Source of the DNA: Candidatus Polarisedimenticolia bacterium
GTDB lineage: Bacteria > Acidobacteriota > Polarisedimenticolia > Gp22-AA2
Assembly: GCA_036001465.1 (NCBI GenBank)
Contig: DASYUH010000046.1
Coordinates: 19,993 to 83,992, forward strand
DNA: 64,000 bases
Direction of reading: 5' to 3'
Shown: positions 1 to 64,000 of the stretch, in pieces
How positions within the stretch are numbered: the stretch's first letter is position 1
How the letters are laid out: every line of letters begins with the position of its first letter
Notes under the pieces: model-generated
The model's database searches: none
What the model saw: only the letters and a program-made list of their open reading frames with translations
Told to the model about the DNA's origin: nothing
Position numbers and translations under genes: made by a program

Positions 1-2508
1 CATGAGGGTGCTGCCGTCGACAGAGCCGGGGGCGTCGTCCGGCTCGTCGCTGAGAACGGAGATCAGGGTGGCGCCGGCGGAGCCGCAGGCGTCGGACACC
101 CCCACCGTGGCGTGGATCGGGACCATCCGGTGAGTGGGCGGCCAGAGGGTGGACGGCGACAGCGTGAGGGTGAGATGCGGGGGAGTTGTGTCGGCCACCT
201 TGATGAGCGCTTCGGCGGTCCCGGTCGCGCCCGAGAAATCGGTCGCCCGGAGCGTGAGGAGGTGGTCCCCCAGGGAGAGCGTCCCGGAGAGGGACTCTCC
301 GCTCCCCAGGAGGACCTGGGCCGGCCCTCCGTAATGCTCGAACCACTCGAAGCGTTGGATATCGTCCCGGGTCCCTGGAGTGGAATCGGGATCGGACGAG
401 GCCGAACCGCTCAGGTTCACCACCGCCCCGGCCGGTGAGGTGCATTCCACCTGCGCCGGCGCCGTGATCCGCGCCTCCGGCGGCCGGTTGTCCGGAGCGC
501 CCGCGTAGAGAAAGACCCGACCCGTCCCCCGGCCGTCGCTTGGGGCGCCCACAAGGAGATCTCCGGTCCGGTCACCGTTCACGTCCCCCGCCGAACCGAC
601 CGCGTTGCCGAGCAAATCGAAAGGGGCGTCCCCCTCGGCGAACCATGAAGGATCGACCTCGAGCCCTGCGGCCGAGCCCCGGAAGACATAAGCCCGACCC
701 ACCGACTCCTCGTTGAAGGCCCGGTCGTAGTCGGGCTCGCCGATGATCACGTCGCCGTAGCCATCACCGTTCAAGTCCCCGGCCCCCGCCACCGCGGTTC
801 CCAGGTGGGCAAGCAGATGGTCGCCGGTCCGGGTCCAGGCGGGCGAGCCGCCAGGCCCTGAGGGGGATCCGAGGTAGACCCGGGCGATCCCCTGCTCGCC
901 TCCGAAGCCGTTGAAGCCCCCCATGAGAATGTCATCGTAGCCGTCGCCGTTCACGTCGCCGGCGCCGGAGACGCTGGCGCCGAGAAACGCGAACCGGTTG
1001 ACCAGGCCCGATTCCCACGCCGGAGCGGCGGCGAGCCCCAAGGATGACCCGAGGTAGACCAGAACCTTGCCGGCGTTGGGCCGGTCGATCGGCTCGGGGT
1101 AATCGTATCCGGGCTCACCGATGATCACGTCGCCGTAGCCATCACCGTTCACGTCCCCCGCCGCAGCCACCGCATAGCCGAACGCGGCCCCGGGCTGGTC
1201 CCCCTCGGAGGTCCATGCCGGGGACGCCCCGGGCCCCGAGGCGGAGCCGAGATACAACTCGGCTCTCCCGGGAACACCGCCGCCCACCCAACCCTGTGGC
1301 GCCCCGACGAGGAGATCCGAGAAACCGTCGCTGTTCACATCGCCGGCCCCGGCGACCGCGACCCCGAATCCCGTCGACACCTCCGTCACCGGCGAGATCC
1401 AGTCCGGAGCCAGGGAGAGGCCGACGGTCGAGCCGAAATAGACAAGGGCCCGGCCGACTCCCGAAACCACCACGTCCCCGAACCCGTCGCCATTCAGATC
1501 GCCGGCTCCTGCCACCGCCACGGCGAAGCCGTAGCCCGGCTCGCTCCCCTCCACCATCCACGACGGGACGTCTCCGATCCCCTCCGCGGAGCCGGTAAAG
1601 AGGTACGCTCGGCCGAAGCGGAAGTCCCCGTTGTCGTGCCTGGGCGCTGCCACGATCACGTCGCCGTACCCGTCTCCGTTGACGTCTCCCGCCGCGGCCA
1701 CGCTCCCGCCGAAGCCATCACCCGCGGTCTCCCCCGCAAGGGATCCGGCGGGAGCGATCAGCATCGAGTCGACCTGGATCGGGTAGACGGCGCCGGTGTC
1801 GTCGATCCGAAGCTGGATCACGCCGTCCCCCGGGACGAACTCCGTCGGGATGTCCCTCCCCATGGCGTCGGTGCTCCGCAGCCGGGAGGACTCCAGCACC
1901 GCCCGGCCGAAGACATCGTGGAACAGGACCGAGGTGCCGTCCTCGCCCGCTGCGGCGCTCAGTCCGCCGGCGAGGGTCATCTCGAGCGTCACCGGACCGC
2001 GCCGGGTCCCGGCTTCCGGAGCGCGCTCGAGCCGGAGTCCCTGCTCGATGCCCGCATTACCGGCCCGGTACCACTCCATCAGCCCGGGTCGGCTGATTTC
2101 CAGCCCATCCCCGTGGACGCCGGGTCTTCCCGGCCGGACGACCGCGAGCCGCCCGACTTGCCCGAAACCGGTCAGGCCAATTCCCACCTTCCATGGGACG
2201 CCGGAGCGAGACGGGGCCGAAATCTCCACGCCCCGCTCATCGCCGCGCACCAGGAGCCCTGTGTCGGTGCGGGCCCAGAATCCCCTCTCCTGCAGCCGCC
2301 GGAACCGTCGGTCCGCGCCGGGGGTCGCGTTGGCCGTACCGTGCCCTCCCTCAGAGTTCCCTTCGGGGATCGAACCGGCGGAGAGGGTGGCTCCCGGGAA
2401 GGGGAGACGTTCCCTGCCGGAGGAACCTCCCCCCGGGGACTTCTCCCGGGCGGAAACGCTCAAGACAAGGGTCAGGAAGGTTGCGAGGGGCAGTCCGAGG
2501 CGGCGCAC
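1..2508 (-). CDS. FG-GAP/VCBS (integrin-like) repeat secreted protein; 3' end runs off the left edge of the window
   Basis: Missing from the ORF track because it has no stop inside the window. The reverse frame is open from GTG at 2508 to position 1. The N-terminus VRRLGLPLATFLTLVLSVSA looks like a signal peptide. At least 7 FG-GAP motifs are present (AGDVNGDGYGDVIIGEP, AGDLNGDGFGDVVV, AGDVNSDGFSDLLVGAP, AGDVNGDGYDDILMGG and others). An Ig-like C-terminal part follows (LWPPTHRMVPIHATV...SDEPDD). Confidence 0.8.
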   Translation of the reverse strand, partial: MRRLGLPLATFLTLVLSVSAREKSPGGGSSGRERLPFPGATLSAGSIPEGNSEGGHGTANATPGADRRFRRLQERGFWARTDTGLLVRGDERGVEISAPSRSGVPWKVGIGLTGFGQVGRLAVVRPGRPGVHGDGLEISRPGLMEWYRAGNAGIEQGLRLERAPEAGTRRGPVTLEMTLAGGLSAAAGEDGTSVLFHDVFGRAVLESSRLRSTDAMGRDIPTEFVPGDGVIQLRIDDTGAVYPIQVDSMLIAPAGSLAGETAGDGFGGSVAAAGDVNGDGYGDVIVAAPRHDNGDFRFGRAYLFTGSAEGIGDVPSWMVEGSEPGYGFAVAVAGAGDLNGDGFGDVVVSGVGRALVYFGSTVGLSLAPDWISPVTEVSTGFGVAVAGAGDVNSDGFSDLLVGAPQGWVGGGVPGRAELYLGSASGPGASPAWTSEGDQPGAAFGYAVAAAGDVNGDGYGDVIIGEPGYDYPEPIDRPNAGKVLVYLGSSLGLAAAPAWESGLVNRFAFLGASVSGAGDVNGDGYDDILMGGFNGFGGEQGIARVYLGSPSGPGGSPAWTRTGDHLLAHLGTAVAGAGDLNGDGYGDVIIGEPDYDRAFNEESVGRAYVFRGSAAGLEVDPSWFAEGDAPFDLLGNAVGSAGDVNGDRTGDLLVGAPSDGRGTGRVFLYAGAPDNRPPEARITAPAQVECTSPAGAVVNLSGSASSDPDSTPGTRDDIQRFEWFEHYGGPAQVLLGSGESLSGTLSLGDHLLTLRATDFSGATGTAEALIKVADTTPPHLTLTLSPSTLWPPTHRMVPIHATVGVSDACGSAGATLISVLSDEPDDAPGSVDGSTLM

Positions 2509-2841
2509 AGCACTTTCTCCCTGGCGACCGATCGGCTTTCCGGGGCCGTCGATCAGCGGACCGGGGACCGGAACGATACGATGAACCCTATCCTTCCGCA
2601 ATGACCGCTTTGGTAATTCGACGAAGTCGACCCCCCTGTAAAACGGAAGCCCTGAAATGGTGCGCGCGGCGCATGGCCCCGGGGGAAAGGCCCGGCGAGG
2701 CGGCCAGGCGTAAGCTCTTCATCAAGCAAGGAATCCGGGTGGGAGACCGGGCGAATCCCTGTCCTCGGGCAGCCCGGGGGTATAGAATTCCATGGACCAC
2801 AATCTGACAGCCGTGCCGTGTTCTGCTCGGAGCCCCCGCCC

Positions 2842-3972
2842 ATGAAATATCGGATCGCGATATCCGGATCGTATGGAGGCATGAACCTCGGCGACGAGGC
2901 GATCCTCGAGGCCATCCTGAAGGAGATTCAGGCGTCCGGGCTGGAGGTGGAGATCGTCGTGTTCTCGAAGAACCCGGCGGACACCGAGCAACGGCACAAG
3001 GTTCATCCCGTCGCGATTCGCGAGATCCACAAGGATGAGGTCCTGGACGAGCTGAAGAAGCTCGACCTCCTCATCCTGGGGGGCGGGGGGCTCCTCTTCG
3101 ACGGTCGTGTCGAAGAGTATCTGCGGGATGTCAACTGGACCAAGGACCTGGGCATCCCGGTCATGGTGTATGCGATCAGCGTGGGGCCGCTCCAGACGCC
3201 GGAATCGAAGAAGCTGGTCGTGGAAACGCTGAACCGGGTGGACGTCATCACCGTGCGCGAGGGGGAAGCGAAGAGGACGCTGCATGACCTGGGGGTGAAC
3301 CAGGACATCGAGGTGACCGCGGATCCGGCCCTGCTCTTGAAGCCGCAGCCGTTCACCAAGGAGATGCTCAAGAAGGAAGGGGTGGATCCGGACGTGCCCC
3401 TGGTCGGGTTTTCCGTTCGCGAGCCCGGCCCGGCCGCGCCGCAGCTGGACGTCGAGCAGTACCACGCCATTCTTGCCAACGCCGCCGACTTCATGGTCGA
3501 GCGGTTCGACGCGCAGATTCTATTCGTCCCCATGGAACGCGGTGAGAGCCGCGATCCCCAGCATTCTCACGCGGTCATCTCGAAGATGGCCAACGCCCAG
3601 CGGGCGAGCGTCCTGAAGGGGGACTACACGTCGGCGCAGGTCCTGGGGCTGGTGGGGCACATGTCCTTCAGCGTCGGCATGCGTCTTCACTTCCTGATTT
3701 TCTCCGGGATCCAGAAGATCCCGTTCGTCCCGCTTCCTTATGCGTCGAAGGTCTCGGGCTTTCTCGCCGATGTCGACATGCCGATGCCGTCGATCGGCCA
3801 GCTGAACGTGGGGAAGCTCTGTGCGTTCCTGGATCGATCCTGGGATACGCGCAAGAAGATCGTCAAGAATCTCGAGGAGAAAATCCCTCCACTCCAGGAA
3901 CGAGCCAGGCGAACCAATCAGATCCTCTGCGAGCTCCTCAAGTCGCTGCGCCCCAGGCAGGGCGAGTCGTAA
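2842..3972 (+). CDS. polysaccharide pyruvyl transferase family protein (CsaB-like)
   Basis: MKYRIAISGSYGGMNLGDEAILEAIL...LLILGGGGLL...YAISVGP is the typical PS_pyruv_trans pattern. ATG 2842 is preferred over the track start at 2818. Confidence 0.8.
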   Translation: MKYRIAISGSYGGMNLGDEAILEAILKEIQASGLEVEIVVFSKNPADTEQRHKVHPVAIREIHKDEVLDELKKLDLLILGGGGLLFDGRVEEYLRDVNWTKDLGIPVMVYAISVGPLQTPESKKLVVETLNRVDVITVREGEAKRTLHDLGVNQDIEVTADPALLLKPQPFTKEMLKKEGVDPDVPLVGFSVREPGPAAPQLDVEQYHAILANAADFMVERFDAQILFVPMERGESRDPQHSHAVISKMANAQRASVLKGDYTSAQVLGLVGHMSFSVGMRLHFLIFSGIQKIPFVPLPYASKVSGFLADVDMPMPSIGQLNVGKLCAFLDRSWDTRKKIVKNLEEKIPPLQERARRTNQILCELLKSLRPRQGES

Positions 3973-3979
3973 CGCGGCG

Positions 3980-5395
3980 ATGCCCGCCCTCCGGCGACCG
4001 GAGCACGCGACCCTGATCGACCTGCCGCCCCGCCGCGCCCAGGTGGCGGCGCGGACGGACGTCCTGGTGGTCGGCGGGGGTCCGTCGGGTCTCGGCGCCG
4101 CGCTCGGCGCGGCGGCGGCCGGTGCCCGGGTGATCCTGGCCGAACGGTACGGGTTCCTGGGTGGGAACGCGACGGCCGCGCTGGTCATGCCGCTGATGTC
4201 CTTTCACACGCAACATCACCGTCCCGAAAAGGAAGGCTCGGTCGCCCTGTTCCCGACCGATCACGGGCGGGGGAATCCGTTGATCGCGGGGGCGTTGCAG
4301 GTGCTGCTGGAGCGCATGGTCAGCGCGGGAGGGGCGATCGAGCCCTCGCTGAAGACGGGATACACCGTCCCCTTCGATCCCGAGACGTTCAAACGGGTCG
4401 CCTTGGAGCTCCTGGACGAAGCGGGAGTCGATTTCCTGTTCCATGCGTTCGCGAGCGATGCCCTCGTCGAGCATCACACGATCCGGGGTGTCGTGTTCGA
4501 GACCAAGTCGGGCCCGGTGGTCATCCATGCGAGGGTCGTGATCGATGCGACGGGGGACGGCGACGTGGCGGCCCGGGCCGGCGCACCTTTCGAAGTCGGC
4601 CGTGAGTCGGATCGGCTGGTCCAACCCATGACCCTCATGTTCCGGATCGCTGAATTCGATCGGTCGGCGTTCGCGGGTTACGTCAAGGAACACCCCGACC
4701 AATGGCGCGGGGTGCATGGGCTGTGGGACCTCGTCCGGAAGGCGACGGCGGCGGGGGACCTCGCGCTTCCCAGGGACAACGTGCTGTTCTTCGCGACGCC
4801 CCACGAACGGGAAGTGAGCATGAACAGCACCCGGATCACCCGCGTGCTCGGTGTCGATGTGTGGGACCTTTCCTACGCGGAATGGGAGACGCGCCGGCAG
4901 ATGAGTCAGATCGCCGCCTTCCTGCGCCGCTACGTGCCGGGCTTCGACCAGTCCTACGTGACCCAGAGCGGGATGCATGTCGGTGTGCGGGAAACACGAA
5001 GGATTTCGGGGGAGTACCAGCTCAACGAGAAAGACATCCTGGAGGCCCGCAAGTTCCCCGACGCGATCGCGCGCAGCGCCTATCCGATCGATATCCATGA
5101 TCCCGAGGGGACGGGGACGGTCCTCAAGCGTCTGCCCCCCGGAGATTGGTACGAGATTCCGCTGCGGTGTCTTCTGCCTCAAGGAGTGGACGGCCTGGTC
5201 GTGGCGGGCCGGTGCATTTCAGGGACCCATGAGGCGCATTCTTCCTATCGTGTCATGCCGGTCGCCATGGCGCTCGGGCAGGCCGCCGGTGTGTGCGCGG
5301 CCCAGGCGGTCAAGACGGGGTCGTTGCCGCGCGTGGTGCCTCCTGACACTGTGCGGGCCGAGCTCATTCGTCAGGGGGCGAGCCTCAGCGGTTAG
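3980..5395 (+). CDS. FAD-dependent oxidoreductase (FAD_oxidored/GidA-like fold)
   Basis: Dinucleotide-binding motif DVLVVGGGPSGLGAALGAAAAGARVILAERYGFLGGN and C-terminal AGRCISGTHEAHSSYRVMP. The ATG at 3980 lies 8 nt after the pyruvyl transferase stop. Confidence 0.8.
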   Translation: MPALRRPEHATLIDLPPRRAQVAARTDVLVVGGGPSGLGAALGAAAAGARVILAERYGFLGGNATAALVMPLMSFHTQHHRPEKEGSVALFPTDHGRGNPLIAGALQVLLERMVSAGGAIEPSLKTGYTVPFDPETFKRVALELLDEAGVDFLFHAFASDALVEHHTIRGVVFETKSGPVVIHARVVIDATGDGDVAARAGAPFEVGRESDRLVQPMTLMFRIAEFDRSAFAGYVKEHPDQWRGVHGLWDLVRKATAAGDLALPRDNVLFFATPHEREVSMNSTRITRVLGVDVWDLSYAEWETRRQMSQIAAFLRRYVPGFDQSYVTQSGMHVGVRETRRISGEYQLNEKDILEARKFPDAIARSAYPIDIHDPEGTGTVLKRLPPGDWYEIPLRCLLPQGVDGLVVAGRCISGTHEAHSSYRVMPVAMALGQAAGVCAAQAVKTGSLPRVVPPDTVRAELIRQGASLSG

Positions 5396-5533
5396 AAACA
5401 CGAGGCCCTTCGCAGCGAGGATGGATCTTGTCCCCCCAAGGGGACGCGATCTGCGCCTTCTCGGGCGGGTCCGTTCCCCTCGACCCTCCCACAAATGCTC
5501 CGGACACAGAGCTTATGGCCGTCGGCGGGTAAT

Positions 5534-5549
5534 TGGCATCGTGCTTGCT
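5534..5549 (+). promoter_or_regulatory. sigma54-type (-24/-12) promoter candidate upstream of the BON-domain gene
   Basis: TGGCATcgtgcTTGCT has GG and GC separated by exactly 10 nt, matching TGGCAC-N5-TTGCW. It lies 47 nt upstream of ATG 5596. Confidence 0.45.
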
Positions 5550-5595
5550 CATTAGACCTGCGGGCCCGATTGAGATGCATCGAAAGGAGGTATCG

Positions 5596-5922
5596 ATGAA
5601 TCGCCATTGGGGACGCTTGTTCGTGGTACTGCCAATCACCGCCATGCTGGCCCTGGGCTGCGCACGAACGGCCCAGCCATCCGAAAACCCCCGAACGGCG
5701 GGTGACGCGATCCAGGACGCCACGATCACCGCATCCGTGAAGATCGCGCTCGCGCTCAAGCCCGGCGTCGCGGCGACGGAGATCAACGTCGACACGGACC
5801 GGGGTGTTGTGACGCTGAGAGGTGAAGTCGGCACCGAGGCGGAGCGCCAGCTCGCCGTGATGGTCGCCAGGGATGTCGGCAGCGTCACGGAAGTCGTGAA
5901 CGACATCAGGGTTCGCGGCTGA
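5596..5922 (+). CDS. BON domain (OsmY-like) periplasmic protein
   Basis: Signal/lipoprotein-like N-terminus MNRHWGRLFVVLPITAMLALGC, then DATITASVKIAL...INVDTDRGVVTLRGEVGTEAERQLAVMVARDVGSVTEVVNDIRV. GGAGG RBS lies before ATG 5596. Confidence 0.8.
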   Translation: MNRHWGRLFVVLPITAMLALGCARTAQPSENPRTAGDAIQDATITASVKIALALKPGVAATEINVDTDRGVVTLRGEVGTEAERQLAVMVARDVGSVTEVVNDIRVRG

Positions 5923-6001
5923 TCCGACCGATTCTTCCGCCACTTCAAGAACCGTGGGTCCATCGAGCGGCGAAGCGTGTGAGCGCCGCAAGGAGGAAAG
6001 G

Positions 6002-6490
6002 ATGATCACGATTCGCAGGCACTCTGTCGTACGAGCGGTTCTGTTCGTCAGCGCATGCGTCCTCGCCGGCTCCCTGTCGATCTCCCCGAGCCTGGCGCGA
6101 CCCGACTTCGGCGTCCGGGGCGGCGCCTACACCGACGCCGAGGAGCCGTTCCTCGGAGCCGAGGCGCTGTTCGGCATCGGGCCCACGCAGCACTGGTTCG
6201 GCAATCCCAACGTCGAGCACGCCTTTCTGGATGCGGGAGACGTGACCGCCGTCAGCTTCGACTTTCACTACGACTTTCCCACCGGCGAGCCCTACACGAT
6301 CTGGGCAGGTGCCGGCCCGACGATGATCCTCAGGGACAGGAATGCGCCCGGCCGCGACGACACGGACGCGGGGATGAACCTGGTGGTCGGTGTGGGAGCG
6401 ACGAAGGGTGAAGTCCGTCCGTACGGCCAGATGAAGGTCGTCATCGCCGACGACAACGAGGCGGTGCTGGGAGCGGGCATCCGGTTCTGA
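6002..6490 (+). CDS. small outer-membrane beta-barrel-like protein
   Basis: AGGAGG RBS, signal peptide (VLFVSACVLAGSLSISPSLA), alternating aromatic/glycine beta-strand pattern, and a C-terminal ...LGAGIRF with terminal Phe. Confidence 0.55.
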   Translation: MITIRRHSVVRAVLFVSACVLAGSLSISPSLARPDFGVRGGAYTDAEEPFLGAEALFGIGPTQHWFGNPNVEHAFLDAGDVTAVSFDFHYDFPTGEPYTIWAGAGPTMILRDRNAPGRDDTDAGMNLVVGVGATKGEVRPYGQMKVVIADDNEAVLGAGIRF

Positions 6491-6505
6491 TCCGGCGATC
6501 CGATC

Positions 6506-6536
6506 GCGCACGCCGGGCTTCGCGCCCGGCGTGCGC
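6506..6536. terminator. bidirectional hairpin between convergent genes
   Basis: GCGCACGCCGGG-cttcgcg-CCCGGCGTGCGC is a perfect 12-bp stem. It sits between the OMP stop (6490) and the glnK stop (6546). Confidence 0.5.
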
Positions 6537-6545
6537 CTTCTCGTA

Positions 6546-6896
6546 TCAGACCAGGGGAGTCACGGCCTCGACGTCCTCTTCGCCCGTCCTGATGCGATAG
6601 ACCTTCTGCACCGGGAGCACGAAGATCTTGCCGTCGCCGACCTCGCCGGTCCGGCCCGACCTCATGATCGCCTGCACCGTTCTCTCCACGAACGGCTCCG
6701 AGACGCCGATGTCCAGGCGGATCTTGTCGACAAGGTCCATCTTCACGGTCATCCCGCGGTAGGTCTCCACGCTCTCGAGCTCCCCCCCGTGACCGCGGGC
6801 CGGTGTGATCGTCAGCCCCCGGACCTCCTCCTTGTACAGGGCCTCCAGAACGTCGTTCAGCTTCTCGGGGCGCACGATCGCGACGATCAGTTTCAT
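6546..6896 (-). CDS. glnK: P-II nitrogen regulatory protein
   Basis: MKLIVAIVRPEKLNDVLEAL...TPARGHGGE...YRG...GDGKIFVLPV, 116 aa. ATGA overlap with the amtB stop. Confidence 0.95.
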   Translation of the reverse strand: MKLIVAIVRPEKLNDVLEALYKEEVRGLTITPARGHGGELESVETYRGMTVKMDLVDKIRLDIGVSEPFVERTVQAIMRSGRTGEVGDGKIFVLPVQKVYRIRTGEEDVEAVTPLV

Positions 6897-8185
6897 GGCG
6901 GACCCTCCTGCGCGAGGGAGACCGCCGGCGCGCGGTCGGTCATGACCAGGATCGCGCCCTCGCCGCTCGTATAGGCCTCCTCCCCGTGCTGGGGCACGTC
7001 CATGCCCACGCCTTCCTCCCTCCTGCCGGCGCGCATCCTCGCCATGAGTCCGACCACTTTCAAGAGAATGTACGTGCCGGCCGCGCTGTAGATCGCCGTC
7101 GCGAGCACGGCCGCCGCCTGCCGCGCGAGCTGCGCGGGTTGTCCCGACAGGAGCCCGTCCGTTCCACCCCACACGCGCGCAGCGAAGACGCCCGTGAGCA
7201 ACGCCCCGAAGGCACCGCCGACGCCGTGGGCCGAGAGGACGTCGAGCGAATCATCGAGCCGCGTCCTGGAGCGCCATTGGATGGCGTAATAGCTCGGAAT
7301 CGCGGCGATGGCTCCAATCCCGACCGCGCTCATGGGAGAGACGAACCCGGCGCCCGGAGTGATCGCCACGAGACCGACCACGATGCCGGTCGCGGCGCCC
7401 ACCGCGGTCGCCTTGCCGGTCCGCGCCAGGTCGAGGAGCATCCACACGACGAGCGTGCCCATGGGCGCGACCAGGGTGTTCACGAAGGCGAGGGCGGCCG
7501 AGACGTTCGCGCCGAGGGCGCTCCCACCGTTGAAGCCGAACCAGCCGAACCAGAGCAGCGACGCTCCCAGGAGCACGAACGGCACGCTGTGGGGCAGGAG
7601 CGCCTGGCGCCCATAATCCTTGCGCGGTCCCAGAAGGACGGCCGCCAGCAGCGCCCCCACGCCGGCGTTGACGTGCACCACGGTCCCGCCGGCGAAGTCG
7701 AGCGCCCCCAGCCGCGCCAGCCAGCCGCCTCCCCAGACCCAGTGAGCGACCGGCGCGTAGACGATCAGGGCCCACAGCGTGATGAACGCGAGATACGGGC
7801 CGAAGCGCATCCGCTCGACGATGGCCCCCGAGATCAGCGCCGCGGTGATGATCGCGAACGTTCCCTGGTACGCCATGAAGAGGAGGTGGGGGATCGACCC
7901 CTTCGGCTCGAGGCCCACGCCGTTAAGGAACAGATGGGCGCCGCCGCCGATCCAGTCATTCCCCGGGGCGAAGGCCAGGCTGTAGCCGGCGACGACCCAG
8001 GCGATGCCCACCGCGCCGAGGGAGGCGAGGCTCATCATCATCGTGTTCAACGCGTTCTTCGAGCGCACCAGCCCTCCGTAGAAGAAGGCGAGAGCCGGCG
8101 TCATCAGAAGCACGAGCGCCGTCGCGACCAGCATCCATGCCGTGTCGGCTGCGTTGAGGAGAGTTGCTGCCGGTGGATCTTGCAT
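6893..8185 (-). CDS. amtB: ammonium transporter
   Basis: ADTAWMLVATALVLLMTPALAFFYGGLVRSKN...DFAGGTVVHVNAG...LWFGWFGFNGGS...HGVGGAFGALLTG. Start ATG 8185 is preceded by AGGAGG. Confidence 0.95.
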   Translation of the reverse strand: MQDPPAATLLNAADTAWMLVATALVLLMTPALAFFYGGLVRSKNALNTMMMSLASLGAVGIAWVVAGYSLAFAPGNDWIGGGAHLFLNGVGLEPKGSIPHLLFMAYQGTFAIITAALISGAIVERMRFGPYLAFITLWALIVYAPVAHWVWGGGWLARLGALDFAGGTVVHVNAGVGALLAAVLLGPRKDYGRQALLPHSVPFVLLGASLLWFGWFGFNGGSALGANVSAALAFVNTLVAPMGTLVVWMLLDLARTGKATAVGAATGIVVGLVAITPGAGFVSPMSAVGIGAIAAIPSYYAIQWRSRTRLDDSLDVLSAHGVGGAFGALLTGVFAARVWGGTDGLLSGQPAQLARQAAAVLATAIYSAAGTYILLKVVGLMARMRAGRREEGVGMDVPQHGEEAYTSGEGAILVMTDRAPAVSLAQEGPP

Positions 8186-8214
8186 GCGGGGCCTCCTGGA
8201 ACCTTCAAGCCCAG

Positions 8215-8245
8215 ATATTAGGTCCGGTGAGGGCTGTTCCGTCAA
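8215..8245 (-). promoter_or_regulatory. possible sigma70-type promoter for amtB-glnK
   Basis: The reverse strand reads TTGACG-19 nt-TAATAT about 30 nt upstream of the amtB ATG. The spacer is longer than optimal. Confidence 0.25.
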
Positions 8246-8432
8246 CCTCGGACTCGACACGGCGTGCGGGGCACGACCCGGCCTCGCTCCGCTCAGGGTT
8301 TTGCCGGAGGCCTTCCCGGGAACAGTTCCCATGGAAAACCGGACGTCCACCTGATGGCCGGGAGGCCGCGGCCCCCGTAAATTGGTCGCGGCAAAAGGAG
8401 GCTCTATGGACTGCACGACTCGGGAGGTGGAC

Positions 8433-9059
8433 ATGAGTCACGGATTGAAGGCCTGTCGCGGGTTCGTCACTCTCGCCCTGCTGGCGGCCGGTCTTCTGGG
8501 CGCCCCGTCGACGGTCGCCGCCCAGACCGCCAGCCAGGCGAAGGCGGCGCAGGCGACCGTGCCCGGGGCGACCGTGCTGGGGATCACCCTGCCCGGAACG
8601 ACGACGGTGCTCGCCGGCACCGGCGCCCTGCCGCCCGGGTCGGCCGGCGCGCTGGAGGCGTCGTCGGTCGCGGGCACCGTTCCGTCCCTGATGTCCGGGG
8701 ACTCGCTGCACGCGACGGTCATCGGCCTCCCGGGCGAGGCATCTTCGGAGGCGTCGCTGGCGAGTCTGGGCCTGTCCGTGGGCGGGAACACCATCTCGGC
8801 CGATTTCATCATGGCTCGGGCGCGCGCGGTGACCGGCGCCGGCGGATCCGGCAGCTCGGACATCGACGGCCTGTCGATCAACGGAGTCAGGATCCCGGTG
8901 ACCGGCGCCCCGAACCAGACCCTCCCGATCGTCGGGGGCACGGTCGTCCTCAACGAGCAGCAGACGGGCGCGGGCGGTGCGGTGGTCAACGCGCTGCACG
9001 TGATCGTCACCGGCGTCGCCGACGTGGTCGTCGCGTCCGCGATCGCCGCGACCCCTTGA
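8433..9059 (+). CDS. secreted Ala/Gly/Thr-rich protein, resembles the choice-of-anchor P (COAP) family
   Basis: GGGAGG RBS; signal peptide MSHGLKACRGFVTLALLAAGLLGAPSTVAAQ; C-terminal ...GGTVVLNEQQTGAGGAVVNALHVIV... pattern. The family name is from memory and was not searched. Confidence 0.6.
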   Translation: MSHGLKACRGFVTLALLAAGLLGAPSTVAAQTASQAKAAQATVPGATVLGITLPGTTTVLAGTGALPPGSAGALEASSVAGTVPSLMSGDSLHATVIGLPGEASSEASLASLGLSVGGNTISADFIMARARAVTGAGGSGSSDIDGLSINGVRIPVTGAPNQTLPIVGGTVVLNEQQTGAGGAVVNALHVIVTGVADVVVASAIAATP

Positions 9060-9066
9060 GGAAACC

Positions 9067-10074
9067 ATGAAACACCATCAGCTTCCCATCCTCCTCGCAG
9101 CGCTCCTCGTTGTGATCGCCATCCCCGCGGGCGCCTGGACCACGAACGAGGTCCCGTGTGATTTCCTGACCGGCGGAGGGTACATCATTCACAACGGTGC
9201 CCACGCGAACTTCGGAGTAGCGGGCGGGGTGAAGAACGGCGCCTTCTGGGGCCATCTCGAGTACAACGACCACGGCACGACCCCGCCGATGAAGGTCCAC
9301 GGGACGGGTGTCACCGGATATTTTTACGTCGATGCGAACACCCGTTACATCCAGGGCACCTGCACGATCAACGGAGTCGCCGGGTACACCTACGAGATCA
9401 AGGTGACCGACAACGGCGAGCCGGGACGGGGCCACGACCTCTTCTCCATCGGCCTGAGCACGGGGTACAGGGCAGGGGCGTGGTCGGGCGACGGGCCGAT
9501 CGCGGGTGGCAACATCCAGCTGCACAAGGGGAACGGCTCGACCACGCCGCCGCCGGGCTTCACCTGCCAGGACACGAGCAACCCCGCTCCAACGCCGACG
9601 CCGACTCCCACACCCACGCCGACACCCACACCGACGCCCACACCGACGCCCACGCCGACTCCCACACCCACACCAACGCCGCCTCCATCATCGACGACAC
9701 GCATCGAGGAGGACGATCCCTCCGTTGTCTACACCGGAATGTGGGGCTCCATATCCCGCGATGATTTGAGCGGCGGCTCCATCAAGGAGTCGTTGGATCC
9801 GGCAGGCACCGCCACGCTGGTTTTTTCAGGAACGGGTGTGAGCTGGATCAGCTATACGGCCCCGTTCAATGGGATCGCTCAGGTGTACCTCGATGGGACC
9901 CTGAGCGCGACGGTCGATACGTACGCCCCGACCGAGCACGCGCAGGCCGTTGTGTACTCCGTCGGCGGCCTGCCGGCGGGTCCTCACACGCTGACCATCA
10001 AGGTCACGTTCACGTGGAACCCGTCCGGCTGCTGCGCCTGGATCGTCGTGGACGCCTTCGATGTGAGTTCGTGA
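9067..10074 (+). CDS. secreted three-part protein: post-COAP-1-like N-domain, (TP)n linker, C-terminal beta-sandwich (carbohydrate-binding-like) domain
   Basis: Signal peptide MKHHQLPILLAALLVVIAIPAGA. N-domain FLTGGGYI...ANFGVAGG...GHLEYNDHG...VTDNGEPGRGHDLFSI...GGNIQLHKG. About 17 TP dipeptides. C-terminal ...LVFSGTGVSWISY...IAQVYLDG...HTLTIKV. Confidence 0.65.
   Translation: MKHHQLPILLAALLVVIAIPAGAWTTNEVPCDFLTGGGYIIHNGAHANFGVAGGVKNGAFWGHLEYNDHGTTPPMKVHGTGVTGYFYVDANTRYIQGTCTINGVAGYTYEIKVTDNGEPGRGHDLFSIGLSTGYRAGAWSGDGPIAGGNIQLHKGNGSTTPPPGFTCQDTSNPAPTPTPTPTPTPTPTPTPTPTPTPTPTPTPTPPPSSTTRIEEDDPSVVYTGMWGSISRDDLSGGSIKESLDPAGTATLVFSGTGVSWISYTAPFNGIAQVYLDGTLSATVDTYAPTEHAQAVVYSVGGLPAGPHTLTIKVTFTWNPSGCCAWIVVDAFDVSS
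9589..9687 (+). repeat. imperfect 6-bp (ACN CCN) tandem repeat encoding the (Thr-Pro)n linker
   Basis: ccaacgccgacgccgactcccacacccacgccgacacccacaccgacgcccacaccgacgcccacgccgactcccacacccacaccaacgccgcctcca. Confidence 0.9.
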
Positions 10075-10097
10075 GCCCGGACGGGAAGCTATCGAGG

Positions 10098-10131
10098 CCC
10101 CCCTGCGGTGCTCTCGAGGGCCACAGGGGGG
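10098..10131. terminator. hairpin between convergent genes
   Basis: CCCCCCTG...CAGGGGGG, an 8-bp stem with an 18-nt loop. It lies between the stop at 10074 (+) and the pilT stop at 10143 (-). No clear U-tract. Confidence 0.35.
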
Positions 10132-10142
10132 AGTTGAACCCG

Positions 10143-11579
10143 TCACGCCGCCTGAAGCTTCACGCCGCTCCGTTCGAGCATCGAGCGCAGCTCCTGCTTG
10201 TTGACGGCGTTGGCGTAGGCTTCCTCCGGCTCGACCTGGCCCTTCTTCACGAGCTCGAGCAGCGAGTCGCTCAGGGTGATCATCCCGGAGCCCCGTCCGG
10301 TCTGCATGACGGAGGGGATTTGGAACGTCTTCCCCTCGCGGATCAGGTTGCTGACGGCGGGGGATACCAGAAGGATTTCCAGGGCGGCGACGCGGCCGCC
10401 CCCCTTCCTGCGGCACAAGGTCTGGGCGATGACTCCCTTCAGCGACTCCGAGAGCATGGCGCGGATCTGGTTCTGCCGGTCGGCGGGGAACTGATCGATG
10501 ATCCGGTCGACGGTGGAGGCGGCCGTGTTGGTGTGCAGCGTCCCGAAGACCAGGTGACCCGTCTCGGCGGTCTCGATGGCGATGGCGACCGTCTCGAGGT
10601 CGCGCATCTCCCCGACGAGGACGATGTCGGGATCCTCCCGCAGCGCCGCGCGCAACGCCGTCTTGAACCCGCAGGTATGCGTCCCGACCTCGCGCTGGTT
10701 GATGAGCGCCTTGCGCACGGGATGGACGAACTCGATCGGGTCTTCGATGGTGATGATGTGCACGGGCTGGTCGCGGTTGATCGAGTCGATCATCGCCGCC
10801 AGCGTGGTCGATTTCCCCGAGCCGGTGGGGCCGGTGACGACCACCAGCCCCTTGTGCAGATTGCACAGGTCGAGAATCTGCGGGGGGAGGCCGAGCTCCT
10901 GGGCGGACTGGATGTCGGTCGGAATGACCCGGAACACGCCCCCCATGCCGCGCCGGTCCTGGAAGAGGTTGCAGCGGAACCGCGCCACGCCGGGGATCTC
11001 ATGGGAAAAGTCGACGTCGTGCGATCGCTCGAACTCGGCGCGCTTCTCGGCGGGGGTGATCGAGAGGAGCAGCTCGGCCACCTGCTCGGCGGTGAACGGC
11101 ACGATGTCCCCGACCGGGACGATCTCCCCGTGCTTCCGGAACAGCGGCGTATTCCCCGAGGTGAGGTGAAGGTCGGAGCAGTGCTCCCGGACCATCTGGA
11201 CGAACAGGGATTCGATCGTCAGCGTCGCCTTGCGGCCTTCGATGACCGGTCCCCGGGCGGGGGAGGGAGCGGCCGTGATCGGCAACGGGCCGGCCTCCAG
11301 CCTCAGCGCTTCGCCGTCGCGGGTGAACTTCACCGTCACCGTGCCCGCGGGGGCCGGGTAGCAGAATTCATGCTCGCCGTCCTGCTCGACGTCCCCGGCG
11401 AGGTTCGGCGGCACGATCTCCTTGAGGAGATCGCGGATCTGCGCCACCGTGACCGGCTGCGGGCTGACCGGACGGTGCTCCTTCCCGACGACCAGGACGA
11501 GCCGCTCTCCCGAGGCCATGATCAGCCGGTCGGCCGAGGACTGGAACATCGCCTGGACGAGCCTGTCGATGCGGGCCAT
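10143..11579 (-). CDS. pilT: type IV pilus retraction ATPase PilT-like, with an extra (duplicated) N-terminal domain
   Basis: Walker A GPTGSGKSTTLAAMI; IITIEDPIEF; Walker B/Asp-box DPDIVLVGEMRD; His-box TGHLVFGTLHTN; AIRNLIREGK-like VSNLIREGK. About 115 extra N-terminal residues compared with an ordinary PilT of about 350-360 aa. Confidence 0.9.
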   Translation of the reverse strand: MARIDRLVQAMFQSSADRLIMASGERLVLVVGKEHRPVSPQPVTVAQIRDLLKEIVPPNLAGDVEQDGEHEFCYPAPAGTVTVKFTRDGEALRLEAGPLPITAAPSPARGPVIEGRKATLTIESLFVQMVREHCSDLHLTSGNTPLFRKHGEIVPVGDIVPFTAEQVAELLLSITPAEKRAEFERSHDVDFSHEIPGVARFRCNLFQDRRGMGGVFRVIPTDIQSAQELGLPPQILDLCNLHKGLVVVTGPTGSGKSTTLAAMIDSINRDQPVHIITIEDPIEFVHPVRKALINQREVGTHTCGFKTALRAALREDPDIVLVGEMRDLETVAIAIETAETGHLVFGTLHTNTAASTVDRIIDQFPADRQNQIRAMLSESLKGVIAQTLCRRKGGGRVAALEILLVSPAVSNLIREGKTFQIPSVMQTGRGSGMITLSDSLLELVKKGQVEPEEAYANAVNKQELRSMLERSGVKLQAA

Positions 11580-11589
11580 GTCTCTGCTC

Positions 11590-12231
11590 CTAGCCCTCGT
11601 TGACGCGGGCGATGTGCCGCTTGTTCACCAGGTACACCTGCCCCGCGTGCCGCACCGCCAGGCACCGATCCTCGCGGTTCAGAAAATCGAGCAGCCGGCT
11701 GCGCGTCTCCGGCATGTCGTACTCGACCGTGCCGCGGATCGCGGCGCCGCTCTCCAGAATCACCTCGACCTCCGCATGCCGGGGTGACGGGAGAGGGGGG
11801 CCGTCGGCCCCCGGTCGCTCCGCCCCGGGCTCTTCCGCGGCGGGCACCGTGATCACGACGACGGCGTCTCGCCGCAGAAGGCGCAGCTTCCCCTTGCGAT
11901 CGAGGGCCGGGAGAAACGTGTCCGGGCCGTTCAGCAGATCGCTCGGACGCTCGTCGCCGGCGTGAAGCCTCGTTCGCCCGGCAAGAAACAACCTCAGCAC
12001 GGCAGGCTTCTCCCCGGCGATCGTCACGTGCGCGGTCAGCTCCTTCTTGGCGACTCGGTACTCGTGCGTCAACGGGACGACCTCACACGGCGGACGCCCG
12101 CCCTCGGGGTGCACGGGCCCATGCCCAACACTAGTGTCGCAACCGATCAAGTCAAGGTCGATTACGAAGGTGTACCCGGAGGCCGGGGCGGGGCACCGGT
12201 CGGGCGTGTCGTCTATACTAAGGTGACACAC
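11590..12231 (-). CDS. hypothetical protein with two tandem domains of about 70 aa; start uncertain
   Basis: ORF ends 10 nt upstream of the pilT start. There is an internal repeat of one pattern (ERPSDLLNGPDTFLPALDRKGKLRLLRRDAVVVITV versus TRSRLLDFLNREDRCLAVRHAGQVYLVNKRHIARVNE). The GTG 12231 start is only the longest option; an internal TTG/GTG start is possible. Confidence 0.5.
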   Translation of the reverse strand: MCHLSIDDTPDRCPAPASGYTFVIDLDLIGCDTSVGHGPVHPEGGRPPCEVVPLTHEYRVAKKELTAHVTIAGEKPAVLRLFLAGRTRLHAGDERPSDLLNGPDTFLPALDRKGKLRLLRRDAVVVITVPAAEEPGAERPGADGPPLPSPRHAEVEVILESGAAIRGTVEYDMPETRSRLLDFLNREDRCLAVRHAGQVYLVNKRHIARVNEG

Positions 12232-12274
12232 GGCGGGCCGGGTTCGACCGGGCTCCGCTCATGAGGAGGTTCCC

Positions 12275-12706
12275 ATGCGGCCAAGCCGCCAGCTGGTCGT
12301 CCTTGGCATGTTCGCTCTCGCCCTGGTCCCGACGGTCCGGGCCGCAGGCAAGAAGGACAAACCCTCGCCCGAGCCGTTCGGGCGATTCACCGTGAACCAG
12401 GTGGAACGGCGGCTCGCCCAGCCGGATGTTCACCTGTACGATGGCAATCCCCCCGACGTGTACGCCGAGAACCATGTGCCGGGCGCCGTGCACCTGAACA
12501 CCGACGACATCAAAGAGGGGGTCTTGCCGGCGGACAAGAACTCCACCCTCATCTTCTATTGCATGAACGAACTCTGAACGCAATGCCATCACTCGGCCCG
12601 GAGGGCCGCCGAGCTCGGCTACCGCGAGACCTTCATCATGCCGTCAGGAATCCAGGGTTGGGTCAAGGCAGGCAAGCCGATCGTCAAGGGGGACAAGGCA
12701 CGCTGA
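12275..12706 (+). CDS. exported single-domain rhodanese with in-frame TGA at 12575-12577 (candidate selenocysteine codon; alternatively a pseudogene or sequencing error)
   Basis: GAGGAGG RBS; signal peptide MRPSRQLVVLGMFALALVPTVRA. The rhodanese core ...VHLYDGNPPDVYAENHVPGAVHL...STLIFYCMNEL is followed by TGA. The same frame then continues TQCHHSARRAAELGYRETFIMPSGIQGWVKAGKPIVKGDKAR to TGA 12704-12706. Confidence 0.6.
12592..12613 (+). promoter_or_regulatory. GC-rich hairpin 14 nt downstream of the in-frame TGA (possible bacterial SECIS)
   Basis: CUCGGC-CC-GGAG-GG-(CC bulge)-GCCGAG gives a 6+2 bp stem with apical loop GGAG starting 25 nt from the U of UGA. Alternative fold: CGGCCC-GGA-GGGCCG. 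Confidence 0.35.
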
Positions 12707-12898
12707 TCGACTCGCAACCTCGTGGTCGAAGACCCCAACAGCCCTGAAATCAGCCGGTTAGCTCCTTGGTGCGGCGGCGATCCACTCTCGTGGGGCCTCC
12801 GCCCTCCACATCCCCCGAGGTCCGTCCTGCTGTCTCCCGACTGAAATTCCGGGAACGAAGTGCCGGCGTCGGTCGTATGATCCCACCGGGCAATCCAA

Positions 12899-15409
12899 AT
12901 GGTCACTACCTTCGTCCAGGATCTCCGCGTCGGGCTGCGCGTTCTCCTCCGGGAGAAGGGCTTCTGCGCCATGGCCATCGCCGTCCTGGCGCTCGGCATC
13001 TGCGGCGTCACCACCACGTTCAGCGTGGTGAACGGGGTGATGCTGCGCGGGTTCTCGTTTCCGAACTCCGCCCGGCTGGTCAGCGTCAACTTCATCGATC
13101 CGACCAGCAAGAACTTCTTCGGCCAGAACGGTCAGATCTCGGCCATGGACTTCGAAGAGGTGCGCCCGCAGGCGAAGTCGTACGAGCTCATGTCCGCCTA
13201 CATCAACGGCTCGACCGTCAACGCGACGATCGACGGGACTCCCCGGCGCTACACGGGCGCCTACGTGACACCCGACTTCCTCAGGATTCTCGGCGTGGCA
13301 CCCAGTATCGGGCGCGACCTGAGGGCGGAGGACAATGCCCCCGGCGCCGAGAAGGTCGCCATCATCGGTTACGGCCTCTGGCAGCGCGACTTCGGCGGGA
13401 CGCAGGACATCGTGGGCAAGGGGCTCCGCATCAACGGGACGCCGGCGACGATCGTCGGCGTGATGCCCAAGGGCTTCGCGTTCCCGATCAACGAGGAGCT
13501 GTGGATCCCGCTCTACAGCGAGTTCCCGGTGCGCGAGCGCAACAACCCGCGCAACGTCAACCCCGGGGTGGTGGCGCTGCTCAAGCCGGGCGTTTCGCTG
13601 GACCAGGCCAACGCCGAGGCGACGACGCTCGCGAGGCGCCTCGCGGAGGCCTATCCGGAGACCAACAAGCAGTTCAACACGGGCAAGGTCGAGCCGCTGC
13701 TCAAGACGTACACGCCGCTGCCCCTGCGCGGCACGCTCCTCACGATGCTGGCATTCTGCGTGGGCCTGCTTTTGATCGGGTGCGTCAACGTGATGAACAT
13801 GCAGTTCGCCCGGGCGACCCTGCGGGCGAGGGAGCTGGCCATCCGCTCGTCGCTCGGCGCCAGCCGGACCCGCCTGATCTTCCAGATGCTGACCGAGAGC
13901 CTGCTGGTCACGGTCGTCGGCACCGCGGTCGGCGTGGGCCTGGCGTATTACTGCACCGACCTGCTGAACGCGACGGTCCGCAACTTCGACAACCCGCCGC
14001 CGTCGTGGATCACCTTCGACATCGACGGCCCGGTGCTGGGCTTCAGCATCGTCGCGATGCTCGCGGCCGCGATCGTGTCGGGGCTCCTGCCCGCCTGGAT
14101 GGCCTCGCGCGCCAACGTGGTCTCGGTGCTGAAGGAGGGCGGCCGGGGTGGCACGAGCCGCGGGACCCGGGTGGTCATGCGCGGCCTGGTGGTCCTTCAG
14201 GTTGTAGTGACCTGCGTCCTTCTGATCGGGTCACTGCTTCAAATGCAGTCGATCCTCAAGCAGCAGACGATCGACTACGGCTACGACACGGAAGGGCTCA
14301 TGTCGGCCCGCATGGGGCTGATGGACGGTGCTTATCCGACGCAGGAGCTGCGCAAGACCTTCTTCGACCGCCTCGTGCGCGAGCTGCAGGCCCACTCGGA
14401 GTTCGAGGCGGTGGCGCTCACCAACAAGTTCCGGATGGTCTTCTCGGGGAGCGGGCCGATCGAGATCGAGGGGAAGGAGTACAAGGAGAAGAAGGACCGC
14501 CCCAACGCCAACTTCGAGCAGGTCACGTCCGGCTACTTCGAGGTCCTCGGCCAGACGCTGATCGAGGGGCGCCGGTTCCAGGACGACGATCTCGACGACA
14601 AGCTGCCCGTGGCCGTCGTGAACGCGGCGTTCGCGCACAAGCACTTCGGCAACGAGAGCCCGCTGGGCCGGCGCTTCCGCGCCCTGGACGGCAACACGCT
14701 GCAGCCCGGCCCGTGGCGCACCATCGTCGGCGTCGTCAGGACCGTGCGGATGATGCCGCCCTTCAATATTCCGAACGTCGACGAGACGGGCTTCTACGTG
14801 CCGTTCTATTCGCAGCCGAGCGGCCCGGCGCAGCCGGGGCCGGCCGCCGCCCAATTCGCCACCGTCCTCGTCAGGCCGCGCGGCGGCCTGCGCGCCGACA
14901 CGCTGGCCAACGCGCTGCGCCGCGAGGTCGCCAAGGTGGACCCGGACCTGCCGCTTTACTACGTCGACACGCCCAAGCGGCAGATCGCGGGCTTCGTGAG
15001 CCAGGGCCGCGTCGTCGCCATCATGTTCTCGATCTTCGGGGCGGTCGCCATGGTGATCGCCGGGGTGGGGATCTACGGCGTCATGTCGTTCTCGGTGAAC
15101 CAGCGCACCCAGGAGCTGGGTGTTCGCATGGCCCTGGGCGCCGACAGCCGGCGCATCCTTCGCATGGTGCTGCGCCAGGGTTCGGTCCTGACAGGGGTCG
15201 GCCTGGCGCTCGGGCTGCTGATCACGCTGGGGCTGGCCGGGGCCGCGGGAGAGGGCATCCAGAGCGTCCTGTTCGGCGTCAGCCCGCTCGACCCGCTCAT
15301 CTATGCCGCCGTGGCCGCGATGATAGCGGCCGTTTCGCTCGCGGCCTCGTTCGTCCCCGCCCGGCGCGCCACGCGCGTGGACCCGATGATCGCGCTGCGC
15401 GCCGAGTAG
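12899..15409 (+). CDS. ADOP-family duplicated FtsX/MacB-type ABC permease
   Basis: 836 aa. N-terminus MVTTFVQDLRVGLRVLLREKGFCAMAIAVLALGI is typical of this family. There are two FtsX 4-TM modules, each preceded by a large periplasmic domain, and the protein ends ...ARRATRVDPMIALRAE. Confidence 0.9.
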   Translation: MVTTFVQDLRVGLRVLLREKGFCAMAIAVLALGICGVTTTFSVVNGVMLRGFSFPNSARLVSVNFIDPTSKNFFGQNGQISAMDFEEVRPQAKSYELMSAYINGSTVNATIDGTPRRYTGAYVTPDFLRILGVAPSIGRDLRAEDNAPGAEKVAIIGYGLWQRDFGGTQDIVGKGLRINGTPATIVGVMPKGFAFPINEELWIPLYSEFPVRERNNPRNVNPGVVALLKPGVSLDQANAEATTLARRLAEAYPETNKQFNTGKVEPLLKTYTPLPLRGTLLTMLAFCVGLLLIGCVNVMNMQFARATLRARELAIRSSLGASRTRLIFQMLTESLLVTVVGTAVGVGLAYYCTDLLNATVRNFDNPPPSWITFDIDGPVLGFSIVAMLAAAIVSGLLPAWMASRANVVSVLKEGGRGGTSRGTRVVMRGLVVLQVVVTCVLLIGSLLQMQSILKQQTIDYGYDTEGLMSARMGLMDGAYPTQELRKTFFDRLVRELQAHSEFEAVALTNKFRMVFSGSGPIEIEGKEYKEKKDRPNANFEQVTSGYFEVLGQTLIEGRRFQDDDLDDKLPVAVVNAAFAHKHFGNESPLGRRFRALDGNTLQPGPWRTIVGVVRTVRMMPPFNIPNVDETGFYVPFYSQPSGPAQPGPAAAQFATVLVRPRGGLRADTLANALRREVAKVDPDLPLYYVDTPKRQIAGFVSQGRVVAIMFSIFGAVAMVIAGVGIYGVMSFSVNQRTQELGVRMALGADSRRILRMVLRQGSVLTGVGLALGLLITLGLAGAAGEGIQSVLFGVSPLDPLIYAAVAAMIAAVSLAASFVPARRATRVDPMIALRAE

Positions 15410-15440
15410 CTCTCGACCCGTCCCTCAGCGACCGTCCGCT

Positions 15441-16169
15441 TCACGCATCTCCGAGGTGGAGCCGCGAGGCCGCGGGCTCGTCCACGATCCAGGTCGCGTT
15501 CCGTGCGAGCTGGGCCGGGCAGGCAAGAAGGCCCCAGGGGCCGGCGCAGGCTCGCGCGACCGCACGCGCCTTGCCCTCCCCAGCCGCCAGCACGAGACGG
15601 GTCCGGGCGGCTCCGATGACCGGGGGCGTCACGGTGATGCGCCACTCCGGAGGCACCGGCGCCCGCACCGCCAGCACTCTTCGCCGGTCTTCGCGCACGG
15701 CGGGATCCTGGGGAAAGAGCGAGGCCGTGTGTCCGTCCGCCCCGATTCCCAGCACCAGGACGTCGAGCCGGGGCGGAAGGAGCCGCTCGTAGTCCGCCGC
15801 GGCACCGGCGACATCGGGTCGCTCCCCTTCCATCCGGTGGATCGCGGCGGGGGGCGCAGGGAGACGATCCAGGAGCGACTCCTTGACCAGTCGGAAATTG
15901 CTTTCAGCCTGATCGGGCGGAACGGCCCGTTCGTCCGCGAAATAGATCTCCACCATGCCCCAGGGCAGCCCGGGGATTCGCGCCAGCGCCTCGTAAACCG
16001 GACGGGGCCCCGTCCCGCCCGACAGGGCGAGGCCGATCCGCTCCCGTTCCAGGGCCGCCGCGTGGAGACTCCGGGCAACATGGTCCGCCGCGGTCCCGGC
16101 GAACTCCTCCGGCGCCACCACGATCGGATTGCAGGGAAGTCCGGGATCGCGGCTCAAATCTGTCGCCAT
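15441..16169 (-). CDS. pgl: 6-phosphogluconolactonase
   Basis: ...GLALSGGTGPRPVYEAL...VEIYFADERAVPPD...DVLVLGIGADGHTASLFP... The start ATG 16169 overlaps the end of zwf by 16 nt. Confidence 0.9.
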   Translation of the reverse strand: MATDLSRDPGLPCNPIVVAPEEFAGTAADHVARSLHAAALERERIGLALSGGTGPRPVYEALARIPGLPWGMVEIYFADERAVPPDQAESNFRLVKESLLDRLPAPPAAIHRMEGERPDVAGAAADYERLLPPRLDVLVLGIGADGHTASLFPQDPAVREDRRRVLAVRAPVPPEWRITVTPPVIGAARTRLVLAAGEGKARAVARACAGPWGLLACPAQLARNATWIVDEPAASRLHLGDA

Positions 16170-17674
16170 GCCCGCCCGCTTCCCTCGATCAGCCGATCGG
16201 CGGCCGGTGGACCCCACGAGCCCGACGGGTAAATGAGGTCCTTCGTGAGCGGCATGGACTCCCACCGCTCGTGAATGGGATCCACGATCGCCCAGGCCTG
16301 GTCGATCCAGTCGGCCCGGGCGAAGAGCGTCTGATCGCCCTGCATCACCTCGCGCAGCAGCCAGGCATAGGCCCGCGGCGCATCCTCGAGCTCGAATGCC
16401 GTGGAGTAGAGAAAATTCATCCGGACCGGGCACATGGTGAGATCGGGCCCGGGCCGTTTCGCGGCGAAGACCTGGATGATGCCCTCCTGTGGCGCCAGCC
16501 GGAAGACCAGCAGGTTGCCCTGGAGCCGCGCGGGGTCGACCGGGAACATGAGGTGAGGCGTGGGCTTGAACTGGATGCAGATCTCGGTCAGCTTCCGTTC
16601 CATCCGCTTCCCGGTGCGGAGAAAAAAGGGGACTCCCTCCCAGCGCCAGTTGTCGAGAAACACACGGGCCCCGACGTAGGTCGGCGTCGGGGAGTCCCGC
16701 CCGATGCCTTGTTCCTGCCGGTAGCCCGGCACCGGCTCGGCACGAATCGCACCCGGCCCGTACTGTCCGCGAACGGCGTCCCGGTCGGGGTCCACCGGCC
16801 GCATCGAGCGCAGGACCTTCAGTGTCTCGTCCCGCAGGGAGGCCCCGTCGTAGTGGACCGGTGGCTCCATCGCCGTCATGCAGAGGAGCTGAAGCAGGTG
16901 GTTCTGCAGCATGTCCCGCACGACCCCGGCCTTCTCATAGAACGCCGCACGGGTCCCGATGCCGATCTCCTCCGCCACGGTGATCTGCACGTGATCGATG
17001 TAGTTGCGGTTCCAGATGGGCTCGAAGCTCGGATTGGCGAAGCGGAACACCAGCATGTTCTGCACCGTCTCCTTGCCGAGGAAGTGATCGATCCGGTAGA
17101 TCGACTCTTCGGGAAAGACCGCGCGCAGGCGCCGATCGAGCTCGCGGGCCGAGGTCCGATCGGCGCCGAACGGCTTCTCGACGACGAGGCGGCGCCAGCC
17201 ATCGCCCCGGTGCAGGCCGCATTGCGCCAGCTGCTCGACGATGGGACCGAAGTACTCGGACTGCGCGGCGAGGTGGAAGAACACGTTGTCGGGCGTGCCG
17301 TGTTCGGCCCGGACCTCGGCGATGCGCTGTGCGAGCCGATCGAAGGATGCCGGGTCGGCGAAGTCTCCAGACGTGAAGTGCAGGAGGCGGGCAAAGGCGG
17401 CCCAGACGGCGGGGTCCGGCGGGCCGGGACCGAAGGCCTCCCGCATCCGGGTTCTGAACTCCTCGTCGCTCCAGGCTCTTCGGGAGAATCCGATCACGGC
17501 GAACGGATCGGGCAGCAGGTGCTCGCGAAAGAGCTGATACAGGGATGGAATCAGCTCGCGCCGCGACAGATCGCCGCCGGCGCCGAAGATCACCGCGATG
17601 CTCGGCTCGGGCGGCGTGCCGGAATCGATGCCGGCGCACTGGACCTCGAGCGGGCGGTGCGACGCTTCAGGCAC
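16154..17674 (-). CDS. zwf: glucose-6-phosphate dehydrogenase
   Basis: IFGAGGDLSRRELIPSLY, RIDHFLGKETVQN, IDHVQITVAEEIG, RDMLQNHLLQLL. Confidence 0.95.
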   Translation of the reverse strand: MPEASHRPLEVQCAGIDSGTPPEPSIAVIFGAGGDLSRRELIPSLYQLFREHLLPDPFAVIGFSRRAWSDEEFRTRMREAFGPGPPDPAVWAAFARLLHFTSGDFADPASFDRLAQRIAEVRAEHGTPDNVFFHLAAQSEYFGPIVEQLAQCGLHRGDGWRRLVVEKPFGADRTSARELDRRLRAVFPEESIYRIDHFLGKETVQNMLVFRFANPSFEPIWNRNYIDHVQITVAEEIGIGTRAAFYEKAGVVRDMLQNHLLQLLCMTAMEPPVHYDGASLRDETLKVLRSMRPVDPDRDAVRGQYGPGAIRAEPVPGYRQEQGIGRDSPTPTYVGARVFLDNWRWEGVPFFLRTGKRMERKLTEICIQFKPTPHLMFPVDPARLQGNLLVFRLAPQEGIIQVFAAKRPGPDLTMCPVRMNFLYSTAFELEDAPRAYAWLLREVMQGDQTLFARADWIDQAWAIVDPIHERWESMPLTKDLIYPSGSWGPPAADRLIEGSGRAWRQI

Positions 17675-18566
17675 GCTTCACCGCGTGACCTCCAAACTGC
17701 TTCCTGAGGGCCGCGATCACCCGGGCGGAGAACCCGCCGATGTCGCGGCTGGAGAAGCGGGCGTAGACCGAGTCGGTGATCGCGGGAATCGGGATCGCCC
17801 TTCCGACGGCATACTCGATGGTCCAGCGCCCGGTTCCCGAGTCCTCCAGAACGGGGGCGATGTGCTCCAGCCGGGCTCCATCCTCCGCAAAGGCCTTGTC
17901 CATGAGTTCGAGCAGCCAGGAGCGCACGACGGACCCGTGCTGCCAGAGAGCCGCGACCTTGCGGAGGTCGATGCCGAACTCGGATCGCTCCAGGCACTCG
18001 AAGCCTTCGCCCAGCGCCTGGAGCATGCCGTATTCGATCGCGTTATGAATCATCTTGACGAAGTGACCCGCGCCGACCGGCCCGACGTGCGCGAACCCTC
18101 CGGGCTGGGTGAGGGCTGTCAGGACGGGAGCCAGCCGGGACACGGCCGCCGGCGGGCCGCCCGCCATGATGCAATAACCCTCGGCGAGCCCCCACACTCC
18201 ACCGCTGACCCCCGCGTCGATGAAGTCGATCCCGCGTCTCGAGCACTGTGCGGCGGCGGCGATGGAGCCCAGATAATGCGAGTTGCCGCCGTCGATGATG
18301 AGATCTCCGGCGGAGAGGAGGCCGGTGAGCGTTTCGATGGTCTGGACGGTGGGCGTCCCGTGCGGGAGCATGATCCACACCGCCCGCGGCGCCGGGAGCG
18401 CCTTGACCAGGTCCGCGGGCGAACCGGCGACCACCGCGCCGATCGTCCGGGCTTCCTCGAGATGCGCGGGGTCGGCGTCGTACGCCACAACAGCATGGCC
18501 GGCGTCGATGAGCCGCCTGGCCATGTGGCCGCCCATGCGGCCGAGGCCGATCAGGCCGAGTTGCAT
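17667..18566 (-). CDS. gnd: 6-phosphogluconate dehydrogenase, short (about 300 aa, YqeC-like) form
   Basis: MQLGLIGLGRMGGHMARRL...IIDGGNS...DAGVSGGVWG...GAGHFVKMIHNAIEYG. Overlaps the zwf start by 8 nt. Confidence 0.9.
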   Translation of the reverse strand: MQLGLIGLGRMGGHMARRLIDAGHAVVAYDADPAHLEEARTIGAVVAGSPADLVKALPAPRAVWIMLPHGTPTVQTIETLTGLLSAGDLIIDGGNSHYLGSIAAAAQCSRRGIDFIDAGVSGGVWGLAEGYCIMAGGPPAAVSRLAPVLTALTQPGGFAHVGPVGAGHFVKMIHNAIEYGMLQALGEGFECLERSEFGIDLRKVAALWQHGSVVRSWLLELMDKAFAEDGARLEHIAPVLEDSGTGRWTIEYAVGRAIPIPAITDSVYARFSSRDIGGFSARVIAALRKQFGGHAVKRA

Positions 18567-18805
18567 GAGGTCAATCCTCCCTGTTCAACGGTTCCTAGCG
18601 TCTCACACGACCTGCTTCTTCGACAAATGACTTCCATCGCGCGAGGGCATCAACCCGCTCCCGGGGGATGCAACCGGAGGCGCGTAGCGACCCAACGCGG
18701 GGCGTTTCACCTGGAGAGCCGCGCCGGAGAATCTGCGGTCGCGGGTGAGGCCGCCGACGTAGAATCTGCGCGCGCATCACTCGTTTCCGGGAGAAGGGGA
18801 GTCGC

Positions 18806-20422
18806 ATGCCTGGCAACAGATACGACGCCGTCGTCATCGGCGGCGGTCACAACGGACTGGTCGCCGCGGCCTACCTCGCCAAGTACGGCAGGAAGGTCGT
18901 CGTCCTGGAGGCGAGGCACAAGACCGGCGGCGCGGCGGACACGTCGCAGCCGTGGCCCGAGGCCCCCGAGTTCAAGGTCACGACGCTGTCGTACACGATG
19001 AGCCTGATGCCGCCCTACATCGTCAACGATCTCGGGCTGAGGAAGCACGGCTACAAGATCAACCCGCTCGGGATGGGATACCTGCCGCACCCCGACGGCC
19101 GCTCGATCATCGACAGCGGCACCAACCCGGCGACCTACACCTCGTACGGCCAGTTCTCCAAGAAAGACGGCGAGCGGATCGGCCCTTACTACGAGTGGAT
19201 CGGGCGCATTGCCTCGATCATGCACCCGATGCTCGACCACACGCCGCCGCATCTCGGCTCGCTCAAGCTCAAGGACATCAAGGACGTGGCGAAGCTGGCC
19301 TGGTCCCTCAAGAAGCGTGGCGCGATCGACGAGCGGACGGTCGCCGACATCACGCGCCTGTTCACCATGAGCTGCGCCGACCTGCTCGACCGCTGGTTCG
19401 AGAGCCCCGTCGTCAAGGGGATGCTGTCGATCAACGGCATCATCGGGACCTGGGCCGGGCCGTTCGCCACCGGCACCGCCTATGTGCTGATGCACCACTC
19501 GACCGGCCAGGAGACCGAGGGGCAGGTGGCCTCGTGGGGGATGCCGGAAGGGGGGATGGGAGCCGTGGCCGACGCGATCCGGCGCGCCGCGGAGGGGTTC
19601 GGCGCCGAGGTCCGGGTCAACGCTCCCGTGGAGAAGGTCCTGATCCAGGGGGGCCGTGTCACCGGGGTGGTGATCCAGGGGGGCGAGGAGATCACGGCCC
19701 CGCTCGCGGTCACCACCTGCCACCCGCAGATCACGTTTCTTCGACAGATCGAGAAGAAGGAGCTGCCGTCCGAATTTGTCTCCGACATCGAGAACTGGCG
19801 GTCGCGCTCGGGGACCGTGAAGATCAATCTGGCGCTGGCGGAGCTTCCGGAGTTCACCGCCAATCCCGGCTTCAATCCGGACGTGCATGGCGGCGCGATC
19901 TCCATCCTCGACGACATCGACTATCTCGAGCGCGCCTTCCAGGACGCGCGCGCCGGCAGGCCGGCGGCGCGGCCGTTCTCGGACTGCGAGATCCCGACGG
20001 TATTCGACACGACCCTGGCGCCCCCGGGGCGCCACATCATGTCGATGTTCACCCAGTGGGTGCCGGAGACCTGGAGCCGCGAGCCGCACCGCGCCGAGCT
20101 CGAGGCCTACGCCGACCGGCTGATCGACCGCTTCAACCGGGTGGCGCCGAACTTCAAGGGATCGATCCTGCACCGGCAGATCATCGGCCCGTACGACATG
20201 GAGCACGAGTACCACATCCTCGGCGGCAACATTTTCCACGGCGAGCTGACCGTCGATCAGCTCTTCCACCTGCGCCCCGCCGTCGGCTACGCCGACTATC
20301 GCACTCCGATCCGCGGTCTGTACCAGGCGTCGTCGGCCACCCACGCGGGCGGCGGCGTCAACGGCCTGCCCGCCCACCACGCCGTGCGCGAGATGCTCAA
20401 GGATGGCGCGTTCAGGTCCTGA
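18806..20422 (+). CDS. phytoene-desaturase-family NAD(P)/FAD-dependent oxidoreductase
   Basis: YDAVVIGGGHNGLVAAAYLAKYGRKVVVLEARHKTGGAA... and C-terminal GLYQASSATHAGGGVNG. Confidence 0.85.
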   Translation: MPGNRYDAVVIGGGHNGLVAAAYLAKYGRKVVVLEARHKTGGAADTSQPWPEAPEFKVTTLSYTMSLMPPYIVNDLGLRKHGYKINPLGMGYLPHPDGRSIIDSGTNPATYTSYGQFSKKDGERIGPYYEWIGRIASIMHPMLDHTPPHLGSLKLKDIKDVAKLAWSLKKRGAIDERTVADITRLFTMSCADLLDRWFESPVVKGMLSINGIIGTWAGPFATGTAYVLMHHSTGQETEGQVASWGMPEGGMGAVADAIRRAAEGFGAEVRVNAPVEKVLIQGGRVTGVVIQGGEEITAPLAVTTCHPQITFLRQIEKKELPSEFVSDIENWRSRSGTVKINLALAELPEFTANPGFNPDVHGGAISILDDIDYLERAFQDARAGRPAARPFSDCEIPTVFDTTLAPPGRHIMSMFTQWVPETWSREPHRAELEAYADRLIDRFNRVAPNFKGSILHRQIIGPYDMEHEYHILGGNIFHGELTVDQLFHLRPAVGYADYRTPIRGLYQASSATHAGGGVNGLPAHHAVREMLKDGAFRS

Positions 20423-20476
20423 CGCCGGCCGCGCGGCGTCGAGGGGCCGGAGCCGGTGTGGCAGGTGATCGCGGTT

Positions 20477-21400
20477 CTACACACTCCGCGACATCCGGGA
20501 GGTCCGACGGAATCCGCGCGGGCTGGCGCCGAATTCGGCGCGGAAGGCGTGATTGAAGTTCGAGACATCGCCGAAGCCGGAATCGAAGGCGGCGTCGACG
20601 ACTCGCACGGGCTCGGCCGCCAGCCGCGTCGCGGCCTCCCGCAGGCGCATGCGCAGGACATAGCGGTGAGGCGTCACGCCGGTCAGCCGCTGGAAGGTGC
20701 GCAGGAAGTGGTACGGGCTCAGGCGCGCCTCACGCGCCAGCGCCGCGAGCGACAGGCCGTCGCCGGGATCGCGCTCGATCCGGCGCACGGCCCGGGTCAC
20801 CCGCGCTGTCGCCGCGGGGGAGACGTCGCGCGTCGAGGGAGTGAAGCCGGCGGCGAGCTGCACCGTCCGCGCGGCCATCTCGACACTCAGCTCCTCCCAC
20901 GAGACGTTCACCATTCCGGTCAGGCCGGCCTGGGCCCGCGCCACGAGCGGCGACATCGGGCGCAGGGGGGGCAGCCGCAGGGCGCGGAACCCCGGCCGCA
21001 CGCCGCAGGCCCGCGGCGCAAGGGACCCGCCGGCGGCATCCATCGCGAGACTCTCGAAGTAGTCCGGGTCGTAGTGGAACGACAGGCAGCGGTCCCCCGG
21101 GCCGTGCTCGTGAGCGCACTCGAAGGACTGACCGGCGTTCCCCAGCATGAGCGATCCGGGGGTCATCAGCTCGCGACCCCCCGCCGAGCGGTACTGGAAC
21201 GTGCCGGCGGTCACCAGGGCGATGGCGACACTCGCGCGCCGCTCCTCGAACGGTCGATCAGGGGGGCCGAACGTGCAGATCACGTCCCCCACCCCCCAGC
21301 CCTCTCCCTGGGCGAGCCACCGTGTCGTGGTGCGGCCGGGACACCCCTCGAGCATCCGTCGAGCCAGCGCCTTCTCCAGATCGACCGCAATTTTCGCCAA
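20477..21400 (-). CDS. AraC-family transcriptional regulator (cupin-like N-domain plus HTH_18)
   Basis: C-terminal LSLAALAREARLSPYHFLRTFQRLTGVTPHRYVLRMRLREAATRL...FGDVSNFNHAFRAEFGASP. Confidence 0.9.
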   Translation of the reverse strand: MAKIAVDLEKALARRMLEGCPGRTTTRWLAQGEGWGVGDVICTFGPPDRPFEERRASVAIALVTAGTFQYRSAGGRELMTPGSLMLGNAGQSFECAHEHGPGDRCLSFHYDPDYFESLAMDAAGGSLAPRACGVRPGFRALRLPPLRPMSPLVARAQAGLTGMVNVSWEELSVEMAARTVQLAAGFTPSTRDVSPAATARVTRAVRRIERDPGDGLSLAALAREARLSPYHFLRTFQRLTGVTPHRYVLRMRLREAATRLAAEPVRVVDAAFDSGFGDVSNFNHAFRAEFGASPRGFRRTSRMSRSV

Positions 21401-21464
21401 GATCCGCGCCTCCCCGCTGGCGTATAAGCCTTACAGCATACCGGATTCGAGAGGAGGAGCCGAG

Positions 21465-21848
21465 ATGTACGACCACGTTTCGCTGAAGGTGAAGGACGGT
21501 GCCAGAAGCCGCAGGTTCTTCCAGCGGGCCCTCGCCCCCCTGGGGTACAAGGTGATCGACGAGTCCGACGGGGGCGCGGGGTTCGGGGCGGAGGACAAAT
21601 CGGCGCTCTGGATCGCGCAGGGCCAGCCGCACGAGCCCGCGCTGCACCTGGCGTTCGCCTCCGCCGATCGGGCGGGGGTCGACGCCTTCCACAAGGCGGC
21701 GCTGGACGCGGGGGGGCGGGACAACGGGCGTCCCGGGATCCGCGAGAGCTACGGGCCGAGCTACTACGCGGCGTTCGTCCTGGACCCCGACGGCAACAAC
21801 ATCGAGGCGGTCTGCCAGAAGACCGAAGGTTCGAAGAAGGGGCGCTGA
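21465..21848 (+). CDS. VOC (glyoxalase/bleomycin-resistance fold) family protein
   Basis: MYDHVSLKVKD...SRRFFQRALAPLGY...HLAFASADRAGVDAFHKAALDAGG...YYAAFVLDPDGNNIEAV. GAGGAGGAG RBS. Divergent from the AraC gene. Confidence 0.85.
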   Translation: MYDHVSLKVKDGARSRRFFQRALAPLGYKVIDESDGGAGFGAEDKSALWIAQGQPHEPALHLAFASADRAGVDAFHKAALDAGGRDNGRPGIRESYGPSYYAAFVLDPDGNNIEAVCQKTEGSKKGR

Positions 21849-21864
21849 GCCGTTCTGCGGAGGG

Positions 21865-21888
21865 GGCGCGCGGAGGTCGACGCGCGCC
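21865..21888 (+). terminator. hairpin after the VOC gene
   Basis: GGCGCGCG-gaggtcga-CGCGCGCC, an 8-bp stem, followed by the pyrimidine/T-containing tccttccgtcgattcc. Confidence 0.4.
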
Positions 21889-21986
21889 TCCTTCCGTCGA
21901 TTCCGCTCCGAACATCGCTGTAGCACGCCGCCCGGATCTGCGTATATTCCCCCCGCATCCGCACAGATCAGGAGGCCGGGGGGGAA

Positions 21987-22913
21987 ATGCGAGCGACGAA
22001 GCGAGGGGCGGGGATGGCCATCGCGCTGCTCGCCTGGATGCCCCTGCCGGTCCTACCCCAGACGACCTCGACGGAGATCGACCTCAGCCTGAGGCACGGC
22101 CCCGGTCCTTCCGACGTGACGCTCGAGTGGACCGGGGGACTGCCGACCTTCGAGATCTTCAGGTCGGCCGATCCGAAGGCGGTCTGCGATGCCGGCGGCT
22201 CGCTGGGGGTCACCGACGAGCGCACGTGGTTCGACCTTGCGCCCCCGGGGACCGTCTTCTACCGGGTGCACAGCGCCGCGGCGGTCGAGCCGCCCGAGAC
22301 GTGCAATGGGGCGGACGACGACTGCAACGGCATCTCCGATGACGGCGCCCTCGGTTGCAACGCCGCCCTGTGCGAGAGCTGCGTGGGGGGCGCGTGCCGG
22401 AGCCGGTGCGGCGCCTGCGAGGACTGCGTCAACGGGACCTGCCAGACACGCTGCGGTTCCTGCCAGGCGTGTCTCAACGGAACATGCGCTCCTTGCGACG
22501 CGGCCCCATGCCAGACCTGCGTGGGCGGCGTCTGCCAGGGGACCTGCGACGAGACCCAGTGTCTCGTCTGCGGGCCAGGCGGCACCTGCGTCAGCTCCTG
22601 CGCCGCCTGCGAGACCTGTCTCGGCGGGCTGTGCTTGGACTCCTGCGATCGCGACCAGTGTCTGAGCTGCCAGTCGGGAGTGTGCAAGCCGTTCTGCGAT
22701 CCGGTGTGCCAGACCTGCACGCCGCAGGGCTGCCGGGACACCTGCGGCGCTTGCCAGCGCTGCGCGGGGGGCGCCTGTCACAGCCTGTGCAGCCCGGACG
22801 CCTGCGAGGAGTGCGTGGACGGCATGTGCCGCAGCCGGTGCGCCGCGGGCGAAACCTGCGTGGGTGGAGTCTGCGGGGGAGCCGGGGCGTCGTTCAGCCC
22901 GGCCGGCTACTGA
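21987..22913 (+). CDS. secreted Cys-rich repeat protein: N-terminal beta domain, one MopE-like CNGxDDDC motif, 11 tandem four-Cys repeats
   Basis: Signal peptide; ETCNGADDDCNGISDDG; then CESCVGGACRSR / CGACEDCVNGTCQTR / CGSCQACLNGTCAP / CDAAPCQTCVGGVCQGT / CDETQCLVCGPGGTCVSS / CAACETCLGGLCLDS / CDRDQCLSCQSGVCKPF / CDPVCQTCTPQGCRDT / CGACQRCAGGACHSL / CSPDACEECVDGMCRSR / CAAGETCVGGVCGG. Confidence 0.75.
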   Translation: MRATKRGAGMAIALLAWMPLPVLPQTTSTEIDLSLRHGPGPSDVTLEWTGGLPTFEIFRSADPKAVCDAGGSLGVTDERTWFDLAPPGTVFYRVHSAAAVEPPETCNGADDDCNGISDDGALGCNAALCESCVGGACRSRCGACEDCVNGTCQTRCGSCQACLNGTCAPCDAAPCQTCVGGVCQGTCDETQCLVCGPGGTCVSSCAACETCLGGLCLDSCDRDQCLSCQSGVCKPFCDPVCQTCTPQGCRDTCGACQRCAGGACHSLCSPDACEECVDGMCRSRCAAGETCVGGVCGGAGASFSPAGY

Positions 22914-22918
22914 AAATC

Positions 22919-22967
22919 AGGCCGGCGGCCTTCGTCACCGAGTGTCCGTGACGGAGGCCGCCGGCCT
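22919..22967. terminator. strong bidirectional terminator hairpin
   Basis: AGGCCGGCGGCCTTCGTCAC-cgagtgtcc-GTGACGGAGGCCGCCGGCCT forms a 20-bp stem with one G-U pair. On the reverse strand it is followed by GATTTTCAG, giving a U-tract for the S8 protease transcript. Confidence 0.65.
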
Positions 22968-23052
22968 CATTCAGACAAGAACCTGATCACAACCAGGGCG
23001 TTGCGGGGGCGGCCCGGGGCCCGACGGCCCCGGTGCCGCTCCCGCCCCGCCT

Positions 23053-26000
23053 TCAGTGCACCATGATGATGGCTGCTTCGCGCTCGGACTTCGAGTCCCG
23101 CAGCATCAGCAACAGTCCGGTCTGCGACGGCGACGCCACATCGCCGCCGGGAATGGCGTCGATGGTGAGCGTGCTGCTGCCGCCGGCCGGAACGCCGGCC
23201 GCGGGAACGCCCGATCCGACGAAGCGCGGGGTTCCGAGCGTCAGCGTCTTGCCCTCGATGGCGTCGGTCAGGGCGCCCGTGAAGTAGTTGTCGAAGGCGT
23301 AGAACGAGGCGTCGAACTGCGTTCCCGGGGTGAGCCCGAGGTTCGCGAGAGGCGCCGTCAGGATGGCGTTCCCCGAGTCGAGGTCGGCGTCGGTGAAGAA
23401 GAAGATCGACGTGGCCCCCGTGGCGATGTTGAACACGGCCGTGACGTTCTGCCCGGAGGAGGCGAAGGTGCCGTTCTCGCGGTTGAACACGACGAAGTCC
23501 GGGTTCCCGTCACGGTTGTTGTCGATGTACACGTCGAACTCGGCCGGGTAGTTCGGATGCGCCCGCGTTCCGAAGGTGTTGATCGCGAACTGCACGCCGA
23601 AAGCCCCCCCGCCGATCCCGACGAGACGCGCCCCGACCGCTCTCAGATCGACGATCTCGAAGTTCTCCCCGGGATTGGGCAGGAACGGATTGGGAATCTT
23701 GCCGCTCGTCCCCAGCAATGAGAAGACGTCGAGGCGCCCGTCGACGACGCCCGTTGCGTTGCTCAGCCCGAGGGTCCCCGTGCCGCCGACGAGCGTGACA
23801 TCGTGGGCCGCGGGCGTCACGCCCGCCGAGCGGTGCGGCAGGATGTGCCAGGCCAGGTGGGCGCCGTCGGTCGCATCGGCGATGTCGATGTAGCCGTCGA
23901 ACTCGACCCCCTGCAGCCTGAAGCCGTCGCCGCCCCGGCTGCCGCCGTTGAGCGTCCAGACGGGCAGCTTGGTGGGATCGACGCTCAGCTTCACCTTGAA
24001 GGTGGCGCTGCCGTTCCCCGGCACGACGATGCTCGCAGGGGCGCTCAGGGTCACCGCACCGCCCGCCGCGTCGTCCGCGTAACGGAACGAGGGCGTGATC
24101 GAGTACGTGCGCGCGGTGCCAGCGTAATTGCGCACCCGCACCGTCTTGTTGAGATCCTTGGACGAGCTGGCCTGCAGGTAGCCGAACGACAGGCTGCCGC
24201 CGGTTCCGCCGTCGTCCCAGGCCGCCGTCGTGCTGTCGGCCGCCCGGTTCACGCGCACCTCGCCGCCGCCGATCCGGGTGATCGGCGCCAGGACGCCGGG
24301 CTGGGTGGCCGGGTTGATCAGGACGTTCCGCTCGGCGGTGTTCATCAGCACCGACTTGATCTCGAGCGGGGTGCGCGTCGGGTACTTCTGGAGCAGGAGG
24401 GCCGCCGATCCCGCAACCATCGGAGAAGCCCCGGAGGTCCCGCCGAAGACCGATGCGCCCGTTCCCGAGCCGGCCTCGCACGAGACGGAGGCGCCGGGCG
24501 CCCCGATGTCCGGCTTGATCGCCTGCTGGCTGACGTTGGGACCGCGCGACGAGGAGCTCACCATGCTCCCCGCGAGCGAAAAGGTGTTCGCGGGTGACAC
24601 GGTGACGACGACCGGCGCGGTGATGTTCGCCTTGATCAGGTTGGACGTGGCCTGCGTGATCACCAGCGTCGGCACGAACGTGTCCCCTCCGCCGAAGGAG
24701 AAGGAGACCGCGTCTCCCGCCGCGACGAGGCCGATCAGCACGCCGACGGCACCCGCTTTCGCGGCCCGGTCGACCTTGAGGCTGATGTTGCACGCCCCGC
24801 GATCGATCAGCGCGACCTTGCCGGCCGGATCGGCGAGATAGGGATCTCCGCCAACGGGCACGGGGGCCGGCGACCCGACGGGGCAGCCACGGCCGACGAA
24901 GGCCACGGGCACGCTCGTGAAGCCGGCGCCAATCGGGGCCCAGTCCACGGTCGCGGTGTTCGGATAGGTCCCGGCGATGTTCGCCGGCGAATTGATCACC
25001 AGCGGGAAGACGGTGGCGCTCGGGACCTGGGTCTGCGCCGTGCCGATCACCTCGGGGGCCGACCCCGGGGAGCCGGTGATGTACGGCCGGTCGGCGCTGT
25101 TGCCCGCCGAGCAGGCCACCACGACTCCGGCGCGCACCACGTTGGCCGCCGCCTCGGACGTGTCGTCCTCCGCCTGTCCGTAGGGGGAGCCGATCGACAT
25201 GTTCAGCACGTCCACGGCGTCGGACATATCGCCATCGCCATCAGGATCGAGGGCAAAATCCATCCCCATGAGCATGGCAAGACCGCTGCAGGAGGTCGAC
25301 ACGCTGCTGCAGACCTTCACGGCGTACAGGCTGGCCCCCGGAGCAACCCCCTTGTGGGATCCACCATTGTTGCCGCCGATGATGTCGGCGACGTGGCTGC
25401 CGTGGCTGCCGGCGCAGGGGGCGGGGATGGCCGCTGGCCCGCAGTCGATCGGGTCGGGGTCGCCGACGAGGCAGGCCCTGGGCGTGCCGTCGGGGTTCAG
25501 GCCGCAGCGAGCGGGGTCCGGCGTGGGCCACACTTCGCCCACGAAGTCGGTCCCGCCGATGACCTTCGCCGTCGGGAACAGACCGTCCGTCGTGGTGTTG
25601 CGCGGATCGGAGGTCGTCGTGCCGTAGGCATCGGTGTAGGCCGCCGCCGTCCCGGGGCCGCCGAAGAAGGCGTGCGTGTAGTCGATCCCCGAATCCAGGA
25701 CCGCGACCCGGACGCCCGTTCCGTCGACCCCCGCGGCCTGGACCGCCGCCGCGCCGATGTACGGCACCGTCTCGCTGAGATCGAGCTGGAAGTTCAGAAG
25801 GGGGCGGATCGACCGGATGCCGGGCAGCTCCGCGATGGCCCGAAGCCTCGATGCGTCGACCGCGACGGCGATGGCGTTATCCGCCTTGCTGACGCGCCCC
25901 AGCTCGCGGCCGCCGAGGGCGCGGATCCGTCCCATCAGCGCATCCTGCTTCCCTTTCAGTTCACGCAGGTACGCTCTCTGCTCGGACGGGCTCAGCGCGC

Positions 26001-26253
26001 CTCCGACCTTCTTGAAGTTGCGGCCGTGCTTCACCGACAGCGGCGCATCCACAAGGCCAATAACGACTTCGACCTCTCCCTTGGACGCGTAAAGCAGGGG
26101 CTTGACCTGGTCCACGAGCACGTTGGGACCCACGGCCAGCCCGGAAGCGTCGACCAGCCCTTCGCTGGCGGACCCGACGGCCTGGGGCGTCTGCCCCAGC
26201 ATCGCGGCGACCAGGAACAACAGGGCGGTCCCTACACGGACGAATCTCTTCAT
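23053..26253 (-). CDS. secreted S8 (subtilisin-like) serine peptidase with PA-like insert and large C-terminal domains
   Basis: Catalytic triad motifs VAVLDSGID, HGSHVADIIGG and GTSGASPMVAGSAALLLQ. Signal peptide MKRFVRVGTALLFLVAAMLG. ATG 26253 with a GGGAGGG RBS is preferred over the track start at 26307. Confidence 0.9.
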   Translation of the reverse strand: MKRFVRVGTALLFLVAAMLGQTPQAVGSASEGLVDASGLAVGPNVLVDQVKPLLYASKGEVEVVIGLVDAPLSVKHGRNFKKVGGALSPSEQRAYLRELKGKQDALMGRIRALGGRELGRVSKADNAIAVAVDASRLRAIAELPGIRSIRPLLNFQLDLSETVPYIGAAAVQAAGVDGTGVRVAVLDSGIDYTHAFFGGPGTAAAYTDAYGTTTSDPRNTTTDGLFPTAKVIGGTDFVGEVWPTPDPARCGLNPDGTPRACLVGDPDPIDCGPAAIPAPCAGSHGSHVADIIGGNNGGSHKGVAPGASLYAVKVCSSVSTSCSGLAMLMGMDFALDPDGDGDMSDAVDVLNMSIGSPYGQAEDDTSEAAANVVRAGVVVACSAGNSADRPYITGSPGSAPEVIGTAQTQVPSATVFPLVINSPANIAGTYPNTATVDWAPIGAGFTSVPVAFVGRGCPVGSPAPVPVGGDPYLADPAGKVALIDRGACNISLKVDRAAKAGAVGVLIGLVAAGDAVSFSFGGGDTFVPTLVITQATSNLIKANITAPVVVTVSPANTFSLAGSMVSSSSRGPNVSQQAIKPDIGAPGASVSCEAGSGTGASVFGGTSGASPMVAGSAALLLQKYPTRTPLEIKSVLMNTAERNVLINPATQPGVLAPITRIGGGEVRVNRAADSTTAAWDDGGTGGSLSFGYLQASSSKDLNKTVRVRNYAGTARTYSITPSFRYADDAAGGAVTLSAPASIVVPGNGSATFKVKLSVDPTKLPVWTLNGGSRGGDGFRLQGVEFDGYIDIADATDGAHLAWHILPHRSAGVTPAAHDVTLVGGTGTLGLSNATGVVDGRLDVFSLLGTSGKIPNPFLPNPGENFEIVDLRAVGARLVGIGGGAFGVQFAINTFGTRAHPNYPAEFDVYIDNNRDGNPDFVVFNRENGTFASSGQNVTAVFNIATGATSIFFFTDADLDSGNAILTAPLANLGLTPGTQFDASFYAFDNYFTGALTDAIEGKTLTLGTPRFVGSGVPAAGVPAGGSSTLTIDAIPGGDVASPSQTGLLLMLRDSKSEREAAIIMVH

Positions 26254-26525
26254 CTGCGGCCCTCCCTCTGAACGTGAATAGGCCAGGGCAAGAAACGCCC
26301 TGGGCATGGACTATTGAATGTGGACTCAGCAATACGGCTCCCTAAGTCTCCCCGTATTTCGCCTTTCGTCAAGGGAAAATCGTGCCAGCACGCAAAATTT
26401 CTCGGTGACCGCAGTCACAGTCCGGACGGCGGCCCCTCGCAGCGCACGCCCCCTCCGCCGTTCATGGCAGCGACCCGCCCCCTGTGCTATCCTTTCGCTT
26501 GCTTCGGCGCTCCGGAGGCCCATTC

Positions 26526-26771
26526 TTGAAAGCGCGCGTCTACGTCACCCTCAAGCGGGGAGTGCTGGATCCCCAGGGCAAGACGGTCTGCTCGTCGCTC
26601 CATCAGCTCGGCTATCGCGAAGTGACCGACGTCCGCGTCGGGAAGTGCATGGAGGTCACCCTGGGCGGCCTGCCCCGCCGCGAAGCCGAACAACGCCTCA
26701 AGTCGATGTGCGAGAAGCTCCTCGCGAACACGGTCATCGAGGACTATCGCTTCGAGATCTATGAGGAGTAG
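26526..26771 (+). CDS. purS: phosphoribosylformylglycinamidine synthase subunit PurS
   Basis: (L)KARVYVTLKRGVLDPQGKTVCSSLHQLGY...VGKCMEV...LLANTVIEDYRFEI. TTG start at 26526 with GGAGG 7 nt upstream, about 81 aa as expected for PurS. Confidence 0.85.
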   Translation: MKARVYVTLKRGVLDPQGKTVCSSLHQLGYREVTDVRVGKCMEVTLGGLPRREAEQRLKSMCEKLLANTVIEDYRFEIYEE

Positions 26772-26783
26772 CGAGGGGAACCG

Positions 26784-27494
26784 GTGAAGTTCGGGATCGT
26801 CGTCTTCCCCGGCTCCAATTGCGACCACGATGTCTATCACGTGGCCAAGCACGTCCTGGGCCACGAGGCGGCGTTCCTGTGGCACAAGGACGCCGCCTTC
26901 AGCGGCATCGACTGCGTGGTCCTGCCCGGCGGGTTCGCGCACGGCGACTACCTGCGCACCGGGGCGATCGCCCGCTTCTCGCCGATCATGAAGCCGATCG
27001 AGGCGTTCGCGGCGCGGGGCGGCCTGGTCTTCGGCATCTGCAACGGCTTCCAGGTCCTGACCGAGGCCGGCCTGCTCCCGGGGGCGCTGATGCGGAACGC
27101 CGGGCTGAAGTACATCTGCCGGGACGTTTTCCTCCGGACGGAACGCCAGGACACGCCCTACACGGCGCGCATCCGACAGGGGACCGTCCTGAGGATCCCC
27201 ATCGGCCACGGCGAAGGGTGCTACTACGCGCCGGAAGAGGCCCTGAAGGAGCTCGAGGAGAAACGGCAGGTGGTGTTCCGCTACTGCGACGCCAGCGGTG
27301 AAGTGTCCGCCGCGTCGAACCCGAACGGGTCGCTGCGCGGCATCGCCGGCATCTGCAACGCGCGCGGCAACGTCCTCGGGTTGATGCCGCATCCCGACCG
27401 CTGCGCCGAAGAGGTCCTGGGGAACGCCCAGGGGCGCCGGATTTTCGATTCGATCGTGGCCGCCTGGGAGCAGGCGCGCCGGCAGCGGATCTAG
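26784..27494 (+). CDS. purQ: phosphoribosylformylglycinamidine synthase I (glutaminase subunit)
   Basis: KFGIVVFPGSNCDHD...VLPGGFAHGDYLR...GICNGFQVLTEAGLLPG...IAGICNARGNVLGLMPHPDR. Confidence 0.95.
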   Translation: MKFGIVVFPGSNCDHDVYHVAKHVLGHEAAFLWHKDAAFSGIDCVVLPGGFAHGDYLRTGAIARFSPIMKPIEAFAARGGLVFGICNGFQVLTEAGLLPGALMRNAGLKYICRDVFLRTERQDTPYTARIRQGTVLRIPIGHGEGCYYAPEEALKELEEKRQVVFRYCDASGEVSAASNPNGSLRGIAGICNARGNVLGLMPHPDRCAEEVLGNAQGRRIFDSIVAAWEQARRQRI

Positions 27495-27546
27495 GAGTGT
27501 GTCCGAGCGTTCGGCCGGGCTCGATCACCCGATCGAGGAGGCGTGA

Positions 27547-27729
27547 GTGCTGAAGAAGCTGAAGAAGATCCTGGCGGGGGGGCCCCGGGTCGACTACTCG
27601 GGCGTGGGGAGGAACGATCCCTGCCCCTGCGAGAGCGGCGAGAAGTTCAAGAACTGCTGCATCGACAAGGTCGAGAAGAAGGCGCGCGCCGAGCGCGACG
27701 CGAGCCTGTTCGGGAATCGGAAGGGATGA
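27547..27729 (+). CDS. 60-aa SEC-C metal-binding-motif protein
   Basis: [18 protein letters not shown] matches the SecA C-terminal Zn motif. GAGGAGG lies 5 nt before GTG 27547. The gene sits between purQ and purL. Confidence 0.7.
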
Positions 27730-27736
27730 CCAAGGG

Positions 27737-29971
27737 ATGAACGAGGAGCCCCGGGTCACGCGCGATCTCGCCGTGGCGCACGGCATGACGCCCGAGGAAT
27801 ACGACCGGGCGTCCGGAGCGCTGGGCCGCACGCCGTCCTACACCGAGCTCGGCATCTTCTCGGTCATGTGGTCGGAGCACTGCTCGTACAAGAGCAGCCG
27901 GGTCCATCTGAAGCGGCTTCCGACCGAAGGGCCCCGCCTGATCCAGGGTCCGGGCGAGAACGCCGGGATCGTGGAGATCGGCGAGGGGATCGCCGCCGTC
28001 TTCAAGATGGAGAGCCACAACCACCCGTCGTACGTCGAGCCGTACCAGGGGGCGGCGACCGGCGTGGGGGGCATCCTGCGCGACATCTTCACCATGGGGG
28101 CGCGGCCGATCGCATCGCTCAACTCGCTGCGCTTCGGCGCCCTCGACCACCCGCGCACGCGCTACCTGGTCTCGGGGGTGGTCTCCGGCATCGCCGGATA
28201 CGGCAACAGCATCGGCGTGCCGACGGTCGGAGGGGAGATCTACTTCCATCCGTCGTACAACGGCAACATCCTGGTGAACGTCTTCAGCCTGGGGATCATC
28301 AGGCGCGACAAGATCCACAGGGGGATCGCGTCGGGGCCGGGCAACCCGGTGATCTACGTCGGCTCGAAGACGGGGCGCGACGGGATTCACGGCGCGTCGC
28401 TTCTGGCCTCGTCCGAGTTCGACACGACCTCCGAGTCGAAGCGCCCCACCGTGCAGGTGGGGGACCCGTTCACAGAAAAGCTCCTGCTCGAGGCCTGCCT
28501 CGAGGTGATGAAGGCGCCGGGCCTGGTCGTCGGCATCCAGGACATGGGAGCGGCCGGGCTGACCTGCTCGACCGTGGAGATGGCGGCGCGCGCGGGCACC
28601 GGCATGGAGATCGACCTCGACAAGGTCCCCCTGCGCGAGGAGGGGATGACGCCGTACGAGATCATGCTGTCGGAGTCGCAGGAGAGGATGCTCCTGGTGG
28701 CCACGGGCCAGACTGAAGCGAAGGTGCGCGAGGTGTTCCACAAGTGGGACCTGGACGCCTCGGTCGTCGGCCGGGTCACGGAGACCGGGCGGGTGCGGAT
28801 CCACTTCAAGGGACGGACGGTGGCCGACGTGCCGGCGGACGCCCTGGTCGAGGACGCGCCCCGCTACCGGCGGCCGAGCGCCCGCCCGGCCTGGCAGGAC
28901 GGGCTGGCGGATCTGGCTCTCGGCTCGATCAAGGACCTGTCCGAAGGCACGCAGGCGCTCCAGACCCTGTCCACCTCGCTGAACCTGTGCAGCCGCGAGG
29001 AGGTGTACTCGGAGTACGACCACATGGTCCGCAGCAACACGGTGGTGCGGCCGGGATCGGACGCCGCGGTCATCCGGCTGAAGGGGACGAGGTACGCCCT
29101 GGCCCTGACGGTCGACTGCAACGCGCGCTACTGCCACCTCGACCCGGCCGCGGGGGCGCGGCTGGCGGTGGCGGAGGCGGCGCGCAACCTGGCCTGCGCC
29201 GGCGCGGTCCCCATCGGTACGACCGATTGCCTGAACTTCGGCAATCCGGAGCGGCCGGAGGTGATGTGGCAGTTCGAGCAGGCGATCGACGGCATCGCCG
29301 ACGCCTGCCGGGCCTTCGACGCGCCGATCGTCGGGGGGAACGTGTCGTTCTACAACGAGACCGAGGGGAAAGGGATCCATCCGACTCCGACGATCGCCAT
29401 GGTCGGCTTCCTGGTCGACGTGAAGGGGGCGATCACCCAGTGGTTCAAGAAGGAGGGGGACCTCGTCCTGCTCCTCGGCGGAGCGGAAGGGACCCTGGGC
29501 GGAAGCGAATACCTGGCGCTCCTGCACGGCATCGAGGCGGGCCGTCCGCATCCGGTCGACCTCGGGAAGGAGAGGGCCCTGCACGATCTCGTTCGGACGG
29601 CGCGTGACGCGGGGCTGGTGGCCTCCGCCCACGACTGTTCGGAAGGCGGTCTGGCCGTGGCGCTGCTCGAATCGTGCATCACCGGACCGAACGGGGCCGT
29701 GGGGGCCACGATCTCGCTGGAGGGGAAGGGCCGCCTGGACGAGATCCTGTTCGGCGAGGCCCCCACCCGCATCGTCGTCACGACACCCCCCGATTGCCGG
29801 GCCCGCCTGGAGCATGCGGCCGCCGCGGCCGGAGTGCCGGTCCAATCGATCGGCCGCGTCGGCGGACAGCGCCTGACGATCGCCGCCTCCGGCTCCCCGG
29901 TCGTCGACCTCGAAACGGTCCCCGCCCGCGCCGCCTGGCGCGAGGCCCTGGCCATTCACCTCCAGGGCTGA
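27737..29971 (+). CDS. purL: phosphoribosylformylglycinamidine synthase II
   Basis: [14 protein letters not shown]..., [54 protein letters not shown]. 744 aa. Confidence 0.95.
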
Positions 29972-29979
29972 CCGGAGAG

Positions 29980-30999
29980 ATGCCTGTCACCCTCGGACTG
30001 TCGGGATTCGGCCGCATCGGCCGCAACCTGTTCCGCCTTCTATACATGAGCGACGACATCCGGATCGGCGCCGTGTCCGACATCGCCGACCCCGAGGCCC
30101 TCGTCTATCTCCTGAGGTACGACACGATCCTGGGACGCTTCCCGGACCTGGTCACCTGGAAGAACGGCCGCCTGTACACCCGGGGGAGGGAGATCCCGAT
30201 GCTCTCGGGGAAGGACGCCGGGTCCGCGCGCTGGGGGGACCTGGGCGTGGACTACGTCGTCGAGGCGACCGGGCGCGACCGCTCGCGCGCCGAGATCGAG
30301 GCCCACCTTGCGGCCGGCGCCCGCCGCGTGATCCTGTGCGTGCCGCCGCACGAGCGGCCCGACATCTCGGTTGTCTATGGCGTCAACCACGACCGTCTCC
30401 GCCCGGAGCACCGCATCGTGAGCAACGCCTCCTGCACGGCGCACTGCGCCGCGCCCCTCTTGCTGATGCTGCACGACGCCTGGGGGGTCGACCGGGCCCA
30501 CCTGACCGTGGTGCACGCCTACACCAGCACCCAGCGCCTGGCGGACGTCCCGGCGGAGGACCTGCGGCTGTCGCGCGCCGCCGCGGAGAACATCGTGCCG
30601 TCCGAGACCAACGCCGCCGCCGTTCTCGAAGAGGTCCTGCCGCAGCTGGCCGGGCGGCTCCACGCGTCCGCCCTGCGCGTCCCTCTGCCGGACGGATCGC
30701 TGGTGGACATGACGCTCTGGACGGGGCGCGCGGTCACGCGCGAAGGGGTCAACGAGGCGGTGCGGACCGCCGCGGCCGGTTCCTACAAGGGGATCGTGGA
30801 GTTCAGCGAGGACCCGATCGTGTCGAGCGACGTGCAGGGGAGCCCGCATTCCTCGATCTTCGACTCGCTGGCCACGATGGTCCTGGGGGACCACCTCGTC
30901 AAGGTGATCGCCTGGTTCAACAACGGCTGGGGCTACTCGCACCGGGTCCTCGACCTGGTCCGCCGCCTGCGGGAGATCGACGCGGGGAAGCGCTCATGA
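29980..30999 (+). CDS. glyceraldehyde-3-phosphate dehydrogenase family, divergent paralogue
   Basis: GLSGFGRIGRNLFRLL, SNASCTAHCAAPLL (catalytic Cys present), VVHAYTSTQRLAD. It has NIVPSETNAAAVL in place of the canonical IPTSTGAAKAV. ATG lies 9 nt after the purL stop. Confidence 0.85.
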   Translation: MPVTLGLSGFGRIGRNLFRLLYMSDDIRIGAVSDIADPEALVYLLRYDTILGRFPDLVTWKNGRLYTRGREIPMLSGKDAGSARWGDLGVDYVVEATGRDRSRAEIEAHLAAGARRVILCVPPHERPDISVVYGVNHDRLRPEHRIVSNASCTAHCAAPLLLMLHDAWGVDRAHLTVVHAYTSTQRLADVPAEDLRLSRAAAENIVPSETNAAAVLEEVLPQLAGRLHASALRVPLPDGSLVDMTLWTGRAVTREGVNEAVRTAAAGSYKGIVEFSEDPIVSSDVQGSPHSSIFDSLATMVLGDHLVKVIAWFNNGWGYSHRVLDLVRRLREIDAGKRS

Positions 31000-32006
31000 C
31001 GATCCGGATCGGCATCAACGGCTTCGGCCGGATCGGCCGCACGATCTTCCGGATCGTCGACGATCGTCAGGACATGCAGATCGTGGCGATCAACGACCTG
31101 TTCGCGCCCAAGGCCCTCGCCTACCTGCTGCACTACGACACGGTGATGGGGACGTTCGAGAAGCCGATCGCCTTCGAGAAGGACGCCCTGATCGTCGCGG
31201 GGCGTCGCATCCCGCTGACGGCCGAGCGGGATCCAGCCCGCGTGCCCTGGGGGGCCGCCGGCGCGGACATCGTGATCGAGGCGACCGGTGTTCTGCGGGA
31301 GCGGGCCCGTCTCGATCTGCACCTCAAGGCCGGCGCCAAGAAGGTCATCCTGACCGTGCCGCCCAAGGACGACGTGGACGCCATCGTCGTGCTGGGAGTG
31401 AACGACCACGTCCTGACTCCCGCGCACCACATCGTCTCCAACGCCTCCTGCACGACCAATTGCCTGGCGCCCGTGGCCAAGGTCCTGGACGAACGGTTCG
31501 GCATCGAGCACGGGTTCATGACCACGGTGCACGCCTACACCAACGATCAGCGACTCGCCGACGTGGCGCACAAGGACTTCCGCCGGGCGCGCGCCGCGGC
31601 CCGCAACCTGATCCCGACTTCCACGGGGGCGGCGCGCGCGGTGGGGAAGGTGCTCCCCCAGCTGAAGGGGAAGCTGGACGGGCTGGCGATCCGGGTCCCC
31701 GTGCCGGACGGGTCGGTCGTCGATCTCATTGTCAGGCTCGGACGCGAGGCGACGGCCGACGAGGTGAACGGCGCCGTCCGCGAGGCGGCGCGAGGTGCGC
31801 TCGGGCGCGTCCTCGAATACTGCGAGGAGCCGATCGTCTCCTCGGACATCATCGGCAACCCCCACAGCTCGATCTTCGACGCCCTGTCGACCTCCCGGAT
31901 CGGCCCCAGGGAGATGCGTGTGCTGGCGTGGTACGACAACGAGTGGGGCTACTCGCACCGCGTGGTGGACCTGGCGGCGCGGCTGGCGGAGATGATCCCA
32001 GGATGA
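30996..32006 (+). CDS. gap: type I glyceraldehyde-3-phosphate dehydrogenase (canonical)
   Basis: GINGFGRIGRTIFR, VAINDL, SNASCTTNCLAPVAKVL, TVHAYTNDQRLAD, NLIPTSTGAARAVGKVLPQLKGKLDG, WYDNEWGYS. ATGA overlap with the upstream paralogue. Confidence 0.95.
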   Translation: MTIRIGINGFGRIGRTIFRIVDDRQDMQIVAINDLFAPKALAYLLHYDTVMGTFEKPIAFEKDALIVAGRRIPLTAERDPARVPWGAAGADIVIEATGVLRERARLDLHLKAGAKKVILTVPPKDDVDAIVVLGVNDHVLTPAHHIVSNASCTTNCLAPVAKVLDERFGIEHGFMTTVHAYTNDQRLADVAHKDFRRARAAARNLIPTSTGAARAVGKVLPQLKGKLDGLAIRVPVPDGSVVDLIVRLGREATADEVNGAVREAARGALGRVLEYCEEPIVSSDIIGNPHSSIFDALSTSRIGPREMRVLAWYDNEWGYSHRVVDLAARLAEMIPG

Positions 32007-33409
32007 ATGGTGCCGGCGCGGGTGGCTTGCTCCAGGCGTTCCGGCCGACTTTCACGGTCTCCGGGGACGGGGACGTCGAGCTCCTCCGGCCTGCGGATCT
32101 GAGGGGGGAGGCGACCGATCGGCTGGTGCGCGCGGCCGTGTTCGGGAGCGAGGCCGAGTCGGCCGCGGCCCGCTGGCTCATCCGGGAGCTGGCGCGGATC
32201 CAGGGGATCCTGCCGGCCTCGATCCAGACGCTGTACGAGGCGATGGGCCGCGGCGAGACGGACGGTTTCACGACGCCGGCCCTGAACCTGCGCGGCATGG
32301 CGTACGACATGGCACGGGCGGCCTTGCGTTCGCTGCTCGACCTGGAGGCCGGCCCCGTGGTGTTCGAGCTGGCCCGCTCCGAGATGCGCTACGCCGCCCA
32401 GACGCCCCAGGAATACGCCACGGTGATCCTGGCGGCCGCCCTGCGCGAAGGGTTTCGGGGCCCCCTGTTCATCCAGGGGGACCATTTCCAGGTCAACGCG
32501 AAGAGGTTCCAGGCCGGCGGGGCCGCGCGCGAGGACGAGGTCGGCGCCCTGCGCGACCTGATCGCGGACGCGATCGCCGCGGGGTTCTACAACATCGACA
32601 TCGATGCCTCGACGGTCGTGGCGCTCGATCGCGGCCCGATCCCGGAGCAGCAGCGCGACAACTACGAGACCCAGGCCGAGCTGACCGCCTGGGTGCGAAA
32701 GCGGCAGCCGCCCGGGGTCGTCGTCTCGGTGGGTGGGGAGATTGGAGAGGTCGGCGGAAAGAACTCGACGCCCGAGGAGCTTCGGGCCTTCATGGATGGT
32801 CTCGGGACCGAGCTGTCGCGGCGCGACGGGACGCTCCCCGGAATCAGCAAGGTCTCGATCCAGACCGGCACGACGCACGGCGGCGTGCCGCTCCCGGACG
32901 GATCGGTCGCGAAGGTGGCGATCGATTTCGCCTGCCTGCGCGCCCTGTCCGACATCGCCCGGCGCGAGTACGGAATGGCGGGGGCGGTCCAGCACGGCGC
33001 CAGCACCCTCCCCGCGGAGGCGTTCGGGGAGTTCCCGAAGCATGGTGCGGCGGAGGTGCACCTGGCGACGGAGTTCCAGAACATCGCGCTCGATCATCCG
33101 GAGTTCCCCCGGGACCTGAAGGGGGAGATGTACGCCTGGGTCGAAGCCCACTGCGCGGCGGAACGGAAGGCGGGGATGACCGACGAGCAGTTTCGCTACA
33201 AGACACGCAAGAACGCCTGGGGACCGTTCAAGGCCGAGACCTGGGGCCTGCCCGAGACGGTGCGGGCGGCGCTGCGGGAGACGCTGCAGGCCAAGTTCGG
33301 GACGCTGTATCAGAAACTGGGGGTCGCGGGCCGAGGCGCCTCCGCCGCCCGGCTCGTCCGGCCGGCGGAGGTCCGCACGCCGCCGCCCGCCCCGCTTCTG
33401 GTGGATTGA
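32003..33409 (+). CDS. fba: class II fructose/ketose-bisphosphate aldolase, long (468 aa) form
   Basis: PALNLRGM, IQGDHF, YNIDIDAS, GGEIGEVGG, IQTGTTHGG, AVQHGASTLP correspond to the class II aldolase metal and phosphate motifs. ATGA overlap with the gap stop. Confidence 0.8.
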   Translation: MNGAGAGGLLQAFRPTFTVSGDGDVELLRPADLRGEATDRLVRAAVFGSEAESAAARWLIRELARIQGILPASIQTLYEAMGRGETDGFTTPALNLRGMAYDMARAALRSLLDLEAGPVVFELARSEMRYAAQTPQEYATVILAAALREGFRGPLFIQGDHFQVNAKRFQAGGAAREDEVGALRDLIADAIAAGFYNIDIDASTVVALDRGPIPEQQRDNYETQAELTAWVRKRQPPGVVVSVGGEIGEVGGKNSTPEELRAFMDGLGTELSRRDGTLPGISKVSIQTGTTHGGVPLPDGSVAKVAIDFACLRALSDIARREYGMAGAVQHGASTLPAEAFGEFPKHGAAEVHLATEFQNIALDHPEFPRDLKGEMYAWVEAHCAAERKAGMTDEQFRYKTRKNAWGPFKAETWGLPETVRAALRETLQAKFGTLYQKLGVAGRGASAARLVRPAEVRTPPPAPLLVD

Positions 33410-33457
33410 ACCGATCGGCCCGGGCCGATCCGATTCCACGAGGAGGAGGCGCGCCGC

Positions 33458-34636
33458 ATGCATGTCGGGGTCCTGACCGGCGGGGGGGATGTTCCGGGCC
33501 TCAACGCCGCCATCAAGTCGATCTACCGGGCCGCGAAGGACCGGGGGTGGATCCGCCACGGTGGCGACGACGCCGACGTGACCGGCATCCTGCGCGGCTG
33601 GATGGGGGCGGTGCAGATGGGCGACGCCGCGTCCGGCTCCGTCCTGCCCCTGACCGACGAAAAGGTCCGGACGGTCGATCGCTTCGGCGGGACCTTTCTC
33701 CACACGTCGCGCACCCGCCCCGACCGGATGGGCCTGAAGGACCTCCCCCCGGGCCTCGCCGCCCGGCGCGCCGGACTTCCGAGGGTCGAGGGCCGGGACG
33801 ATCTCTTCGACGTCACCGACGAGGTGATCGGGAATCTCCGGCGCGCCGGTATCGAGTGGCTGGTCGCGATCGGCGGGGACGACACCCTGGGGTACGCCCA
33901 CACGCTGGGCGCGCGCGGCTTTCCGGTCGTCGGAATCCCGAAGACGATGGACAACGACGTACGCGGGACGGAATACGCCATCGGCTACAAGACCGCGCTG
34001 ACGCGCGCGGACCAGTTCATCAACCGCCAGCGGACCCACCTCGGATCGAACGAGACGATCGGCGTGTTCCGCATCTTCGGCCGGAACGCCGGCTTCACGG
34101 CCCTCGGGACCGCCATGGCGATCTCCGATCTCCGCTGCGCCATCCCGGAGCACGCGTTCGACCTCGAGGCCCTCTGCCGCCTGGTGCAGAGGGACTACGA
34201 GCAGAACGAGAACCACTACGCACTGGTGCTGATTTCGGAAGGGGCGATCTGGCAGGGGGGGCGGCTCGACGAGCTCGGTCCGCCGGACGCGTACGGCCAC
34301 CGCAAGAAAGCCAACGTCGGCGAGGCCCTGGCCGACGCGATCACACGGCGGACGGGGCTCCCGACCCGTCACCAGGAGCTGACCTACGACCTGCGAAGCG
34401 GCAGCCCCGACGCCATCGACAAGATCGTCGCGAACACCTTCGGCACGTTGTCCGTCGACCTCATCGCGCGGGGGATGAGCGGCCGGATGATCTGCCTCAA
34501 GGACGGCCTCTACTCCCACACCGATCTGCCCGACCCGGCCCTGGGCGCGCGCACCGTCGACGTGGCCGCGCACTACGACACGGCCCGGTTCCGTCCCAAC
34601 TTCTCCGGCCTCCTCGGCCGGCCGGTCTTCCCTTAG
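33458..34636 (+). CDS. pfp: 6-phosphofructokinase, predicted pyrophosphate-dependent type
   Basis: GVLTGGGDVPGLNAAI, AIGGDDTLGYA (GGDD rather than GGDG), GIPKTMDNDV (PKT rather than PGT), FGRNAGF. Confidence 0.8.
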   Translation: MHVGVLTGGGDVPGLNAAIKSIYRAAKDRGWIRHGGDDADVTGILRGWMGAVQMGDAASGSVLPLTDEKVRTVDRFGGTFLHTSRTRPDRMGLKDLPPGLAARRAGLPRVEGRDDLFDVTDEVIGNLRRAGIEWLVAIGGDDTLGYAHTLGARGFPVVGIPKTMDNDVRGTEYAIGYKTALTRADQFINRQRTHLGSNETIGVFRIFGRNAGFTALGTAMAISDLRCAIPEHAFDLEALCRLVQRDYEQNENHYALVLISEGAIWQGGRLDELGPPDAYGHRKKANVGEALADAITRRTGLPTRHQELTYDLRSGSPDAIDKIVANTFGTLSVDLIARGMSGRMICLKDGLYSHTDLPDPALGARTVDVAAHYDTARFRPNFSGLLGRPVFP

Positions 34637-34682
34637 GCCGAATACCCGGGCCGGCTCAGAGGCCCCATACCCGGACACACTC

Positions 34683-35132
34683 CTAGGTTTTCCCGGCCTT
34701 TCGCCGGAGCGATCCGTAGCCGACGCCCTCGCCCGCCTCGCGGCTCTCGGGGTAGCCGAGCTCGCGCCAGCCGGGGGCCACCATGATGCCGAACGCGTCG
34801 GCCATGCCGTGGAAGCCGCCGAGGATCCATCTGACCTTGGGATAGCCGCTCTGGGTCAGGAGGTTCGCCGCCATCTCGGCGCGGGGGCCGGACCGGCAGC
34901 CGATCAGGATGAGCGTGTGCTCCGGCACCGCGGCGCGCACCACGTCCAGGAAATCGGGATTCGCCTCGAAGCGTTGCAGGAGCGGATTGGGGGCCCCTAC
35001 GGGGACGTTGATCGCCCCCTCCGGGTGCCCCTCGGCGAACTCCTCCTCGGTGCGCACGTCGAGGTAGACGGCGTCCTTCTCGTTCCGGAGCGCCTCCCTG
35101 GCCTGCTTGACGTCGATTCGTTCGGGTGCCAT
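34683..35132 (-). CDS. cytoplasmic single-domain rhodanese sulfurtransferase
   Basis: DAVYLDVRTEEEFAEGHPEGAINVP...LILIGCRSGPRAEMAANLL (CRSGPR active-site loop). ATG 35132 is preferred over 35402. Confidence 0.85.
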   Translation of the reverse strand: MAPERIDVKQAREALRNEKDAVYLDVRTEEEFAEGHPEGAINVPVGAPNPLLQRFEANPDFLDVVRAAVPEHTLILIGCRSGPRAEMAANLLTQSGYPKVRWILGGFHGMADAFGIMVAPGWRELGYPESREAGEGVGYGSLRRKAGKT

Positions 35133-35173
35133 CGGTCCTCTCCATGTGAATGGCCGTGTGCGGCCGATCCATT

Positions 35174-35908
35174 CTAGCCCGAAGCGGGATGCGCGTCCCG
35201 CCCGCGGGGGCCGGGAGGCCCCGGAACGAGCGCACGTGCCCTGCCGAAGACGGCATGCCACATCGGCCGCGTCAGGAGCCCGGTCTGGGTGTTCCGGCGG
35301 CTGGGATGGAAGGACGCGAGGAGGATCGTTCCGTCCGGGAGTCGCGTCTCGGCGCCGTGGGCGAAGCGCGGCCGCTCGGGCGCCCGCAGCCGGTCCCGCC
35401 ACCCGGACGCACCAAGGTATCCGTCGAAGGCGACCCGGCCGAGCGTGACGACCACCCGGACCTCCTGCAACAGGCGAATCTCGGCCTCGAGGTACGGACT
35501 GCAGTTCCGCAGCTCCTGGGGCGTCGGCTTGTTGCCGGGAGGGGCGCAGCGCGCGGCGGCGCTGACGTAGCAGTCGAGGAGCCGCAATCCATCGTGTCGC
35601 GACAACGATTCAGGCCGGCTGGCGAACCCGAAACGGTGCAGGGCCTCGTAGAGCCAGTCGCCGCTCGAGTCGCCGGTGAAGACGCGACCGGTGCGGTTGC
35701 CGCCATGCGCCGCGGGGGCCAGTCCGACGACGAGGAGCCGCGCCGCCCGGTCCCCGAAGCCGGGGACCGGCCGTCCCCAGTAGGTCCAGGAGCGGAATTC
35801 GCGCTTCCTGTCCCGGGCCACGCGTCGGCAGTAGTCGCGCAGTCGCGGGCAGAGCTCGCAGGCGACCACCGACCGCCTCACGGCGTCGAGGCTACTCAAG
35901 GTGGGCAT
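35174..35908 (-). CDS. uracil-DNA glycosylase, family 5 (UdgB-like)
   Basis: CELCPRL Fe-S Cys pattern, motif GLAPAAHGGNRTGRVFTGD (family 5 GLAPA rather than family 4 GEAPG), and C-terminal SFHPSRRNT. Confidence 0.8.
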   Translation of the reverse strand: MPTLSSLDAVRRSVVACELCPRLRDYCRRVARDRKREFRSWTYWGRPVPGFGDRAARLLVVGLAPAAHGGNRTGRVFTGDSSGDWLYEALHRFGFASRPESLSRHDGLRLLDCYVSAAARCAPPGNKPTPQELRNCSPYLEAEIRLLQEVRVVVTLGRVAFDGYLGASGWRDRLRAPERPRFAHGAETRLPDGTILLASFHPSRRNTQTGLLTRPMWHAVFGRARALVPGPPGPRGRDAHPASG

Positions 35909-35943
35909 CGGACTTGCATTATCCCCTGCAGGAGGAGGCGAAC

Positions 35944-36288
35944 ATGAGGAAACTCCTGCCGCTTTGGGTCCTGATCATCGGGATTGGGCTCGCCACGCCG
36001 GCCTTGGCCGGTCACCGTGGCCACTCCAGGGGACAGCGGATCGTCCGGGGCGGATATCACTCGCGGCCCGTGTACTACCGACCGCGCCTGGCCTACGACG
36101 CCAGCCTCTATTTCAGCCTCGGCCGCCCGGCGTTTGGCGTCGGGCTGTACACCCCGCCTCCGGTCTACTACTTCGGGCCCCCGTCCGTCTATTGCGACAT
36201 GGGATGCTATCGGCCTGTCTGGGTACCCGGTCACTACATCCGCGACCGGGGGGCCCGGATCTGGATCGCAGGCTACTGGGTCCGCTGA
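35944..36288 (+). CDS. small secreted Tyr/Pro/Gly-rich protein (YXWGXW-like C-terminus)
   Basis: GGAGGAGG RBS, signal peptide MRKLLPLWVLIIGIGLATPALA, C-terminal WVPGHYIRDRGARIWIAGYWVR. Confidence 0.6.
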   Translation: MRKLLPLWVLIIGIGLATPALAGHRGHSRGQRIVRGGYHSRPVYYRPRLAYDASLYFSLGRPAFGVGLYTPPPVYYFGPPSVYCDMGCYRPVWVPGHYIRDRGARIWIAGYWVR

Positions 36289-36301
36289 GCGTCCGGGAAC
36301 A

Positions 36302-36772
36302 TCACGCGGCGGCGATGGGGGGCGGAGCGGCCGGCAGGCGCGCGAACTTGTACCCCTCATAGACCGCGAAGCCGTAGAACAGCACGTCCATCGGGCTGAA
36401 CGTCTCCACGATCCAGCTGACCGCGACAGCGGGGGTCAGGCCGGCCAGAATGGTCATCAGCGACAGGTCCTGATCCCGGCTGACAAAGACGCACACCACC
36501 AGCAGGTTCCCGGCGACGCAGCCGACGAGAGACAGAACGGCGCCGAGGACCTGAAACGACGGGGCGGAACCCTTCCCGAACCGGCGCACGGCGAAGCCGA
36601 CCAGGAACCCGATGCCGACCGCCATCCAGCCGATCTTCAATCCGGTGAGGACGGTCACGAGCGCCCATGCCGCGGCCCCCGCCGCGGCGGCCAGAAGGCC
36701 GGCGAGAAGGGCCATCGGAAGGCTGTCCCCCTCGGGAGTCAGGGGAGTGAAAGTCTGCGGTTGCTCGCTCAC
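36302..36772 (-). CDS. small integral membrane protein (4 predicted TM helices)
   Basis: GTG 36772 overlaps the phosphatase stop (GTGA). Hydrophobic segments LLAGLLAAAAGAAAWALVTVL, IGWMAVGIGFLVGFAV, VLGAVLSLVGCVAGNLLVV, ILAGLTPAVAVSWIV. Confidence 0.6.
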   Translation of the reverse strand: MSEQPQTFTPLTPEGDSLPMALLAGLLAAAAGAAAWALVTVLTGLKIGWMAVGIGFLVGFAVRRFGKGSAPSFQVLGAVLSLVGCVAGNLLVVCVFVSRDQDLSLMTILAGLTPAVAVSWIVETFSPMDVLFYGFAVYEGYKFARLPAAPPPIAAA

Positions 36773-38445
36773 GAGACCCTCCTTTTCAGCACCACCAGGG
36801 TGGTGTCGTCCTGGCGCGGCGACGCGGCGGAATGCTGCTCGACAGCGGTCGTGGCCCGCCGCACGATCTCCTCGGGCTTCTCGCCGCGGCTTTCCCTGAC
36901 GATTCCGATGAGGCGCTCTTCGCCGAACTCCTCGTCGGCGGCGCTCCGTCCCTCGGTCGCGCCGTCCGAGAAACAGAGGACGAGGTCGCCGGGGGCCAGA
37001 TCCAGGGTCCGCGCCGTGTAGGCGGCGCCGGCGAAGAGGCCGAGAGGCGGCCCGGTGGCGATCAGCCGATCGATCGCCTCGCCGGCGCCGAGGCGGCAGG
37101 GGGGGTTCTGGCCGGCGTTGACGTACATGAGCGTGTGCGCCGCCGGATCGAGGACGCCGAAGAAGAACGTCACGAAGCGGTTGGCAGGCAGGCGCCGGCA
37201 CAGGATCTGATTGAGGCGGGAGATGGTGTCGTCCAGAGGCAGATCCATCTCGCACAGGGCATGGAGGCCGGCCTGGAACATGCACATCAGGAGAGCGGCC
37301 GGCAGCCCCTTGCCGGCGACGTCCCCCAACGCCACGGCGTAGCGCCCGCCGGGCAGCTCGATGTAGTCGAAGTAGTCCCCCCCGACCGCGCGGCACGGCA
37401 CGCTGCTGCCGAACACTTCGTAGCCGGGGATCGGCGGGCCCTGGGACGGCAGCAGGTGGTCCTGGATCTCCGCCGCCTTCTGCAGCTCCTGCTCCATCCT
37501 CTCGGCGGCGACCACCTGCTCGAACAGCCTGGCATTCTCGATCTTCACCGCCGCGACGTTCGCCAGGAACGACATCAGGCGCAGGTTCTCCTCCCGGAAC
37601 AGCCCGGCCCGGTGGCGGTTGTCCAGGTAGATGAGGCCGATCACGTCGCGATTGTTCCAGAGCGGGACGCACATCACCGAGCGGAGCTGCTGCGCCTCGA
37701 CGCTCTGGCCCAGGCGGAAGCGATCGTCGAGCTGCGCGTCGCTGGTCAGGATCGATTCCTTGTTCTGCAGGACGCGATCGGCGATCGTCCGGCTGACCGA
37801 GATGATCGCTCCCGACTCGTCGGGGGGGACGCGGATCACCTGGGGGACGAGCCGGTCCCCCTCGGTCAGCATCAGCAGGCCGCGCTCGAACGGCACCGCC
37901 CGGCGCGCCAGGTCCATGATGGTCTCGAGGATCTCCGGCAGGGGACGGTGAAAGACCAGCTCCTCGTTGGCCTCCTGGATGATGGCGGCGGCCGAACCCG
38001 AGGACATCGAGCCGGAGCGGAAGGGGACGGGAGTGGTCGAATCGAGCACCAGCGGCAGGTCGTTCATGTCGGGCGTGCGCAGCCCGGAGGCCGGCAGAAA
38101 GGTGGTCCCGGCTCCGTGCAGGAGCGGCCGGTCGATGAACTCGACGTTCGAAGGCACCCGGCCGTTGAAGACCAGGACGGTCGATCCGAGCCGCACGCGG
38201 TCGCCGGCCCCGAGCCGCACCGGATCGGTGATCCGCAGATCGTTGACGAAAGTGCCGTTCTTGCCGCCCGCGTCGACGATGTAGATGCCTTCGGCACGGC
38301 GGACCACCGCGGCGTGGTGCCGGGACACGTTCAGGTCCTGCAGCACGAGGTCGTTGCCGGAGGCGCGGCCGATGCGCAGGGTCTCGCCGTCGAGATCGCG
38401 GCGCGAGCTCGTCCCCTCCGGCGTGATGACGGTCAGGAAATCCAT
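36769..38445 (-). CDS. FHA - GAF - PP2C (SpoIIE-type) phosphatase
   Basis: FHA domain: LRIGRASGNDLVLQDLNVSRHHAAVV...DAGGKNGTFVND. A central GAF-like region follows. PP2C: GGDYFDY...ALGDVAGKGLPAALLM...SDGATEG...DDTTLVVLK. Confidence 0.9.
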   Translation of the reverse strand: MDFLTVITPEGTSSRRDLDGETLRIGRASGNDLVLQDLNVSRHHAAVVRRAEGIYIVDAGGKNGTFVNDLRITDPVRLGAGDRVRLGSTVLVFNGRVPSNVEFIDRPLLHGAGTTFLPASGLRTPDMNDLPLVLDSTTPVPFRSGSMSSGSAAAIIQEANEELVFHRPLPEILETIMDLARRAVPFERGLLMLTEGDRLVPQVIRVPPDESGAIISVSRTIADRVLQNKESILTSDAQLDDRFRLGQSVEAQQLRSVMCVPLWNNRDVIGLIYLDNRHRAGLFREENLRLMSFLANVAAVKIENARLFEQVVAAERMEQELQKAAEIQDHLLPSQGPPIPGYEVFGSSVPCRAVGGDYFDYIELPGGRYAVALGDVAGKGLPAALLMCMFQAGLHALCEMDLPLDDTISRLNQILCRRLPANRFVTFFFGVLDPAAHTLMYVNAGQNPPCRLGAGEAIDRLIATGPPLGLFAGAAYTARTLDLAPGDLVLCFSDGATEGRSAADEEFGEERLIGIVRESRGEKPEEIVRRATTAVEQHSAASPRQDDTTLVVLKRRVS

Positions 38446-38464
38446 TGCAGGGCCCCGCGAGGGT

Positions 38465-38510
38465 GGGGGTCCGGCGGACCGGCCGCGTGGCCGTGTGGCG
38501 CCGGACCCCC
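38465..38510. terminator. GC-rich hairpin between two same-strand genes
   Basis: GGGGGTCCGGCG-22 nt-CGCCGGACCCCC, a 12-bp stem. No U-tract, so function is uncertain. Confidence 0.3.
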
Positions 38511-38520
38511 CCGATCGTCC

Positions 38521-40587
38521 TTACTTGATCGAAATGAGCACGTCGTGCTCGGAGCCGTCGTCGAGATGCGTCCTGATGATGTAGCTGGCGTTCCGCTGCA
38601 GCAACGACGCATCCAGATTATAGATGTACTGGTGGGATGAGGGGTCAAATCTGAACAGGTTGCCGGTGTTGGCGCTCCCGACGCTGCTCACGGCGACCTC
38701 TTCGTCTCCGACGATCCCGACCCCGTGGAATAGGACGTCAATCGTGGCCACGGCATTGTCCACGAAGGCGCCGGAGCAGTCCCGAAGCTGGAACTTGACC
38801 GGAATCGCGCCTCGCTTCTTCACGAAGACGGTCGAGCCATCCGGGTTGATTGGCGGGAGGTAGTCGCTGAAGACGTAGGTCCCGTCCACCCGTCCGTCGC
38901 AGTCGTCGTCGATGTGGTTGCAGGCGACTTCGTCGACCGGCAGGACCGTCTGCCGGCAGCTCAAGGGCAGCGTCGTGCACGACGTCATCCCCTGCCGGCA
39001 GGCGCCCAGGAGGCCCGGAGCGGGGCAGGGAATTCCCGGAGGGTCGTCCTCGTCGACCTGGTGGTCGCAATTGTCGTCGAGACCGTTGCACACCTCGCGC
39101 GCGTCCGGGAAGATGTCGTCGAACTGATCGTTGCAGTCCACGTCCAGGCTGCTGGCCGCGCACAGGCTGAAGCCGTCGCCGTCCGCGTCCGGGCCTTCCG
39201 ACCCCGCCGGCAGCCCGCCGCAGAATTCGAGCCGGGCCGCCTCGCTCTGAATGGCGCAGGCCACCTTGACGGGTGACCACGCCACCGAGCCTCCCACGCG
39301 CGTGGGGTCCGGCGTGACCGTGGCGATCTGTTCCACGAACTTGGTGACGTCGTTGAAGGCCGGGAAGAACAGCTCGCCGCCGACGATCTCCGAGTGAGAG
39401 AACAGCATCCTCAGGTTCAGATTGAAATCCCCGTCCTTCTTCAGGACCATCTCGGTCTGCCCGCCGATCGGCGAGTCGATCGTAAGGACCTGGCAGGGGG
39501 ACTGCTCGCCGGGGGCCGACGGCGCGTAACCCGGCGGAAACTCCGGCTCGTTCCCGCCCGGCGGGTTGGCGCTGCACACGGACGTGCCGGCCGGCGTATT
39601 CTCGCCGTTGCTGATGGCCAGGAGCAGTCCGCCGTCTTGACAGATGGTCTGGTTCTCCGTCGGGCCGGGGCCGAGCGCGCGGAAGCTCGCCGACACGGTG
39701 CAGGAGTTCTCGCCTCCGTCGGTGGCGATCACGCGCCCCTGCGCGTCGAGGGAGGGATCGGCCTGAGTCACGCGGAAGGTGACAAAACGCGCCCCGGGAT
39801 CGAAGGGCGCGACGGTCAGGCTCAGATTGCTCGATCCCTCGTCCAGGAACACGCGCTGGATGCCGGATTCGAATACGCCGATTTCGGCGGCCGACCCGTT
39901 GATGCCGGGGACCCCTTCCTCTTCCGCGGGCGCGCCGTGGCACTCGGGAGGGTTCGTGTCTCCCTCCCGTATGGCCAGATACCGGAGATCGTCGATTCCG
40001 AACTCCTCGAACCCGCCACCCTGGAGTCCCGACGTGATGATCACCCTCAGGATCGGGACGTTGGACGTCGCTCCGAAAAAGACGGGAGTGAGTTCGCTCT
40101 CCGATGTGTTCGAGAGCGGGAACGTCGCGCTCCCTTCGTTGGGGAGCTCGAGCCTCACGGAAGCGGGAGTGCCATTGGGATCGTAATCGGTGAGATAGAA
40201 CGAGAAGGCCGAAATGGACGGGGCGAAATCGAGGACCATGATCTGGAGGGATTCGCCCGGCGATTCCGAAAGGTACCCGCCGCCGAGGACGTTCGGCCGG
40301 CTGGTTGCTCCCGGGTCGTCCAGGACCTGAATGGGGTAGTAGGCGCCCGAGTCCTGATGGGGCGATGAAAAGACGACCCCCGAAATCTGGTCGTTGATCT
40401 GAGTTCCCGTTGCGAACTGATCGAAGGTCTCGTGCCGGGCGGAAGCCTCACCGAGAGCCTCGAGGAAGGACGCTTCGTCGGCGTACGTGGTAACGGCCGC
40501 GTTGGCGTACGAAGCCCCGGCGGCCAGCCAGGCGGCCAGGATCAGGTCGAAGACGGCGACTCGCACAGGATTCGATGTTGCGTACAT
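38521..40587 (-). CDS. large secreted protein with two MopE-like CNGxDDxC motifs and a C-terminal Ig-like domain
   Basis: Signal peptide MYATSNPVRVAVFDLILAAWLAAGASYANA; EVCNGLDDNCDHQVDEDD and EVACNHIDDDCDGRVDG. ATG 40587 with a GGAGAGGGGGA RBS. Confidence 0.75.
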   Translation of the reverse strand: MYATSNPVRVAVFDLILAAWLAAGASYANAAVTTYADEASFLEALGEASARHETFDQFATGTQINDQISGVVFSSPHQDSGAYYPIQVLDDPGATSRPNVLGGGYLSESPGESLQIMVLDFAPSISAFSFYLTDYDPNGTPASVRLELPNEGSATFPLSNTSESELTPVFFGATSNVPILRVIITSGLQGGGFEEFGIDDLRYLAIREGDTNPPECHGAPAEEEGVPGINGSAAEIGVFESGIQRVFLDEGSSNLSLTVAPFDPGARFVTFRVTQADPSLDAQGRVIATDGGENSCTVSASFRALGPGPTENQTICQDGGLLLAISNGENTPAGTSVCSANPPGGNEPEFPPGYAPSAPGEQSPCQVLTIDSPIGGQTEMVLKKDGDFNLNLRMLFSHSEIVGGELFFPAFNDVTKFVEQIATVTPDPTRVGGSVAWSPVKVACAIQSEAARLEFCGGLPAGSEGPDADGDGFSLCAASSLDVDCNDQFDDIFPDAREVCNGLDDNCDHQVDEDDPPGIPCPAPGLLGACRQGMTSCTTLPLSCRQTVLPVDEVACNHIDDDCDGRVDGTYVFSDYLPPINPDGSTVFVKKRGAIPVKFQLRDCSGAFVDNAVATIDVLFHGVGIVGDEEVAVSSVGSANTGNLFRFDPSSHQYIYNLDASLLQRNASYIIRTHLDDGSEHDVLISIK

Positions 40588-40709
40588 CAGCTTTCCCCCT
40601 CTCCGGAATGCTTGAAAGCGCACATCTGGTGCGGCTTTTCCACAGTCTGCGTCCTCAAATATCTCGGATAGATGACCGTTGTCAACAGGAATCGGGGGAG
40701 CGGCGGATC

Positions 40710-43700
40710 TCAGAGGCTCAGGAGGGTGCGGAGCCGATCCGCGTCCTGGTTCCGGTTCGCATGCTGAAACAGGGCCCCCGCGTCCTTGGCGAACGCCGCC
40801 GTGATCGGCCGGTTCAGGAACTGCCGCAGATCGGCTCCGGTCAGCCCATGGCGCATTTCCGCGAGGTACCCCAGCGATGTGCTGAACCTGTCGGCGGCAG
40901 CTGCGGCCCGGCCCTGTGCCTGCAAGGACCTGCCGCTCAGGTGGCAGGCCTGGAACAGGACGTCCCGCAACCGCATCGGTGCGGCGATCTTCAGCGCCTG
41001 TTCTGCCTGCAGGCCCGCCTCCTTCGCGCGCCCCGCGGCCACGTGGACCCGGGCGAGGGCCAGGTGTGCGGCCGCCTCGATCGGCGCCAGGCCGGACGCG
41101 GAAGCCCTGCTGGCGACGCCCTCCAGATCACGCACGGACTCGGCGGCCTCCGCCTCCTGCAATCTGGAGAGCAGGACGAGGCGCTGATCGTGCGACGCGA
41201 TCGCCCGGGTGACGGCCTCCTTCGAGACGGGCAGGGCCCGGCTCTTCTGGCCGCGGAGGAGCAGGAGCGCCGCCTGGTTGATCAGGGCCTCCGCCTGGAG
41301 CGGGGCGTTGTTCATCTCCTGGCCCAGTCGCAATCCCTCCTGCAGCGCCGTGGCGGCGCCGTCAAAATCGCCGAGGTGTCGCCGGATGCTCCCGAGATAG
41401 ATCAGGCAGGTGGACTGCTGGGCCTTGTCGCTGATCTCCTGAGCCAGCTTCTGCGCGTCGGCCAGGAGCGACAGGGCGGGACCATACTCACCCTGGTCCT
41501 CGTGGATATTGGACAGATTGGCCGACAGCACGAGAATCTCCACCTTGTCATCGACTTCGCGGGCGAGCGTCAGCCCTTCCGTCTCGTATCGGACCGCTTC
41601 CTCGTACCGCCCTTGCACCTGCTCGAGGAAGCCGAGGTCGATGAGCGATCGCACGATTTCGACCTTGTCTCCGATCTCGCGGCGCTTGGCCAGCGCCTCC
41701 TTGAGAAAGAAAAACGCTTCGACATAGTGGCCCAAGACGGCGTTGATATACCCGACATTCCCGAGGCTGCGGGACAGATTGGCGGGATCGTCGATCTCGC
41801 GGACGATTTTCAGGCTCTCCTGGTAGGAGCTCAGGGCCTCCTCGGGCCGGCCGGCGATCTGGTACAGGTCGCCCAGGTTCGAGTAGCCGAGCGCCATCCC
41901 CTCGCGATAACCGATCTCCCGGCTGATCGCCACGCCCTCGACGGTCGACTTGATCCCCTCGTCGTGCCGTCCCAGGTCGCGCTGGATCATCCCCAGGTTG
42001 TAGAGGGTCATTGCGGTACCCCGGCGATCGCCGATGCGCTGCCTGATCTCGAGCGCCGCCTGGTAGTTCTTGAAGGCCTCCTCGTGCCGGCCCAGCGTTC
42101 TGTAAGCGTTGCCCAGGCCGTTGAGGACCGCTGCACGGCCCTCCTGGTTGCCGGTCTCCGTGTGCAGCGCCAGGGCGGCGTTGAAATCCTGCAGCGCCTC
42201 GGCGGGTTTCCCCAGCTTGAAGCGCACGCGCCCCAGGGCGTAATGAGCGCTCGAGTACTTCGGATCAAGGGCGACGACGCGGAGGAGCGATTTCAAGGCG
42301 CCTTCGAGGTCGCCCGCGCCCTCCTGAATCGCCGCGAGGTCGGAGAATGCTTCGGCGCTGTTCGGGGCGATCTCGCACAGGTCCCGGTATGCCTTCAGCG
42401 CCTCGTCCGTCTTCCCGCCAAGTCGCGCCTGGACGCCGCGGATGCGCGCGGCCTCGTAAGGGGAGGCCGATCCGAGCCCCGCGATGGCCTTCCCCGCCTC
42501 GGCCACCGCCTTGTCGGAATAGCCGAGCCGGTCGTACGTCTCGGCCAGGAGGGCCTGCGCCACGTGGAACTGCGGATCCTTCTGCAGCGCGTCCTCCAGT
42601 CGCTTCGCCGCGTCGATATCTTTGCCGGCCCGGCCAAGCGCCACGCCTTCGCTGTACAGCGACAGCGCCTCGACCGAGTGCGTGGAGAGCTCGGTCGCGC
42701 CGCGCCGCCGTTCCAGGACCCCCCTCGCGACCCCCAGTTGCTCCCGGACGCGCCGGGTGAGGTCGTCCACCATCGCGAAGATCGCCCGATCCCCCTCGCC
42801 GTCCACCACGATGGAGGTCGTCCCGGAAGTTCCGGCGACCGCGTCCCCGGGAGACCGAGAAGCCCCGGCCACGCGCAGGCTGGCGTCGATCCGGAGACGG
42901 TCGGCGATGCGCACGAGCCGTCCGGCCAGGACGTTCTCGGCGCCGAGCAGCCCGGCGATCCGGAGCGTGCTGGCGGGGGAGGGCTCGACGTTTTCGGGGA
43001 GCTTGAGGACCGCGAGGATTTCCTGGGTCCGGCTCTCGCCCACCAGCCGGAGCGCCTTCGCCTCGATCAGCTCCGTGCGGAGGAGGCTCGGCAGGCCCGT
43101 GCGCACCCAGTCGTACGCCGGGTCACCGGTGGCGTTCTGAAACGGCAGCAGGACCAGCGAGGCCCGGGGCGCCGGCGGGGCCGATGAGCCCCACGGCGGC
43201 CAGGGAATGTGAGGCAGGACGGCCGCCACGATCGCCGCGGCCGCGAGCGCGGCCGCAGGGACGAGGTAACGCGGCCGGGCGAACCGCTTCCACGAGCGCG
43301 AGGCGCGCTGCCTTTCGAGATCGCGCAGGAGATCCCCGGCGCTCTGGTAGCGATCCTCCGGCTTCCGCTGGAGCGTCCGCGCCACGATCGCCGACAGCCA
43401 CGGAGGCAGCTCGGGCCGCGACAGCCGCACGGTCGGCGCGTCCTCGTGCAGCCGCTTCATCATGACCGACAGGACGTTCGAGGCCCGGAACGGCAGGGTT
43501 CCGGTGAACATCTCGTAGAGAATGACGCCGAAGGAATAGAGATCGCCGCGGTGGTCGGGCGTCTCCCCGCGGGCCTGCTCGGGGGACATGTAGTCGACCG
43601 TGCCTAGGATGGCGCCGGTCTCGGTCATGGTCCCGCCCTCGGCCAGGGAGCGCGAGATCCCGAAGTCGGCGATATAGGCGTTGCCGTCCCGGTCGATCAG

Positions 43701-44285
43701 GATGTTCTGGGGCTTCAGATCGCGGTGCACGATGCCGGCGTCGTGCGCCGCCTGGAGCGCATCGCCGATCTGCCGGGCGAGGGCGAGGCCGCGGTCGAGC
43801 GGCAGCGGCCCCTCCTGCTCGAGGAGCGCTTTGAGATTGGCCCCCTCGATGTACTGCATCGAGATGAACCGGATGTCGCCCGCTTCGCCGAGGTCGTGGA
43901 TGCGCAGGACGTTCCGGTGGGTCACCTGGCTGGCGAGCAGAATCTCGCGCTTGAAGCGCTCGAGGACCTCGGGGCGCGACGCCATCTCGGGCCGGATCAC
44001 CTTGAGCGCGACGAGGCGGCCCAGCTCCCGATCCTGGGCCTTGTAGACCGTCCCCATGCCCCCTTCGCCGAGGACGGAAAGAATCTCGTAACGGGTCCCG
44101 AGGAGGGTGCCGGGGGACAGCCGGGACAGGGAGCCGCCGCCGGGAGATCCCGTGAAGGGACCACCCGTCGTGGTTCGCTGGAAGGGACCGGAGGTCATCG
44201 TGCGCTCGCCCGCGAGACTCGCTCCGCAGGCCGCACACTCGCCGGCCCCATCCGGGTTGGGCTGGGCGCAGTGGGGGCAAGTCAT
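40710..44285 (-). CDS. Ser/Thr protein kinase: N-terminal zinc ribbon, Hanks kinase domain, TM helix, periplasmic/TolB-N-like segment, long TPR array
   Basis: CPHCAQPN...CAACG; GEGGMGTVYKA, VALKVI, HRDLKPQNILI, DFGISR, MSPEQ; TM YLVPAAALAAAAIVAAVL; more than 15 TPR-like repeats (...ALNGLGNAY..., ...TLYNLGMIQ..., ...GYSNLGDLY...). Confidence 0.9.
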   Translation of the reverse strand: MTCPHCAQPNPDGAGECAACGASLAGERTMTSGPFQRTTTGGPFTGSPGGGSLSRLSPGTLLGTRYEILSVLGEGGMGTVYKAQDRELGRLVALKVIRPEMASRPEVLERFKREILLASQVTHRNVLRIHDLGEAGDIRFISMQYIEGANLKALLEQEGPLPLDRGLALARQIGDALQAAHDAGIVHRDLKPQNILIDRDGNAYIADFGISRSLAEGGTMTETGAILGTVDYMSPEQARGETPDHRGDLYSFGVILYEMFTGTLPFRASNVLSVMMKRLHEDAPTVRLSRPELPPWLSAIVARTLQRKPEDRYQSAGDLLRDLERQRASRSWKRFARPRYLVPAAALAAAAIVAAVLPHIPWPPWGSSAPPAPRASLVLLPFQNATGDPAYDWVRTGLPSLLRTELIEAKALRLVGESRTQEILAVLKLPENVEPSPASTLRIAGLLGAENVLAGRLVRIADRLRIDASLRVAGASRSPGDAVAGTSGTTSIVVDGEGDRAIFAMVDDLTRRVREQLGVARGVLERRRGATELSTHSVEALSLYSEGVALGRAGKDIDAAKRLEDALQKDPQFHVAQALLAETYDRLGYSDKAVAEAGKAIAGLGSASPYEAARIRGVQARLGGKTDEALKAYRDLCEIAPNSAEAFSDLAAIQEGAGDLEGALKSLLRVVALDPKYSSAHYALGRVRFKLGKPAEALQDFNAALALHTETGNQEGRAAVLNGLGNAYRTLGRHEEAFKNYQAALEIRQRIGDRRGTAMTLYNLGMIQRDLGRHDEGIKSTVEGVAISREIGYREGMALGYSNLGDLYQIAGRPEEALSSYQESLKIVREIDDPANLSRSLGNVGYINAVLGHYVEAFFFLKEALAKRREIGDKVEIVRSLIDLGFLEQVQGRYEEAVRYETEGLTLAREVDDKVEILVLSANLSNIHEDQGEYGPALSLLADAQKLAQEISDKAQQSTCLIYLGSIRRHLGDFDGAATALQEGLRLGQEMNNAPLQAEALINQAALLLLRGQKSRALPVSKEAVTRAIASHDQRLVLLSRLQEAEAAESVRDLEGVASRASASGLAPIEAAAHLALARVHVAAGRAKEAGLQAEQALKIAAPMRLRDVLFQACHLSGRSLQAQGRAAAAADRFSTSLGYLAEMRHGLTGADLRQFLNRPITAAFAKDAGALFQHANRNQDADRLRTLLSL

Positions 44286-44354
44286 AGAAGCGTCTCATCG
44301 TAGCACGGCGGGGCGCCGGCCCCCTAGTCGGACGGGCTCCCGCCGTACGGAGGT

Positions 44355-47243
44355 CTAGGGGGGGGTCGGGCAGGGGCTCGGGTTGGGGGCCGGGTGATCG
44401 ACGTCGCTGCCGAGCGGCCCCTCGCCGCAGCCCTCTCCGTCGGTCAGGTAGTAGAACGCGGTGCCGGCGGGCGGCAGGGACGGATCGGTCGAGACCAGGT
44501 CGCCGTCGGCGCGGGAGTCGGCGCTTTCGAAGCAGACGTGATCGAACACGCTCCCCGGCAGGCGCGTCCCCAGGGGGGCCGTCGCCGTGCCCCGGTAGAC
44601 GTTGTGGAACCTGGCGTTCGCGGCGGCCGACCAGGTGAGGGTCGCCTGGCTGGAGAAGAGAAGTCCGGCCGTCGCGCCCGGCGGCGCGTTGGCCGGATCG
44701 TCGGGGGCGCAGTCCGCGACGTCGTGAATCCCGTCGAGATCGCGATCGACGGCGATGGGCGGCGCGAAGCGGATCCCCTGCTGCTGGATCCTGCCGGAGA
44801 TGAACAGGACGGTGCCGACCCCGGTCGCCTTGTTGACGCGCAGGAGCCCGCCGTCCGCGCCGGTGCCGCGGAGCGCGATGCCGTACAGCGTCCCGTCGGG
44901 AGCGAAGTCCATGCCCGCCAGGGCCACGGCGTTGAAGATCGGTCCGCCGACGAGCGTCCTCGCGGCGGTCGCCGAGTTCACCGTGTAGAGGGACGACGTG
45001 CCGACGTACAGGGTGCCGGCCGCGTCGAACGCCATGGCGCGGGCGTTGGTCAGCGCCAGGTCGCCCACGGTGGCCGTGGTGATGCCGGTCGCGGGGTCGA
45101 GGATGACGAGCCGGCTCGATCCCGCCGCGTCGACCGCGATGCCGTACAGGACCCCCGTGAGGGGATGGAAGTCGATCGCCGTCACGGCGAGCCAGCCGGT
45201 CCAGCCGATGAACGCTCCCCGGCCCGGCAGTCCCAGGGGCGCCATGTCGACAAGCGCCCCGTTGTAGCCGATCGACAGGTTGACGTTGAACTGGGTGGAG
45301 CCGAACAGCCGTCCGGACGCGTCGAACGCCAGGTCCCCCATCTCGTGGAAGCCGGGGTCCCCGATCGGGATCACCCTGCCCGTGGTGACGCTCTGCAGGA
45401 CGAGTCGCGAGCGCTCGTCGACGACCCAGGCGAGCCGGTCGAGCTCGGCCTGGCAGGTCGCCGAGCAGCCGTCGCCCGAGGTCTGGTTGCCGTCGTCGCA
45501 CTCCTCACGCGCGGTGGGCTGGACCACGCTATCGCCGCAGATCTCCGGGCGGCAGGTCTGGGAGCAGCCGTCGCCGCTCCGGACGTTGCCGTCGTCACAC
45601 CCCTCGCCCGCCTCGGGGATTCCATTGCCGCACGGGGTCGCGGCGCAGGCCCCGGAGCAGGAATCGCCGTCGAGCGTGTTGCCGTCGTCGCACTGCTCGA
45701 ACGGATCGAGGGCGCCGTTTCCGCACGTGTCGGTTGCGATGTGCGCCATGAAGACGTCGATGTCGTTGTTCCGTCCGTCGGACCACGCCGGGTAGAAGCC
45801 GGTCCCCTCGCTGGCGCACTGGGCGTAGTCGCCGAAGTTGGGGGTGAATGTGGCGGGCACGAACCAGGAGGAGGGGACGGTCGTGACACGGACATTCGGC
45901 TCGAACGATCCCCCGCCGTCGGTCGATCGGGCCGCGTAGACGTCGGTGGTGCTCATCGCGGTCCAGTTCCGGTAGTCGTACCAGGTGGTCTCGACGCCGC
46001 CGCCGGAGTTGACCGACACCCAGGGCATGACCTGGTCGTGGCCGGCGCCATCGTCGTTGACCCGCACGGGGGCCGACCAGGTCGCCCCCCGGTCGATCGA
46101 GCGCGCCAGGAACACGTCCCGCTCCGGCGCCTCGGGGATCTCGCGCTCGACCCAGATGACGTACAGGTTCCCGCGGCCCGGACCGGTCGAGGTATCGACC
46201 GCAATCGTGCCGATTTCGAGGGTGTCCTCGCGGTTGTAGCCGACGTTGGCCGGGAAGAAGGACGGGGCCATGGAGCGCACCACCACCCGGGGATCGAACG
46301 AGGCGGCGAAGTCGAGGCTTCGCCTGAATTCCAGCCGGGTCTCGGCCGCGGTGATGTCGTCGACACCGCGTTCCCACAGGACGTACACCTCGCCGTCCGG
46401 CCCGATGGCGACATAGGCGATCTGCACCGACTCGGTGGAGCTGCTCTCGAGGACGAGCGGCGCCGACCAGGTGGTGCCGCCGTCGGCCGACTTGATGATC
46501 TCGACCTGCAGCGGCCCCGCCATGCCCAGGTTCCCGTTCACGAAGCGCGTGTAGACCATGTACAGGGTGTTGGTCGCCCGATCGCAGGTCAGCCATTCCT
46601 TGTCGAGGAAATCGTTCGTCGAGATCGAGGCGATCTGCGGGTTCGACCAGGTGAGGGTCGTCCCGGAGACCGTCCCGACGTTGACCGCGATCGCGGCATC
46701 GGAGGCGTTCGGGAAGTAGATGCTGGCGTAGTAGAACGTGCCGTTGCCGCAGACCGTGACCGACGGATCGCCGAGAAGCTCCTTCGGCAGGGGGCCGCCG
46801 GTCGGCAGTCCGCCGCCGTCGGTGAAGGTGAGCCCGCCGTCCGTCGACCAGGCGGCGCCGCTGCCGCGGTTGCCGTTGATCTGATTGAAGCCGACGACCA
46901 CGGTCGAGCCGAAGACCGCGATGCTGGTCTCGCTCTGCGTGCCGGCGACGCCGCGACTGGCCTGGACTTCGGGAGGCTGGCCCGGCGTTCCGGCCAGGAC
47001 GGCCGGCGCTCCCTCCGCCGCTCCGGCCCACGGTCCCGGGTGGCCGGCGGCACCGTCCCACGCCGCGGCGCCGACCCGCGCCGCCTCGACGCTCATGCGC
47101 CGCGGCACGAAGCGCACGGCGGCGCGCAGGCGCTCGAGGCGGTCCGCTCCGGTCTCCCCGCGCGGGGCGGCCGGCAGCAACAGGCAGGGGATGAGCGCGA
47201 TGAGGATCGCGGCGAGGCGTCGCCCCGACCTGCATGCGGGCAT
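44355..47243 (-). CDS. secreted multidomain protein: BNR/Asp-box sialidase-like propeller, 3 Cys-rich CGNG...CDDGN repeats, second beta-propeller-like region, C-terminal FN3-like module
   Basis: Asp-boxes STDGGLTF, SADGGTTWS, SIDRGATWS, STDGGGSF. Repeats CGNGALDPFEQCDDGNTLDGDSCSGAC, CGNGIPEAGEGCDDGNVRSGDGCSQTC, CGDSVVQPTAREECDDGNQTSGDGCSATC. ATG 47243 gives signal peptide MPACRSGRRLAAILIALIPCLLL. Confidence 0.85.
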   Translation of the reverse strand: MPACRSGRRLAAILIALIPCLLLPAAPRGETGADRLERLRAAVRFVPRRMSVEAARVGAAAWDGAAGHPGPWAGAAEGAPAVLAGTPGQPPEVQASRGVAGTQSETSIAVFGSTVVVGFNQINGNRGSGAAWSTDGGLTFTDGGGLPTGGPLPKELLGDPSVTVCGNGTFYYASIYFPNASDAAIAVNVGTVSGTTLTWSNPQIASISTNDFLDKEWLTCDRATNTLYMVYTRFVNGNLGMAGPLQVEIIKSADGGTTWSAPLVLESSSTESVQIAYVAIGPDGEVYVLWERGVDDITAAETRLEFRRSLDFAASFDPRVVVRSMAPSFFPANVGYNREDTLEIGTIAVDTSTGPGRGNLYVIWVEREIPEAPERDVFLARSIDRGATWSAPVRVNDDGAGHDQVMPWVSVNSGGGVETTWYDYRNWTAMSTTDVYAARSTDGGGSFEPNVRVTTVPSSWFVPATFTPNFGDYAQCASEGTGFYPAWSDGRNNDIDVFMAHIATDTCGNGALDPFEQCDDGNTLDGDSCSGACAATPCGNGIPEAGEGCDDGNVRSGDGCSQTCRPEICGDSVVQPTAREECDDGNQTSGDGCSATCQAELDRLAWVVDERSRLVLQSVTTGRVIPIGDPGFHEMGDLAFDASGRLFGSTQFNVNLSIGYNGALVDMAPLGLPGRGAFIGWTGWLAVTAIDFHPLTGVLYGIAVDAAGSSRLVILDPATGITTATVGDLALTNARAMAFDAAGTLYVGTSSLYTVNSATAARTLVGGPIFNAVALAGMDFAPDGTLYGIALRGTGADGGLLRVNKATGVGTVLFISGRIQQQGIRFAPPIAVDRDLDGIHDVADCAPDDPANAPPGATAGLLFSSQATLTWSAAANARFHNVYRGTATAPLGTRLPGSVFDHVCFESADSRADGDLVSTDPSLPPAGTAFYYLTDGEGCGEGPLGSDVDHPAPNPSPCPTPP

Positions 47244-47401
47244 GGCAGATGACACGGTCGGCACCCGGACAATCGGCAAGCCTGGAAGCTACCGCCGATC
47301 CGGTCCCAGGTCAACCGATTACGGCAGGATCCGCGGCGCCGGCCCCATCGACATGTTGCGGCCGCCATGTTTCTCTGCCGCGCATCGATGCGGCGGGCGG
47401 G

Positions 47402-48313
47402 TCAGCGCCCCGCCTGGACCTCGTCGTAGATGACCGCGACGTCGTTCCCGAGAGTCCGGAAGCTCGGCTTGATCTCGGGATACTGATCCAGCTTGATGGT
47501 CCGGATCGCCTCCGCCTTCGACCGGCCGGCCTTGACCGCCTTCTCGACCTCGTCGACGAGATCGGACATGAACGAGCGGAAGCGCCGCAGCGTGGCGACA
47601 TCGGTGACCGGGCCGTGCCCCGGAATCACTTTCGTGTCCGGTGGCACCAGGGCGAGGGCCTGATCGAGGTTGCGCACGTAGCCACGGCCAGAGCCTCCCG
47701 CGAGCGCGTCGATGAACGGGACCATGCCGTTGAAGAACAGGTCCCCCATGTGCAGGACTTTCTCTGCGAGCAGGTCGCGGTCCTTCTCGATGGCGAGGCG
47801 GTACGGATCGGCGGCGTCCTTCAGGCCCGCGAGCTCCGCCTCGATCGCCTGGAGCCTTCCGGGAAACGTCTTCTGAATCGTCTCCGGATACTCCAGAAGC
47901 CGGGGCCGCACGCTGTTGTGCGCGATGATCTCGGCGAACTTGATGAACACGGGGTTGCCGCCCGTGTGATCGCCGTGATAGTGGGTGTTGACCAGGAAGC
48001 GGATCGGCTTGTCGGTCACGCTCTTGATCTGCGCCACGATCCCCTCGGCGACTTCGCGGTACTGGTCGTCCACCACCACCACGCCGGCGTCGGTGACCAG
48101 GAAGCCGACGTTCCCGCCCCGGCCGTACAGGCAATAGACGCGGTCGGACACCTTCTCCAGCTTGAACTCGGGGGCTTTCGGCGCCGGCTTCTCCGCCGCC
48201 GGCGGCGCACCGGAGTGCGCGCGGGCCGGAAGCGCGATCAGCAGGCCCCCGATCAGGATGGCAATCCGGGTGGTGACGACGCGCCAGGGGGCGCGGCGGT
48301 CCGTTGGGGGCAT
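47402..48313 (-). CDS. exported MBL-fold metallo-hydrolase
   Basis: HYHGDHTGGN (HxHxDH). Signal peptide after MPPTDRRAPWRVVTTRIAILIGGLLIALPARA. GGAGGAG RBS before ATG 48313. Confidence 0.85.
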   Translation of the reverse strand: MPPTDRRAPWRVVTTRIAILIGGLLIALPARAHSGAPPAAEKPAPKAPEFKLEKVSDRVYCLYGRGGNVGFLVTDAGVVVVDDQYREVAEGIVAQIKSVTDKPIRFLVNTHYHGDHTGGNPVFIKFAEIIAHNSVRPRLLEYPETIQKTFPGRLQAIEAELAGLKDAADPYRLAIEKDRDLLAEKVLHMGDLFFNGMVPFIDALAGGSGRGYVRNLDQALALVPPDTKVIPGHGPVTDVATLRRFRSFMSDLVDEVEKAVKAGRSKAEAIRTIKLDQYPEIKPSFRTLGNDVAVIYDEVQAGR

Positions 48314-48383
48314 CGGCTCCTCCGGAAGAAAGGGATGGCGGAACGACGGCCACTCTACCACGGCCGGGTTATCATGCCCGCCC

Positions 48384-49016
48384 ATGGAAGCGGCCCGTGT
48401 CCTGGCGAAATCCGACCCGCGCCTCGGGCGCCTGATCGCGCGCGTCGGTCCCTGCCGCCTCACGGTCGAGACGCTCCAGAGCCCGTTCGAGGCGCTGGCC
48501 GAGGCGATCGTCTACCAGCAGCTCACGGGGAAGGTCGCCGCCACCATTCTCGGACGCGTCGTCGACCTGTTCCGGCCGAAAAAATTCCCGTCTCCGCAGG
48601 ACATCCTGCGCACGCCCGACGAGCGGCTGCGCCGCGCCGGCCTGTCGCGCGCCAAGGTCGCCGCATTCAAGGACCTGGCGAGGGCCACGCTCGACGGCAC
48701 CGTGCCGCGGCTGGCCGCGCTCAAGCGAATGGACGAGGAGGAGATCGTCGCCCGGCTGACCGCGATCCGCGGCATCGGACGCTGGACAGCGGAAATGCTC
48801 CTGATCTTCCGCCTCGGCCGTCCCGACATCCTGCCTGCCGGCGACTACGGCATCCGCAAGGGGTTCGCGCGCACCTTCGAGACCCGCGCCCTTCCGACGC
48901 CGCGGCAGGTCCTGAGGCGCGGCGAGCGCTGGCGCCCCTACCGCACGGTGGCGAGCTGGTACCTGTGGCGGGCGCTCGAGGCGGCGCCCCGGCGCCAACG
49001 CCGCCGGTCTGGCTGA
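48384..49016 (+). CDS. DNA-3-methyladenine glycosylase II (AlkA-like HhH-GPD)
   Basis: FEALAEAIVYQQL...LTAIRGIGRWTAEMLLIFRLGRPDILPAGDYGIRKG...WRPYRTVASWYLW. Confidence 0.85.
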   Translation: MEAARVLAKSDPRLGRLIARVGPCRLTVETLQSPFEALAEAIVYQQLTGKVAATILGRVVDLFRPKKFPSPQDILRTPDERLRRAGLSRAKVAAFKDLARATLDGTVPRLAALKRMDEEEIVARLTAIRGIGRWTAEMLLIFRLGRPDILPAGDYGIRKGFARTFETRALPTPRQVLRRGERWRPYRTVASWYLWRALEAAPRRQRRRSG

Positions 49017-49865
49017 GTGGTCGGGAGCCGGGATCGCCAACCGTCCTGGTGGCGACGCTCGATCCTCTTCCTGGTGGTCGCGGGCGGCGCCTGCGTCGCC
49101 TACGGCCATTGGGTCGAGCCGTACTGGCCCACGGTCATCCACGTCCGGATCCGCTCCGCCAAGGCGGGCGATCGATCCAGGCCGCTGCGCATCGTTCACA
49201 TCTCGGACATCCACAGCGATCCCAGGCCGCGCCTCGAGGAGCGCCTGCCGGGGTTGATCGCCGCCGAGCATCCGGACGTCATCGTCTATACCGGCGACTC
49301 GATCAACTCGCCGCCGGCGCTGCCGATCTTCAGGCGACTGATGACGCGTCTCGCCGAGGTCGCGCCGACCTTCGCGGTGCGGGGCAACTGGGACGCGTGG
49401 TACTGGCGCGACGAGGACCTGTTCGGCGGGACAGGCGTGCACGAGCTCGATGGCCGGGCCGAAGGGGTCACCGTGGGGGACCGCCAGGTGTGGATCGCCG
49501 GGGTGGCCGTCGGGCACGAGAGCCTGGCGCGAACCGCCCTGGACCAGGTGCCCGCGGGGAGCCTGACGATCTTTCTCTACCATTACCCTTATCCGGATGT
49601 CATCCCCGAGGAGGATGCAGCCCGGGTCGATCTCCTGTGCGCCGGGCACACGCACGGCGGGCAGGTCGCCCTGCCGCTGTACGGAGCCATCCTCACGCTG
49701 TCGAAGTACGGCAAGAAGTACGAGTCGGGGCTCTACCGCGCGGGGAGCTTCTGGATGTACGTCAACCGCGGCATCGGGCTGGAAGGGGGGGACGCGCCGC
49801 GGGTCAGGTTCTGGGCCAGGCCGGAGATCACCGCCATCGATATCGTTTCGGGCCCGGGCCCCTGA
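49017..49865 (+). CDS. membrane-anchored metallophosphoesterase
   Basis: IVHISDIHSD, YTGDS, VRGNWD, AGHTHGGQV. GTG start lies directly after the alkA-like stop. Confidence 0.85.
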   Translation: MVGSRDRQPSWWRRSILFLVVAGGACVAYGHWVEPYWPTVIHVRIRSAKAGDRSRPLRIVHISDIHSDPRPRLEERLPGLIAAEHPDVIVYTGDSINSPPALPIFRRLMTRLAEVAPTFAVRGNWDAWYWRDEDLFGGTGVHELDGRAEGVTVGDRQVWIAGVAVGHESLARTALDQVPAGSLTIFLYHYPYPDVIPEEDAARVDLLCAGHTHGGQVALPLYGAILTLSKYGKKYESGLYRAGSFWMYVNRGIGLEGGDAPRVRFWARPEITAIDIVSGPGP

Positions 49866-49875
49866 AGCCAGGCCG

Positions 49876-50217
49876 TCACTCCACGATCGCGTCGACGTCG
49901 AGGAGCAGGTAGGGCTCGCCGAACGGCGTGCGGCCGTCGCGGGGGCTGAGACGCAGGCCCCAGTTCCCGCCGTACACCAGGGTCGCCACGCCGGCGCCCG
50001 AGTCCTCGACGCGGACGGCCCGTGCAGGGCACGGGGTGCCGTTCTTCTCGCTCGACCAGCCGGCCACGTCGCACAGGATCGTCTCGTCCCCGCCGGGGGA
50101 GTACTGGATCGATGTCACGACCCGGGATTCGGAGGTCGCCTGGAAGCGCTGCGAGCAGCCTTCGGGGCAGTTCGGGTTCGGCTCGATGAACACGCTGACG
50201 ATTCGCCCGGCGCCCAT
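49876..50217 (-). CDS. hypothetical 113-aa protein
   Basis: Only the 3' third of track ORF 49876..50880 has protein-like composition (MGAGRIVSVFIEPNPNCPEGCSQRF...GEPYLLLDVDAIVE). GGAGGA lies upstream of ATG 50217. I recognised no family. Confidence 0.45.
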   Translation of the reverse strand: MGAGRIVSVFIEPNPNCPEGCSQRFQATSESRVVTSIQYSPGGDETILCDVAGWSSEKNGTPCPARAVRVEDSGAGVATLVYGGNWGLRLSPRDGRTPFGEPYLLLDVDAIVE

Positions 50218-50325
50218 GGCAGGGTTCGGTCCTCCGACATGCCTCTCGACTGGGGGCGCCGAAGCATAGGGCGTCCCGGAGAACGGCGTCAACACGCGAT
50301 CAGGCGTCGGTGCGATACTACGCCG

Positions 50326-50865
50326 ATGGCTCTGACGGCGACGCTCTACAGTCTGGATACCGAGCTCTCGGACGTCGATCGCGGCACGTATGTGAGCCTG
50401 GGCGTGCGCCTGGCGCGTCAGCCGTCCGAGACCCTCGAGTTCATGCTGACCCGATACCTGGCCTACTGCCTGGAATACAGGCAGGGGATCGAGCTCACGG
50501 AGGGGATCGCGGCGGGGGAGGATCCCGCCATCCTGGTGCGCGACCTGACGGGACGGATCACCGCCTGGATCGAGGTCGGCCTGCCCGATGCGCATCGGCT
50601 GCACCGGGGGAGCAAGCTCGCCGGCCGCGCGGCGGTGTACACGCACCGGAACGTCGACCAGGTGCTGGCGGAGCTGAACGGGAAGAGCATCCACCGGGCG
50701 GCTGAGATTCCCGTCTATTCCTTCGGCCGCGGTTTCGTCGAGTCGATTGCTTCCGCCGTGAAGCGCCGGACGAAGATCACGCTGTCGATCACGGAGCGCC
50801 ACCTCTACATGGACCTCGATGGCCAGGCCTTTACCACGACGGTGGACGTGCACCGCATCGCCTGA
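50326..50865 (+). CDS. yaeQ: YaeQ family protein
   Basis: MALTATLYSLDTELSDVDRGTYVSLGVRLARQPSETLEFMLTRYLAYCL...DLTGRITAWIEVGLPD closely follows the E. coli YaeQ pattern as I recall it. Confidence 0.85.
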   Translation: MALTATLYSLDTELSDVDRGTYVSLGVRLARQPSETLEFMLTRYLAYCLEYRQGIELTEGIAAGEDPAILVRDLTGRITAWIEVGLPDAHRLHRGSKLAGRAAVYTHRNVDQVLAELNGKSIHRAAEIPVYSFGRGFVESIASAVKRRTKITLSITERHLYMDLDGQAFTTTVDVHRIA

Positions 50866-50961
50866 AGCGTCAGGGTGCAATCAGCGCCCATCGGGCGCGG
50901 ATTCACATCGGGCGCGGATTCCTTGACAGGCCCCCGCACCGGGCGTAGCCTCACGTCCGCC

Positions 50962-51411
50962 ATGAACACAGCTCTCCGCGCCTGCGCGGTTGCCCTGATC
51001 CTGGGCTCGATCGGCTGCGTCTCCAGCCCGGAGGTCGACCTCCAGGGGGCGTGGTCGGGAGACTGGTCGAGCGGCCAGACCACCGGGGAGCTCGACATCA
51101 CCTTCGACGGCAGGTCGCCGTTCGGCGACATGAAGATCTACGACGTGGTCCTTCTGATCCACGGGCCGACCTGCCCCTCGGGAGACGACCGCGCGGCGGG
51201 CGACAGGTCGGCGGCCTTCAAGGACGACGATGTCCACATCGCCGTCCGGTTCGCCGGCGCGACGCCGGGCGGGGACGAGAACATCTTCCGCTTCGACGGA
51301 CAGCTGTCCGGCAGCCACGCGATCCTCGGCTCGTACACGCTGACCAGCGCCTCCTGCCCGGCCTGCACCTGCGGCATCGGCTCCTCCGGGACCTGGAGGG
51401 CGTTCCGCTGA
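50962..51411 (+). CDS. lipoprotein, unknown function
   Basis: MNTALRACAVALILGSIGC has a lipobox-like signal. The mature part is Gly/Asp-rich and contains a CPSG...CPACTC Cys pattern. Confidence 0.6.
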   Translation: MNTALRACAVALILGSIGCVSSPEVDLQGAWSGDWSSGQTTGELDITFDGRSPFGDMKIYDVVLLIHGPTCPSGDDRAAGDRSAAFKDDDVHIAVRFAGATPGGDENIFRFDGQLSGSHAILGSYTLTSASCPACTCGIGSSGTWRAFR

Positions 51412-52028
51412 CCGCCGTCGCGGCCCCCTCAGCCTCCGTCCGGAAGGCCCGGATCGTCCCGGCGGTGGTGGTGTGCGGCCTCGTCCTGATCGCCGGGACG
51501 CCGGTCACGACGGCCCAGGCCGCGGCGCCGGGCGCCACGGTGTTCACGGCGGGCTCCGGCGAGATCGGGGCCGATGTCTCCGTGACCCGCTTCGATCCCG
51601 ACCTGACGGACGAACGCGGCGATCGGTACGCGCTGCGCGGAGGAGCCTTCATCGGACGCCAGATCCAGTGGGAGGCGGAGATCACGCGCGCCACGGCCCG
51701 GGAGGAGCTGTTCTCCGGCGCCGAGAAGAGGATCACGCTGGCCCTTGCCGTGGCCAACGTGGTCGTCAATTTCTACCCGGGAGGACGAACCGTTCCGTAC
51801 GTCCTGGCGGGCATGGGAGTGGGGCAGATGAAGCTCGAGGCGATCGGTCTGTCGTCGCGCGAGACGGCCACCGCCTACCAGATCGCGGGCGGCTGCCGCT
51901 TCTTCATTGGAAGGAACAACCGCGCGGCCGCGCGCCTCGAGCTGGCCCTCCTGGCGAACGAGGGGTTCGACGAGCGCTACGTCCACGCCTCGCTGGGGGC
52001 GGGAATGACCTTCCGACTCGGACAGTAG
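51408..52028 (+). CDS. outer-membrane beta-barrel (OMP_b-brl-like) protein; start uncertain
   Basis: Signal-like ...RKARIVPAVVVCGLVLIAGTPVTTAQA, then alternating beta-strand pattern (ALAVANVVVNFY, PYVLAGMGVGQ, AYQIAGGCRFFI, LELALLA, ASLGAGMTFRLG). There is no in-frame ATG. Candidate starts are CTG 51408 (overlapping the upstream stop) or GTG 51465. Confidence 0.55.
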   Translation: MTAVAAPSASVRKARIVPAVVVCGLVLIAGTPVTTAQAAAPGATVFTAGSGEIGADVSVTRFDPDLTDERGDRYALRGGAFIGRQIQWEAEITRATAREELFSGAEKRITLALAVANVVVNFYPGGRTVPYVLAGMGVGQMKLEAIGLSSRETATAYQIAGGCRFFIGRNNRAAARLELALLANEGFDERYVHASLGAGMTFRLGQ

Positions 52029-52047
52029 CCGGGCCCGCCGGCCGGGC

Positions 52048-52968
52048 TCAGTGCGGTCGCGTCCTCTCCGGCACCGGCACAAGGCACTGCGGCAGGCGGC
52101 GCAGCGATTCCAGCCCGAAGACCAGTCGCTGGCCGTCCTGGTATCCGCTGGTGTAGCGGTTGGCCGCCTCGCCGGCGAAGGCGGCCAGGCTGACGCGCGC
52201 CGGGGCCGGGGCGACGGTGGTGAAATCACGGCTCATCAGGTCGCCGCAGCGGCCGAGATCGACGGCGCGCATCGCTTCGATTCCGGCCGCGAACCCCTTG
52301 AGGTAGTCGGCGTCGACCGAGACGCGATCCGCCAGGCGCGAGGTCTCCGCCATCGCCTTGTCGATCTTCGCGCGGACGGCGGTGTTGGCCTGCTCCGCCT
52401 TCCAGATATTGTGCTCGGCCAGGGTCTCGTCGTAGTCGGCCGGGTAGGCGTCGCGCTTCCTGTGGTTCCACGCCTTGGCCTGCATGGCCTCGTCCTGGCT
52501 GGTGTGCCGCTTCAGGATCGGGTGGAGCGCCGTGTCGATGCCGTCGAGGTTCGACCTGGACACGACCTCGCGCGGCAGCTCGACCTCCAGCTCCATGAGA
52601 CAGCGCGCTTCGTTGTAGAGCGTGAACGGCCCGTCCTGGGACGACACCAGGATCGGCTCCGGGAGGCTCAGGAGCAGGTCGAGACGCGCGCGCTTGAGGT
52701 CCACCTTCACGACCTGCGCCAGCTCGCCTGGACGGAACCGCATCCTGCCCCGGCTCGTGACCAGAGTCTCGTTCACCCGGTTGTTGGTGTGGGTCCCCGC
52801 GCAGTCGGAATAGGTGTCCACGTTGGTCAGGATCCAGGCCCCGCGCCAGCGCGCCTCCAGCCGGCGCTCCAGGTCGGAGGCCTCGGCGGGACGCGGCGAT
52901 TGAATGAGGCCCAGCGCCGACAGCGCCGCCGCGAAGGACATCACCCACCGCAATTTCGATTGTGTCAT
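52048..52968 (-). CDS. secreted hypothetical protein
   Basis: GGGAGGAG RBS before ATG 52968; signal peptide MTQSKLRWVMSFAAALSALGLIQSPRPAEA. Protein-like composition, but I recognised no family. Confidence 0.6.
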   Translation of the reverse strand: MTQSKLRWVMSFAAALSALGLIQSPRPAEASDLERRLEARWRGAWILTNVDTYSDCAGTHTNNRVNETLVTSRGRMRFRPGELAQVVKVDLKRARLDLLLSLPEPILVSSQDGPFTLYNEARCLMELEVELPREVVSRSNLDGIDTALHPILKRHTSQDEAMQAKAWNHRKRDAYPADYDETLAEHNIWKAEQANTAVRAKIDKAMAETSRLADRVSVDADYLKGFAAGIEAMRAVDLGRCGDLMSRDFTTVAPAPARVSLAAFAGEAANRYTSGYQDGQRLVFGLESLRRLPQCLVPVPERTRPH

Positions 52969-53065
52969 CGGATTCTCCTCCCTGGGCTTCACCAGCCAGA
53001 ACCTAGGTTTCGACGTCTCCCGTGTCAACCGCCACGCCGCGCGAGGGGGATGCTAGGATGCGCGC

Positions 53066-54259
53066 GTGACCGACCGCGTCGTCCTGTATGCGGCCGCCTT
53101 CGTGCGCGCCCTGGGGACCGGCATGATCGGCGTCCTCATGGGCGTCTATCTCGCCCGGCTCGAGTTCGATCCGGCGCGGATCGGCTACGTGGTCGGCGCC
53201 GGGCTTCTCGGATGCGCCGCCGCGGCCCTTCTGGTGACCCTGTTCGCCGATCGCGCCGGCCGCCGGAGGTCCCTCATCGCCGTGTCGCTCCTGTCGTTCG
53301 CGGGCGGCTGCGCGTTCGCCCTCACCGCGCACCCCTTCGCCGCGGGGGCGGCGGCCTTCCTCGGGATGGTGAACGGCATGGGGCGCGACCGCGGCGCCTC
53401 GCTCATCCTCGACCAGGTCATCCTGCCGGCGACCGTCGGCGACGAGCGCCGGACGCGCGCCTTCGCCTGGTACAACGTCCTGCAGGACATCGGCCACGCC
53501 GTGGGCGGGCTCCTGGCGGGACTGCCGGCCCTGCTCCGCGGGCTGGGGGCGGAGGGGCTCGGGTCCTACCGGCTGAGCGTCGGCTTCTACGCCCTGCTGA
53601 TGCTGGCCTGCGCGGCGCTCTACCTTCGCCTGTCGTCGCGCGTCGAGCCGGATCCCGCACACCCCCTGAAGGCGCGCGTCTCCCCCGCGACGCGGCGCGT
53701 CCTCTGGCGCATCTCGTCCCTGTTCGCCCTGGACAGCCTGGCCGGCGGGTTCCTGACCACGGCGCTCCTGAGCTTCTTCTTCTACGAGCGCTTCGGCGTA
53801 GGGGAGGCGGTCCTCGGCCCGCTGTTCTTCGGGGCGCGGGTCCTGAACGCCCTGTCCCACCTGGGGGCGGCGTGGCTGGCGCGCCGCTTCGGGCTGGTCA
53901 ACACCATGGTCTTCACCCACATCCCTTCGAGCCTCCTGATGATCACCGTGGCCTACGCGCCGAGCTTCCCGATCGCCGCCCTTCTCTTCCTGCTGCGCGA
54001 GGGGCTGGTGGAGATGGACGTGCCGACCCGCCAGTCGTACGTCATGGCGGTGGTGCGTCCCGAGGAGCGCACCCTGGCCTCCGGCGTCACCCACCTCGTC
54101 CGGGTCGGCGCGTGGGCCGTCGCCCCGGCGTTTGCCGGCTGGTTCATGGGCGGGCTGTCGCTGATGACCCCCCTGGTCATCGGGTCGTGCATGAAGGTGG
54201 TGTACGACATCATGCTCTATGCCGCCTTCCGGGGGACGCGGGCGCCCGAGGAGGTTTGA
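53066..54259 (+). CDS. MFS transporter
   Basis: 12 hydrophobic segments; ...FADRAGRRRS... in loop 2-3 (MFS signature-like). The stop lies 8 nt before the Fur-family ATG. Confidence 0.85.
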   Translation: MTDRVVLYAAAFVRALGTGMIGVLMGVYLARLEFDPARIGYVVGAGLLGCAAAALLVTLFADRAGRRRSLIAVSLLSFAGGCAFALTAHPFAAGAAAFLGMVNGMGRDRGASLILDQVILPATVGDERRTRAFAWYNVLQDIGHAVGGLLAGLPALLRGLGAEGLGSYRLSVGFYALLMLACAALYLRLSSRVEPDPAHPLKARVSPATRRVLWRISSLFALDSLAGGFLTTALLSFFFYERFGVGEAVLGPLFFGARVLNALSHLGAAWLARRFGLVNTMVFTHIPSSLLMITVAYAPSFPIAALLFLLREGLVEMDVPTRQSYVMAVVRPEERTLASGVTHLVRVGAWAVAPAFAGWFMGGLSLMTPLVIGSCMKVVYDIMLYAAFRGTRAPEEV

Positions 54260-54267
54260 CAGGGCGG

Positions 54268-54774
54268 ATGGGCCGGGCCATAATTGAGACTGAGTTGCAA
54301 CTAGAGGTCACGCTGAAAGCCATCGATCGATTCGCCCGGTTCCTGTCCCAGAACCGTCTCAAGATGACGAAGGAGAGGCGCGCCATCCTGGCTGACGTGC
54401 TGTCGGTGCGCGGGCACTTCGACGTGGACGATCTGCTGGCCCGCCTGCGCCGCACGGGGCACCACGTGTCGCGCGCCACCCTGTACCGCACCCTGCCGCG
54501 CCTGGTCGAGTCGGGCCTGATCCACAAGGTCGAGATGGCCGGGGGCCAGGCGCGCTACGAGCTGATGGTGGGGCGGCACCACCACGATCACATGGTCTGT
54601 CTCGGCTGCGGCGACATTCTCGAGTTCGAGAGCGCCGAGGTCGAGCGCATCCAGGAAGAGGTCTGCCGCCGCAAGAAATTCGTGATGACCGGCCACACCC
54701 ACCAGATCCGCGGCTACTGCGCGGCGTGCGCCGGCGACGGCCGGGCGGGCGCCGTCCCGCGCAAGGCGCACTGA
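54268..54774 (+). CDS. fur: Fur-family metalloregulator
   Basis: ...FLSQNRLKMTKERRAILADVL...VSRATLYRTLPRLVESGLI...HHHDHMVCLGCGDILEF...GYCAACAG has a winged helix, a His-rich site and two CxxC pairs. Confidence 0.85.
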   Translation: MGRAIIETELQLEVTLKAIDRFARFLSQNRLKMTKERRAILADVLSVRGHFDVDDLLARLRRTGHHVSRATLYRTLPRLVESGLIHKVEMAGGQARYELMVGRHHHDHMVCLGCGDILEFESAEVERIQEEVCRRKKFVMTGHTHQIRGYCAACAGDGRAGAVPRKAH

Positions 54775-56108
54775 TGCTCGAAGCCCTGGTCGTGACCCTC
54801 CGGGAGGGAGTCGAGGCGGCCCTGGTCGCCGGCATCATCTTGATCTACCTCCGCAAGACCGGGCGCGCGGCGCTCGAGCGCTGGGTCTACCTGGGCCTTT
54901 CGGCCGGCGTCGCGGCGAGCGTCGCCTGCGCCTTCGCGTTCGCCCGCATGGAGATCGCGGAGGAGGTCTACGAGGGCTGGCTGATGATCGCCGGCGCCGT
55001 CCTGGTGACCACGATGGTCATCTGGATGCTGCGCACGGCGAAGGGGCTCAAGCAGCAGATCGAGGCCCGCGTCGAGGCGATCGCCTCCCGGTCCCTCGGT
55101 GCGGCGGCGCAGGGGGACGCGGCGGCACAGAGGGGCGCCGTGGCGGCCGGCCTGTTCGGCCTCACGTTCGTCCTCATCCTGCGCGAGGGGATCGAGACGG
55201 TCCTGTTCCTGGCGGCGGTCAACCTGACCACCGACTCGCTCCTGACCTTCTTCGGCGGGCTCCTGGGGATCGGCCTGGCAATCCTGTTCGGCGTCGCGTT
55301 CGTGCGCGGCACGGCGCGCGTCGACCTGCAGCGCTTCTTCACCGTCACCGCCATCGTCCTGTTCGTCCTGGCGGCCCAGCTCCTGGTCGGCGGCCTGCAC
55401 GAGTTCGGCGAGCGCGGCACCATCCCGATCGGCGCGAAGGAGATGGAGCTCATCGGTCCGGTCGTGAAGAACAACGCCATCCTCCTGGCTTCGCTCCTGG
55501 CGCTGCCGCTCATCGTCCTCCTGGTGCCGGGCCGCGCCGAGAAGAAGCGGGCCTCCGAGGCGGCTGGGCTCGAGGGGCCGGAGCGGCGCCTGGCGCTCGC
55601 CGGAATGCAGCGCGAGCGCCTCTGGAAGCGGACGTTCGCCGTGGCCGGGATCGTCGCCATCACGGCGCTCACCGTCTCGCACGCCTTTTCACGCCTGCCG
55701 CGCGGCGTCGATCCGCCGGTCCTGCTCGAGCCCGACGCCGCGGGAATCGTGCGCCTCCCGAAGGCCGGGTTCGAGGACGGGCGCCTGCACCGCTACGGGG
55801 TCGAGACCGACGGCGCCGTGGTGCGGTTCTTCGTGAAGAAGTCCGGCTCCCGCCTCGTTCCGGTGTTCGACAGCTGCCAGGTGTGCGGGGCCCACGGCTA
55901 CGCCGACCTGAAGGGACGGCTCGTCTGCCTGGCGTGCGCCGCCGACGTCAACCCGGCGACCCTGGGGACGGGGGGCGGCTGCAACCCGATTCCGCTGCCG
56001 TTCAAGGACGAGGGGGCGAGCCTCGCGATCGCCGTTTCTGATCTGAAGACGCAGGCGGCGGCGTTCCGCGCCGCGCAATCGACGGCGGCGAAGCCTCCCG
56101 CCGACTGA
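54774..56108 (+). CDS. FTR1/EfeU-type iron permease fused to a DUF2318-like Cys-rich domain
   Basis: Two REGxE motifs (TLREGVEAALV, ILREGIETVLF) in a 7-TM region. C-terminal domain ...LHRYGV...VRFFV...VFDSCQVCGAHGYADLKGRLVCLACAADVNP...GGGCNPIPLP. The start overlaps the fur stop (TGATG). Confidence 0.8.
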   Translation: MLEALVVTLREGVEAALVAGIILIYLRKTGRAALERWVYLGLSAGVAASVACAFAFARMEIAEEVYEGWLMIAGAVLVTTMVIWMLRTAKGLKQQIEARVEAIASRSLGAAAQGDAAAQRGAVAAGLFGLTFVLILREGIETVLFLAAVNLTTDSLLTFFGGLLGIGLAILFGVAFVRGTARVDLQRFFTVTAIVLFVLAAQLLVGGLHEFGERGTIPIGAKEMELIGPVVKNNAILLASLLALPLIVLLVPGRAEKKRASEAAGLEGPERRLALAGMQRERLWKRTFAVAGIVAITALTVSHAFSRLPRGVDPPVLLEPDAAGIVRLPKAGFEDGRLHRYGVETDGAVVRFFVKKSGSRLVPVFDSCQVCGAHGYADLKGRLVCLACAADVNPATLGTGGGCNPIPLPFKDEGASLAIAVSDLKTQAAAFRAAQSTAAKPPAD

Positions 56109-56119
56109 GAGGCCGGGCC

Positions 56120-57445
56120 ATGTTCCTGCGACTCGTCGTGCATTCCCTGCTGCGCCGCAAGAGGCGGAAGACCGTGATCATGGCGGCGATCGCCCTCGGG
56201 ACCGCGGCCGCGGCGGCGCTCGGAGATATCGCGCTCGACATCGGCGACAAGGTGAGCCGCGAGCTGAGCTCGTTCGGCGCCAACCTCGTCGTCCTGCCGG
56301 CGGGCGGCGGCGCCCCGGTCGTGGTCGGCGGCGAGGACGTGTCCGCCCTGCGCGTCCCGGCGTACCTGGGCCGCCAGGACCTGAGCAACGTCCGGGAGAA
56401 TTTCTGGAAAAACAACATCCTGGGGTTCGCGCCGGTCTTCGACGTCGCGGGGCGGCTCGCTCCGGGGGGCCGGGCCGTGACGCTGCGCGGCACCTGGTTC
56501 GACCGGAATGTCGAGGGGGCCGATCCGCCGCTGCGCACGGGGCTGCGCAGCCTGAATCCGTTCTGGAGCGTGACGGGGGAGTGGCCGGACGAGGCCGGCC
56601 TCCCCGCCCTGGCGCCGGCCGGGGACACGCAGCCCGATCCGGGGCCGCTCGAGGCGCTGGCCGGCGGCAACCTGGCGGCGGAGATCGGGCTGCGCCCCGG
56701 GAATCGCCTGAGGATTTCCGTCGCGGGCCGCATGGCGCCGCTGATCGTCACCGGGATCGTGAGGACCGGCGGAGAGGACGAGGACGCGCTGCTCCTGCCG
56801 ATCGAAACGGCCTGGAGCCTCGCCGGACAGCCGGGCCGGATCTCACGCGTCTTCGTGCGGGCCCTGACGACGCCCGAGACGGCCGTGTACGAGAGACTGG
56901 GTGCCAGCCCCAGGGACCTGCCGCCGGAGGAGTTCGAACGCTGGACCTGCACGCCGTTCCCCTCGTCCATCGCCTACGAGCTGCAGCGCGCTGTGCCCGG
57001 ATCGGAGGCGCGCGTCATTCGCCGGGTGGCCGATTCGGAGGGGGTCATCCTGCGGCGAATCTCCGGCCTGATGGCCGCGATCGCCGTGCTGGCGGCGCTC
57101 GGCTCGGCCCTGGCGGTCACCAGCGCCCTGTCGACGAGCGTGCTCGAGCGCCGGTCGGAGATCGGCCTGCTCAAGGCGATGGGGGCGGGGAACCCGCGCG
57201 TCGTCGCGCTGTTCCTGGCGGAGGCCGTCCTGTTCGGCGTCACCGGGGGGCTCCTCGGAGCGGGGCTCGGGGCGCTGATGGCGCGCTTCATCTCCACGTC
57301 GGTGTTCGGGGCGCCCGTGACGATCCGGCCGTCCGCCATCCCCCTGGCGATCGCCGTGGCGCTTCTGATCACGACCGCCGGATTCGTCATGCCGGCGCGG
57401 CGCATCCTGCGATTCCGCCCGTACGAGGTGCTGCGTGGACTCTAG
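56120..57445 (+). CDS. FtsX/MacB-type ABC permease (1 of 2)
   Basis: N-terminal TM, a periplasmic domain of about 250 aa, and a C-terminal FtsX 3-TM module (...RRSEIGLLKAMGAGNPRVVALFLAEAVLFG...). Confidence 0.85.
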   Translation: MFLRLVVHSLLRRKRRKTVIMAAIALGTAAAAALGDIALDIGDKVSRELSSFGANLVVLPAGGGAPVVVGGEDVSALRVPAYLGRQDLSNVRENFWKNNILGFAPVFDVAGRLAPGGRAVTLRGTWFDRNVEGADPPLRTGLRSLNPFWSVTGEWPDEAGLPALAPAGDTQPDPGPLEALAGGNLAAEIGLRPGNRLRISVAGRMAPLIVTGIVRTGGEDEDALLLPIETAWSLAGQPGRISRVFVRALTTPETAVYERLGASPRDLPPEEFERWTCTPFPSSIAYELQRAVPGSEARVIRRVADSEGVILRRISGLMAAIAVLAALGSALAVTSALSTSVLERRSEIGLLKAMGAGNPRVVALFLAEAVLFGVTGGLLGAGLGALMARFISTSVFGAPVTIRPSAIPLAIAVALLITTAGFVMPARRILRFRPYEVLRGL

Positions 57446-58667
57446 CCGCGTCCCCACGGAAGCCCCCGCGTCCCGGGGACGGGCCGCTCCGGCCGGCCGG
57501 CCTCCGCGAGGGATCCGGCACGAGCCCCGGCGCTTCATCACCTCGGCCCGGTTCCTCCTCCGCTCGCTGAACCTGCGTGGCGCGGCGTTCCTCCTGGCGC
57601 TCCTGGCGGTCACGGTCGGCGCGACGGTGACCGCGACCGTCCTCAACCTGAAGGCCGGCCTCAAGGAGAAGATGTCGCGCGAGCTGCGGGCCTACGGTCC
57701 GAATCTGCTGGTCGTCCCGCGCTCGGACACCGCGGCCCAGCGCGCCGGCGACCCGGCGTCGATCACCCTGCTCGAAGAGGACCTGCGCGCGGTGCCGGCG
57801 ATCCTGGGATCCCGGACGGCCGTCGTGCCGGTTCTGATCGCCGGAGGGACGGCGGCCGGCCACGCCGCGACCCTCGTCGGCGCCGACTTCGATGCCCTGC
57901 ACCGCCTGTACCCCGGATGGCGCCTCGAGCCCGCGCCCCCGGCCGGGCCGGCGTGCGTTCTCGGCGTGGCGCTGGCGCGGCGGGCCGGCGCGCGGGCCGG
58001 GGATCCGATCGAGATCGGCACGGGGTCCGGCTCGGCGACGCTCCGGGTCGCGTCGCTGCTCTCGACGGGGGAGGCGGAGGACGAGCAGGTCTTCGTCCCG
58101 CTGGCATTCCTGCAGGGACTCGTGGACCGTCCCGGGCAGGCGTCGTTCGCCGCGCTGTCGATCGACGGCGGGGCGCCGGGTGTCGGCAGGGCCTCGGCCG
58201 CGATCGACCGGGCGCTGCCCCGCGCCCGGGCGCGCCCGCTGCGGGCGATCGCCCTGGCGGAGGGGGCGCTGCTCGATCGGCTCGACCGGATGATGCACCT
58301 CCTGACCCTGGTGATCCTGCTGCTTTCCGGTCTCTGCCTGGTCACGACCCTCATGTCGATGGTGGTCGAGCGCGAATCGGAGATCGGCCTGGCCCGCGCC
58401 ATCGGCGCCGGAGACGGGGAGATCTTCCGGATGTTCCTGGGGGAGATCGGCCTGCTCGGGGTCCTCGGCACGCTCGCGGGTCTGGTGCTCGGCGCCGGCG
58501 TGACGCGGCTGATCGGCGAGGGCCTGTTCGGCGCCCCCATCGAGGCGAGCCTGTCGGTTGCGCCGGTCGTCCTCGGGATGTCGATGCTCATCTGCCTGAT
58601 CGCCGTGTACGTTCCCCTCCGGCGCGCCCTGGCGATCCAGCCGGCGGCGGCGCTGCGAGGGGAGTGA
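57435..58667 (+). CDS. FtsX/MacB-type ABC permease (2 of 2)
   Basis: Same architecture (...RESEIGLARAIGAGDGEIFRMFLGEIGLLG...). The GTG start overlaps the upstream stop by 11 nt, and the exact start is uncertain. Confidence 0.8.
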   Translation: MDSSRVPTEAPASRGRAAPAGRPPRGIRHEPRRFITSARFLLRSLNLRGAAFLLALLAVTVGATVTATVLNLKAGLKEKMSRELRAYGPNLLVVPRSDTAAQRAGDPASITLLEEDLRAVPAILGSRTAVVPVLIAGGTAAGHAATLVGADFDALHRLYPGWRLEPAPPAGPACVLGVALARRAGARAGDPIEIGTGSGSATLRVASLLSTGEAEDEQVFVPLAFLQGLVDRPGQASFAALSIDGGAPGVGRASAAIDRALPRARARPLRAIALAEGALLDRLDRMMHLLTLVILLLSGLCLVTTLMSMVVERESEIGLARAIGAGDGEIFRMFLGEIGLLGVLGTLAGLVLGAGVTRLIGEGLFGAPIEASLSVAPVVLGMSMLICLIAVYVPLRRALAIQPAAALRGE

Positions 58668-58683
58668 ACCCAGGAGACGTCGC

Positions 58684-59766
58684 GTGTCCTTCATCCAGAT
58701 CGACAACGTCACACGACGGTACGACAAGGGCGTGATCGCCCTCGAGCGCGTCAGCCTCGAGATCAAGCAGGGGGAGTGGCTGGCGATCATGGGTCCCTCG
58801 GGATCGGGCAAGACGACCCTTCTGAATCTTCTCGGGGGCCTCGACCTCGCCGATGAAGGGCGGGTGATCGTGGACGGCCTCGATCTGGCCCGCATCTCGC
58901 GCCCCGAGCTGATCCGCTACCGCCGCGAGCGCGTCGGACTGGTGTTCCAGCAGTTCCACCTCATCCCCTACCTGACCGCCCTGGAAAACGTCATGCTCGC
59001 CCAGTACCTGCACAGCATCACGGACGAAGGGGAGGCGGTGCAGGCGCTCACGCGGGTCGGCCTCGGAGACCGCCTCGGGCACCGCCCCGCGCAGCTGTCC
59101 GGCGGCGAGAGGCAGCGCGTCTGCATCGCGCGCGCCCTCATCAACCGACCGAAGCTCATCCTGGCGGACGAGCCGACCGGCTCGCTCGACGCCGAGAACG
59201 AGAGCGCCGTCCTCGACCTGTTCGCGCAGATCCACGACTCCGGCCAGACGATCGTCATGGTGACGCACGACCTCGTCGTCGGCCGGCGCGCCTCGCGCCA
59301 GATCCAGCTCGAGCACGGCCGGGTCGCCGGCGAGTTCCTGACCCTGCAGCAGGACGAGGAGGCGATCGACGAGGTCCTCGAGTACCTGTGGCTGAAGACC
59401 GAGGGGGACCCCGCGGCGCACGAGATCTGCGCCATCGGCGCGCGCCTCGCCACGCCGCAGCTCCTCGAGCGCATGCACGCCCGCGGCATCCTGCACCCGG
59501 GCGGCGGCCTCGAGTTCAGCGAGGACGGCCGCCGTCGCGCCGAGAGCCTGATCCGCCGCCACCGCCTGGCCGAGACCCTGTTCTCGGAGACCTTCCAGAT
59601 GCACGAGGCGGTCGTCGAAGAGGAGGCCTGCTTCTTCGAGCACATCCTGTCGCCCGTGATGACCGATTCGATCTGCGGCTTCCTGAACCACCCGCCCGCC
59701 TGTCCGCACGGCAAGCCGATCCCGCGCGGCGCGTGCTGCGTCGGACGATCGGCGTCGGCGCGGTAA
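58684..59766 (+). CDS. MacB/LolD-type ABC ATPase fused to a C-terminal DtxR/MntR-like metal-dependent regulator module
   Basis: aa 1-215: Walker A GPSGSGKTT, Q-loop, signature LSGGERQR, Walker B LILADEPT, H-loop VTHD. aa about 222-347: ...LLERMHARGIL...LEFSEDGRRRAESLIRRHRLAETLF...EEEACFFEHILS...LNHPPACPHGKPIP parallels the DtxR wHTH plus dimerisation/metal domain. Confidence 0.85.
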   Translation: MSFIQIDNVTRRYDKGVIALERVSLEIKQGEWLAIMGPSGSGKTTLLNLLGGLDLADEGRVIVDGLDLARISRPELIRYRRERVGLVFQQFHLIPYLTALENVMLAQYLHSITDEGEAVQALTRVGLGDRLGHRPAQLSGGERQRVCIARALINRPKLILADEPTGSLDAENESAVLDLFAQIHDSGQTIVMVTHDLVVGRRASRQIQLEHGRVAGEFLTLQQDEEAIDEVLEYLWLKTEGDPAAHEICAIGARLATPQLLERMHARGILHPGGGLEFSEDGRRRAESLIRRHRLAETLFSETFQMHEAVVEEEACFFEHILSPVMTDSICGFLNHPPACPHGKPIPRGACCVGRSASAR

Positions 59767-59897
59767 GTCGCCATCGGTACTCGGGTTCCGGCCATGCCCG
59801 TTGTCAGGAGGCGTTTCCTGGCCACTCGAAATTGAAATCGCTCCCGCCAGTCGGGTCTTCCGATTCACCTCAAGGTGCCCCCATCCTGCGGCTCGGA

Positions 59898-60584
59898 ATG
59901 CTGGTCGTCCTCGCGGTCACGATTTTCACCGAATGTCATGGACGAGTCTCCCGCGCACTGATTCACGATCCGATTGTCGCCGCCGCCGCCGCGGAAGAAT
60001 TCGCGCGCGTGGCCTTCGTCGAGCGCAATGCCGATGCCGCCTACAGGCTCGTCTGGGAAGAATGGAAGACGGAGCTGTCGCTTGGCATGTTGATCCTGAC
60101 CCTCAAGCAGATCCACCCGAGTGGCTTTCCATCCCGAGTGCGTGCCGAAGAGTACGAACCCATTCCAGACAAGCCAGCGATGGCGATATTCCTGAATGGG
60201 GAGAATGACGCGGGAGAGACATTCTACTATCGGTTTGTCATGGCGGGATCCGCTGCGGAAGGCTACAAAGTGGGCGGCTTTCTCCGAGGCAGCGGACCGT
60301 ATCCCAAATCGTCGACCAGACGTCCATTGCATGCAGCCATGACCAGGCGCCGCGATCGAGCCGCATGGAGCGCGATGTCGCTCCCCTGCCGTCACGATGG
60401 AGCCGTGGTGGCGCCGGGCCGAAAATCGGAGCGGAATCGGATGTGTTACCATGCAGTGCCCGATCATCGAGGAGGTGATCATGCACCCCGCCCCGCAGTT
60501 CTCGATGACCAAAACCGTAATCGTGATGGTGGCCATGGGCGTCGCGGCTTGTTCGGGCGACAGCAACCGGCCGGTCCCCGATAA
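59898..60584 (+). CDS. hypothetical protein; 3' part doubtful
   Basis: The first 135 or so codons look coding (MLVVLAVTIFTECHG...FYYRFVMAGSAAEGYKVGGFLRGSGPYP) in a region of visibly lower GC. The last 90 or so codons are Arg-rich and overlap the next gene by 104 nt. Confidence 0.4.
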   Translation: MLVVLAVTIFTECHGRVSRALIHDPIVAAAAAEEFARVAFVERNADAAYRLVWEEWKTELSLGMLILTLKQIHPSGFPSRVRAEEYEPIPDKPAMAIFLNGENDAGETFYYRFVMAGSAAEGYKVGGFLRGSGPYPKSSTRRPLHAAMTRRRDRAAWSAMSLPCRHDGAVVAPGRKSERNRMCYHAVPDHRGGDHAPRPAVLDDQNRNRDGGHGRRGLFGRQQPAGPR

Positions 60585-61170
60585 CGATGTCCCGGCGATT
60601 GCGTCCCTCGACCCCTCCTACGCCGTCGAGGGGGATCCGGCATTCATGTTGCTCGTGCACGGCCAGGGATTCAGCCTGGGATCGGTGGTCAGGTGGAACG
60701 GGGCCGATCGGCTCACGACACTGCTGAACCCGACTCCCGGAGAGTTCGTCCTCAAGGCATCCATTCACCTTGCCGACGTCGCCGCTCAGACAACCGCGCA
60801 GATCACGGTGTTCAATCCGCCCCCGGGGGGCGGGGTCTCGAACACCGTCAATTTCGTCGTCTATGATCCGTCCGCTATCAATCCGGTGCCGACCGTTTCG
60901 ACCACCGATCCCACGTTCGTCACGCACGGCGTGCAGGCGACGATCACGGTGCACGGCACCGGCTTCATGAGCGGCTCGACCGTCCTATGGAAGCCCGCCG
61001 CGACGACAAACGAATACACGGAGACCAACGTCACCTTCGTCAACAGCACCGAGCTGACGGTGGTCATTCCCGCGTTGCATATCCCGAACACCGGCTCCGC
61101 AACTCTCAAGGTCGTCAATCCGCCCCCCGGCGGCGGAACCTCCGGCGGCGAGACAGTCAGCATTTTGTAA
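60481..61170 (+). CDS. lipoprotein with two IPT/TIG (Ig-like) domains
   Basis: GAGGAGGTGATC RBS before ATG 60481; lipobox VAMGVAAC. Two repeats of ...G..F..GS.V.W......T......L...I......G.A...V.NPPPGGG.S... Confidence 0.75.
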   Translation: MHPAPQFSMTKTVIVMVAMGVAACSGDSNRPVPDNDVPAIASLDPSYAVEGDPAFMLLVHGQGFSLGSVVRWNGADRLTTLLNPTPGEFVLKASIHLADVAAQTTAQITVFNPPPGGGVSNTVNFVVYDPSAINPVPTVSTTDPTFVTHGVQATITVHGTGFMSGSTVLWKPAATTNEYTETNVTFVNSTELTVVIPALHIPNTGSATLKVVNPPPGGGTSGGETVSIL

Positions 61171-61197
61171 GCGAGTCCGCGCAGGCTCGCGCCCGGG

Positions 61198-61755
61198 TCA
61201 GGTGACCTGGGCCCCCTTCTCGAGCAGGATGACCACGAGCAGATCGTTCTTCCCGTTGGCGGCGAGGGCCAGGGGGGTGAAGCCGCTGCCGTCCTTGGCG
61301 TTGACGTCGGCCCCGTGGGCGAGCAGGAGCTCGGCGAGCGCCACCTGCTTGTTGGCGGCGGCGGCGTGCAGGGGCGTGTTCTCCTTGGCGAACCGGGTGC
61401 TCCGGGATCGGGCGTTGACGTCGGCGCCGTTGGCCAGAAGGACGCTGGCGACCTCCTTGCGGCCGAAGAACGAGGCGAGGTGCAGCGGGGTCCAGCCGTC
61501 GTGGCTGTAGGTGTTCGCCAGGGACGGGTCGGCGCCGAGAAAATCGCTGACCCGGTCGGTGAGACCCAGGGCGGAGGCCTCGAAGAGGTTCACCCCCGCC
61601 CCTTTCTCCAGAAGCAGATCGAACAGGTCCTTGCGGCCGGTGTAGGCGGCGGTCAGGAGCAGCGAGTCGCCGCTCTCGTTGCGGGCGTTCAACAGATCGG
61701 GATGGGCTTCGAGTAGCGTCCTGATCCTGTCGCGATCTCCGATGGCTACTGCCAT
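61198..61755 (-). CDS. ankyrin-repeat protein
   Basis: GDSLLLTAAYTGRKDLFDLLLEKGAGVN, GWTPLHLASFFGRKEVASVLLANGADVN, NTPLHAAAANKQVALAELLLAHGADVN, GFTPLALAANGKNDLLVVILLEKGA. ATG 61755 (GAAGAGGAAG RBS) is preferred over ATG 61779. Confidence 0.85.
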   Translation of the reverse strand: MAVAIGDRDRIRTLLEAHPDLLNARNESGDSLLLTAAYTGRKDLFDLLLEKGAGVNLFEASALGLTDRVSDFLGADPSLANTYSHDGWTPLHLASFFGRKEVASVLLANGADVNARSRSTRFAKENTPLHAAAANKQVALAELLLAHGADVNAKDGSGFTPLALAANGKNDLLVVILLEKGAQVT

Positions 61756-61787
61756 GAACACTTCCTCTTCAGGATTCATAGGCGGGC

Positions 61788-61818
61788 ATTATAGCCACAT
61801 CGGGCCGAGTCCTATAAT
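61788..61818. promoter_or_regulatory. back-to-back -10 boxes in the ankyrin/methyltransferase intergenic region
   Basis: TATAAT on the reverse strand (61793-61788) and TATAAT on the forward strand (61813-61818). This is the most AT-rich intergenic patch in the window. Confidence 0.3.
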
Positions 61819-61825
61819 CTCGTCC

Positions 61826-62506
61826 GTGACGACCTCGACGCCGCGTGCTTCGGGCGAGCTCGCGAATCTGGCGCGCCTCCTGGGCGAGCGGGCGGGCGTG
61901 ACCGGCCCGTCATCCTGGCTGATCGAGAACGCGGATCTTCTGCCGCCCGTGCCGTCGCCAGGGACGCCTGCCGGGGCGTTGCCCGCCCAGGCGCAGCGCC
62001 CTCGCGCGCTCGACGTGGCGTGCGGGTCGGGGCGGCACGCGCTCCTGCTGGCGGCCGCCGGCTTCGAGGTGCTGGCGATCGACCGGGACGCCGCGGCGAT
62101 CGAGGCGCTGCGCGCGGCGGCGGGGAGGCTGGGCCTGACGCTTCGCGCGGAAGTCCGTGATCTCGAGGCCCGCGACCGCGAGAGCGGCGGCGCCGGCCAC
62201 GGATCGATCGCGGGGCCTCTCGAGGTGGCCGGCCCCTCCACCTACGACGTGATCCTGGTCGTGCACTACCTGCATCGCCCGCTCTTCCCGGCGCTCGTGA
62301 GCGCCCTCGCCCCGGAAGGGCTCCTGCTCTACGAGACGTTCACCGTCGACCAGGCGGCACGCGGCCATCCGAAGAACCCCGACTTCCTGCTGAAGCATGG
62401 GGAGCTTCCCGGGCTGGTGGCGCCGCTCGCGATCGTCCGGCAGCGGGAGGGGGAGTTCGACGGCCGCTTCGTCGCGGCCGTGGCGGCGGTCAGAAGCCGA
62501 TCTTGA
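61826..62506 (+). CDS. class I SAM-dependent methyltransferase
   Basis: Motif I ALDVACGSGRHALLLAAAGFEVLAIDRD; post-I/II ...YDVILVVHYLHRPLF...LAPEGLLLYETF. GTG 61826 is the first in-frame start after the promoter-like box. Confidence 0.75.
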   Translation: MTTSTPRASGELANLARLLGERAGVTGPSSWLIENADLLPPVPSPGTPAGALPAQAQRPRALDVACGSGRHALLLAAAGFEVLAIDRDAAAIEALRAAAGRLGLTLRAEVRDLEARDRESGGAGHGSIAGPLEVAGPSTYDVILVVHYLHRPLFPALVSALAPEGLLLYETFTVDQAARGHPKNPDFLLKHGELPGLVAPLAIVRQREGEFDGRFVAAVAAVRSRS

Positions 62507-64000
62507 GCCCCGCCTCGATGGTGCGGGGGGGGCCGAGCTGTCCGATGGGGCGGCCGAAGCCGAACGAGGTCACCCGTCCGTCGATCGGGCCGCCGTTCCA
62601 GCGGTCGAGGGCGTTGAACACCTGGAAGAAGAATTCCCCTCCGGCGTGGCGCTCCCCCCAGGCGAATGGCCGCGAGAGCCGGAAGTCGACCTGCGCGAAA
62701 TGCGGCGGCGAGGGGATCGACTGGACCGCCGGGAGAAGCGGCAGGGAGAGCTGCCCCCTGAGGACGTTGGCATCGTCGCGGGTGAGATTGATCGGTCCGA
62801 GGGACGTGGACTCGCCGGTGTTGCGGCGCACGCCGTCCGGCCTGTCGGTGGTGATGCCGTCGACGTTCTCGTCGCGGCCGGTCGTGACGTTGAACGGTGC
62901 GGCGGTGGCGAGCTGGACGACGGTCGAGACGCGCAGGCCGAGCCAGGGGAGGCGGGCCCCGCCCGCGAGGACCAGGCGGTGGCGGCGGTCGGCGTCGCTC
63001 CGGGCGCGCTCGCCTTGGATGTTGTCCGAGTCGGGGGGGAGCCAGATCCCTTCGCGCAGCGGGTCCGAGCCCAGATCCATGGCGCGCGACAGCGTGTACG
63101 AGGCCGACCACCAGGAGTCCTTTCCCCGCAGTCGGTAGTCGATCTTCAGGCCGTTGTACCAGGATCGTCCCTCCGTCACGATGGCGGCGATCGAGCCGAC
63201 CGTGGTGTCGCGGTGATGGGGCGAGCCGTCGGCGTTCTTGCTCAGAACCGGGTTCAGGTCGCGCAGGAGCGCCTGGTGATAACCGAGGGCGCGCGTCAGG
63301 CCGGCCTCGATCGATCCCCGCGTCCCCACCGCCCAGTCGGCCCCCAGCGCGTACTCGACGGTGTACGGCGTGTCGAGCCGCGTGCCGGTCGAGAAGCGCA
63401 GGATCAGCTCGGGGGGGAAGACGAGTCCCGCCTTGACGGCGTCGATGCCGACCTGCTCGACGACGTCCTCGGTGATCTCGAGCGCCGCCCCCTGCGGGAA
63501 GAACAGGCCGATCTGGGTCCCGGAGGTGATCGAGGCGACCGCCGGAAAGCCGAGAACCAGCTTGTCGTAGAAGACCCCGGCGCCGCCGCGCAGGACGATG
63601 CGCCCCGCGGGCCGGGGCGTGAAGGCGAAGCCGAACCGGGGGGCCAGGTTGTCGGTGTCGCGATCGGCGCCGCCGTTCTCGATGAACGACGGCACGGACG
63701 TCCCCTCCGGCAGCCTGAAGGTGCTCAGGTCGTAGCGCAGGCCGTAGTCGAGGACCAGGCGCTCGCCGGCATGCCAGGAGTCCTGGGCGAAGAATCCCAG
63801 GCGAGTGTCATTGAGATCGGCGACCGGCTCCCCGTCGATGAACTGGAACACGAGCGGGTAGGTCCGGATGAGCCCGGGCTCGTCGACCTTGCCGTCGCCG
63901 TCGTCGTCGACCATCGGGGTGCCGTCGCACGGGATCGGATTGTCGCCGTAGGTCGCGACGTCGTTGGAGTTCAGGTCGCCGCAGTCCCCCGGCTCGAAGG
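62490..64000 (-). CDS. TonB-dependent receptor-like outer-membrane beta-barrel (5' end off the right edge)
   Basis: The frame stays open upstream of the track Met at 63914 to the window edge. ...LDYGLRYD...APRFGFAFTP...GGAGVFYD... and a C-terminal ...TIEAGLKIGF with terminal Phe. Confidence 0.8.
   Translation of the reverse strand, partial: FEPGDCGDLNSNDVATYGDNPIPCDGTPMVDDDGDGKVDEPGLIRTYPLVFQFIDGEPVADLNDTRLGFFAQDSWHAGERLVLDYGLRYDLSTFRLPEGTSVPSFIENGGADRDTDNLAPRFGFAFTPRPAGRIVLRGGAGVFYDKLVLGFPAVASITSGTQIGLFFPQGAALEITEDVVEQVGIDAVKAGLVFPPELILRFSTGTRLDTPYTVEYALGADWAVGTRGSIEAGLTRALGYHQALLRDLNPVLSKNADGSPHHRDTTVGSIAAIVTEGRSWYNGLKIDYRLRGKDSWWSASYTLSRAMDLGSDPLREGIWLPPDSDNIQGERARSDADRRHRLVLAGGARLPWLGLRVSTVVQLATAAPFNVTTGRDENVDGITTDRPDGVRRNTGESTSLGPINLTRDDANVLRGQLSLPLLPAVQSIPSPPHFAQVDFRLSRPFAWGERHAGGEFFFQVFNALDRWNGGPIDGRVTSFGFGRPIGQLGPPRTIEAGLKIGF

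Follow-up and report, generated by a model that had tools for sequence, protein, structure and literature searches.

The locus at 12275–12706 on the forward strand of the window, by which we mean the whole 64-kb stretch of DNA analysed here, raises the question of whether a TGA codon in the active-site region of a rhodanese gene ends the protein at that point or instead is decoded as selenocysteine (Sec). Read conventionally, the open reading frame 12275..12577 encodes 100 residues, the last of which are ...STLIFYCMNEL, and it stops at the TGA at 12575–12577, just as the first-pass annotation had reported. Reading on in the same frame beyond this TGA gives another 42 codons, TQCHHSARRAAELGYRETFIMPSGIQGWVKAGKPIVKGDKAR, ending at a second TGA at 12704–12706. 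That this continuation supplies the rest of the rhodanese fold, as had been proposed, was borne out by profile comparison, with the complete Pfam domain found only in the joined product. The joined product scored 50.4 bits against Pfam Rhodanese PF00581 (cut-off 22.2; E 3.4e-13) and covered profile positions 1–101 of 102, being above the gathering threshold across the whole domain and having a Cys at the catalytic position, whereas the 100-residue ORF alone reached profile positions 1–68 only. The alternative ORF 12559..12747 was found to be in another frame and Arg-rich, in agreement with the earlier description.

All parts of the gene are on the forward strand. The full coding sequence for a 143-residue selenoprotein precursor (12275..12706) is defined by its translation, by the Pfam match and by 107 homologous genes having the same layout. 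Direct reading also reveals a strong ribosome-binding site, GAGGAGG, at 12263..12269, located 5 nt 5' of the ATG. The N-terminus, judged by inspection, fits the signal peptide that had been suggested for this protein. The putative Sec-type signal peptide, MRPSRQLVVLGMFALALVPTVRA (12275..12343), with predicted cleavage after VRA and with AG as the next residues, displays a basic n-region, a 12-residue hydrophobic core and an AxA-like site. An equivalent N-terminus is present in all family members, with a lipobox Cys in those of the Myxococcota, and the corresponding region is unstructured (pLDDT 54–59) in the AF2 model of P0081, a Cys-containing relative. Further into the gene, the TGC at 12560..12562 encodes Cys96, the canonical rhodanese catalytic Cys at the end of the beta-strand LIFY. 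The UGA at 12575..12577 corresponds to Sec101 at position +5 of the active-site loop, as assigned from the column comparison and the sister assemblies, and TGC CAT at 12584..12589 encodes Cys104-His105, the invariant partners of Sec in U-x-x-C-H. A SECIS-type hairpin core, CGGCCC-GGA-GGGCCG, follows at 12594..12608, for which a longer version (12592–12613) had been given before. The true stop is the TGA at 12704..12706, with no hairpin 3' of this stop; the homologues end 37–43 codons past the Sec codon, using either TGA or TAG as their own stops after the extension. Neighbours of the gene in the window are genes for a DUF6812 protein, a PilT-like ATPase and a MacB/FtsX permease, and a scan for promoter and terminator consensus sequences gave no result. 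A changed genetic code was rejected as an explanation of the internal TGA, because TGA is otherwise the stop codon used most often in this genome and terminates 12 of 17 further genes called near the locus, a P-II gene among them, and also the present gene, in line with its earlier description as a normal stop codon nearby.

We then compared the position of the TGA with that found in relatives. When the joined sequence was used as query in a protein search of 5.8 billion proteins, 80 relatives were returned, all of which were only 97–117 aa long with at most 70% query coverage, and the 27 database relatives that were aligned (44–99% identity) had their end residue in common, in ...FYC[MH]NEL. 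In all, 86 database entries end at the UGA column, GenBank entries PYS96552.1, HEU4401098.1 and HYV85913.1 (102–107 aa) are truncated at the UGA, and among the 185 database relatives returned by the first two protein searches there is not one with an annotated U. The picture was the same at the DNA level, with TGA as the next codon in all 21 close loci found in GTDB species genomes (Acidobacteriota, Polarisedimenticolia, and Polyangia/Kofleriaceae of the Myxococcota). A scan of JGI metagenomes gave 366 relatives, and among the 80 kept from these 79 had TGA and one had TGC. A TGA at this column was found in 107 homologous genes, the sources being MAGs of Acidobacteriota and Myxococcota, metagenomes from soil and the four sister-strain assemblies. 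The latter, having 99.8% DNA identity over 20 kb, retained the TGA in four of four cases, and since these same-species assemblies are independent, the TGA is not an assembly error, which had been raised as a concern. An exhaustive representative search gave mostly multi-domain rhodanese repeats and says nothing on the Sec forms.

The sequence that follows the TGA also behaves as coding sequence. No in-frame stop was present after the TGA in any of the 21 sequences, the extensions of which were 37–43 codons long, and pairwise differences over 36 codons of these sequences amounted to 0.245, 0.225 and 0.423 at codon positions 1, 2 and 3, respectively. The frame after the TGA is, on this substitution pattern, under purifying selection. 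It is scarcely credible that the gene is split, with its halves being translated separately after a restart at an ATG behind the TGA and then assembled, for while the codon right behind the TGA is ATG in 47 out of 90 non-redundant genes, it is no start in the remaining 43, the window gene (ACG) included, and in these 43 the first in-frame start comes 8–21 codons downstream and past the invariant C-H, an SD-like motif is found upstream in 2 of the 90 only, and the C-terminal piece would have no signal peptide although the N-terminal piece is predicted to be exported. We regard it as extremely improbable, too, that the TGA is a real stop, so that only a 100-residue N-terminal fragment is made, either from a pseudogene or as a truly short protein. 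Gene callers and GenBank do annotate exactly this short form, as in the three entries given above, and because the efficiency of Sec insertion is generally low, a certain amount of truncated protein probably arises too. However, a pseudogene would hardly have its stop at the same column in 107 genes of two phyla, followed each time by 37–43 stop-free codons under purifying selection, and other disabling mutations, the presence of which had been considered as a possible sign of decay, were seen in no relative. A genuinely short protein, in turn, would be missing the last third of its fold.

If the UGA encodes Sec, the aligned position should be informative in homologues that have a sense codon there. 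A profile made from the read-through products was used to collect full-length relatives of 126–166 residues with 41–58% identity, and the column aligned with the UGA was found to be Cys in 95 of 98 of these. The first-pass annotation had placed the TGA opposite the second Cys in a C-x4-C motif and had asked whether homologues carry Cys or TGA at that position; this placement was correct, with Cys in those 95 relatives and TGA in the 107 genes. Because Cys fills the UGA column in the non-Sec relatives, the column can be considered a Sec/Cys column. The Cys-form motif FYCANxxCxASHxAA, which had been cited along with it, is likewise real, with P0119 as one example (FYCANELCTASHTAA). The canonical Cys (Cys96) is invariant across all Sec and Cys forms and coincides in alignments with the catalytic Cys in rhodaneses of known structure. 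Sec does not take the place of this catalytic Cys; it comes five residues further on, where the active-site loop ends. In the 107 Sec-form genes the motif reads Y-C-[MHA]-[NS]-E-x-U-[MHTL]-[EAQ]-C-H, where the C and H after U are invariant, while at the Cys104 column 42 of the Cys forms have C, 40 have S and 13 have A. The closest Cys forms, P0081 and P0087, have the entire C-x4-C-x2-C-H motif in common with the Sec forms, and more distant ones have C-x4-C-x-A-S-H. In a rough neighbour-joining tree the Sec forms were confined to the branch retaining the third Cys, within which Sec and Cys forms were interleaved, requiring at least about eight changes by parsimony on that rough tree. Two contigs (L109 and L110) each have a Sec form and a Cys form side by side as tandem paralogues, separated by 14 nt.

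The second line of evidence concerns the hairpin following the UGA. In the window its core pairs 12594–12599 with 12603–12608 around the loop GGA (12600–12602), 25 nt after the U of the UGA. It falls within all four bounds used for bacterial SECIS (bSECIS) elements, i.e. a loop of 3–9 nt on a stem of 4–16 bp, a G in the first two loop positions, a distance of 16–37 nt from the UGA and a minimum free energy (MFE) of −7.5 kcal/mol or lower (PMC13188914), with an MFE for offsets +12..+45 of −15.8 kcal/mol. The hairpin pointed out in the first-pass annotation is thus present and has its loop at the distance described, but as an argument from a single sequence it was weak: the single-sequence fold showed no significance in this 69% G+C DNA (z = −0.40), and over the permissive range of 16–37 nt similar hairpins turned up at 19% of random window positions and at 3–43% across loci. 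The significance of the hairpin consequently comes only from the comparison with other genes.

In that comparison the SECIS-type hairpin was kept in position. All 107 TGA genes for which the downstream sequence was long enough (73 distinct sequences) carried, in the region +12..+45, a hairpin within the four bSECIS bounds, with MFE values from −10.0 to −19.2 kcal/mol, and the start of the loop was fixed at 23–25 nt after the U of the UGA in every one of them. As background at a fixed offset in the same loci, a stem of at least 6 bp occurred at 1.9% and one of at least 7 bp at 0.8% of positions. The stems were furthermore of at least seven different sequences, namely CGGCCC-GGA/GGC-GGGCCG, CCGCCGC-GGUC-GCGGCGG, AGGGCGC-CGGGC-GCGCCCU, GGCCGCCG-GUU-CGGCGGCC, GGCCGCC-AGGUC-GGCGGUC, GGGCGCC-CGUGC-GGCGUCC and GGCCGCC-CGUGC-GGCGGUC, and one locus (L018) displayed a double change from C-G to U-A in its stem. 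Synonymous differences in the hairpin codons were 0.167, 0.127 and 0.094 in three clades, compared with about 0.30 in the rest of the gene, and four stem codons had zero synonymous differences. Within the acidobacterial type of hairpin no covariation was found, its 6-bp core being invariant and its outer pairs inconsistent, and searches with Rfam, covering the window at gathering thresholds and 12540–12680 in a permissive scan, gave nothing relevant.

Among the explanations of the TGA itself, the one that stands up best beside Sec is read-through in which Trp, Cys or Gly, as a standard amino acid, is inserted at the UGA, either by hairpin-stimulated near-cognate suppression or in a lineage that has lost its Sec machinery, and this we still find very unlikely. 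Hairpins downstream of stop codons can stimulate read-through, and the Sec machinery is absent from the sequence at hand: neither selA, selB nor selD was found by tblastn with E. coli SelA, SelB and SelD, nor was a tRNA-Sec found by ARAGORN, in the 64-kb window together with 646 kb of related flanks, a small sample in which absence is not absence from the genome. Published surveys describe Sec decoding for some members of the Acidobacteria and Deltaproteobacteria, with the myxobacterium Anaeromyxobacter among the latter (PMC1794560). Against a standard amino acid stand the Cys in the same 95 of 98 aligned relatives, which is a classic Sec/Cys signature, the G[G/U] content and spacing of the SECIS loop in 107 of 107 genes, and the repeated interchange of Sec and Cys forms on the tree. 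Insertion of Cys at the UGA would, moreover, do nothing that a TGC codon could not do without cost.

We conclude, with high confidence, that 12275–12706 is a genuine and presently unannotated gene of a single-domain rhodanese-fold selenoprotein, predicted to be exported, in which UGA encodes Sec. It belongs to a widespread family of soil bacteria, the members of which are truncated at this UGA in public databases. A second TGA-interrupted candidate gene in the window, at 33407, was examined and dismissed, being an ordinary stop between an aldolase-like gene and a phosphofructokinase in the same frame. It was the sole other coding-like TGA junction in the window.

For the structural context of the Sec residue we used the AF2 model of P0081, the Cys form with 58% identity. 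Its domain has a standard rhodanese fold (pLDDT 96–99), and the closest structures are the uncharacterised 6mxv and BH2092 (3nhv). A strand (94–97) is followed by the loop C98..C103 and a helix (105–115), such that the canonical Cys closes the beta-strand and opens a 7-residue loop, the Sec-equivalent Cys is the penultimate loop residue and helix N-cap, and the third Cys is within the first helical turn. With these positions at the loop start, at the loop end and in the first turn of the model, Cys96, Sec101 and Cys104 would form a C-x4-U-x2-C cluster.

A mechanism can be proposed on that basis. During translation, the UGA at 12575–12577 would be decoded as Sec, with the hairpin core at 12594–12608 serving as the bacterial SECIS element by which SelB, together with Sec-tRNA(Sec), is recruited. 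In the mature enzyme, Cys96 would hold a substrate-derived sulfur, as a persulfide, or a mixed bond. Sec101 would be the fast nucleophile attacking this Cys96-borne bond, giving a selenenylsulfide, and Cys104 would resolve that selenenylsulfide as in thioredoxin-type U-x-x-C motifs. We infer such a three-residue relay from the sequence and from the model of the Cys form. With this proposed relay from Cys96 via Sec101 to Cys104, the protein would act in the periplasm as an oxidoreductase for sulfane sulfur or thiols, and not as a simple sulfurtransferase. The gene context gives no guide to the chemistry, because no gene neighbour is conserved across clades, or beyond close relatives.

A different function for the same selenoprotein should also be weighed, in which C-[MH]-N-E-x-U-[MH]-x-C-H-[HQE] would be a putative metal or metalloid site, e.g. 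for Cu(I), Hg(II) or As(III). Such a role is unlikely in our judgement, but deserves being taken seriously. Met or His adjoins the canonical Cys in 77 of the 86 truncated database entries and in 88 of the 107 Sec-form genes, compared with 4 of the 98 Cys forms, Met or His comes directly after Sec in 82 of the 107 genes, and the third Cys is followed by an invariant His in the Sec forms; metal-binding selenoproteins have also been listed (PMC13188914). It is because of this enrichment of Met and His beside Cys96 and Sec101 in the Sec forms that a metal or metalloid role is kept in consideration. On the other hand, no metal-resistance or transport gene is conserved alongside, the residue after the canonical Cys is Ala in 14 of the 107 Sec forms, as in most Cys forms, and both the fold and the loop are those of sulfurtransferases.

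A wider reading may also be considered, to which we attach slightly less than even confidence. The protein would represent an undescribed sixth form of rhodanese selenoprotein, with Sec recruited to the far end of the loop in a C-x4-U-x2-C relay, functioning as an exported selenol-based persulfide/disulfide oxidoreductase or as a metalloid-binding site, common in soil Acidobacteriota and Myxococcota, and systematically truncated in databases. Whatever its classification, selenoproteins of about 140 residues are stored, or are callable, as 100-residue fragments in no fewer than 86 protein clusters, some of them GenBank records, and in 366 metagenomic relatives, which a Sec-flagged family model would mend. 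The family adds a widespread selenoprotein, predicted to be exported, to the Acidobacteriota and Myxococcota, and offers an easy marker of Sec use in the MAGs of these phyla. Its Sec is found beside the rhodanese catalytic Cys and not in place of it, and the natural Sec/Cys pairs, including the tandem paralogues in one operon, should be a clean system for the role of selenium, addressing what this element contributes to periplasmic sulfur-transfer or thiol-redox chemistry.

It remains to compare the protein with known systems. A review from 2026 lists five rhodanese selenoprotein forms, being UxxS, UxxG, CxU (NF041203), UxxG and UxxxxU (TsoB, NF045694) (PMC13188914), and according to a review from 2022 a different Sec site or motif signifies a different subfamily (PMC9312934). 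Judged by its motif, C-x4-U-x-x-C-H is outside the five forms of the 2026 review (PMC13188914). TsoB (NF045694) was the best NCBIfam match near the Sec codon (residues 81–138 against profile positions 101–158; E 1.6e-9), and its rhodanese domain carries two redox residues at the same spacing as C96-x4-U101 here. However, the match extends over just 58 residues and at 36.4 bits is far below the cut-off of 805, and TsoB is a fusion of about 570 residues with a DsbD-like membrane domain and two Sec residues (UxxxxU), whereas the present protein is a stand-alone domain of 143 residues with Cys (TGC) at the first position and one Sec. Because the spacing is equal and the rhodanese domain of TsoB gave the best NCBIfam match, the same two loop positions may be used in TsoB.

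The LYCAU type (NF041203, form 3) is, like the protein studied here, a rhodanese selenoprotein of one domain in which the canonical Cys is retained and Sec follows a few positions on in the same loop, and the match to its profile extended across the whole domain. It nevertheless differs in having Sec at +2 (C-A-U), compared with +5 (C-x4-U) followed by x-x-C-H here, and the score against rhodanese_LYCAU was 31.1 bits with a cut-off of 115. Forms 1, 2 and 4 (UxxS, UxxG and UxxG; PMC13188914, PMC9312934) share the rhodanese fold and a single Sec, but their motifs are unlike U-x-x-C. For the two UxxG forms this is clear from U-[MHTL]-[EAQ]-C being present in all 107 genes, and since UxxG fits the canonical loop CxxG, Sec probably replaces the catalytic Cys in those forms, unlike here where the catalytic Cys stays. 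For form 1 (WP_010941598.1) the literal UxxS motif is not matched either, U-x-x-C being invariant in our genes, yet as many Cys forms of the family read C-x-A-S-H (40 of 98), its Sec might be at the same column as the one described here. The score against TIGR03865 (PQQ_CXXCW) was 33.3 bits with a cut-off of 128.

The exported Cys-form C-x4-C rhodaneses exemplified by P0081, P0087 and P0119 are direct homologues (41–58% identity) having the same signal peptide and loop, differing by Cys at the Sec column, and none of them is functionally characterised. In BH2092 of Bacillus halodurans (PDB 3nhv/3o3w) the aligned stretch reads YCWGPAC, i.e. C-x4-C, but the third Cys is absent. E. coli PspE, found through weak NCBIfam and PDB matches, is likewise an exported periplasmic single-domain rhodanese with its catalytic Cys at the same structural position, but it has a single Cys and a CNAGRQS loop, and lacks Sec as well as a second or third redox residue. 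The Geobacter rhodanese lipoprotein ExtH is not described as a selenoprotein in the source examined. Outside the rhodaneses, the UxxC selenoproteins of thioredoxin fold (DsbA-like, DsbG-like and thiol:disulfide interchange proteins), several of which are exported, also carry U-x-x-C at the N-terminus of a helix, and by analogy the U-x-x-C pair of the present protein probably works as it does in those enzymes. Their fold is unrelated, however, and here the pair is placed in a rhodanese loop beside a third, canonical Cys.

Beside the canonical cysteine, the Sec-containing and Cys-containing rhodanese homologues were found to differ in the residues that prevail. The residue following the canonical rhodanese cysteine (window 12563-12565) was Met or His in 77 of the 86 truncated database entries, which end at the Sec codon, and in 88 of the 107 genes with TGA at the Sec column, while 80 of 98 full-length Cys forms had Ala, Gly or Ser at this place. 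Met or His also followed the Sec residue itself (window 12578-12580) in 82/107 genes. Extra potential metal ligands co-occur with Sec in these proteins.

The Myxococcota genes (L010, L014 and L016-L021) start with MQRRS...L(A/V)GC, which is a predicted lipoprotein-type signal with a lipobox cysteine, whereas those from Acidobacteriota show a cleavage site of the AxA type, so that, as judged from these N-termini, export would be common to both phyla with the mode of anchoring differing between them. One homologue, in a record labelled 'Patescibacteria group bacterium' (L006; DASRAN010000062.1, GenBank HYV85913.1), was 55% identical to the acidobacterial forms over the full protein and 63% over the domain; its contig is G+C-rich and has probably been mis-binned.

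The divergently transcribed neighbour of the rhodanese gene, encoding a DUF6812 protein (window 11590-12231, minus strand), adjoins it also in the four sister-strain contigs, and this arrangement was not kept in other clades.

Elsewhere in the window, a class-II aldolase-like gene and a phosphofructokinase gene share a reading frame with a TGA between them (33407-33409, plus strand, in region 30908-34636). Considered as a recoding candidate, this TGA was rejected as an ordinary stop, being followed by a ribosome binding site, GAGGAGGAGG, and an ATG at 33458. A 909-residue ORF on the opposite strand (31949-34678) had no Pfam match and is probably an antisense shadow.

Finally, two contigs, L109 (10001-10438 and 10453-10776, plus read-through) and L110 (619-1056 and 1071 onward), encode a Cys-form rhodanese in tandem with a Sec-form paralogue, separated by 14 nt in an apparent single operon. 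The Cys form (P0081) has the motif CANEVCQECHH and its paralogue CHNEL-U-MECHH, giving both members of a natural Sec/Cys pair within one genome.

Follow-up and report, generated by a model that had tools for sequence, protein, structure and literature searches.

A known bacterial iron-uptake gene cluster in a form widespread among Acidobacteriota, with a DtxR/IdeR-like domain on its ATPase

What two FtsX-type permeases and an ABC ATPase do beside an FTR1 permease, and which of the neighbouring genes belong with them, is the question raised by six genes within a 64-kb stretch of acidobacterial DNA (64,000 nt, hereafter the window). A sequence-only reading had described them as one tight operon and a compact, P19-less variant of a P19-associated metal-uptake system. 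All six genes lie on the + strand and carry the domains claimed for them according to Pfam, and the features of the region are as follows.

53066-54259, + strand: MFS gene, 397 aa (MFS_1, Pfam E 3.8e-27)
54256-54284, + strand: predicted sigma-70-type promoter, TTGACA (54256-54261), 17-nt spacer, CATAAT (54279-54284)
54284-54300, + strand: candidate Fur-family operator, TTGAGACT-G-AGTTGCAA, an 8-1-8 inverted repeat
54313-54774, + strand: Fur-family regulator gene (FUR), likely start CTG 54313, 153 aa, with AGAGG before it (54303-54307)
54774-56108, + strand: FTR1 plus FtrD-like gene, 444 aa; FTR1 (PF03239) and FtrD-like/DUF2318 (PF10080)
residues 1-213, + strand: FTR1 permease part, followed by TM7 and TM8
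54801-54815, + strand: first REXXE motif, REGVE, residues 10-14
55182-55196, + strand: second REXXE motif, REGIE, residues 137-141
55773-56066, + strand: periplasmic Cys-rich domain, residues 334-431
55875-55982, + strand: C368xxC371-x13-C385xxC388-x14-C403, within the Cys-rich domain
56120-57445, + strand: FtsXa, 441 aa (FtsX)
57435-58667, + strand: FtsXb, 410 aa (MacB_PCD, FtsX)
58684-59766, + strand: ABC ATPase gene, 360 aa (ABC_tran, Fe_dep_repr_C)
58684-59343, + strand: ABC ATPase domain, FetD orthologue, Walker A from residue 37 and LSGG from residue 138
59344-59766, + strand: DtxR/IdeR-like two-domain module, C-terminal residues 221-360

Four of the five junction spacings reported earlier were reproduced (from Fur to the ATPase: 1-nt overlap, 11-nt gap, 11-nt overlap, 16-nt gap). 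For FtsXb, 57435 is a better start than the 57627 chosen by the JGI gene caller, which would remove TM1. The fifth spacing, an 8-nt gap between MFS and Fur, was lost since it depended on ATG 54268, which is situated between the -35 and -10 boxes of the promoter. This start codon was rejected, and in four relatives the codon that opens the gene (GTG, GTG, TTG and ATG) aligned with CTG 54313 of the window, which is the likely Fur start judging from these alignments, though CTG is a rare start codon. The distance from MFS to Fur is therefore about 35-53 nt, an interval that contains the predicted promoter and operator. TTG 54295 is an alternative Fur start.

The promoter was the only sigma-70-like site in 52800-60200, matching at 11 of 12 positions where 0.2 such sites were expected by chance, and the MFS stop codon (54257-54259) falls within its -35 box. 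That all six genes form one translationally coupled operon, with Fur embedded and the MFS protein a working part, seems unlikely. Read-through from an MFS promoter is plausible because the genes are on the same strand throughout, no terminator-like site was found in 52800-60200, including after MFS, and the related locus L007 also has an MFS gene directly upstream, its stop codon likewise within the -35 box. Against a six-gene operon, a near-consensus promoter and an operator stand between MFS and fur, the TTGACA and ATAAT elements were kept upstream of fur in L007-L010, and in L008-L010 a matching promoter and operator precede fur, with unrelated genes further upstream. Only the window and L007 had an MFS gene adjoining the system; of the 80 loci, 78 had none beside the core. 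The tight operon thus stood for its genes and domains and was not supported as to the membership of MFS. The likely transcription unit is fur–ftr1::ftrD–ftsXa–ftsXb–abc::dtxR, and the MFS gene is probably a lineage-specific neighbour. Soil runs marked 'RNA?' yielded short contigs only, of uncertain library type.

Close spacing on one strand is ordinary by itself; the real evidence that the arrangement exceeds chance is the conservation of the four-gene core. Eighty related loci were inspected, each with flanks of at most 8 kb per side, and the core, including the fusion of ABC to DtxR, was complete in 68, nearly all from Acidobacteriota. The remaining twelve were cut by contig ends, and core adjacency held in 68 of the 68 untruncated loci. 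The arrangement is the standard form across Acidobacteriota rather than a one-off compact variant. No P19 or thioredoxin gene was present within the 64-kb window, as the sequence-only reading had stated for the cluster; across the 80 loci and their flanks P19 was absent and a thioredoxin/TlpA-like ORF occurred in only two.

The Fur-family protein matched Pfam FUR (E 2.2e-30), and its sequence shows an HHHDH motif along with two CxxC pairs. Its place in the cluster, claimed earlier, held for the window but not as a general feature, the gene being adjacent only in the closest clade. The candidate operator adjoins the -10 box and spans the expected transcription start, was unique within the window (0 in 100 shuffles) and was conserved in L007, L008 and L010. 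Most Terriglobia loci featured a Fur-box-like operator directly downstream of a promoter, and most had no adjacent regulator gene beside their operator; in about 10 Terriglobia loci the perfect palindrome TTGCAACTCAGTTGCAA was located just 3' of a promoter, 35-100 nt upstream of FTR1::FtrD. The exact 15-mer TGAAATTCATTTTCA was found in 41 of the 80 loci, while control windows had at least 4 mismatches throughout.

The fusion of DUF2318 to FTR1 was upheld as a single polypeptide of 444 aa (Pfam FTR1 E 5e-39, FtrD-like E 1e-21), modelled by AF2 with eight transmembrane helices and a beta domain (pLDDT 80.7). Both REXXE motifs and the published CxxC-x13-CxxC-x14-C motif were invariant in 115 homologues. 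Residues 217-444 aligned to residues 180-409 of E. coli FetA with 33% identity (E 9e-27). The modelled DUF2318 domain bore a weak resemblance to Rieske proteins (Foldseek E 0.15, TM 0.48) and may be Rieske-like.

The two permeases and the ATPase might in principle belong to an unrelated system for export of lipoproteins, antimicrobial peptides or macrolides that lies beside FTR1 by accident, and generic NCBIfam and PDB matches did name LolCDE, MacB and FtsEX. These matches were weak, however (E 1e-9 to 1e-5, including those to LolC and MacB), and limited to the C-terminal FtsX domain. The homology search that the sequence-only reading had named as a possible refutation instead gave full-length matches to the Fet proteins: FtsXa was 37% identical to E. 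coli FetB (E 2e-94) and reciprocal-best to it at 279 bits against 140 bits for FetC, FtsXb was 30% identical to FetC (E 9e-55) and again reciprocal-best, and the ATPase domain was 57% identical to E. coli FetD (E 2e-84). Sequence comparison thus identifies FtsXa and FtsXb as MacB-type permeases orthologous to FetB and FetC, and the order of FetA (C-terminal part), FetB, FetC and FetD in the fet cluster of E. coli plasmids is the order found here. The resemblance to the C. jejuni neighbourhood claimed earlier was supported for DUF2318, both FtsX genes and ABC, which are homologues of the Fet/cj1660-1663 module and follow its order, and accidental adjacency, rejected by the Fet orthology, the gene order and the conserved neighbourhood, is extremely improbable.

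Among the closest known systems is FetMP-FetABCDEF (cj1658-cj1665 or CJJ81176_1649-1656) of Campylobacter jejuni, with homologues on E. coli and Salmonella plasmids and the Yersinia chromosome. It shares with the window an FTR1-family permease with REXXE motifs, a membrane-anchored DUF2318 domain with a CxxC-x13-CxxC-x14/15-C motif, two paralogous FtsX/MacB-type permeases with a FetD-type ATPase after them, the order being shared as well, and a Fur-type box at the promoter. Unlike it, the acidobacterial loci lack a P19/FetP gene and rarely carry thioredoxin-like ORFs, and in the window clade the unit opens with a fur paralogue. The short, EfeU-like FTR1 part lacks the N-terminal periplasmic domain of about 350 residues seen in FetM and is fused to a FetA-like TM7-TM8-DUF2318 part that is missing the N-terminal six helices and YHS domain of FetA. 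The DtxR-like module on the ATPase is absent from E. coli FetD (231 aa).

Other systems share parts of this arrangement. FtrABCD (Bordetella, Brucella and Burkholderia) and EfeUOB are also built on FTR1-family, oxidase-dependent iron permeases, which work with periplasmic metal-binding or redox partners, and the present Pfam name for DUF2318 is 'FtrD-like'; they lack a MacB-type ABC module, however, and the P19 protein FtrA, cupredoxin FtrB, polyferredoxin FtrD and EfeO/EfeB are separate proteins. MacB, LolCDE and FtsEX (type VII) resemble FtsXa and FtsXb in having four transmembrane helices per half and a periplasmic domain that separates TM1 from TM2, and LolCDE also in pairing a LolCE-like heterodimeric permease with a single ATPase gene, but the window has no MacA-like adaptor gene and its ATPase has a metal-sensor tail. 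In Bifidobacterium breve (bfeUO/sifABCDE) an FTR1 permease likewise lies beside a cluster of DUF2318-type, FtsX, FtsX and ATPase genes, and sif is an iron-inducible transcription unit of its own that is needed under ferrous-iron chelation (PMC5449479). That system differs in its separate Tp34/P19-like BfeO and reductase (SifE), and no fusions were reported.

The DtxR-like sensor noted earlier on the ATPase proved to span the entire two-domain DtxR fold, its metal ligands conserved, comprising a wHTH-like domain and a metal-binding/dimerisation domain without an SH3/FeoA domain. It matched Pfam Fe_dep_repr_C (E 1.5e-23), its alignment to IdeR spanned IdeR residues 42-133, and the AF2 model of the tail (pLDDT 91) retrieved IdeR/DtxR by Foldseek (probability 1.00, TM about 0.7). 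Candidate metal ligands are E230, H293, E297, E312, C316, E319 and H320, followed by C351-C352, and equivalents of the ligands H79, E83, C102, E105 and H106 were conserved in 68 homologues.

A module of this kind could be a membrane-anchored, transport-coupled DNA-binding repressor acting on the operator sites in front of the cluster, although we consider this very unlikely. The fold is complete including the wHTH, the window tail keeps equivalents of IdeR Gln43 and Arg47, free-standing proteins of 215-245 aa annotated as DtxR-family were 40-60% identical to the tail over about 90% of its length, and an operator without an adjacent regulator gene in most Terriglobia loci would suit such a role. 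The N-terminal part of the tail nevertheless had no Pfam HTH match even at E 10, and the recognition-helix region was poorly conserved across the 68 homologues and nearly the same in class-1 and class-2 operator loci. The Terriglobia versions carry a His/Cys-rich insertion of about 30 residues in the DNA-contacting wing, and a Fur-family gene accompanies the operator in the clade of the window. The tail differs from DtxR, IdeR and MntR in not being a free transcription factor. Trans-inhibition domains of MetN and ModC sit C-terminal to the ATPase domain, as does the DtxR-like module here, while the regulatory domains of MetN, ModC and MalK are folded differently and recognise the small molecule being transported rather than a metal bound through a DtxR fold.

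A role for the system with a metal other than iron, such as Mn2+, or in periplasmic thiol or Fe-S redox chemistry instead of net iron import is rather unlikely. Consistent with such a role, the DtxR Met10 position is occupied by a carboxylate (E230, beside the conserved D229), as in the Mn-sensing MntR, the free-standing relatives of the tail carry the JGI label 'Mn-dependent', and the window-type operator presumably resembles alphaproteobacterial Mur boxes. Five Cys are conserved in DUF2318 and one periplasmic Cys in FtsXa/FetB, and FetE/F function as thiol oxidases (PMC10783030). On the side of iron, Cys102, typical of the Fe-sensing DtxR/IdeR, was retained, the class-1 operator departs little from the classical Fur box, and the canonical orthologues are needed specifically under iron limitation. 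Iron is also the substrate of the characterised FTR1-family permeases that carry two REXXE motifs.

The reading we favour, with moderate confidence, is a Fur-family-controlled metal import machine, most likely for iron, that is the acidobacterial form of the FetMP-FetABCDEF or P19-associated system. The sequence is best read as a predicted iron importer that is Fur-repressed and, judging from locus content, P19-independent. The promoter at 54256-54284, overlapped by the Fur-type operator, would most likely drive fur, ftr1::ftrD, ftsXa, ftsXb and abc::dtxR as one autoregulated unit. By analogy with its family, the FTR1 part with its two REXXE motifs would pass metal across the inner membrane, and the eighth transmembrane helix would place the five-cysteine, putatively Rieske-like DUF2318 domain at the periplasmic mouth of the channel, where it may carry out the metal-handling or redox step done canonically by separate P19, FetA and thioredoxins. 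The FtsXa/FtsXb heterodimer and the ATPase would form a MacB-type (type VII) mechanotransmission complex that itself carries no substrate through the membrane and in which cytoplasmic ATP hydrolysis would move the periplasmic domains, helping to hand metal to FTR1::DUF2318 or to sustain redox cycling there. Cytoplasmic metal probably turns the ATPase off directly: rising metal would bind the DtxR/IdeR-like module, so that both ATPase domains are locked and the pump stops, akin to trans-inhibition of MetNI or ModBC, and Fur-type repression would be the slower transcriptional control beside this fast feedback. To our knowledge trans-inhibition by a DtxR-type domain is without precedent.

The region is a widespread acidobacterial version of a bacterial iron-uptake gene cluster that is known but poorly understood, and whose ATP-driven part is puzzling. 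That ATP-driven part is linked to metal handling by two gene fusions found in nature, one of which gives the ATPase a metal-sensor domain.

Six genes on the + strand were identified with the domains that the sequence-only reading had assigned to them, and the Pfam, NCBIfam and JGI calls were in agreement.

Genes of the studied cluster in the window
53066-54259, +, MFS_1 gene (Pfam/NCBIfam)
ORF end 54774, +, Fur-family gene (FUR, PF01475, E 2.2e-30)
54774-56108, +, FTR1 + FtrD-like gene (FTR1, E 5e-39; PF10080, formerly DUF2318, E 1e-21)
56120-57445, +, FtsXa (Pfam FtsX)
57435-58667, +, FtsXb (Pfam MacB_PCD and FtsX)
58684-59766, +, ABC ATPase with DtxR-like tail (ABC_tran; Fe_dep_repr_C, PF02742, E 1.5e-23)

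The G+C content of the window was 69%, so long spurious open reading frames are common. Independent JGI gene calls on a 443-kb soil-metagenome contig matched the six genes with the exception of the FtsXb start. The JGI call for FtsXb (12854-13894 of locus L002) begins 64 codons late and loses TM1, and is a wrong gene call.

A protein search returned 1839 matches at E <= 1e-5. The best 120 of the 1839 all carried FTR1 and FtrD-like domains, under source names including "FTR1 family protein", "high-affinity iron transporter" and "Fe-S-containing protein". A scan of species-representative genomes gave at least 600 matches, at least 567 of which were confirmed, and the best 80 were used as loci. 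These were nearly all from Acidobacteriota, including Polarisedimenticolia, Terriglobia, Ca. Angelobacter and Ca. Sulfotelmatobacter, the exceptions being one TA06 contig and one record titled only "uncultured bacterium". The four-gene core in the order FTR1::FtrD, FtsXa, FtsXb and ABC::DtxR was complete in 68 of these best 80 loci, and the remaining 12 end at a contig edge. The fur gene adjoined the core only in L007-L010 and L012 of the best 80 loci, and the MFS gene only in L007.

A consensus scan of 52800-60200 identified a single sigma-70-like promoter, with TTGACA (54256-54261) and CATAAT (54279-54284) separated by a 17-nt spacer, which matched 11 of 12 consensus positions where 0.2 such sites were expected by chance, while no terminator-like sites were found in this region. 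The -35 box shares bases with the MFS stop codon, and the operator TTGAGACT-G-AGTTGCAA (54284-54300), which occurs once in the window, is located directly 3' of the -10 box. The layout of TTGACA, ATAAT and operator also precedes the fur homologue in L007, L008, L009 and L010, and the genes upstream of it in L008-L010 are unrelated to MFS. The Fur start first proposed, ATG 54268, is the sole upstream in-frame ATG and falls between the -35 and -10 boxes. The 8-nt MFS/Fur gap that had been measured to it was therefore discarded, and the other spacings held (1-nt overlap, 11-nt gap, 11-nt overlap and 16-nt gap). CTG 54313 of the window (54313-54315) lines up with the starts GTG, GTG, TTG and ATG in four relatives and has an AGAGG Shine-Dalgarno five bases before it. 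The Fur-family gene appears from this alignment to start at CTG 54313, with TTG 54295 as the alternative. Since the promoter and operator are positioned at the junction and are kept where other genes stand upstream, and since ATG 54268 lies inside the promoter, the transcription unit most likely begins at 54256-54284 with fur as its first gene. The MFS gene had been described as embedded in the operon, which was not upheld, as the promoter and operator part it from fur and relatives rarely share it; it is most likely a neighbour of the unit that may contribute by read-through.

Across the best 80 loci, one of two operators was found just upstream of FTR1::FtrD, where it immediately follows a promoter of the form TTGAC(G/A)-N17-TATCCT or TACAAT. 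The class-1 operator was TTGAAATTGAAATTCATTTTCAAAAT, with the exact 15-mer TGAAATTCATTTTCA in 41 of the best 80 loci, and control windows never had fewer than 4 mismatches to this 15-mer. It closely resembles the classical Fur box GATAATGATAATCATTATC. The class-2 operator, a perfect palindrome TTGCAACTCAGTTGCAA, occurred in ~10 of the best 80 loci and includes the window operator, a type that presumably resembles Mur boxes. These promoter-linked operators support a module that would generally be under Fur-family control, with probable autoregulation in the window clade, and they provide a handle on acidobacterial Fur-family regulons. The Fur protein showed an HHHDH regulatory motif and two CxxC pairs in alignment, and reached none of the NCBIfam equivalog cut-offs for Fur, Zur, PerR and Irr. 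The window sequence was found in DNA metagenomes only. Five runs labelled RNA held 5-8% of its sequence words, in short contigs from 85-95% relatives, and their library labels are doubtful.

The canonical system used as a reference was that of an E. coli IncF plasmid, comprising fetM (FTR1, 628 aa), fetP (P19), fetA (FtrD-like and YHS), fetB, fetC, fetD and a TlpA-like gene. FtsXa matched FetB at 37% identity (full length, 2e-94), FtsXb matched FetC at 30% identity (full length, 9e-55) and the ATPase matched FetD at 57% identity (full length, 2e-84) by BLASTP. The two FtsX pairs were reciprocal-best (279 versus 140 bits and 173 versus 129 bits), and the FetB, FetC and FetD orthologues stand downstream in the canonical order. 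In contrast, the solved LolC, MacB and FtsX aligned with the C-terminal FtsX domain only (E 6e-9 to 1e-4). The possibility that the FtsX and ABC genes belong to an unrelated family and are accidentally adjacent was therefore rejected. The likeness to the cj1658-cj1663 gene content proposed at the outset was supported for the DUF2318, FtsX and ABC genes, and the DUF2318 protein matches FetA. Features of the MacB type (type VII) included FtsX domains in both permeases, MacB_PCD in FtsXb and a cognate ATPase with intact Walker A and LSGG motifs. Of 77 FtsXa/FetB homologues in the alignment, at least 93% keep the W275-x-C277-x-P279 motif of FtsXa (window 56942-56956), and E. coli FetB is among those that do. 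The lone conserved periplasmic cysteine of FtsXa beside a five-cysteine domain suggests a hand-over of thiol or metal. Elsewhere in the window (12881-15406, +), an 842-aa ORF carries a pair of FtsX-like regions. It resembles the duplicated permeases of the ADOP type that are typical of Acidobacteria, and its relationship to FtsXa and FtsXb is distant (E about 1e-5 to 1e-8).

P19/FetP (PF10634) had no phmmer match at E <= 1e-5 in the window or in the best 80 loci with flanks of up to 8 kb per side, and the best tblastn match to P19 in the window had an E of 0.36. The 64-kb window likewise held no P19, TlpA or FetM N-domain homologue. The first reading of a system with no P19 and no thioredoxin gene agreed with these searches, as P19 was found in 0 and a TlpA-like ORF in 2 of the best 80 loci, L015 and L053 (~5 kb upstream), in a search for TlpA-like proteins. 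In L015, from TA06, the TlpA-like thioredoxin ORF (1083-1712) is ~700 nt upstream of FTR1::FtrD and the contig ends before the ATPase; this arrangement may be intermediate between the canonical and acidobacterial forms. Genes for a cytochrome c (PF13442) and a COX3-like membrane protein were located directly upstream of the FTR1::FtrD promoter/operator in L054 (6707-7851) and about 32 other Terriglobia loci. This pair may supply a redox partner or may simply reflect synteny, and a cytochrome is the eighth gene of some proteobacterial fet clusters (Liu et al.). The divergent gene at 52048-52968 (-) was considered as a P19 substitute and rejected, as it encodes a secreted 306-aa protein with no family match and is not kept beside the system. 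Other envelope genes in the flanks were a TonB-dependent-receptor-like beta-barrel with a CarboxypepD_reg domain (62490-64000, -; 959 aa on the full contig) and a small OMP beta-barrel (51465-52028, +), and these too were not kept next to the system in relatives.

In the homologous clusters described by Liu et al., 33 of 33 keep fetM and p19 as separate first genes and the seventh gene is a thioredoxin or FMN-binding protein. FetMP-FetABCDEF has P19, whereas the acidobacterial form is without it and, in nearly all loci examined, without a thioredoxin, and instead has FTR1 and DUF2318 in one protein and a DtxR fold attached to the ATPase. An FTR1 with two REXXE motifs, the DUF2318 cysteine motif and the FetB/FetC/FetD order are found in both. 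Since two membership features (P19 and the redox partner) are missing, the acidobacterial form is not a member of the canonical cluster in the strict sense. Literature searches turned up no paper on FTR1::DUF2318 or ABC::DtxR fusions, and databases give generic names only. For the FetBCD ABC transporter and for FetA, PMC10783030 explicitly leaves open both function and substrate.

Both Pfam domains were located in the single product of 54774-56108, in line with the fusion of DUF2318 to FTR1 proposed at the outset. The FTR1 part contained the REXXE motifs REGVE (residues 10-14) and REGIE (residues 137-141), of which R10, E11, G12, R137, E138, G139 and E141 were invariant in 115 homologues, as were C368, C371, C385, C388 and C403. 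These cysteines reproduce the CxxC-x13-CxxC-x14/15-C motif carried by C. jejuni FetA (PMC6083913). Residues 1-208 aligned with the FetM FTR1 core at 25% identity, with EfeU-type models fitting better, and residues 217-444 (TM7, TM8 and the Cys-rich domain) aligned with E. coli FetA 180-409 at 33% identity (9e-27). FetA of E. coli has N-terminal helices and a YHS domain, whereas FTR1::FtrD is without both. If the N-terminal membrane part of FetA were a degenerate FTR1, the protein in the window would represent an ancestral FetA instead of a fusion. The profile of the window FTR1::FtrD family did extend into FetA residues 114-180; hhalign of the N-terminal segments alone gave a probability of 0.2, the same as reversed-sequence controls, and FetA 1-212 had no Pfam FTR1 match even at E 10. 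These comparisons gave no evidence for a degenerate FTR1 in FetA.

The AlphaFold model of the FTR1::FtrD fusion (pLDDT 80.7, pTM 0.71) consisted of eight long helices, a beta domain (325-420) and a final helix. The N-terminus of FTR1 is outside the cell and positively charged residues abound in the 251-282 loop of the sequence; both features place the Cys domain in the periplasm. The sole notable Foldseek match of the beta domain was a weak one to the Rieske-type ferredoxin 3dqy (probability 0.91, E 0.15, TM 0.48), which nevertheless fits the names "Fe-S-containing protein" and "FtrD-like" used in databases. The membrane part had no Foldseek match, and the PDB held no sequence homologue of FTR1::FtrD and no FTR1 structure for comparison.

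The suggestion that the ATPase carries a DtxR-like sensor was strengthened by the PF02742 match and by conserved ligand equivalents in its tail (residues 221-360), which aligned with IdeR residues 42-133. The AlphaFold model of the tail (pLDDT 91) matched two-domain IdeR/DtxR structures over 125-146 columns with a probability of 1.00, and had a TM-score of about 0.65-0.73 against chains of comparable length (two-domain constructs). On these structural matches the tail is modelled as a full wHTH plus dimerisation/metal-binding module without an SH3/FeoA domain; PF01325 (N-terminal wHTH) had no match in the tail even at E 10, though the fold is present. The IdeR/DtxR ligands H79, E83, C102, E105 and H106 have equivalents in H293, E297, C316, E319 and H320 of the ATPase, while H98 is replaced by E312 and M10 apparently by E230. 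The RRHRLAE, ACxFEH and CPHGxPIPxGxCC stretches were kept in 68 acidobacterial homologues and the recognition-helix stretch was not. The recognition-helix region was also nearly equal between loci with different operator classes. Terriglobia tails (e.g. L026, L028 and L054) featured a ~30-residue His/Cys-rich insertion, PHPPxxHxHKPFxNPCHdALKP, in the wHTH wing, placed between about residues 268 and 270 of the window ATPase, which is absent from the window clade and may be an extra metal site. A recognition helix that is neither conserved nor changed with operator class, together with this wing insertion, argues that the tail would be a sensor rather than an operator reader.

Free, soluble DtxR/IdeR/MntR repressors differ from the tail, which is covalently joined to an ABC ATPase. 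Free-standing DtxR-like proteins (P0253-P0360) of 215-245 aa with PF02742 and FeoA were found in Acidobacteriota and Thermodesulfovibrionales. They shared 40-60% identity with the tail over about 90% of the module and a C-terminal 'PIPRGxCC' motif, and their N-terminal wHTH escapes the Pfam HTH model. The module in the fusion probably came from this subfamily. The 137-aa protein P0249 was rejected as a separate DtxR-like gene and is an annotation artefact, as L087 7341-8414 encodes an intact 357-aa ABC::DtxR; NCBI labels the last 137 aa of this fusion as a separate 'iron dependent repressor' domain protein, which is a wrong gene call.

In the mechanism that we propose, low metal would release the Fur-like repressor from the operator and the operon would be transcribed. 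FTR1 would conduct the metal, and the tethered DUF2318 domain, standing in for P19, FetA and the thioredoxins, would perform the periplasmic metal-handling or redox step required by FTR1-type ("oxidase-dependent") permeases. FtsXa, FtsXb and the ATPase would act as a type VII ABC machine in which cytoplasmic ATP drives periplasmic domain movements that aid this step, and W275-x-C277-x-P279 of FtsXa could meet the Cys domain. As cytoplasmic metal rises, its binding to the DtxR-like dimer below the ATPase domains would stop ATP turnover (trans-inhibition), after which Fur would shut down transcription. Manganese may be the metal instead of iron; iron is the most likely metal given the FTR1 family, the phenotypes of orthologues, the presence of a Cys102 equivalent and the likeness of the class-1 operator to a Fur box.

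The acidobacterial form supplies two natural "Rosetta-stone" fusions. The joining of FTR1 to DUF2318 argues that the Cys-rich domain would act directly at the permease, and the joining of a DtxR-type metal-binding module to the ATPase argues that the ATPase cycle would be coupled to the cytoplasmic metal level. Tentatively, and as a reading that we hold to be possible but somewhat short of probable, a complete DtxR-type metalloregulator fold may now serve as an allosteric metal 'brake' on a type VII (MacB-type) ABC ATPase, with the FTR1::DUF2318 fusion making P19 dispensable. If true, the four proteins would form a self-contained, ATP-assisted, metal-gated FTR1 importer, the enigmatic FetBCD ATPase would have its first direct sequence-level link to cytoplasmic metal status, and the DtxR-type tail would be a new class of ABC regulatory domain. 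The Fet system is important to how Campylobacter, Yersinia, bifidobacteria and plasmid-bearing E. coli and Salmonella obtain iron. Across Acidobacteriota, a phylum dominant in soil whose iron physiology has received little study, the variant appears to be the common FTR1 system.

Follow-up and report, generated by a model that had tools for sequence, protein, structure and literature searches.

A single open reading frame (58684–59766, forward strand) in the 64,000-nucleotide stretch of Candidatus Polarisedimenticolia bacterium DNA analysed here (the window) encodes a 360-amino-acid protein, an ABC-transporter ATPase whose C terminus continues in frame into domains 1 and 2 of a DtxR/IdeR-type metalloregulator, with the SH3/FeoA domain absent. 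The gene is best explained as encoding the ATPase subunit of a type VII (FtsX/MacB-like) ABC engine within a Fur-controlled, FTR1-type iron-uptake operon (Table 1).

Table 1. Coordinates of the operon and of the domains of the fused protein within the window
Feature	Coordinates	Strand	Evidence
Operon promoter: −35 TTGACA (54256–54261), 17-nt spacer, −10 CATAAT (54279–54284)	54256–54300	+	Sequence read, conserved in orthologous loci
Fur-family regulator, first gene of the operon	54313–54774	+	PF01475 (FUR), E = 1.8e-30; position kept in 11 loci
FTR1-family iron permease fused to an FtrD-like/DUF2318 Cys-rich domain	54774–56108	+	PF03239, E = 5.6e-39; PF10080, E = 1.2e-21; syntenic in all loci with enough flank
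FtsX-type (type VII ABC) permease A	56120–57445	+	PF02687, E = 3e-19; synteny
FtsX-type permease B with MacB-like periplasmic core domain	57435–58667	+	PF02687, E = 1.7e-19; PF12704 (MacB_PCD), E = 7e-12; synteny
Nucleotide-binding domain (NBD) of MacB/LolD/FtsE type, residues 1–216	58684–59331	+	PF00005, E = 3e-36; Foldseek; invariant catalytic motifs
Short linker and helix 1 of the DtxR-like module, residues 217–240	59332–59403	+	AF2 model, profile alignment, conservation
Degenerate winged-helix subdomain, residues 241–281	59404–59526	+	AF2 fold, superposition on IdeR/DtxR domain 1, PF01325 undetected
DtxR-type dimerisation and metal-binding domain, residues 282–349	59527–59730	+	PF02742, ligand mapping, conservation
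C-terminal tail with Cys351-Cys352 (59734–59739), variable end and stop codon	59731–59766	+	Orthologue conservation

Domain architecture of the fused protein

The preliminary description, made from the sequence alone, had proposed that a normal NBD continues without a stop into about 140 residues of a DtxR/MntR-like module (59347–59766, that is, residues 222–360 and the stop codon), and the translation of the frame contains the peptide strings quoted in it. The domain search it had called for returned two Pfam matches in the 360-residue protein, PF00005 (ABC_tran) at residues 20–165 and PF02742 (Fe_dep_repr_C) at residues 280–348 (E = 1.5e-23), the latter at 83 bits where the gathering cut-off is 27, far beyond chance. 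Together, the Pfam and profile sequence matches and the predicted fold identify the segment that follows the NBD as a genuine DtxR/MntR-type module.

The motifs of the NBD are intact, as had been stated: Walker A (GPSGSGKT), the Q-loop (Q89), the signature (LSGGERQR), Walker B (ILADEP, with E163) and the H-loop (H195) are all invariant in 119 orthologues. Its closest folds in Foldseek searches are the MacB NBD, MJ0796, FtsE and LolD (r.m.s.d. 1.6–2.5 Å), together with YbbA, and its best NCBIfam matches are LolD, FtsE and MacB, every one under the family cut-off; since no equivalog cut-off is reached, the NBD is not LolD, FtsE or MacB itself. The full-length AF2 model has a pTM of 0.61, so that the orientation of the NBD relative to the module is undefined in it. 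Fold searches with this model matched NBDs only (MetNI structures are found among the matches, by way of their NBD), and the module was therefore modelled alone. The resulting model (pLDDT 91, pTM 0.85) superposes on the two-domain structures of IdeR, DtxR, DR2539 and SloR with TM scores of 0.65–0.73 over 128–139 of 145 columns. A profile search of the PDB with the module aligned IdeR residues 8–133 (E = 1e-22 to 1e-26), an earlier alignment having covered IdeR 42–133.

Metal ligands of the DtxR-like module

In DtxR, the primary metal site is formed by Met10, Cys102, Glu105 and His106 (Asp8, Glu99, Glu102 and His103 in MntR), and the ancillary site by His79, Glu83 and His98. Profile alignment of the module to IdeR/DtxR places H293 at His79, E297 at Glu83, E312 at His98, C316 at Cys102, E319 at Glu105 and H320 at His106, which bears out the equivalences drawn in the preliminary description, including the replacement of His98 by Glu. 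The same alignment places E230, an acidic residue like Asp8 of MntR, at DtxR/IdeR Met10 and W236 at IdeR Tyr16. E230 lies on helix 1, which spans residues 221–239 in the AF2 model, begins 2–3 residues past the last NBD strand and also carries the invariant E226, E233 and E240. The dimerisation and metal-binding domain, which holds H293, E297, E312, C316, E319, H320, C331, H336, C340 and H342, has the lowest regional entropy in the protein (0.63 bits), against 0.69 bits for the NBD and 1.60 bits for the winged-helix region, the highest of the folded parts.

Conservation of the ligands among the 119 orthologues, on which the earlier assignment had been made to depend, is strong for the primary site (E230 in 96%, otherwise His; C316 in 100%; E319 in 99%; H320 in 100%) and for a SloR-like CPHG site (C340 and H342 in 100%), but the equivalent of His79 falls short: H293 is kept in 77% of the orthologues and gives way to Gln in 23%, and a second (Acidoferrum) clade has Arg there. 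As for the rest of the ancillary site, E297 is present in 100% of the orthologues, and E312, at the His98 position, is replaced by Ser in the Acidoferrum clade. In the alignment, the CPHG motif matches that of SloR, and we take it to correspond to the metal site of SloR/ScaR (Cys123/His125). In several distant fusions (P0245, P0259, P0252 and P0345), residues of the primary site are replaced or lost, so that this site cannot be essential in all lineages.

The module also contains an extra Cys/His cluster that had gone unnoticed in the preliminary description, with C331, H336 and C351 conserved in 100% and C352 in 98% of the 119 orthologues. Members of the Acidoferrum clade possess a second Cys-rich motif in the linker.

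Distribution and integrity of the fusion

The fusion is genuine and ancient, and strong purifying selection acts on it. It is found uninterrupted in at least 239 protein clusters at 90% identity (120 + 119), all with PF00005 and PF02742 and some with hundreds of metagenomic members, and a genome scan with an alignment of eight sequences recovered it in 24 species-level genomes; its carriers are almost all Acidobacteriota. At every locus inspected, NBD and module are contiguous and in frame. The preliminary description had named a frameshift or assembly artefact at the junction as a way in which its reading could fail; the frame crosses the junction without stop or frameshift, and the same continuous frame on hundreds of independent contigs rules such an artefact out. 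A frameshift, read-through or chimera joining two separate genes is accordingly vanishingly improbable, despite the existence of short stand-alone database entries (P0004, P0005, P0009, P0018 and P0027) and of one likely assembly chimera on a 741-bp contig (P0007): P0009 (locus L020) and P0027 (locus L019), the two that were checked, prove to be truncated gene calls within fused genes, the NBD lying in frame directly upstream, and the continuous fusion recurs throughout the clusters and genomes counted above. P0004, P0005 and P0018 are similar short pieces. The closest non-fused NBDs are P0266 and P0262. Genomic context was taken from P0262 (60% identity), the P0266 contig being too short, and consists of the same FtsX-FtsX-NBD gene order without the module.

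Operon context and promoter

The genes are ordered as regulator, FTR1::FtrD-like permease, FtsX, FtsX and NBD::DtxR, with the fusion last wherever flanks exist, and this order is retained even around fusions that are only 41–57% identical. The preliminary description had asked whether the fusion always co-occurs with FTR1/FtsX neighbours, and it does so at every locus with sufficient flanking sequence. In one distant clade, the operon regulator is a canonical DtxR bearing PF01325, which is present besides the fused module. No Pfam match to P19 or thioredoxin was obtained among the operon open reading frames. The Fur gene probably starts with the CTG codon at 54313: orthologues have their GTG start codons at this place in the alignment, and no ATG occurs before 54364.

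Upstream of the Fur gene, the TTGACA-17-CATAAT promoter together with a palindrome is kept in 11 orthologous loci. This 7-1-7 Fur-type palindrome, TGAGACT-G-AGTTGCA (54285–54299), directly follows the −10 element and covers the expected transcription start; elsewhere it reads TGAGACTCAGTCTCA (locus L014) or takes the form of a classical Fur box, TGAGAATGATTATCA (loci L018 and L019). The operon promoter region had previously been placed at 52969–53065, but the Fur box at 54285–54299 is the only conserved operator-like element. A 10-bp palindrome upstream of an MFS gene, AACCTAGGTT (53000–53009), vaguely resembles a DtxR box and was considered as a DtxR-type operator; it was dropped, being unconserved in the three orthologous loci where the MFS gene is retained.

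Comparison with known systems

Our literature search found no paper describing the NBD::DtxR architecture and no characterised example of such a fusion, and trans-inhibition and FTR1 go unmentioned in the available portion of a large 2024 review of metallostasis. Regulatory domains at the C terminus of an NBD are familiar from MetN (C2/ACT-like) and from ModC and MalK (TOBE-like), in which they are paired and the ligand holds the NBDs apart. The logic proposed for the present module is the same, but its fold is unrelated and its ligand of another type, and MetN, ModC and MalK belong to type I importers with substrate-binding proteins. Pfam and fold searches with the module gave DtxR-family matches only, with none to ACT, TOBE or ZSD domains. 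In E. coli ZnuBC, the C-terminal Cys/His zinc-sensing domain of ZnuC is proposed to lock the transporter when zinc-bound (PMC12236471, preprint 2025). Like the module, it is a Cys/His-rich C-terminal extension of an NBD. On the cytosolic side it takes up the metal that ZnuBC transports and forms a dimer under the NBDs, and the proposed locking would make metal uptake autoregulated (PMC12236471). By contrast, the ZnuC domain is a dedicated domain of about 60 residues in a type II importer, whereas the module is a 145-residue, two-domain DtxR/IdeR homologue in a type VII FtsX-type engine alongside FTR1, and no kinship in sequence or fold was found between the two.

The operon itself resembles the FTR1-P19-DUF2318-permease-ATPase iron-uptake systems represented by CJJ81176_1649–1656 of C. 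jejuni and FetMP of E. coli and Y. pestis, for which neither a substrate nor a function of the FtsX-type ABC component is known (PMC6083913). As in C. jejuni, where the system is required for iron acquisition (PMC6083913), FTR1, a DUF2318/FtrD-like Cys domain, two ABC permeases and one ATPase are encoded in a Fur-box operon. In the present operon, however, FTR1 and the FtrD-like domain form one polypeptide, a Fur gene is the first cistron and P19 and thioredoxin are missing; moreover, the ATPase carries a DtxR-type module, whereas that of C. jejuni is described simply as a cytoplasmic ATPase (PMC6083913).

With DtxR, IdeR, MntR and SloR the module shares the fold of domains 1 and 2, the dimerisation helices, the equivalents of Cys102, Glu105 and His106 and an acidic residue at the Met10 position; it differs from them in forming the tail of an ATPase, in its degenerate helix-turn-helix (HTH), in the lack of an SH3/FeoA domain and in the extra invariant C-x4-H ... 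CC cluster. Its closest stand-alone relatives are DtxR-like proteins with a FeoA domain (PF02742 + PF04023, 215–240 residues), which are 41–47% identical to it over 82–94% of its length. They have the helix-1 motif, RRHRLAE, EAC..EH and C-x4-HP-x2-CPHG-x2-IP-x-G-x-CC in common with the module, the CC pair being invariant, but bear a FeoA/SH3 domain in place of the NBD. One of them is located in a Fur-FeoB operon and another is not. These proteins are annotated as Mn-dependent regulators, and none has been characterised.

Proposed mechanism and alternatives

On balance we lean towards reading the module as a cytosolic Fe(II)/Mn(II) sensor that throttles its own ATPase post-translationally, both the direction of the effect and the metal being guesses. 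From the homology to DtxR, the modules are expected to dimerise under the NBDs, and the two modules of an NBD dimer would thus pair beneath the ATPase through the DtxR dimerisation helices. At raised cytosolic levels of Fe(II) (or Mn(II)), the metal would occupy the primary site, composed of Cys316, Glu319 and His320 of the dimerisation domain and Glu230 of helix 1, and would clamp helix 1 onto the dimerisation domain. Because helix 1 starts so close to the last NBD strand, this clamping would fix the relative positions of the NBDs and halt the ATP cycle, shutting off iron uptake post-translationally and more quickly than repression by Fur. A second metal, in a structural or sensory capacity, may be bound by the SloR-like CPHG site together with Glu297 and by the cluster of C331, H336, C351 and C352. 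Trans-inhibition is what we infer by analogy, with the zinc-sensing domain of ZnuC as the direct precedent.

The preliminary description had offered, as its alternative to a sensor, a membrane-tethered repressor. On this reading, the retained winged helix would bind an operator when metal is bound, as in DtxR. A complete winged helix-turn-helix fold is indeed predicted with high confidence (residues 241–281; three helices and a wing, pLDDT 90–96) and superposes on domain 1 of IdeR/DtxR, including structures of IdeR–DNA complexes. Nevertheless, the HTH family PF01325 is undetected by Pfam in the module even at E ≤ 10, the profile alignment contains a deletion at the HTH turn and the start of the recognition helix (IdeR Gly38-Pro39) along with acidic or variable residues at the DNA-contact positions, Q259, the equivalent of Gln43, is Gln in just 33% of orthologues (2.96 bits), and the region is acidic, with a mean net charge of −1.4. 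The DNA-reading part of the module seems to have decayed, with the fold alone kept and DNA binding apparently lost. In addition, the operons already have their own Fur or canonical DtxR, the sole conserved promoter palindrome is the Fur box, and AACCTAGGTT at 53000–53009 is not conserved in orthologous loci. A repressor role is therefore disfavoured, and we regard it as highly improbable.

Three further alternatives were considered. The module may be a constitutive dimerisation device or scaffold that holds the NBDs together or docks a protein, its Cys and His residues binding a structural metal such as Zn without sensing concentration; the most invariant residues across all fusions (C331, H336, C340, H342, C351 and C352) do look like a structural zinc site, and certain distant fusions have lost the classical primary site. 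This we consider unlikely, as the primary-site ligands, including that on helix 1, are 96–100% conserved in both large clades, and the non-fused NBD of 60% identity stands in the same FtsX-FtsX-NBD order, which implies that the module is not needed for assembly. To about the same degree we doubt that the signal or its sign is different, with iron or manganese activating the ATPase by promoting NBD closure, or with the Cys-rich tail acting as an Fe-S or redox sensor that couples uptake to Fe-S or thiol status instead of to free Fe(II). In favour of this are four Cys, invariant or nearly so, and two invariant His that lie beyond the classical sites and have no counterpart in solved DtxR-family structures, the second Cys-rich linker motif of the Acidoferrum clade and the FtrD-like/DUF2318 Cys domain of the partner permease, which is thought to bind Fe-S (PMC6083913); yet Pfam finds no Fe-S family signature in the module, and the Fur-box promoter points to expression under iron starvation and a role in uptake, which would most simply be governed by feedback inhibition. 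Less probable still is a cytosolic iron acceptor or chaperone that takes Fe(II) from the FTR1 permease and passes it on without any regulation: the module is tethered at the membrane beside FTR1 and has several metal sites with mixed O/N/S ligands, but an allosteric role is suggested by its dimerisation architecture and by the way helix 1 is coupled to the NBD, and the same transporter gene order exists around an NBD that lacks it. We know of no chaperone role for DtxR-type domains.

Implications

Iron control in bacteria is regarded as acting almost wholly at the level of transcription, by way of Fur or DtxR, and to our knowledge post-translational feedback of the kind suggested here for metal uptake is known in few systems: ModC, MetN (for non-metals) and recently ZnuC. 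More speculatively, and as a possibility that we consider less likely than not, a whole branch of the DtxR family without DNA binding, marked by its acidic pseudo-HTH and by C-x4-HP-x2-CPHG-x2-IP-x-G-x-CC, may have become a portable, allosteric sensor of Fe(II) through which iron transporters are gated directly, being fused in Acidobacteriota to the ATPase of an FTR1-linked FtsX-type ABC engine and in other anaerobes to FeoA, where it would act on FeoB. If the fused module does act as a sensor, the building of a transcription-factor sensor into a transporter ATPase would clearly exemplify domain co-option and would provide a fast shut-off for iron uptake. An iron-switchable ATPase would also make the unknown job of the ABC component in the widespread FTR1/P19 systems testable. 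Being abundant in soil Acidobacteriota, the fusion is also relevant to iron cycling in soils.

A DtxR-like module fused to an ABC ATPase

Translation of the window yields an uninterrupted 360-aa ORF, NBD::DtxR, in which a nucleotide-binding domain (NBD; aa 1-216) continues into a C-terminal module (aa 217-360). The preliminary description had flagged 59347-59766 (aa 222-360) as a DtxR/MntR-like tail on an ATPase; all strings that it quoted are present in this translation, and domain assignment returned both PF00005 and PF02742 far beyond chance (gathering cut-off for the latter, 27 bits), which confirms the fusion. In NCBIfam, the N-terminal half is nearest LolD, FtsE and MacB and reaches no equivalog cut-off, and the C-terminal 145 aa score below the cut-offs of the DtxR and MntR models. 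The NBD is unremarkable for a type VII ABC ATPase, and the tail belongs to the DtxR superfamily by its domain 2 and fold, but without the family's recognisable DNA-binding domain. The database name is only 'ATP-binding cassette domain-containing protein'.

A frameshift or assembly artefact at the junction, raised in the same description, is contradicted by the recurrence of the in-frame fusion. A full-protein search at the 90% identity level gave 120 clusters (61-90% identity, 335-415 aa, one 276-aa fragment apart), with PF00005 and PF02742 in 120/120; a profile of distant fusions gave 119 further distinct clusters (~390-405 aa), every one with both domains, of which several bear the name Candidatus Acidoferrum or Acidobacteria and some contain hundreds of member sequences. 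Clustering at 50% leaves at least seven fused representatives of full length among the best 150 matches. Scanning one genome per species identified 24 loci carrying the fusion, nearly all from Acidobacteriota (gp22, Candidatus Polarisedimenticolia), with both parts contiguous and in frame throughout; the few labelled as other phyla are probably binning errors. Loci L005, L014, L015 and L016 carry the MAG labels Binatia, Verrucomicrobiia, Cryosericum and Dongiaceae, have modules 73-96% identical to that of the window, and are probably mis-binned Acidobacteriota contigs. Many frameshifts in L001, a 31.5-kb JGI contig with the same operon, suggest a noisy assembly. Short 'stand-alone' database entries were rejected where checked: P0009 (L020) and P0027 (L019) are parts of the fused gene split off by gene calling. 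P0007, in which an EttA-like N-terminus precedes the module on a contig of 741 bp, probably arose by chimeric assembly.

Features of the operon, its surroundings and the fusion protein (percentages, conservation among 119 orthologues)
Feature	Position	Strand	Remark
Small outer-membrane beta-barrel protein	51429-52028	+	
Palindrome AACCTAGGTT	53000-53009		perfect, 10 bp
MFS gene	53066-54259		ahead of operon in window and 3 loci
Sigma-70 promoter	54256-54284		TTGACA-17-CATAAT
Fur-family regulator	about 54313-54774	+	first cistron
FTR1 permease fused to FtrD-like/DUF2318 domain	54774-56108	+	
FtsX permease A	56120-57445	+	
FtsX permease B with MacB periplasmic core domain	57435-58667	+	
NBD::DtxR	58684-59766	+	last cistron of operon
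ABC_tran PF00005	aa 20-165	+	Pfam, E 3e-36
PF02742, iron-dependent-repressor metal-binding and dimerisation domain	aa 280-348	+	Pfam, E 1.5e-23, 83 bits
Met10 equivalent	E230		96%, otherwise His
IdeR Tyr16 equivalent	W236		97%
His79 equivalent	H293		77%, otherwise Gln
Glu83 equivalent	E297		100%
His98 equivalent	E312		98%
Cys102 equivalent	C316		100%
Glu105 equivalent	E319		99%
His106 equivalent	H320		100%
SloR CPHG motif	C340, H342		100%
No equivalent in any solved DtxR-family structure	C331, H336, C351, C352		100, 100, 100, 98%
Secreted-looking protein with IPT/TIG domain	60397-61170	+	downstream
193-aa ankyrin-repeat protein	61198-61779	-	gene kept directly 3' of fusion gene in L004, L006, L007
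TonB-dependent-receptor-like outer-membrane beta-barrel	62490-63914	-	PF25183/PF00593; ORF extends further upstream

A conserved iron-uptake operon

The order regulator-FTR1-FtsX-FtsX-NBD::DtxR is kept in each of the 24 genomic loci whose upstream sequence suffices to show it, and also around metagenomic fusions only 41-57% identical, so that the FTR1/FtsX neighbourhood that the preliminary description proposed to trace in other genomes recurs wherever the upstream flank suffices. The window and 11 orthologous loci share the promoter upstream of the Fur gene and, directly after its -10, a 7-1-7 palindrome (TGAGACT-N-AGTCTCA), which in two species is the classical Fur box TGAGAATGATTATCA. At the level of sequence, this is a conserved fusion in an iron-uptake context under predicted Fur control. 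Within 54256-54313, the stop codon of the MFS gene runs into the -35, and an annotated-looking ATG at 54268 falls within the promoter; Fur probably starts at the CTG at 54313, after AGAGG and aligned with the orthologues' GTG starts, the ATG at 54364 being the alternative. Upstream of the MFS gene, where the intergenic region is divergent, loci L006, L008 and L011 do not retain the AACCTAGGTT palindrome, and a GGGATGCTAGGATGCGC stretch shortly 5' of the MFS start is present in the window and L006. The two beta-barrels that flank the region are candidate outer-membrane partners for the iron system.

In the P0244 clade, a distant group of fusions, a canonical DtxR (PF01325+PF02742+FeoA) replaces Fur as first gene (L031 3607-4293; L032 535-1239), placing a true DtxR repressor and an NBD-fused DtxR-like module in one operon. 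The system has its counterpart in the widely conserved FTR1/P19/DUF2318/two-permease/ATPase iron-uptake cluster studied in Campylobacter jejuni, where it is needed for growth under iron limitation and its ABC part has no known substrate (PMC6083913). Unlike that cluster, the operon here lacks P19 and thioredoxin genes.

Predicted metal site and winged helix

Modelled alone with 79 homologues (pLDDT 91, pTM 0.85), the module is closest to two-domain IdeR, DtxR, DR2539 and SloR structures (TM 0.65-0.73 over 128-139 of 145 columns), which identifies it as the winged-helix and dimerisation domains of a DtxR-type protein; compared with DtxR and IdeR, it keeps the fold of both N-terminal domains but has neither the SH3/FeoA domain nor an HTH that the Pfam model recognises. 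IdeR residues 8-133 align to the module profile, and from this alignment the metal ligands listed previously prove correct: equivalents of His79, Glu83, Cys102, Glu105 and His106 are present and His98 is Glu. That list lacked the acidic Met10 equivalent and an additional Cys/His cluster. The alignment reveals a conserved putative primary metal site (Met10/Cys102/Glu105/His106 in DtxR) linking helix 1 to the dimerisation domain, and in the predicted model only two or three residues separate helix 1 from the last NBD strand. SloR aligns across the CPHG motif, its Cys123/His125 being a metal site. C331, H336, C340, H342, C351, C352 and E297 are essentially invariant in distant fusions and stand-alone relatives too; primary-site residues are replaced in some distant lineages.

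The winged helix probably no longer reads DNA. Pfam gave no PF01325 match at E<=10 in the module or its closest stand-alone relatives, and detected this domain in the canonical DtxR encoded beside a distant fusion. In the profile alignment, residues matching IdeR Gly38-Pro39, where the HTH turn leads into the recognition helix, are deleted, and acidic or variable residues occupy IdeR DNA-contact positions; only a third of orthologues have Gln at the Gln43 equivalent. Mean net charge of the region is -1.4 for the fusions and -4.3 for the FeoA-fused relatives, compared with a presumed +1 for DtxR and MntR reference sequences. Column entropy is 1.60 bits in the winged helix, 0.63 in the metal/dimerisation domain and 0.69 in the NBD: within the protein, constraint is strongest in the sensor core and weakest in the putative DNA reader. 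A tethered repressor, the membrane-bound alternative offered in the preliminary description, would draw on the retained winged-helix fold; the undetected PF01325, the acidic and variable region and the presence in each operon of its own regulator (Fur in the clade of the window, a genuine DtxR in that of P0244) argue against it.

Proposed mechanism and evolutionary context

We lean slightly towards a metal-sensing shut-off of the ATPase by the module. Two modules would pair beneath the NBD dimer in the manner of DtxR domains, and binding of Fe(II) or Mn(II) would clamp helix 1, limiting NBD motion and switching the ATPase off, such that FTR1/FtsX iron uptake would halt once cytosolic iron suffices. 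MetN and ModC are demonstrated examples of this logic. A version that responds to a metal was recently put forward, on the basis of structures and mutants, for ZnuC and its Cys/His zinc-sensing domain (PMC12236471). These NBD regulatory domains would be analogous to the module in function, but they are not homologous to it. Among rival readings, besides the tethered repressor, the module may less probably serve only as a structural domain for dimerisation or Zn binding, sense metal with the opposite sign or respond to Fe-S/redox state instead, or act as an iron acceptor.

A second large fusion clade, from Candidatus Acidoferrum/Acidobacteria (P0241 and P0388-P0506; L035 5665-6870; ~401 aa), carries about 40 extra aa between NBD and module. 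This insertion contains HPLNCPLVNTGDCC, similar to the C-terminal HP..CPHG.PIP.G.CC motif; the clade's His79 equivalent is Arg. The closest stand-alone relatives (P0011-P0120; 215-240 aa, PF02742+FeoA) are uncharacterised and annotated as 'DtxR family Mn-dependent regulators'. They share with the module a strongly acidic pseudo-HTH, in which the HTH model is not detectable, and the motif C-x4-HP-x2-CPHG-x2-IP-x-G-x-CC. One (P0047; L028 3338-6720) lies in an operon Fur-FeoB-small ORF-PF02742+FeoA protein; another (P0118, L026) is not feo-linked.

No description of the NBD-DtxR architecture was found in the literature searched for it. By analogy, we rate the fusion as an ABC ATPase with a putative regulatory domain that senses substrate and derives from a metalloregulator by co-option. 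The pseudo-HTH and Cys/His motif shared with the relatives, one of them in a Fur-FeoB operon, raise the possibility that an entire branch of the DtxR family does without DNA binding and acts directly on iron transporters.
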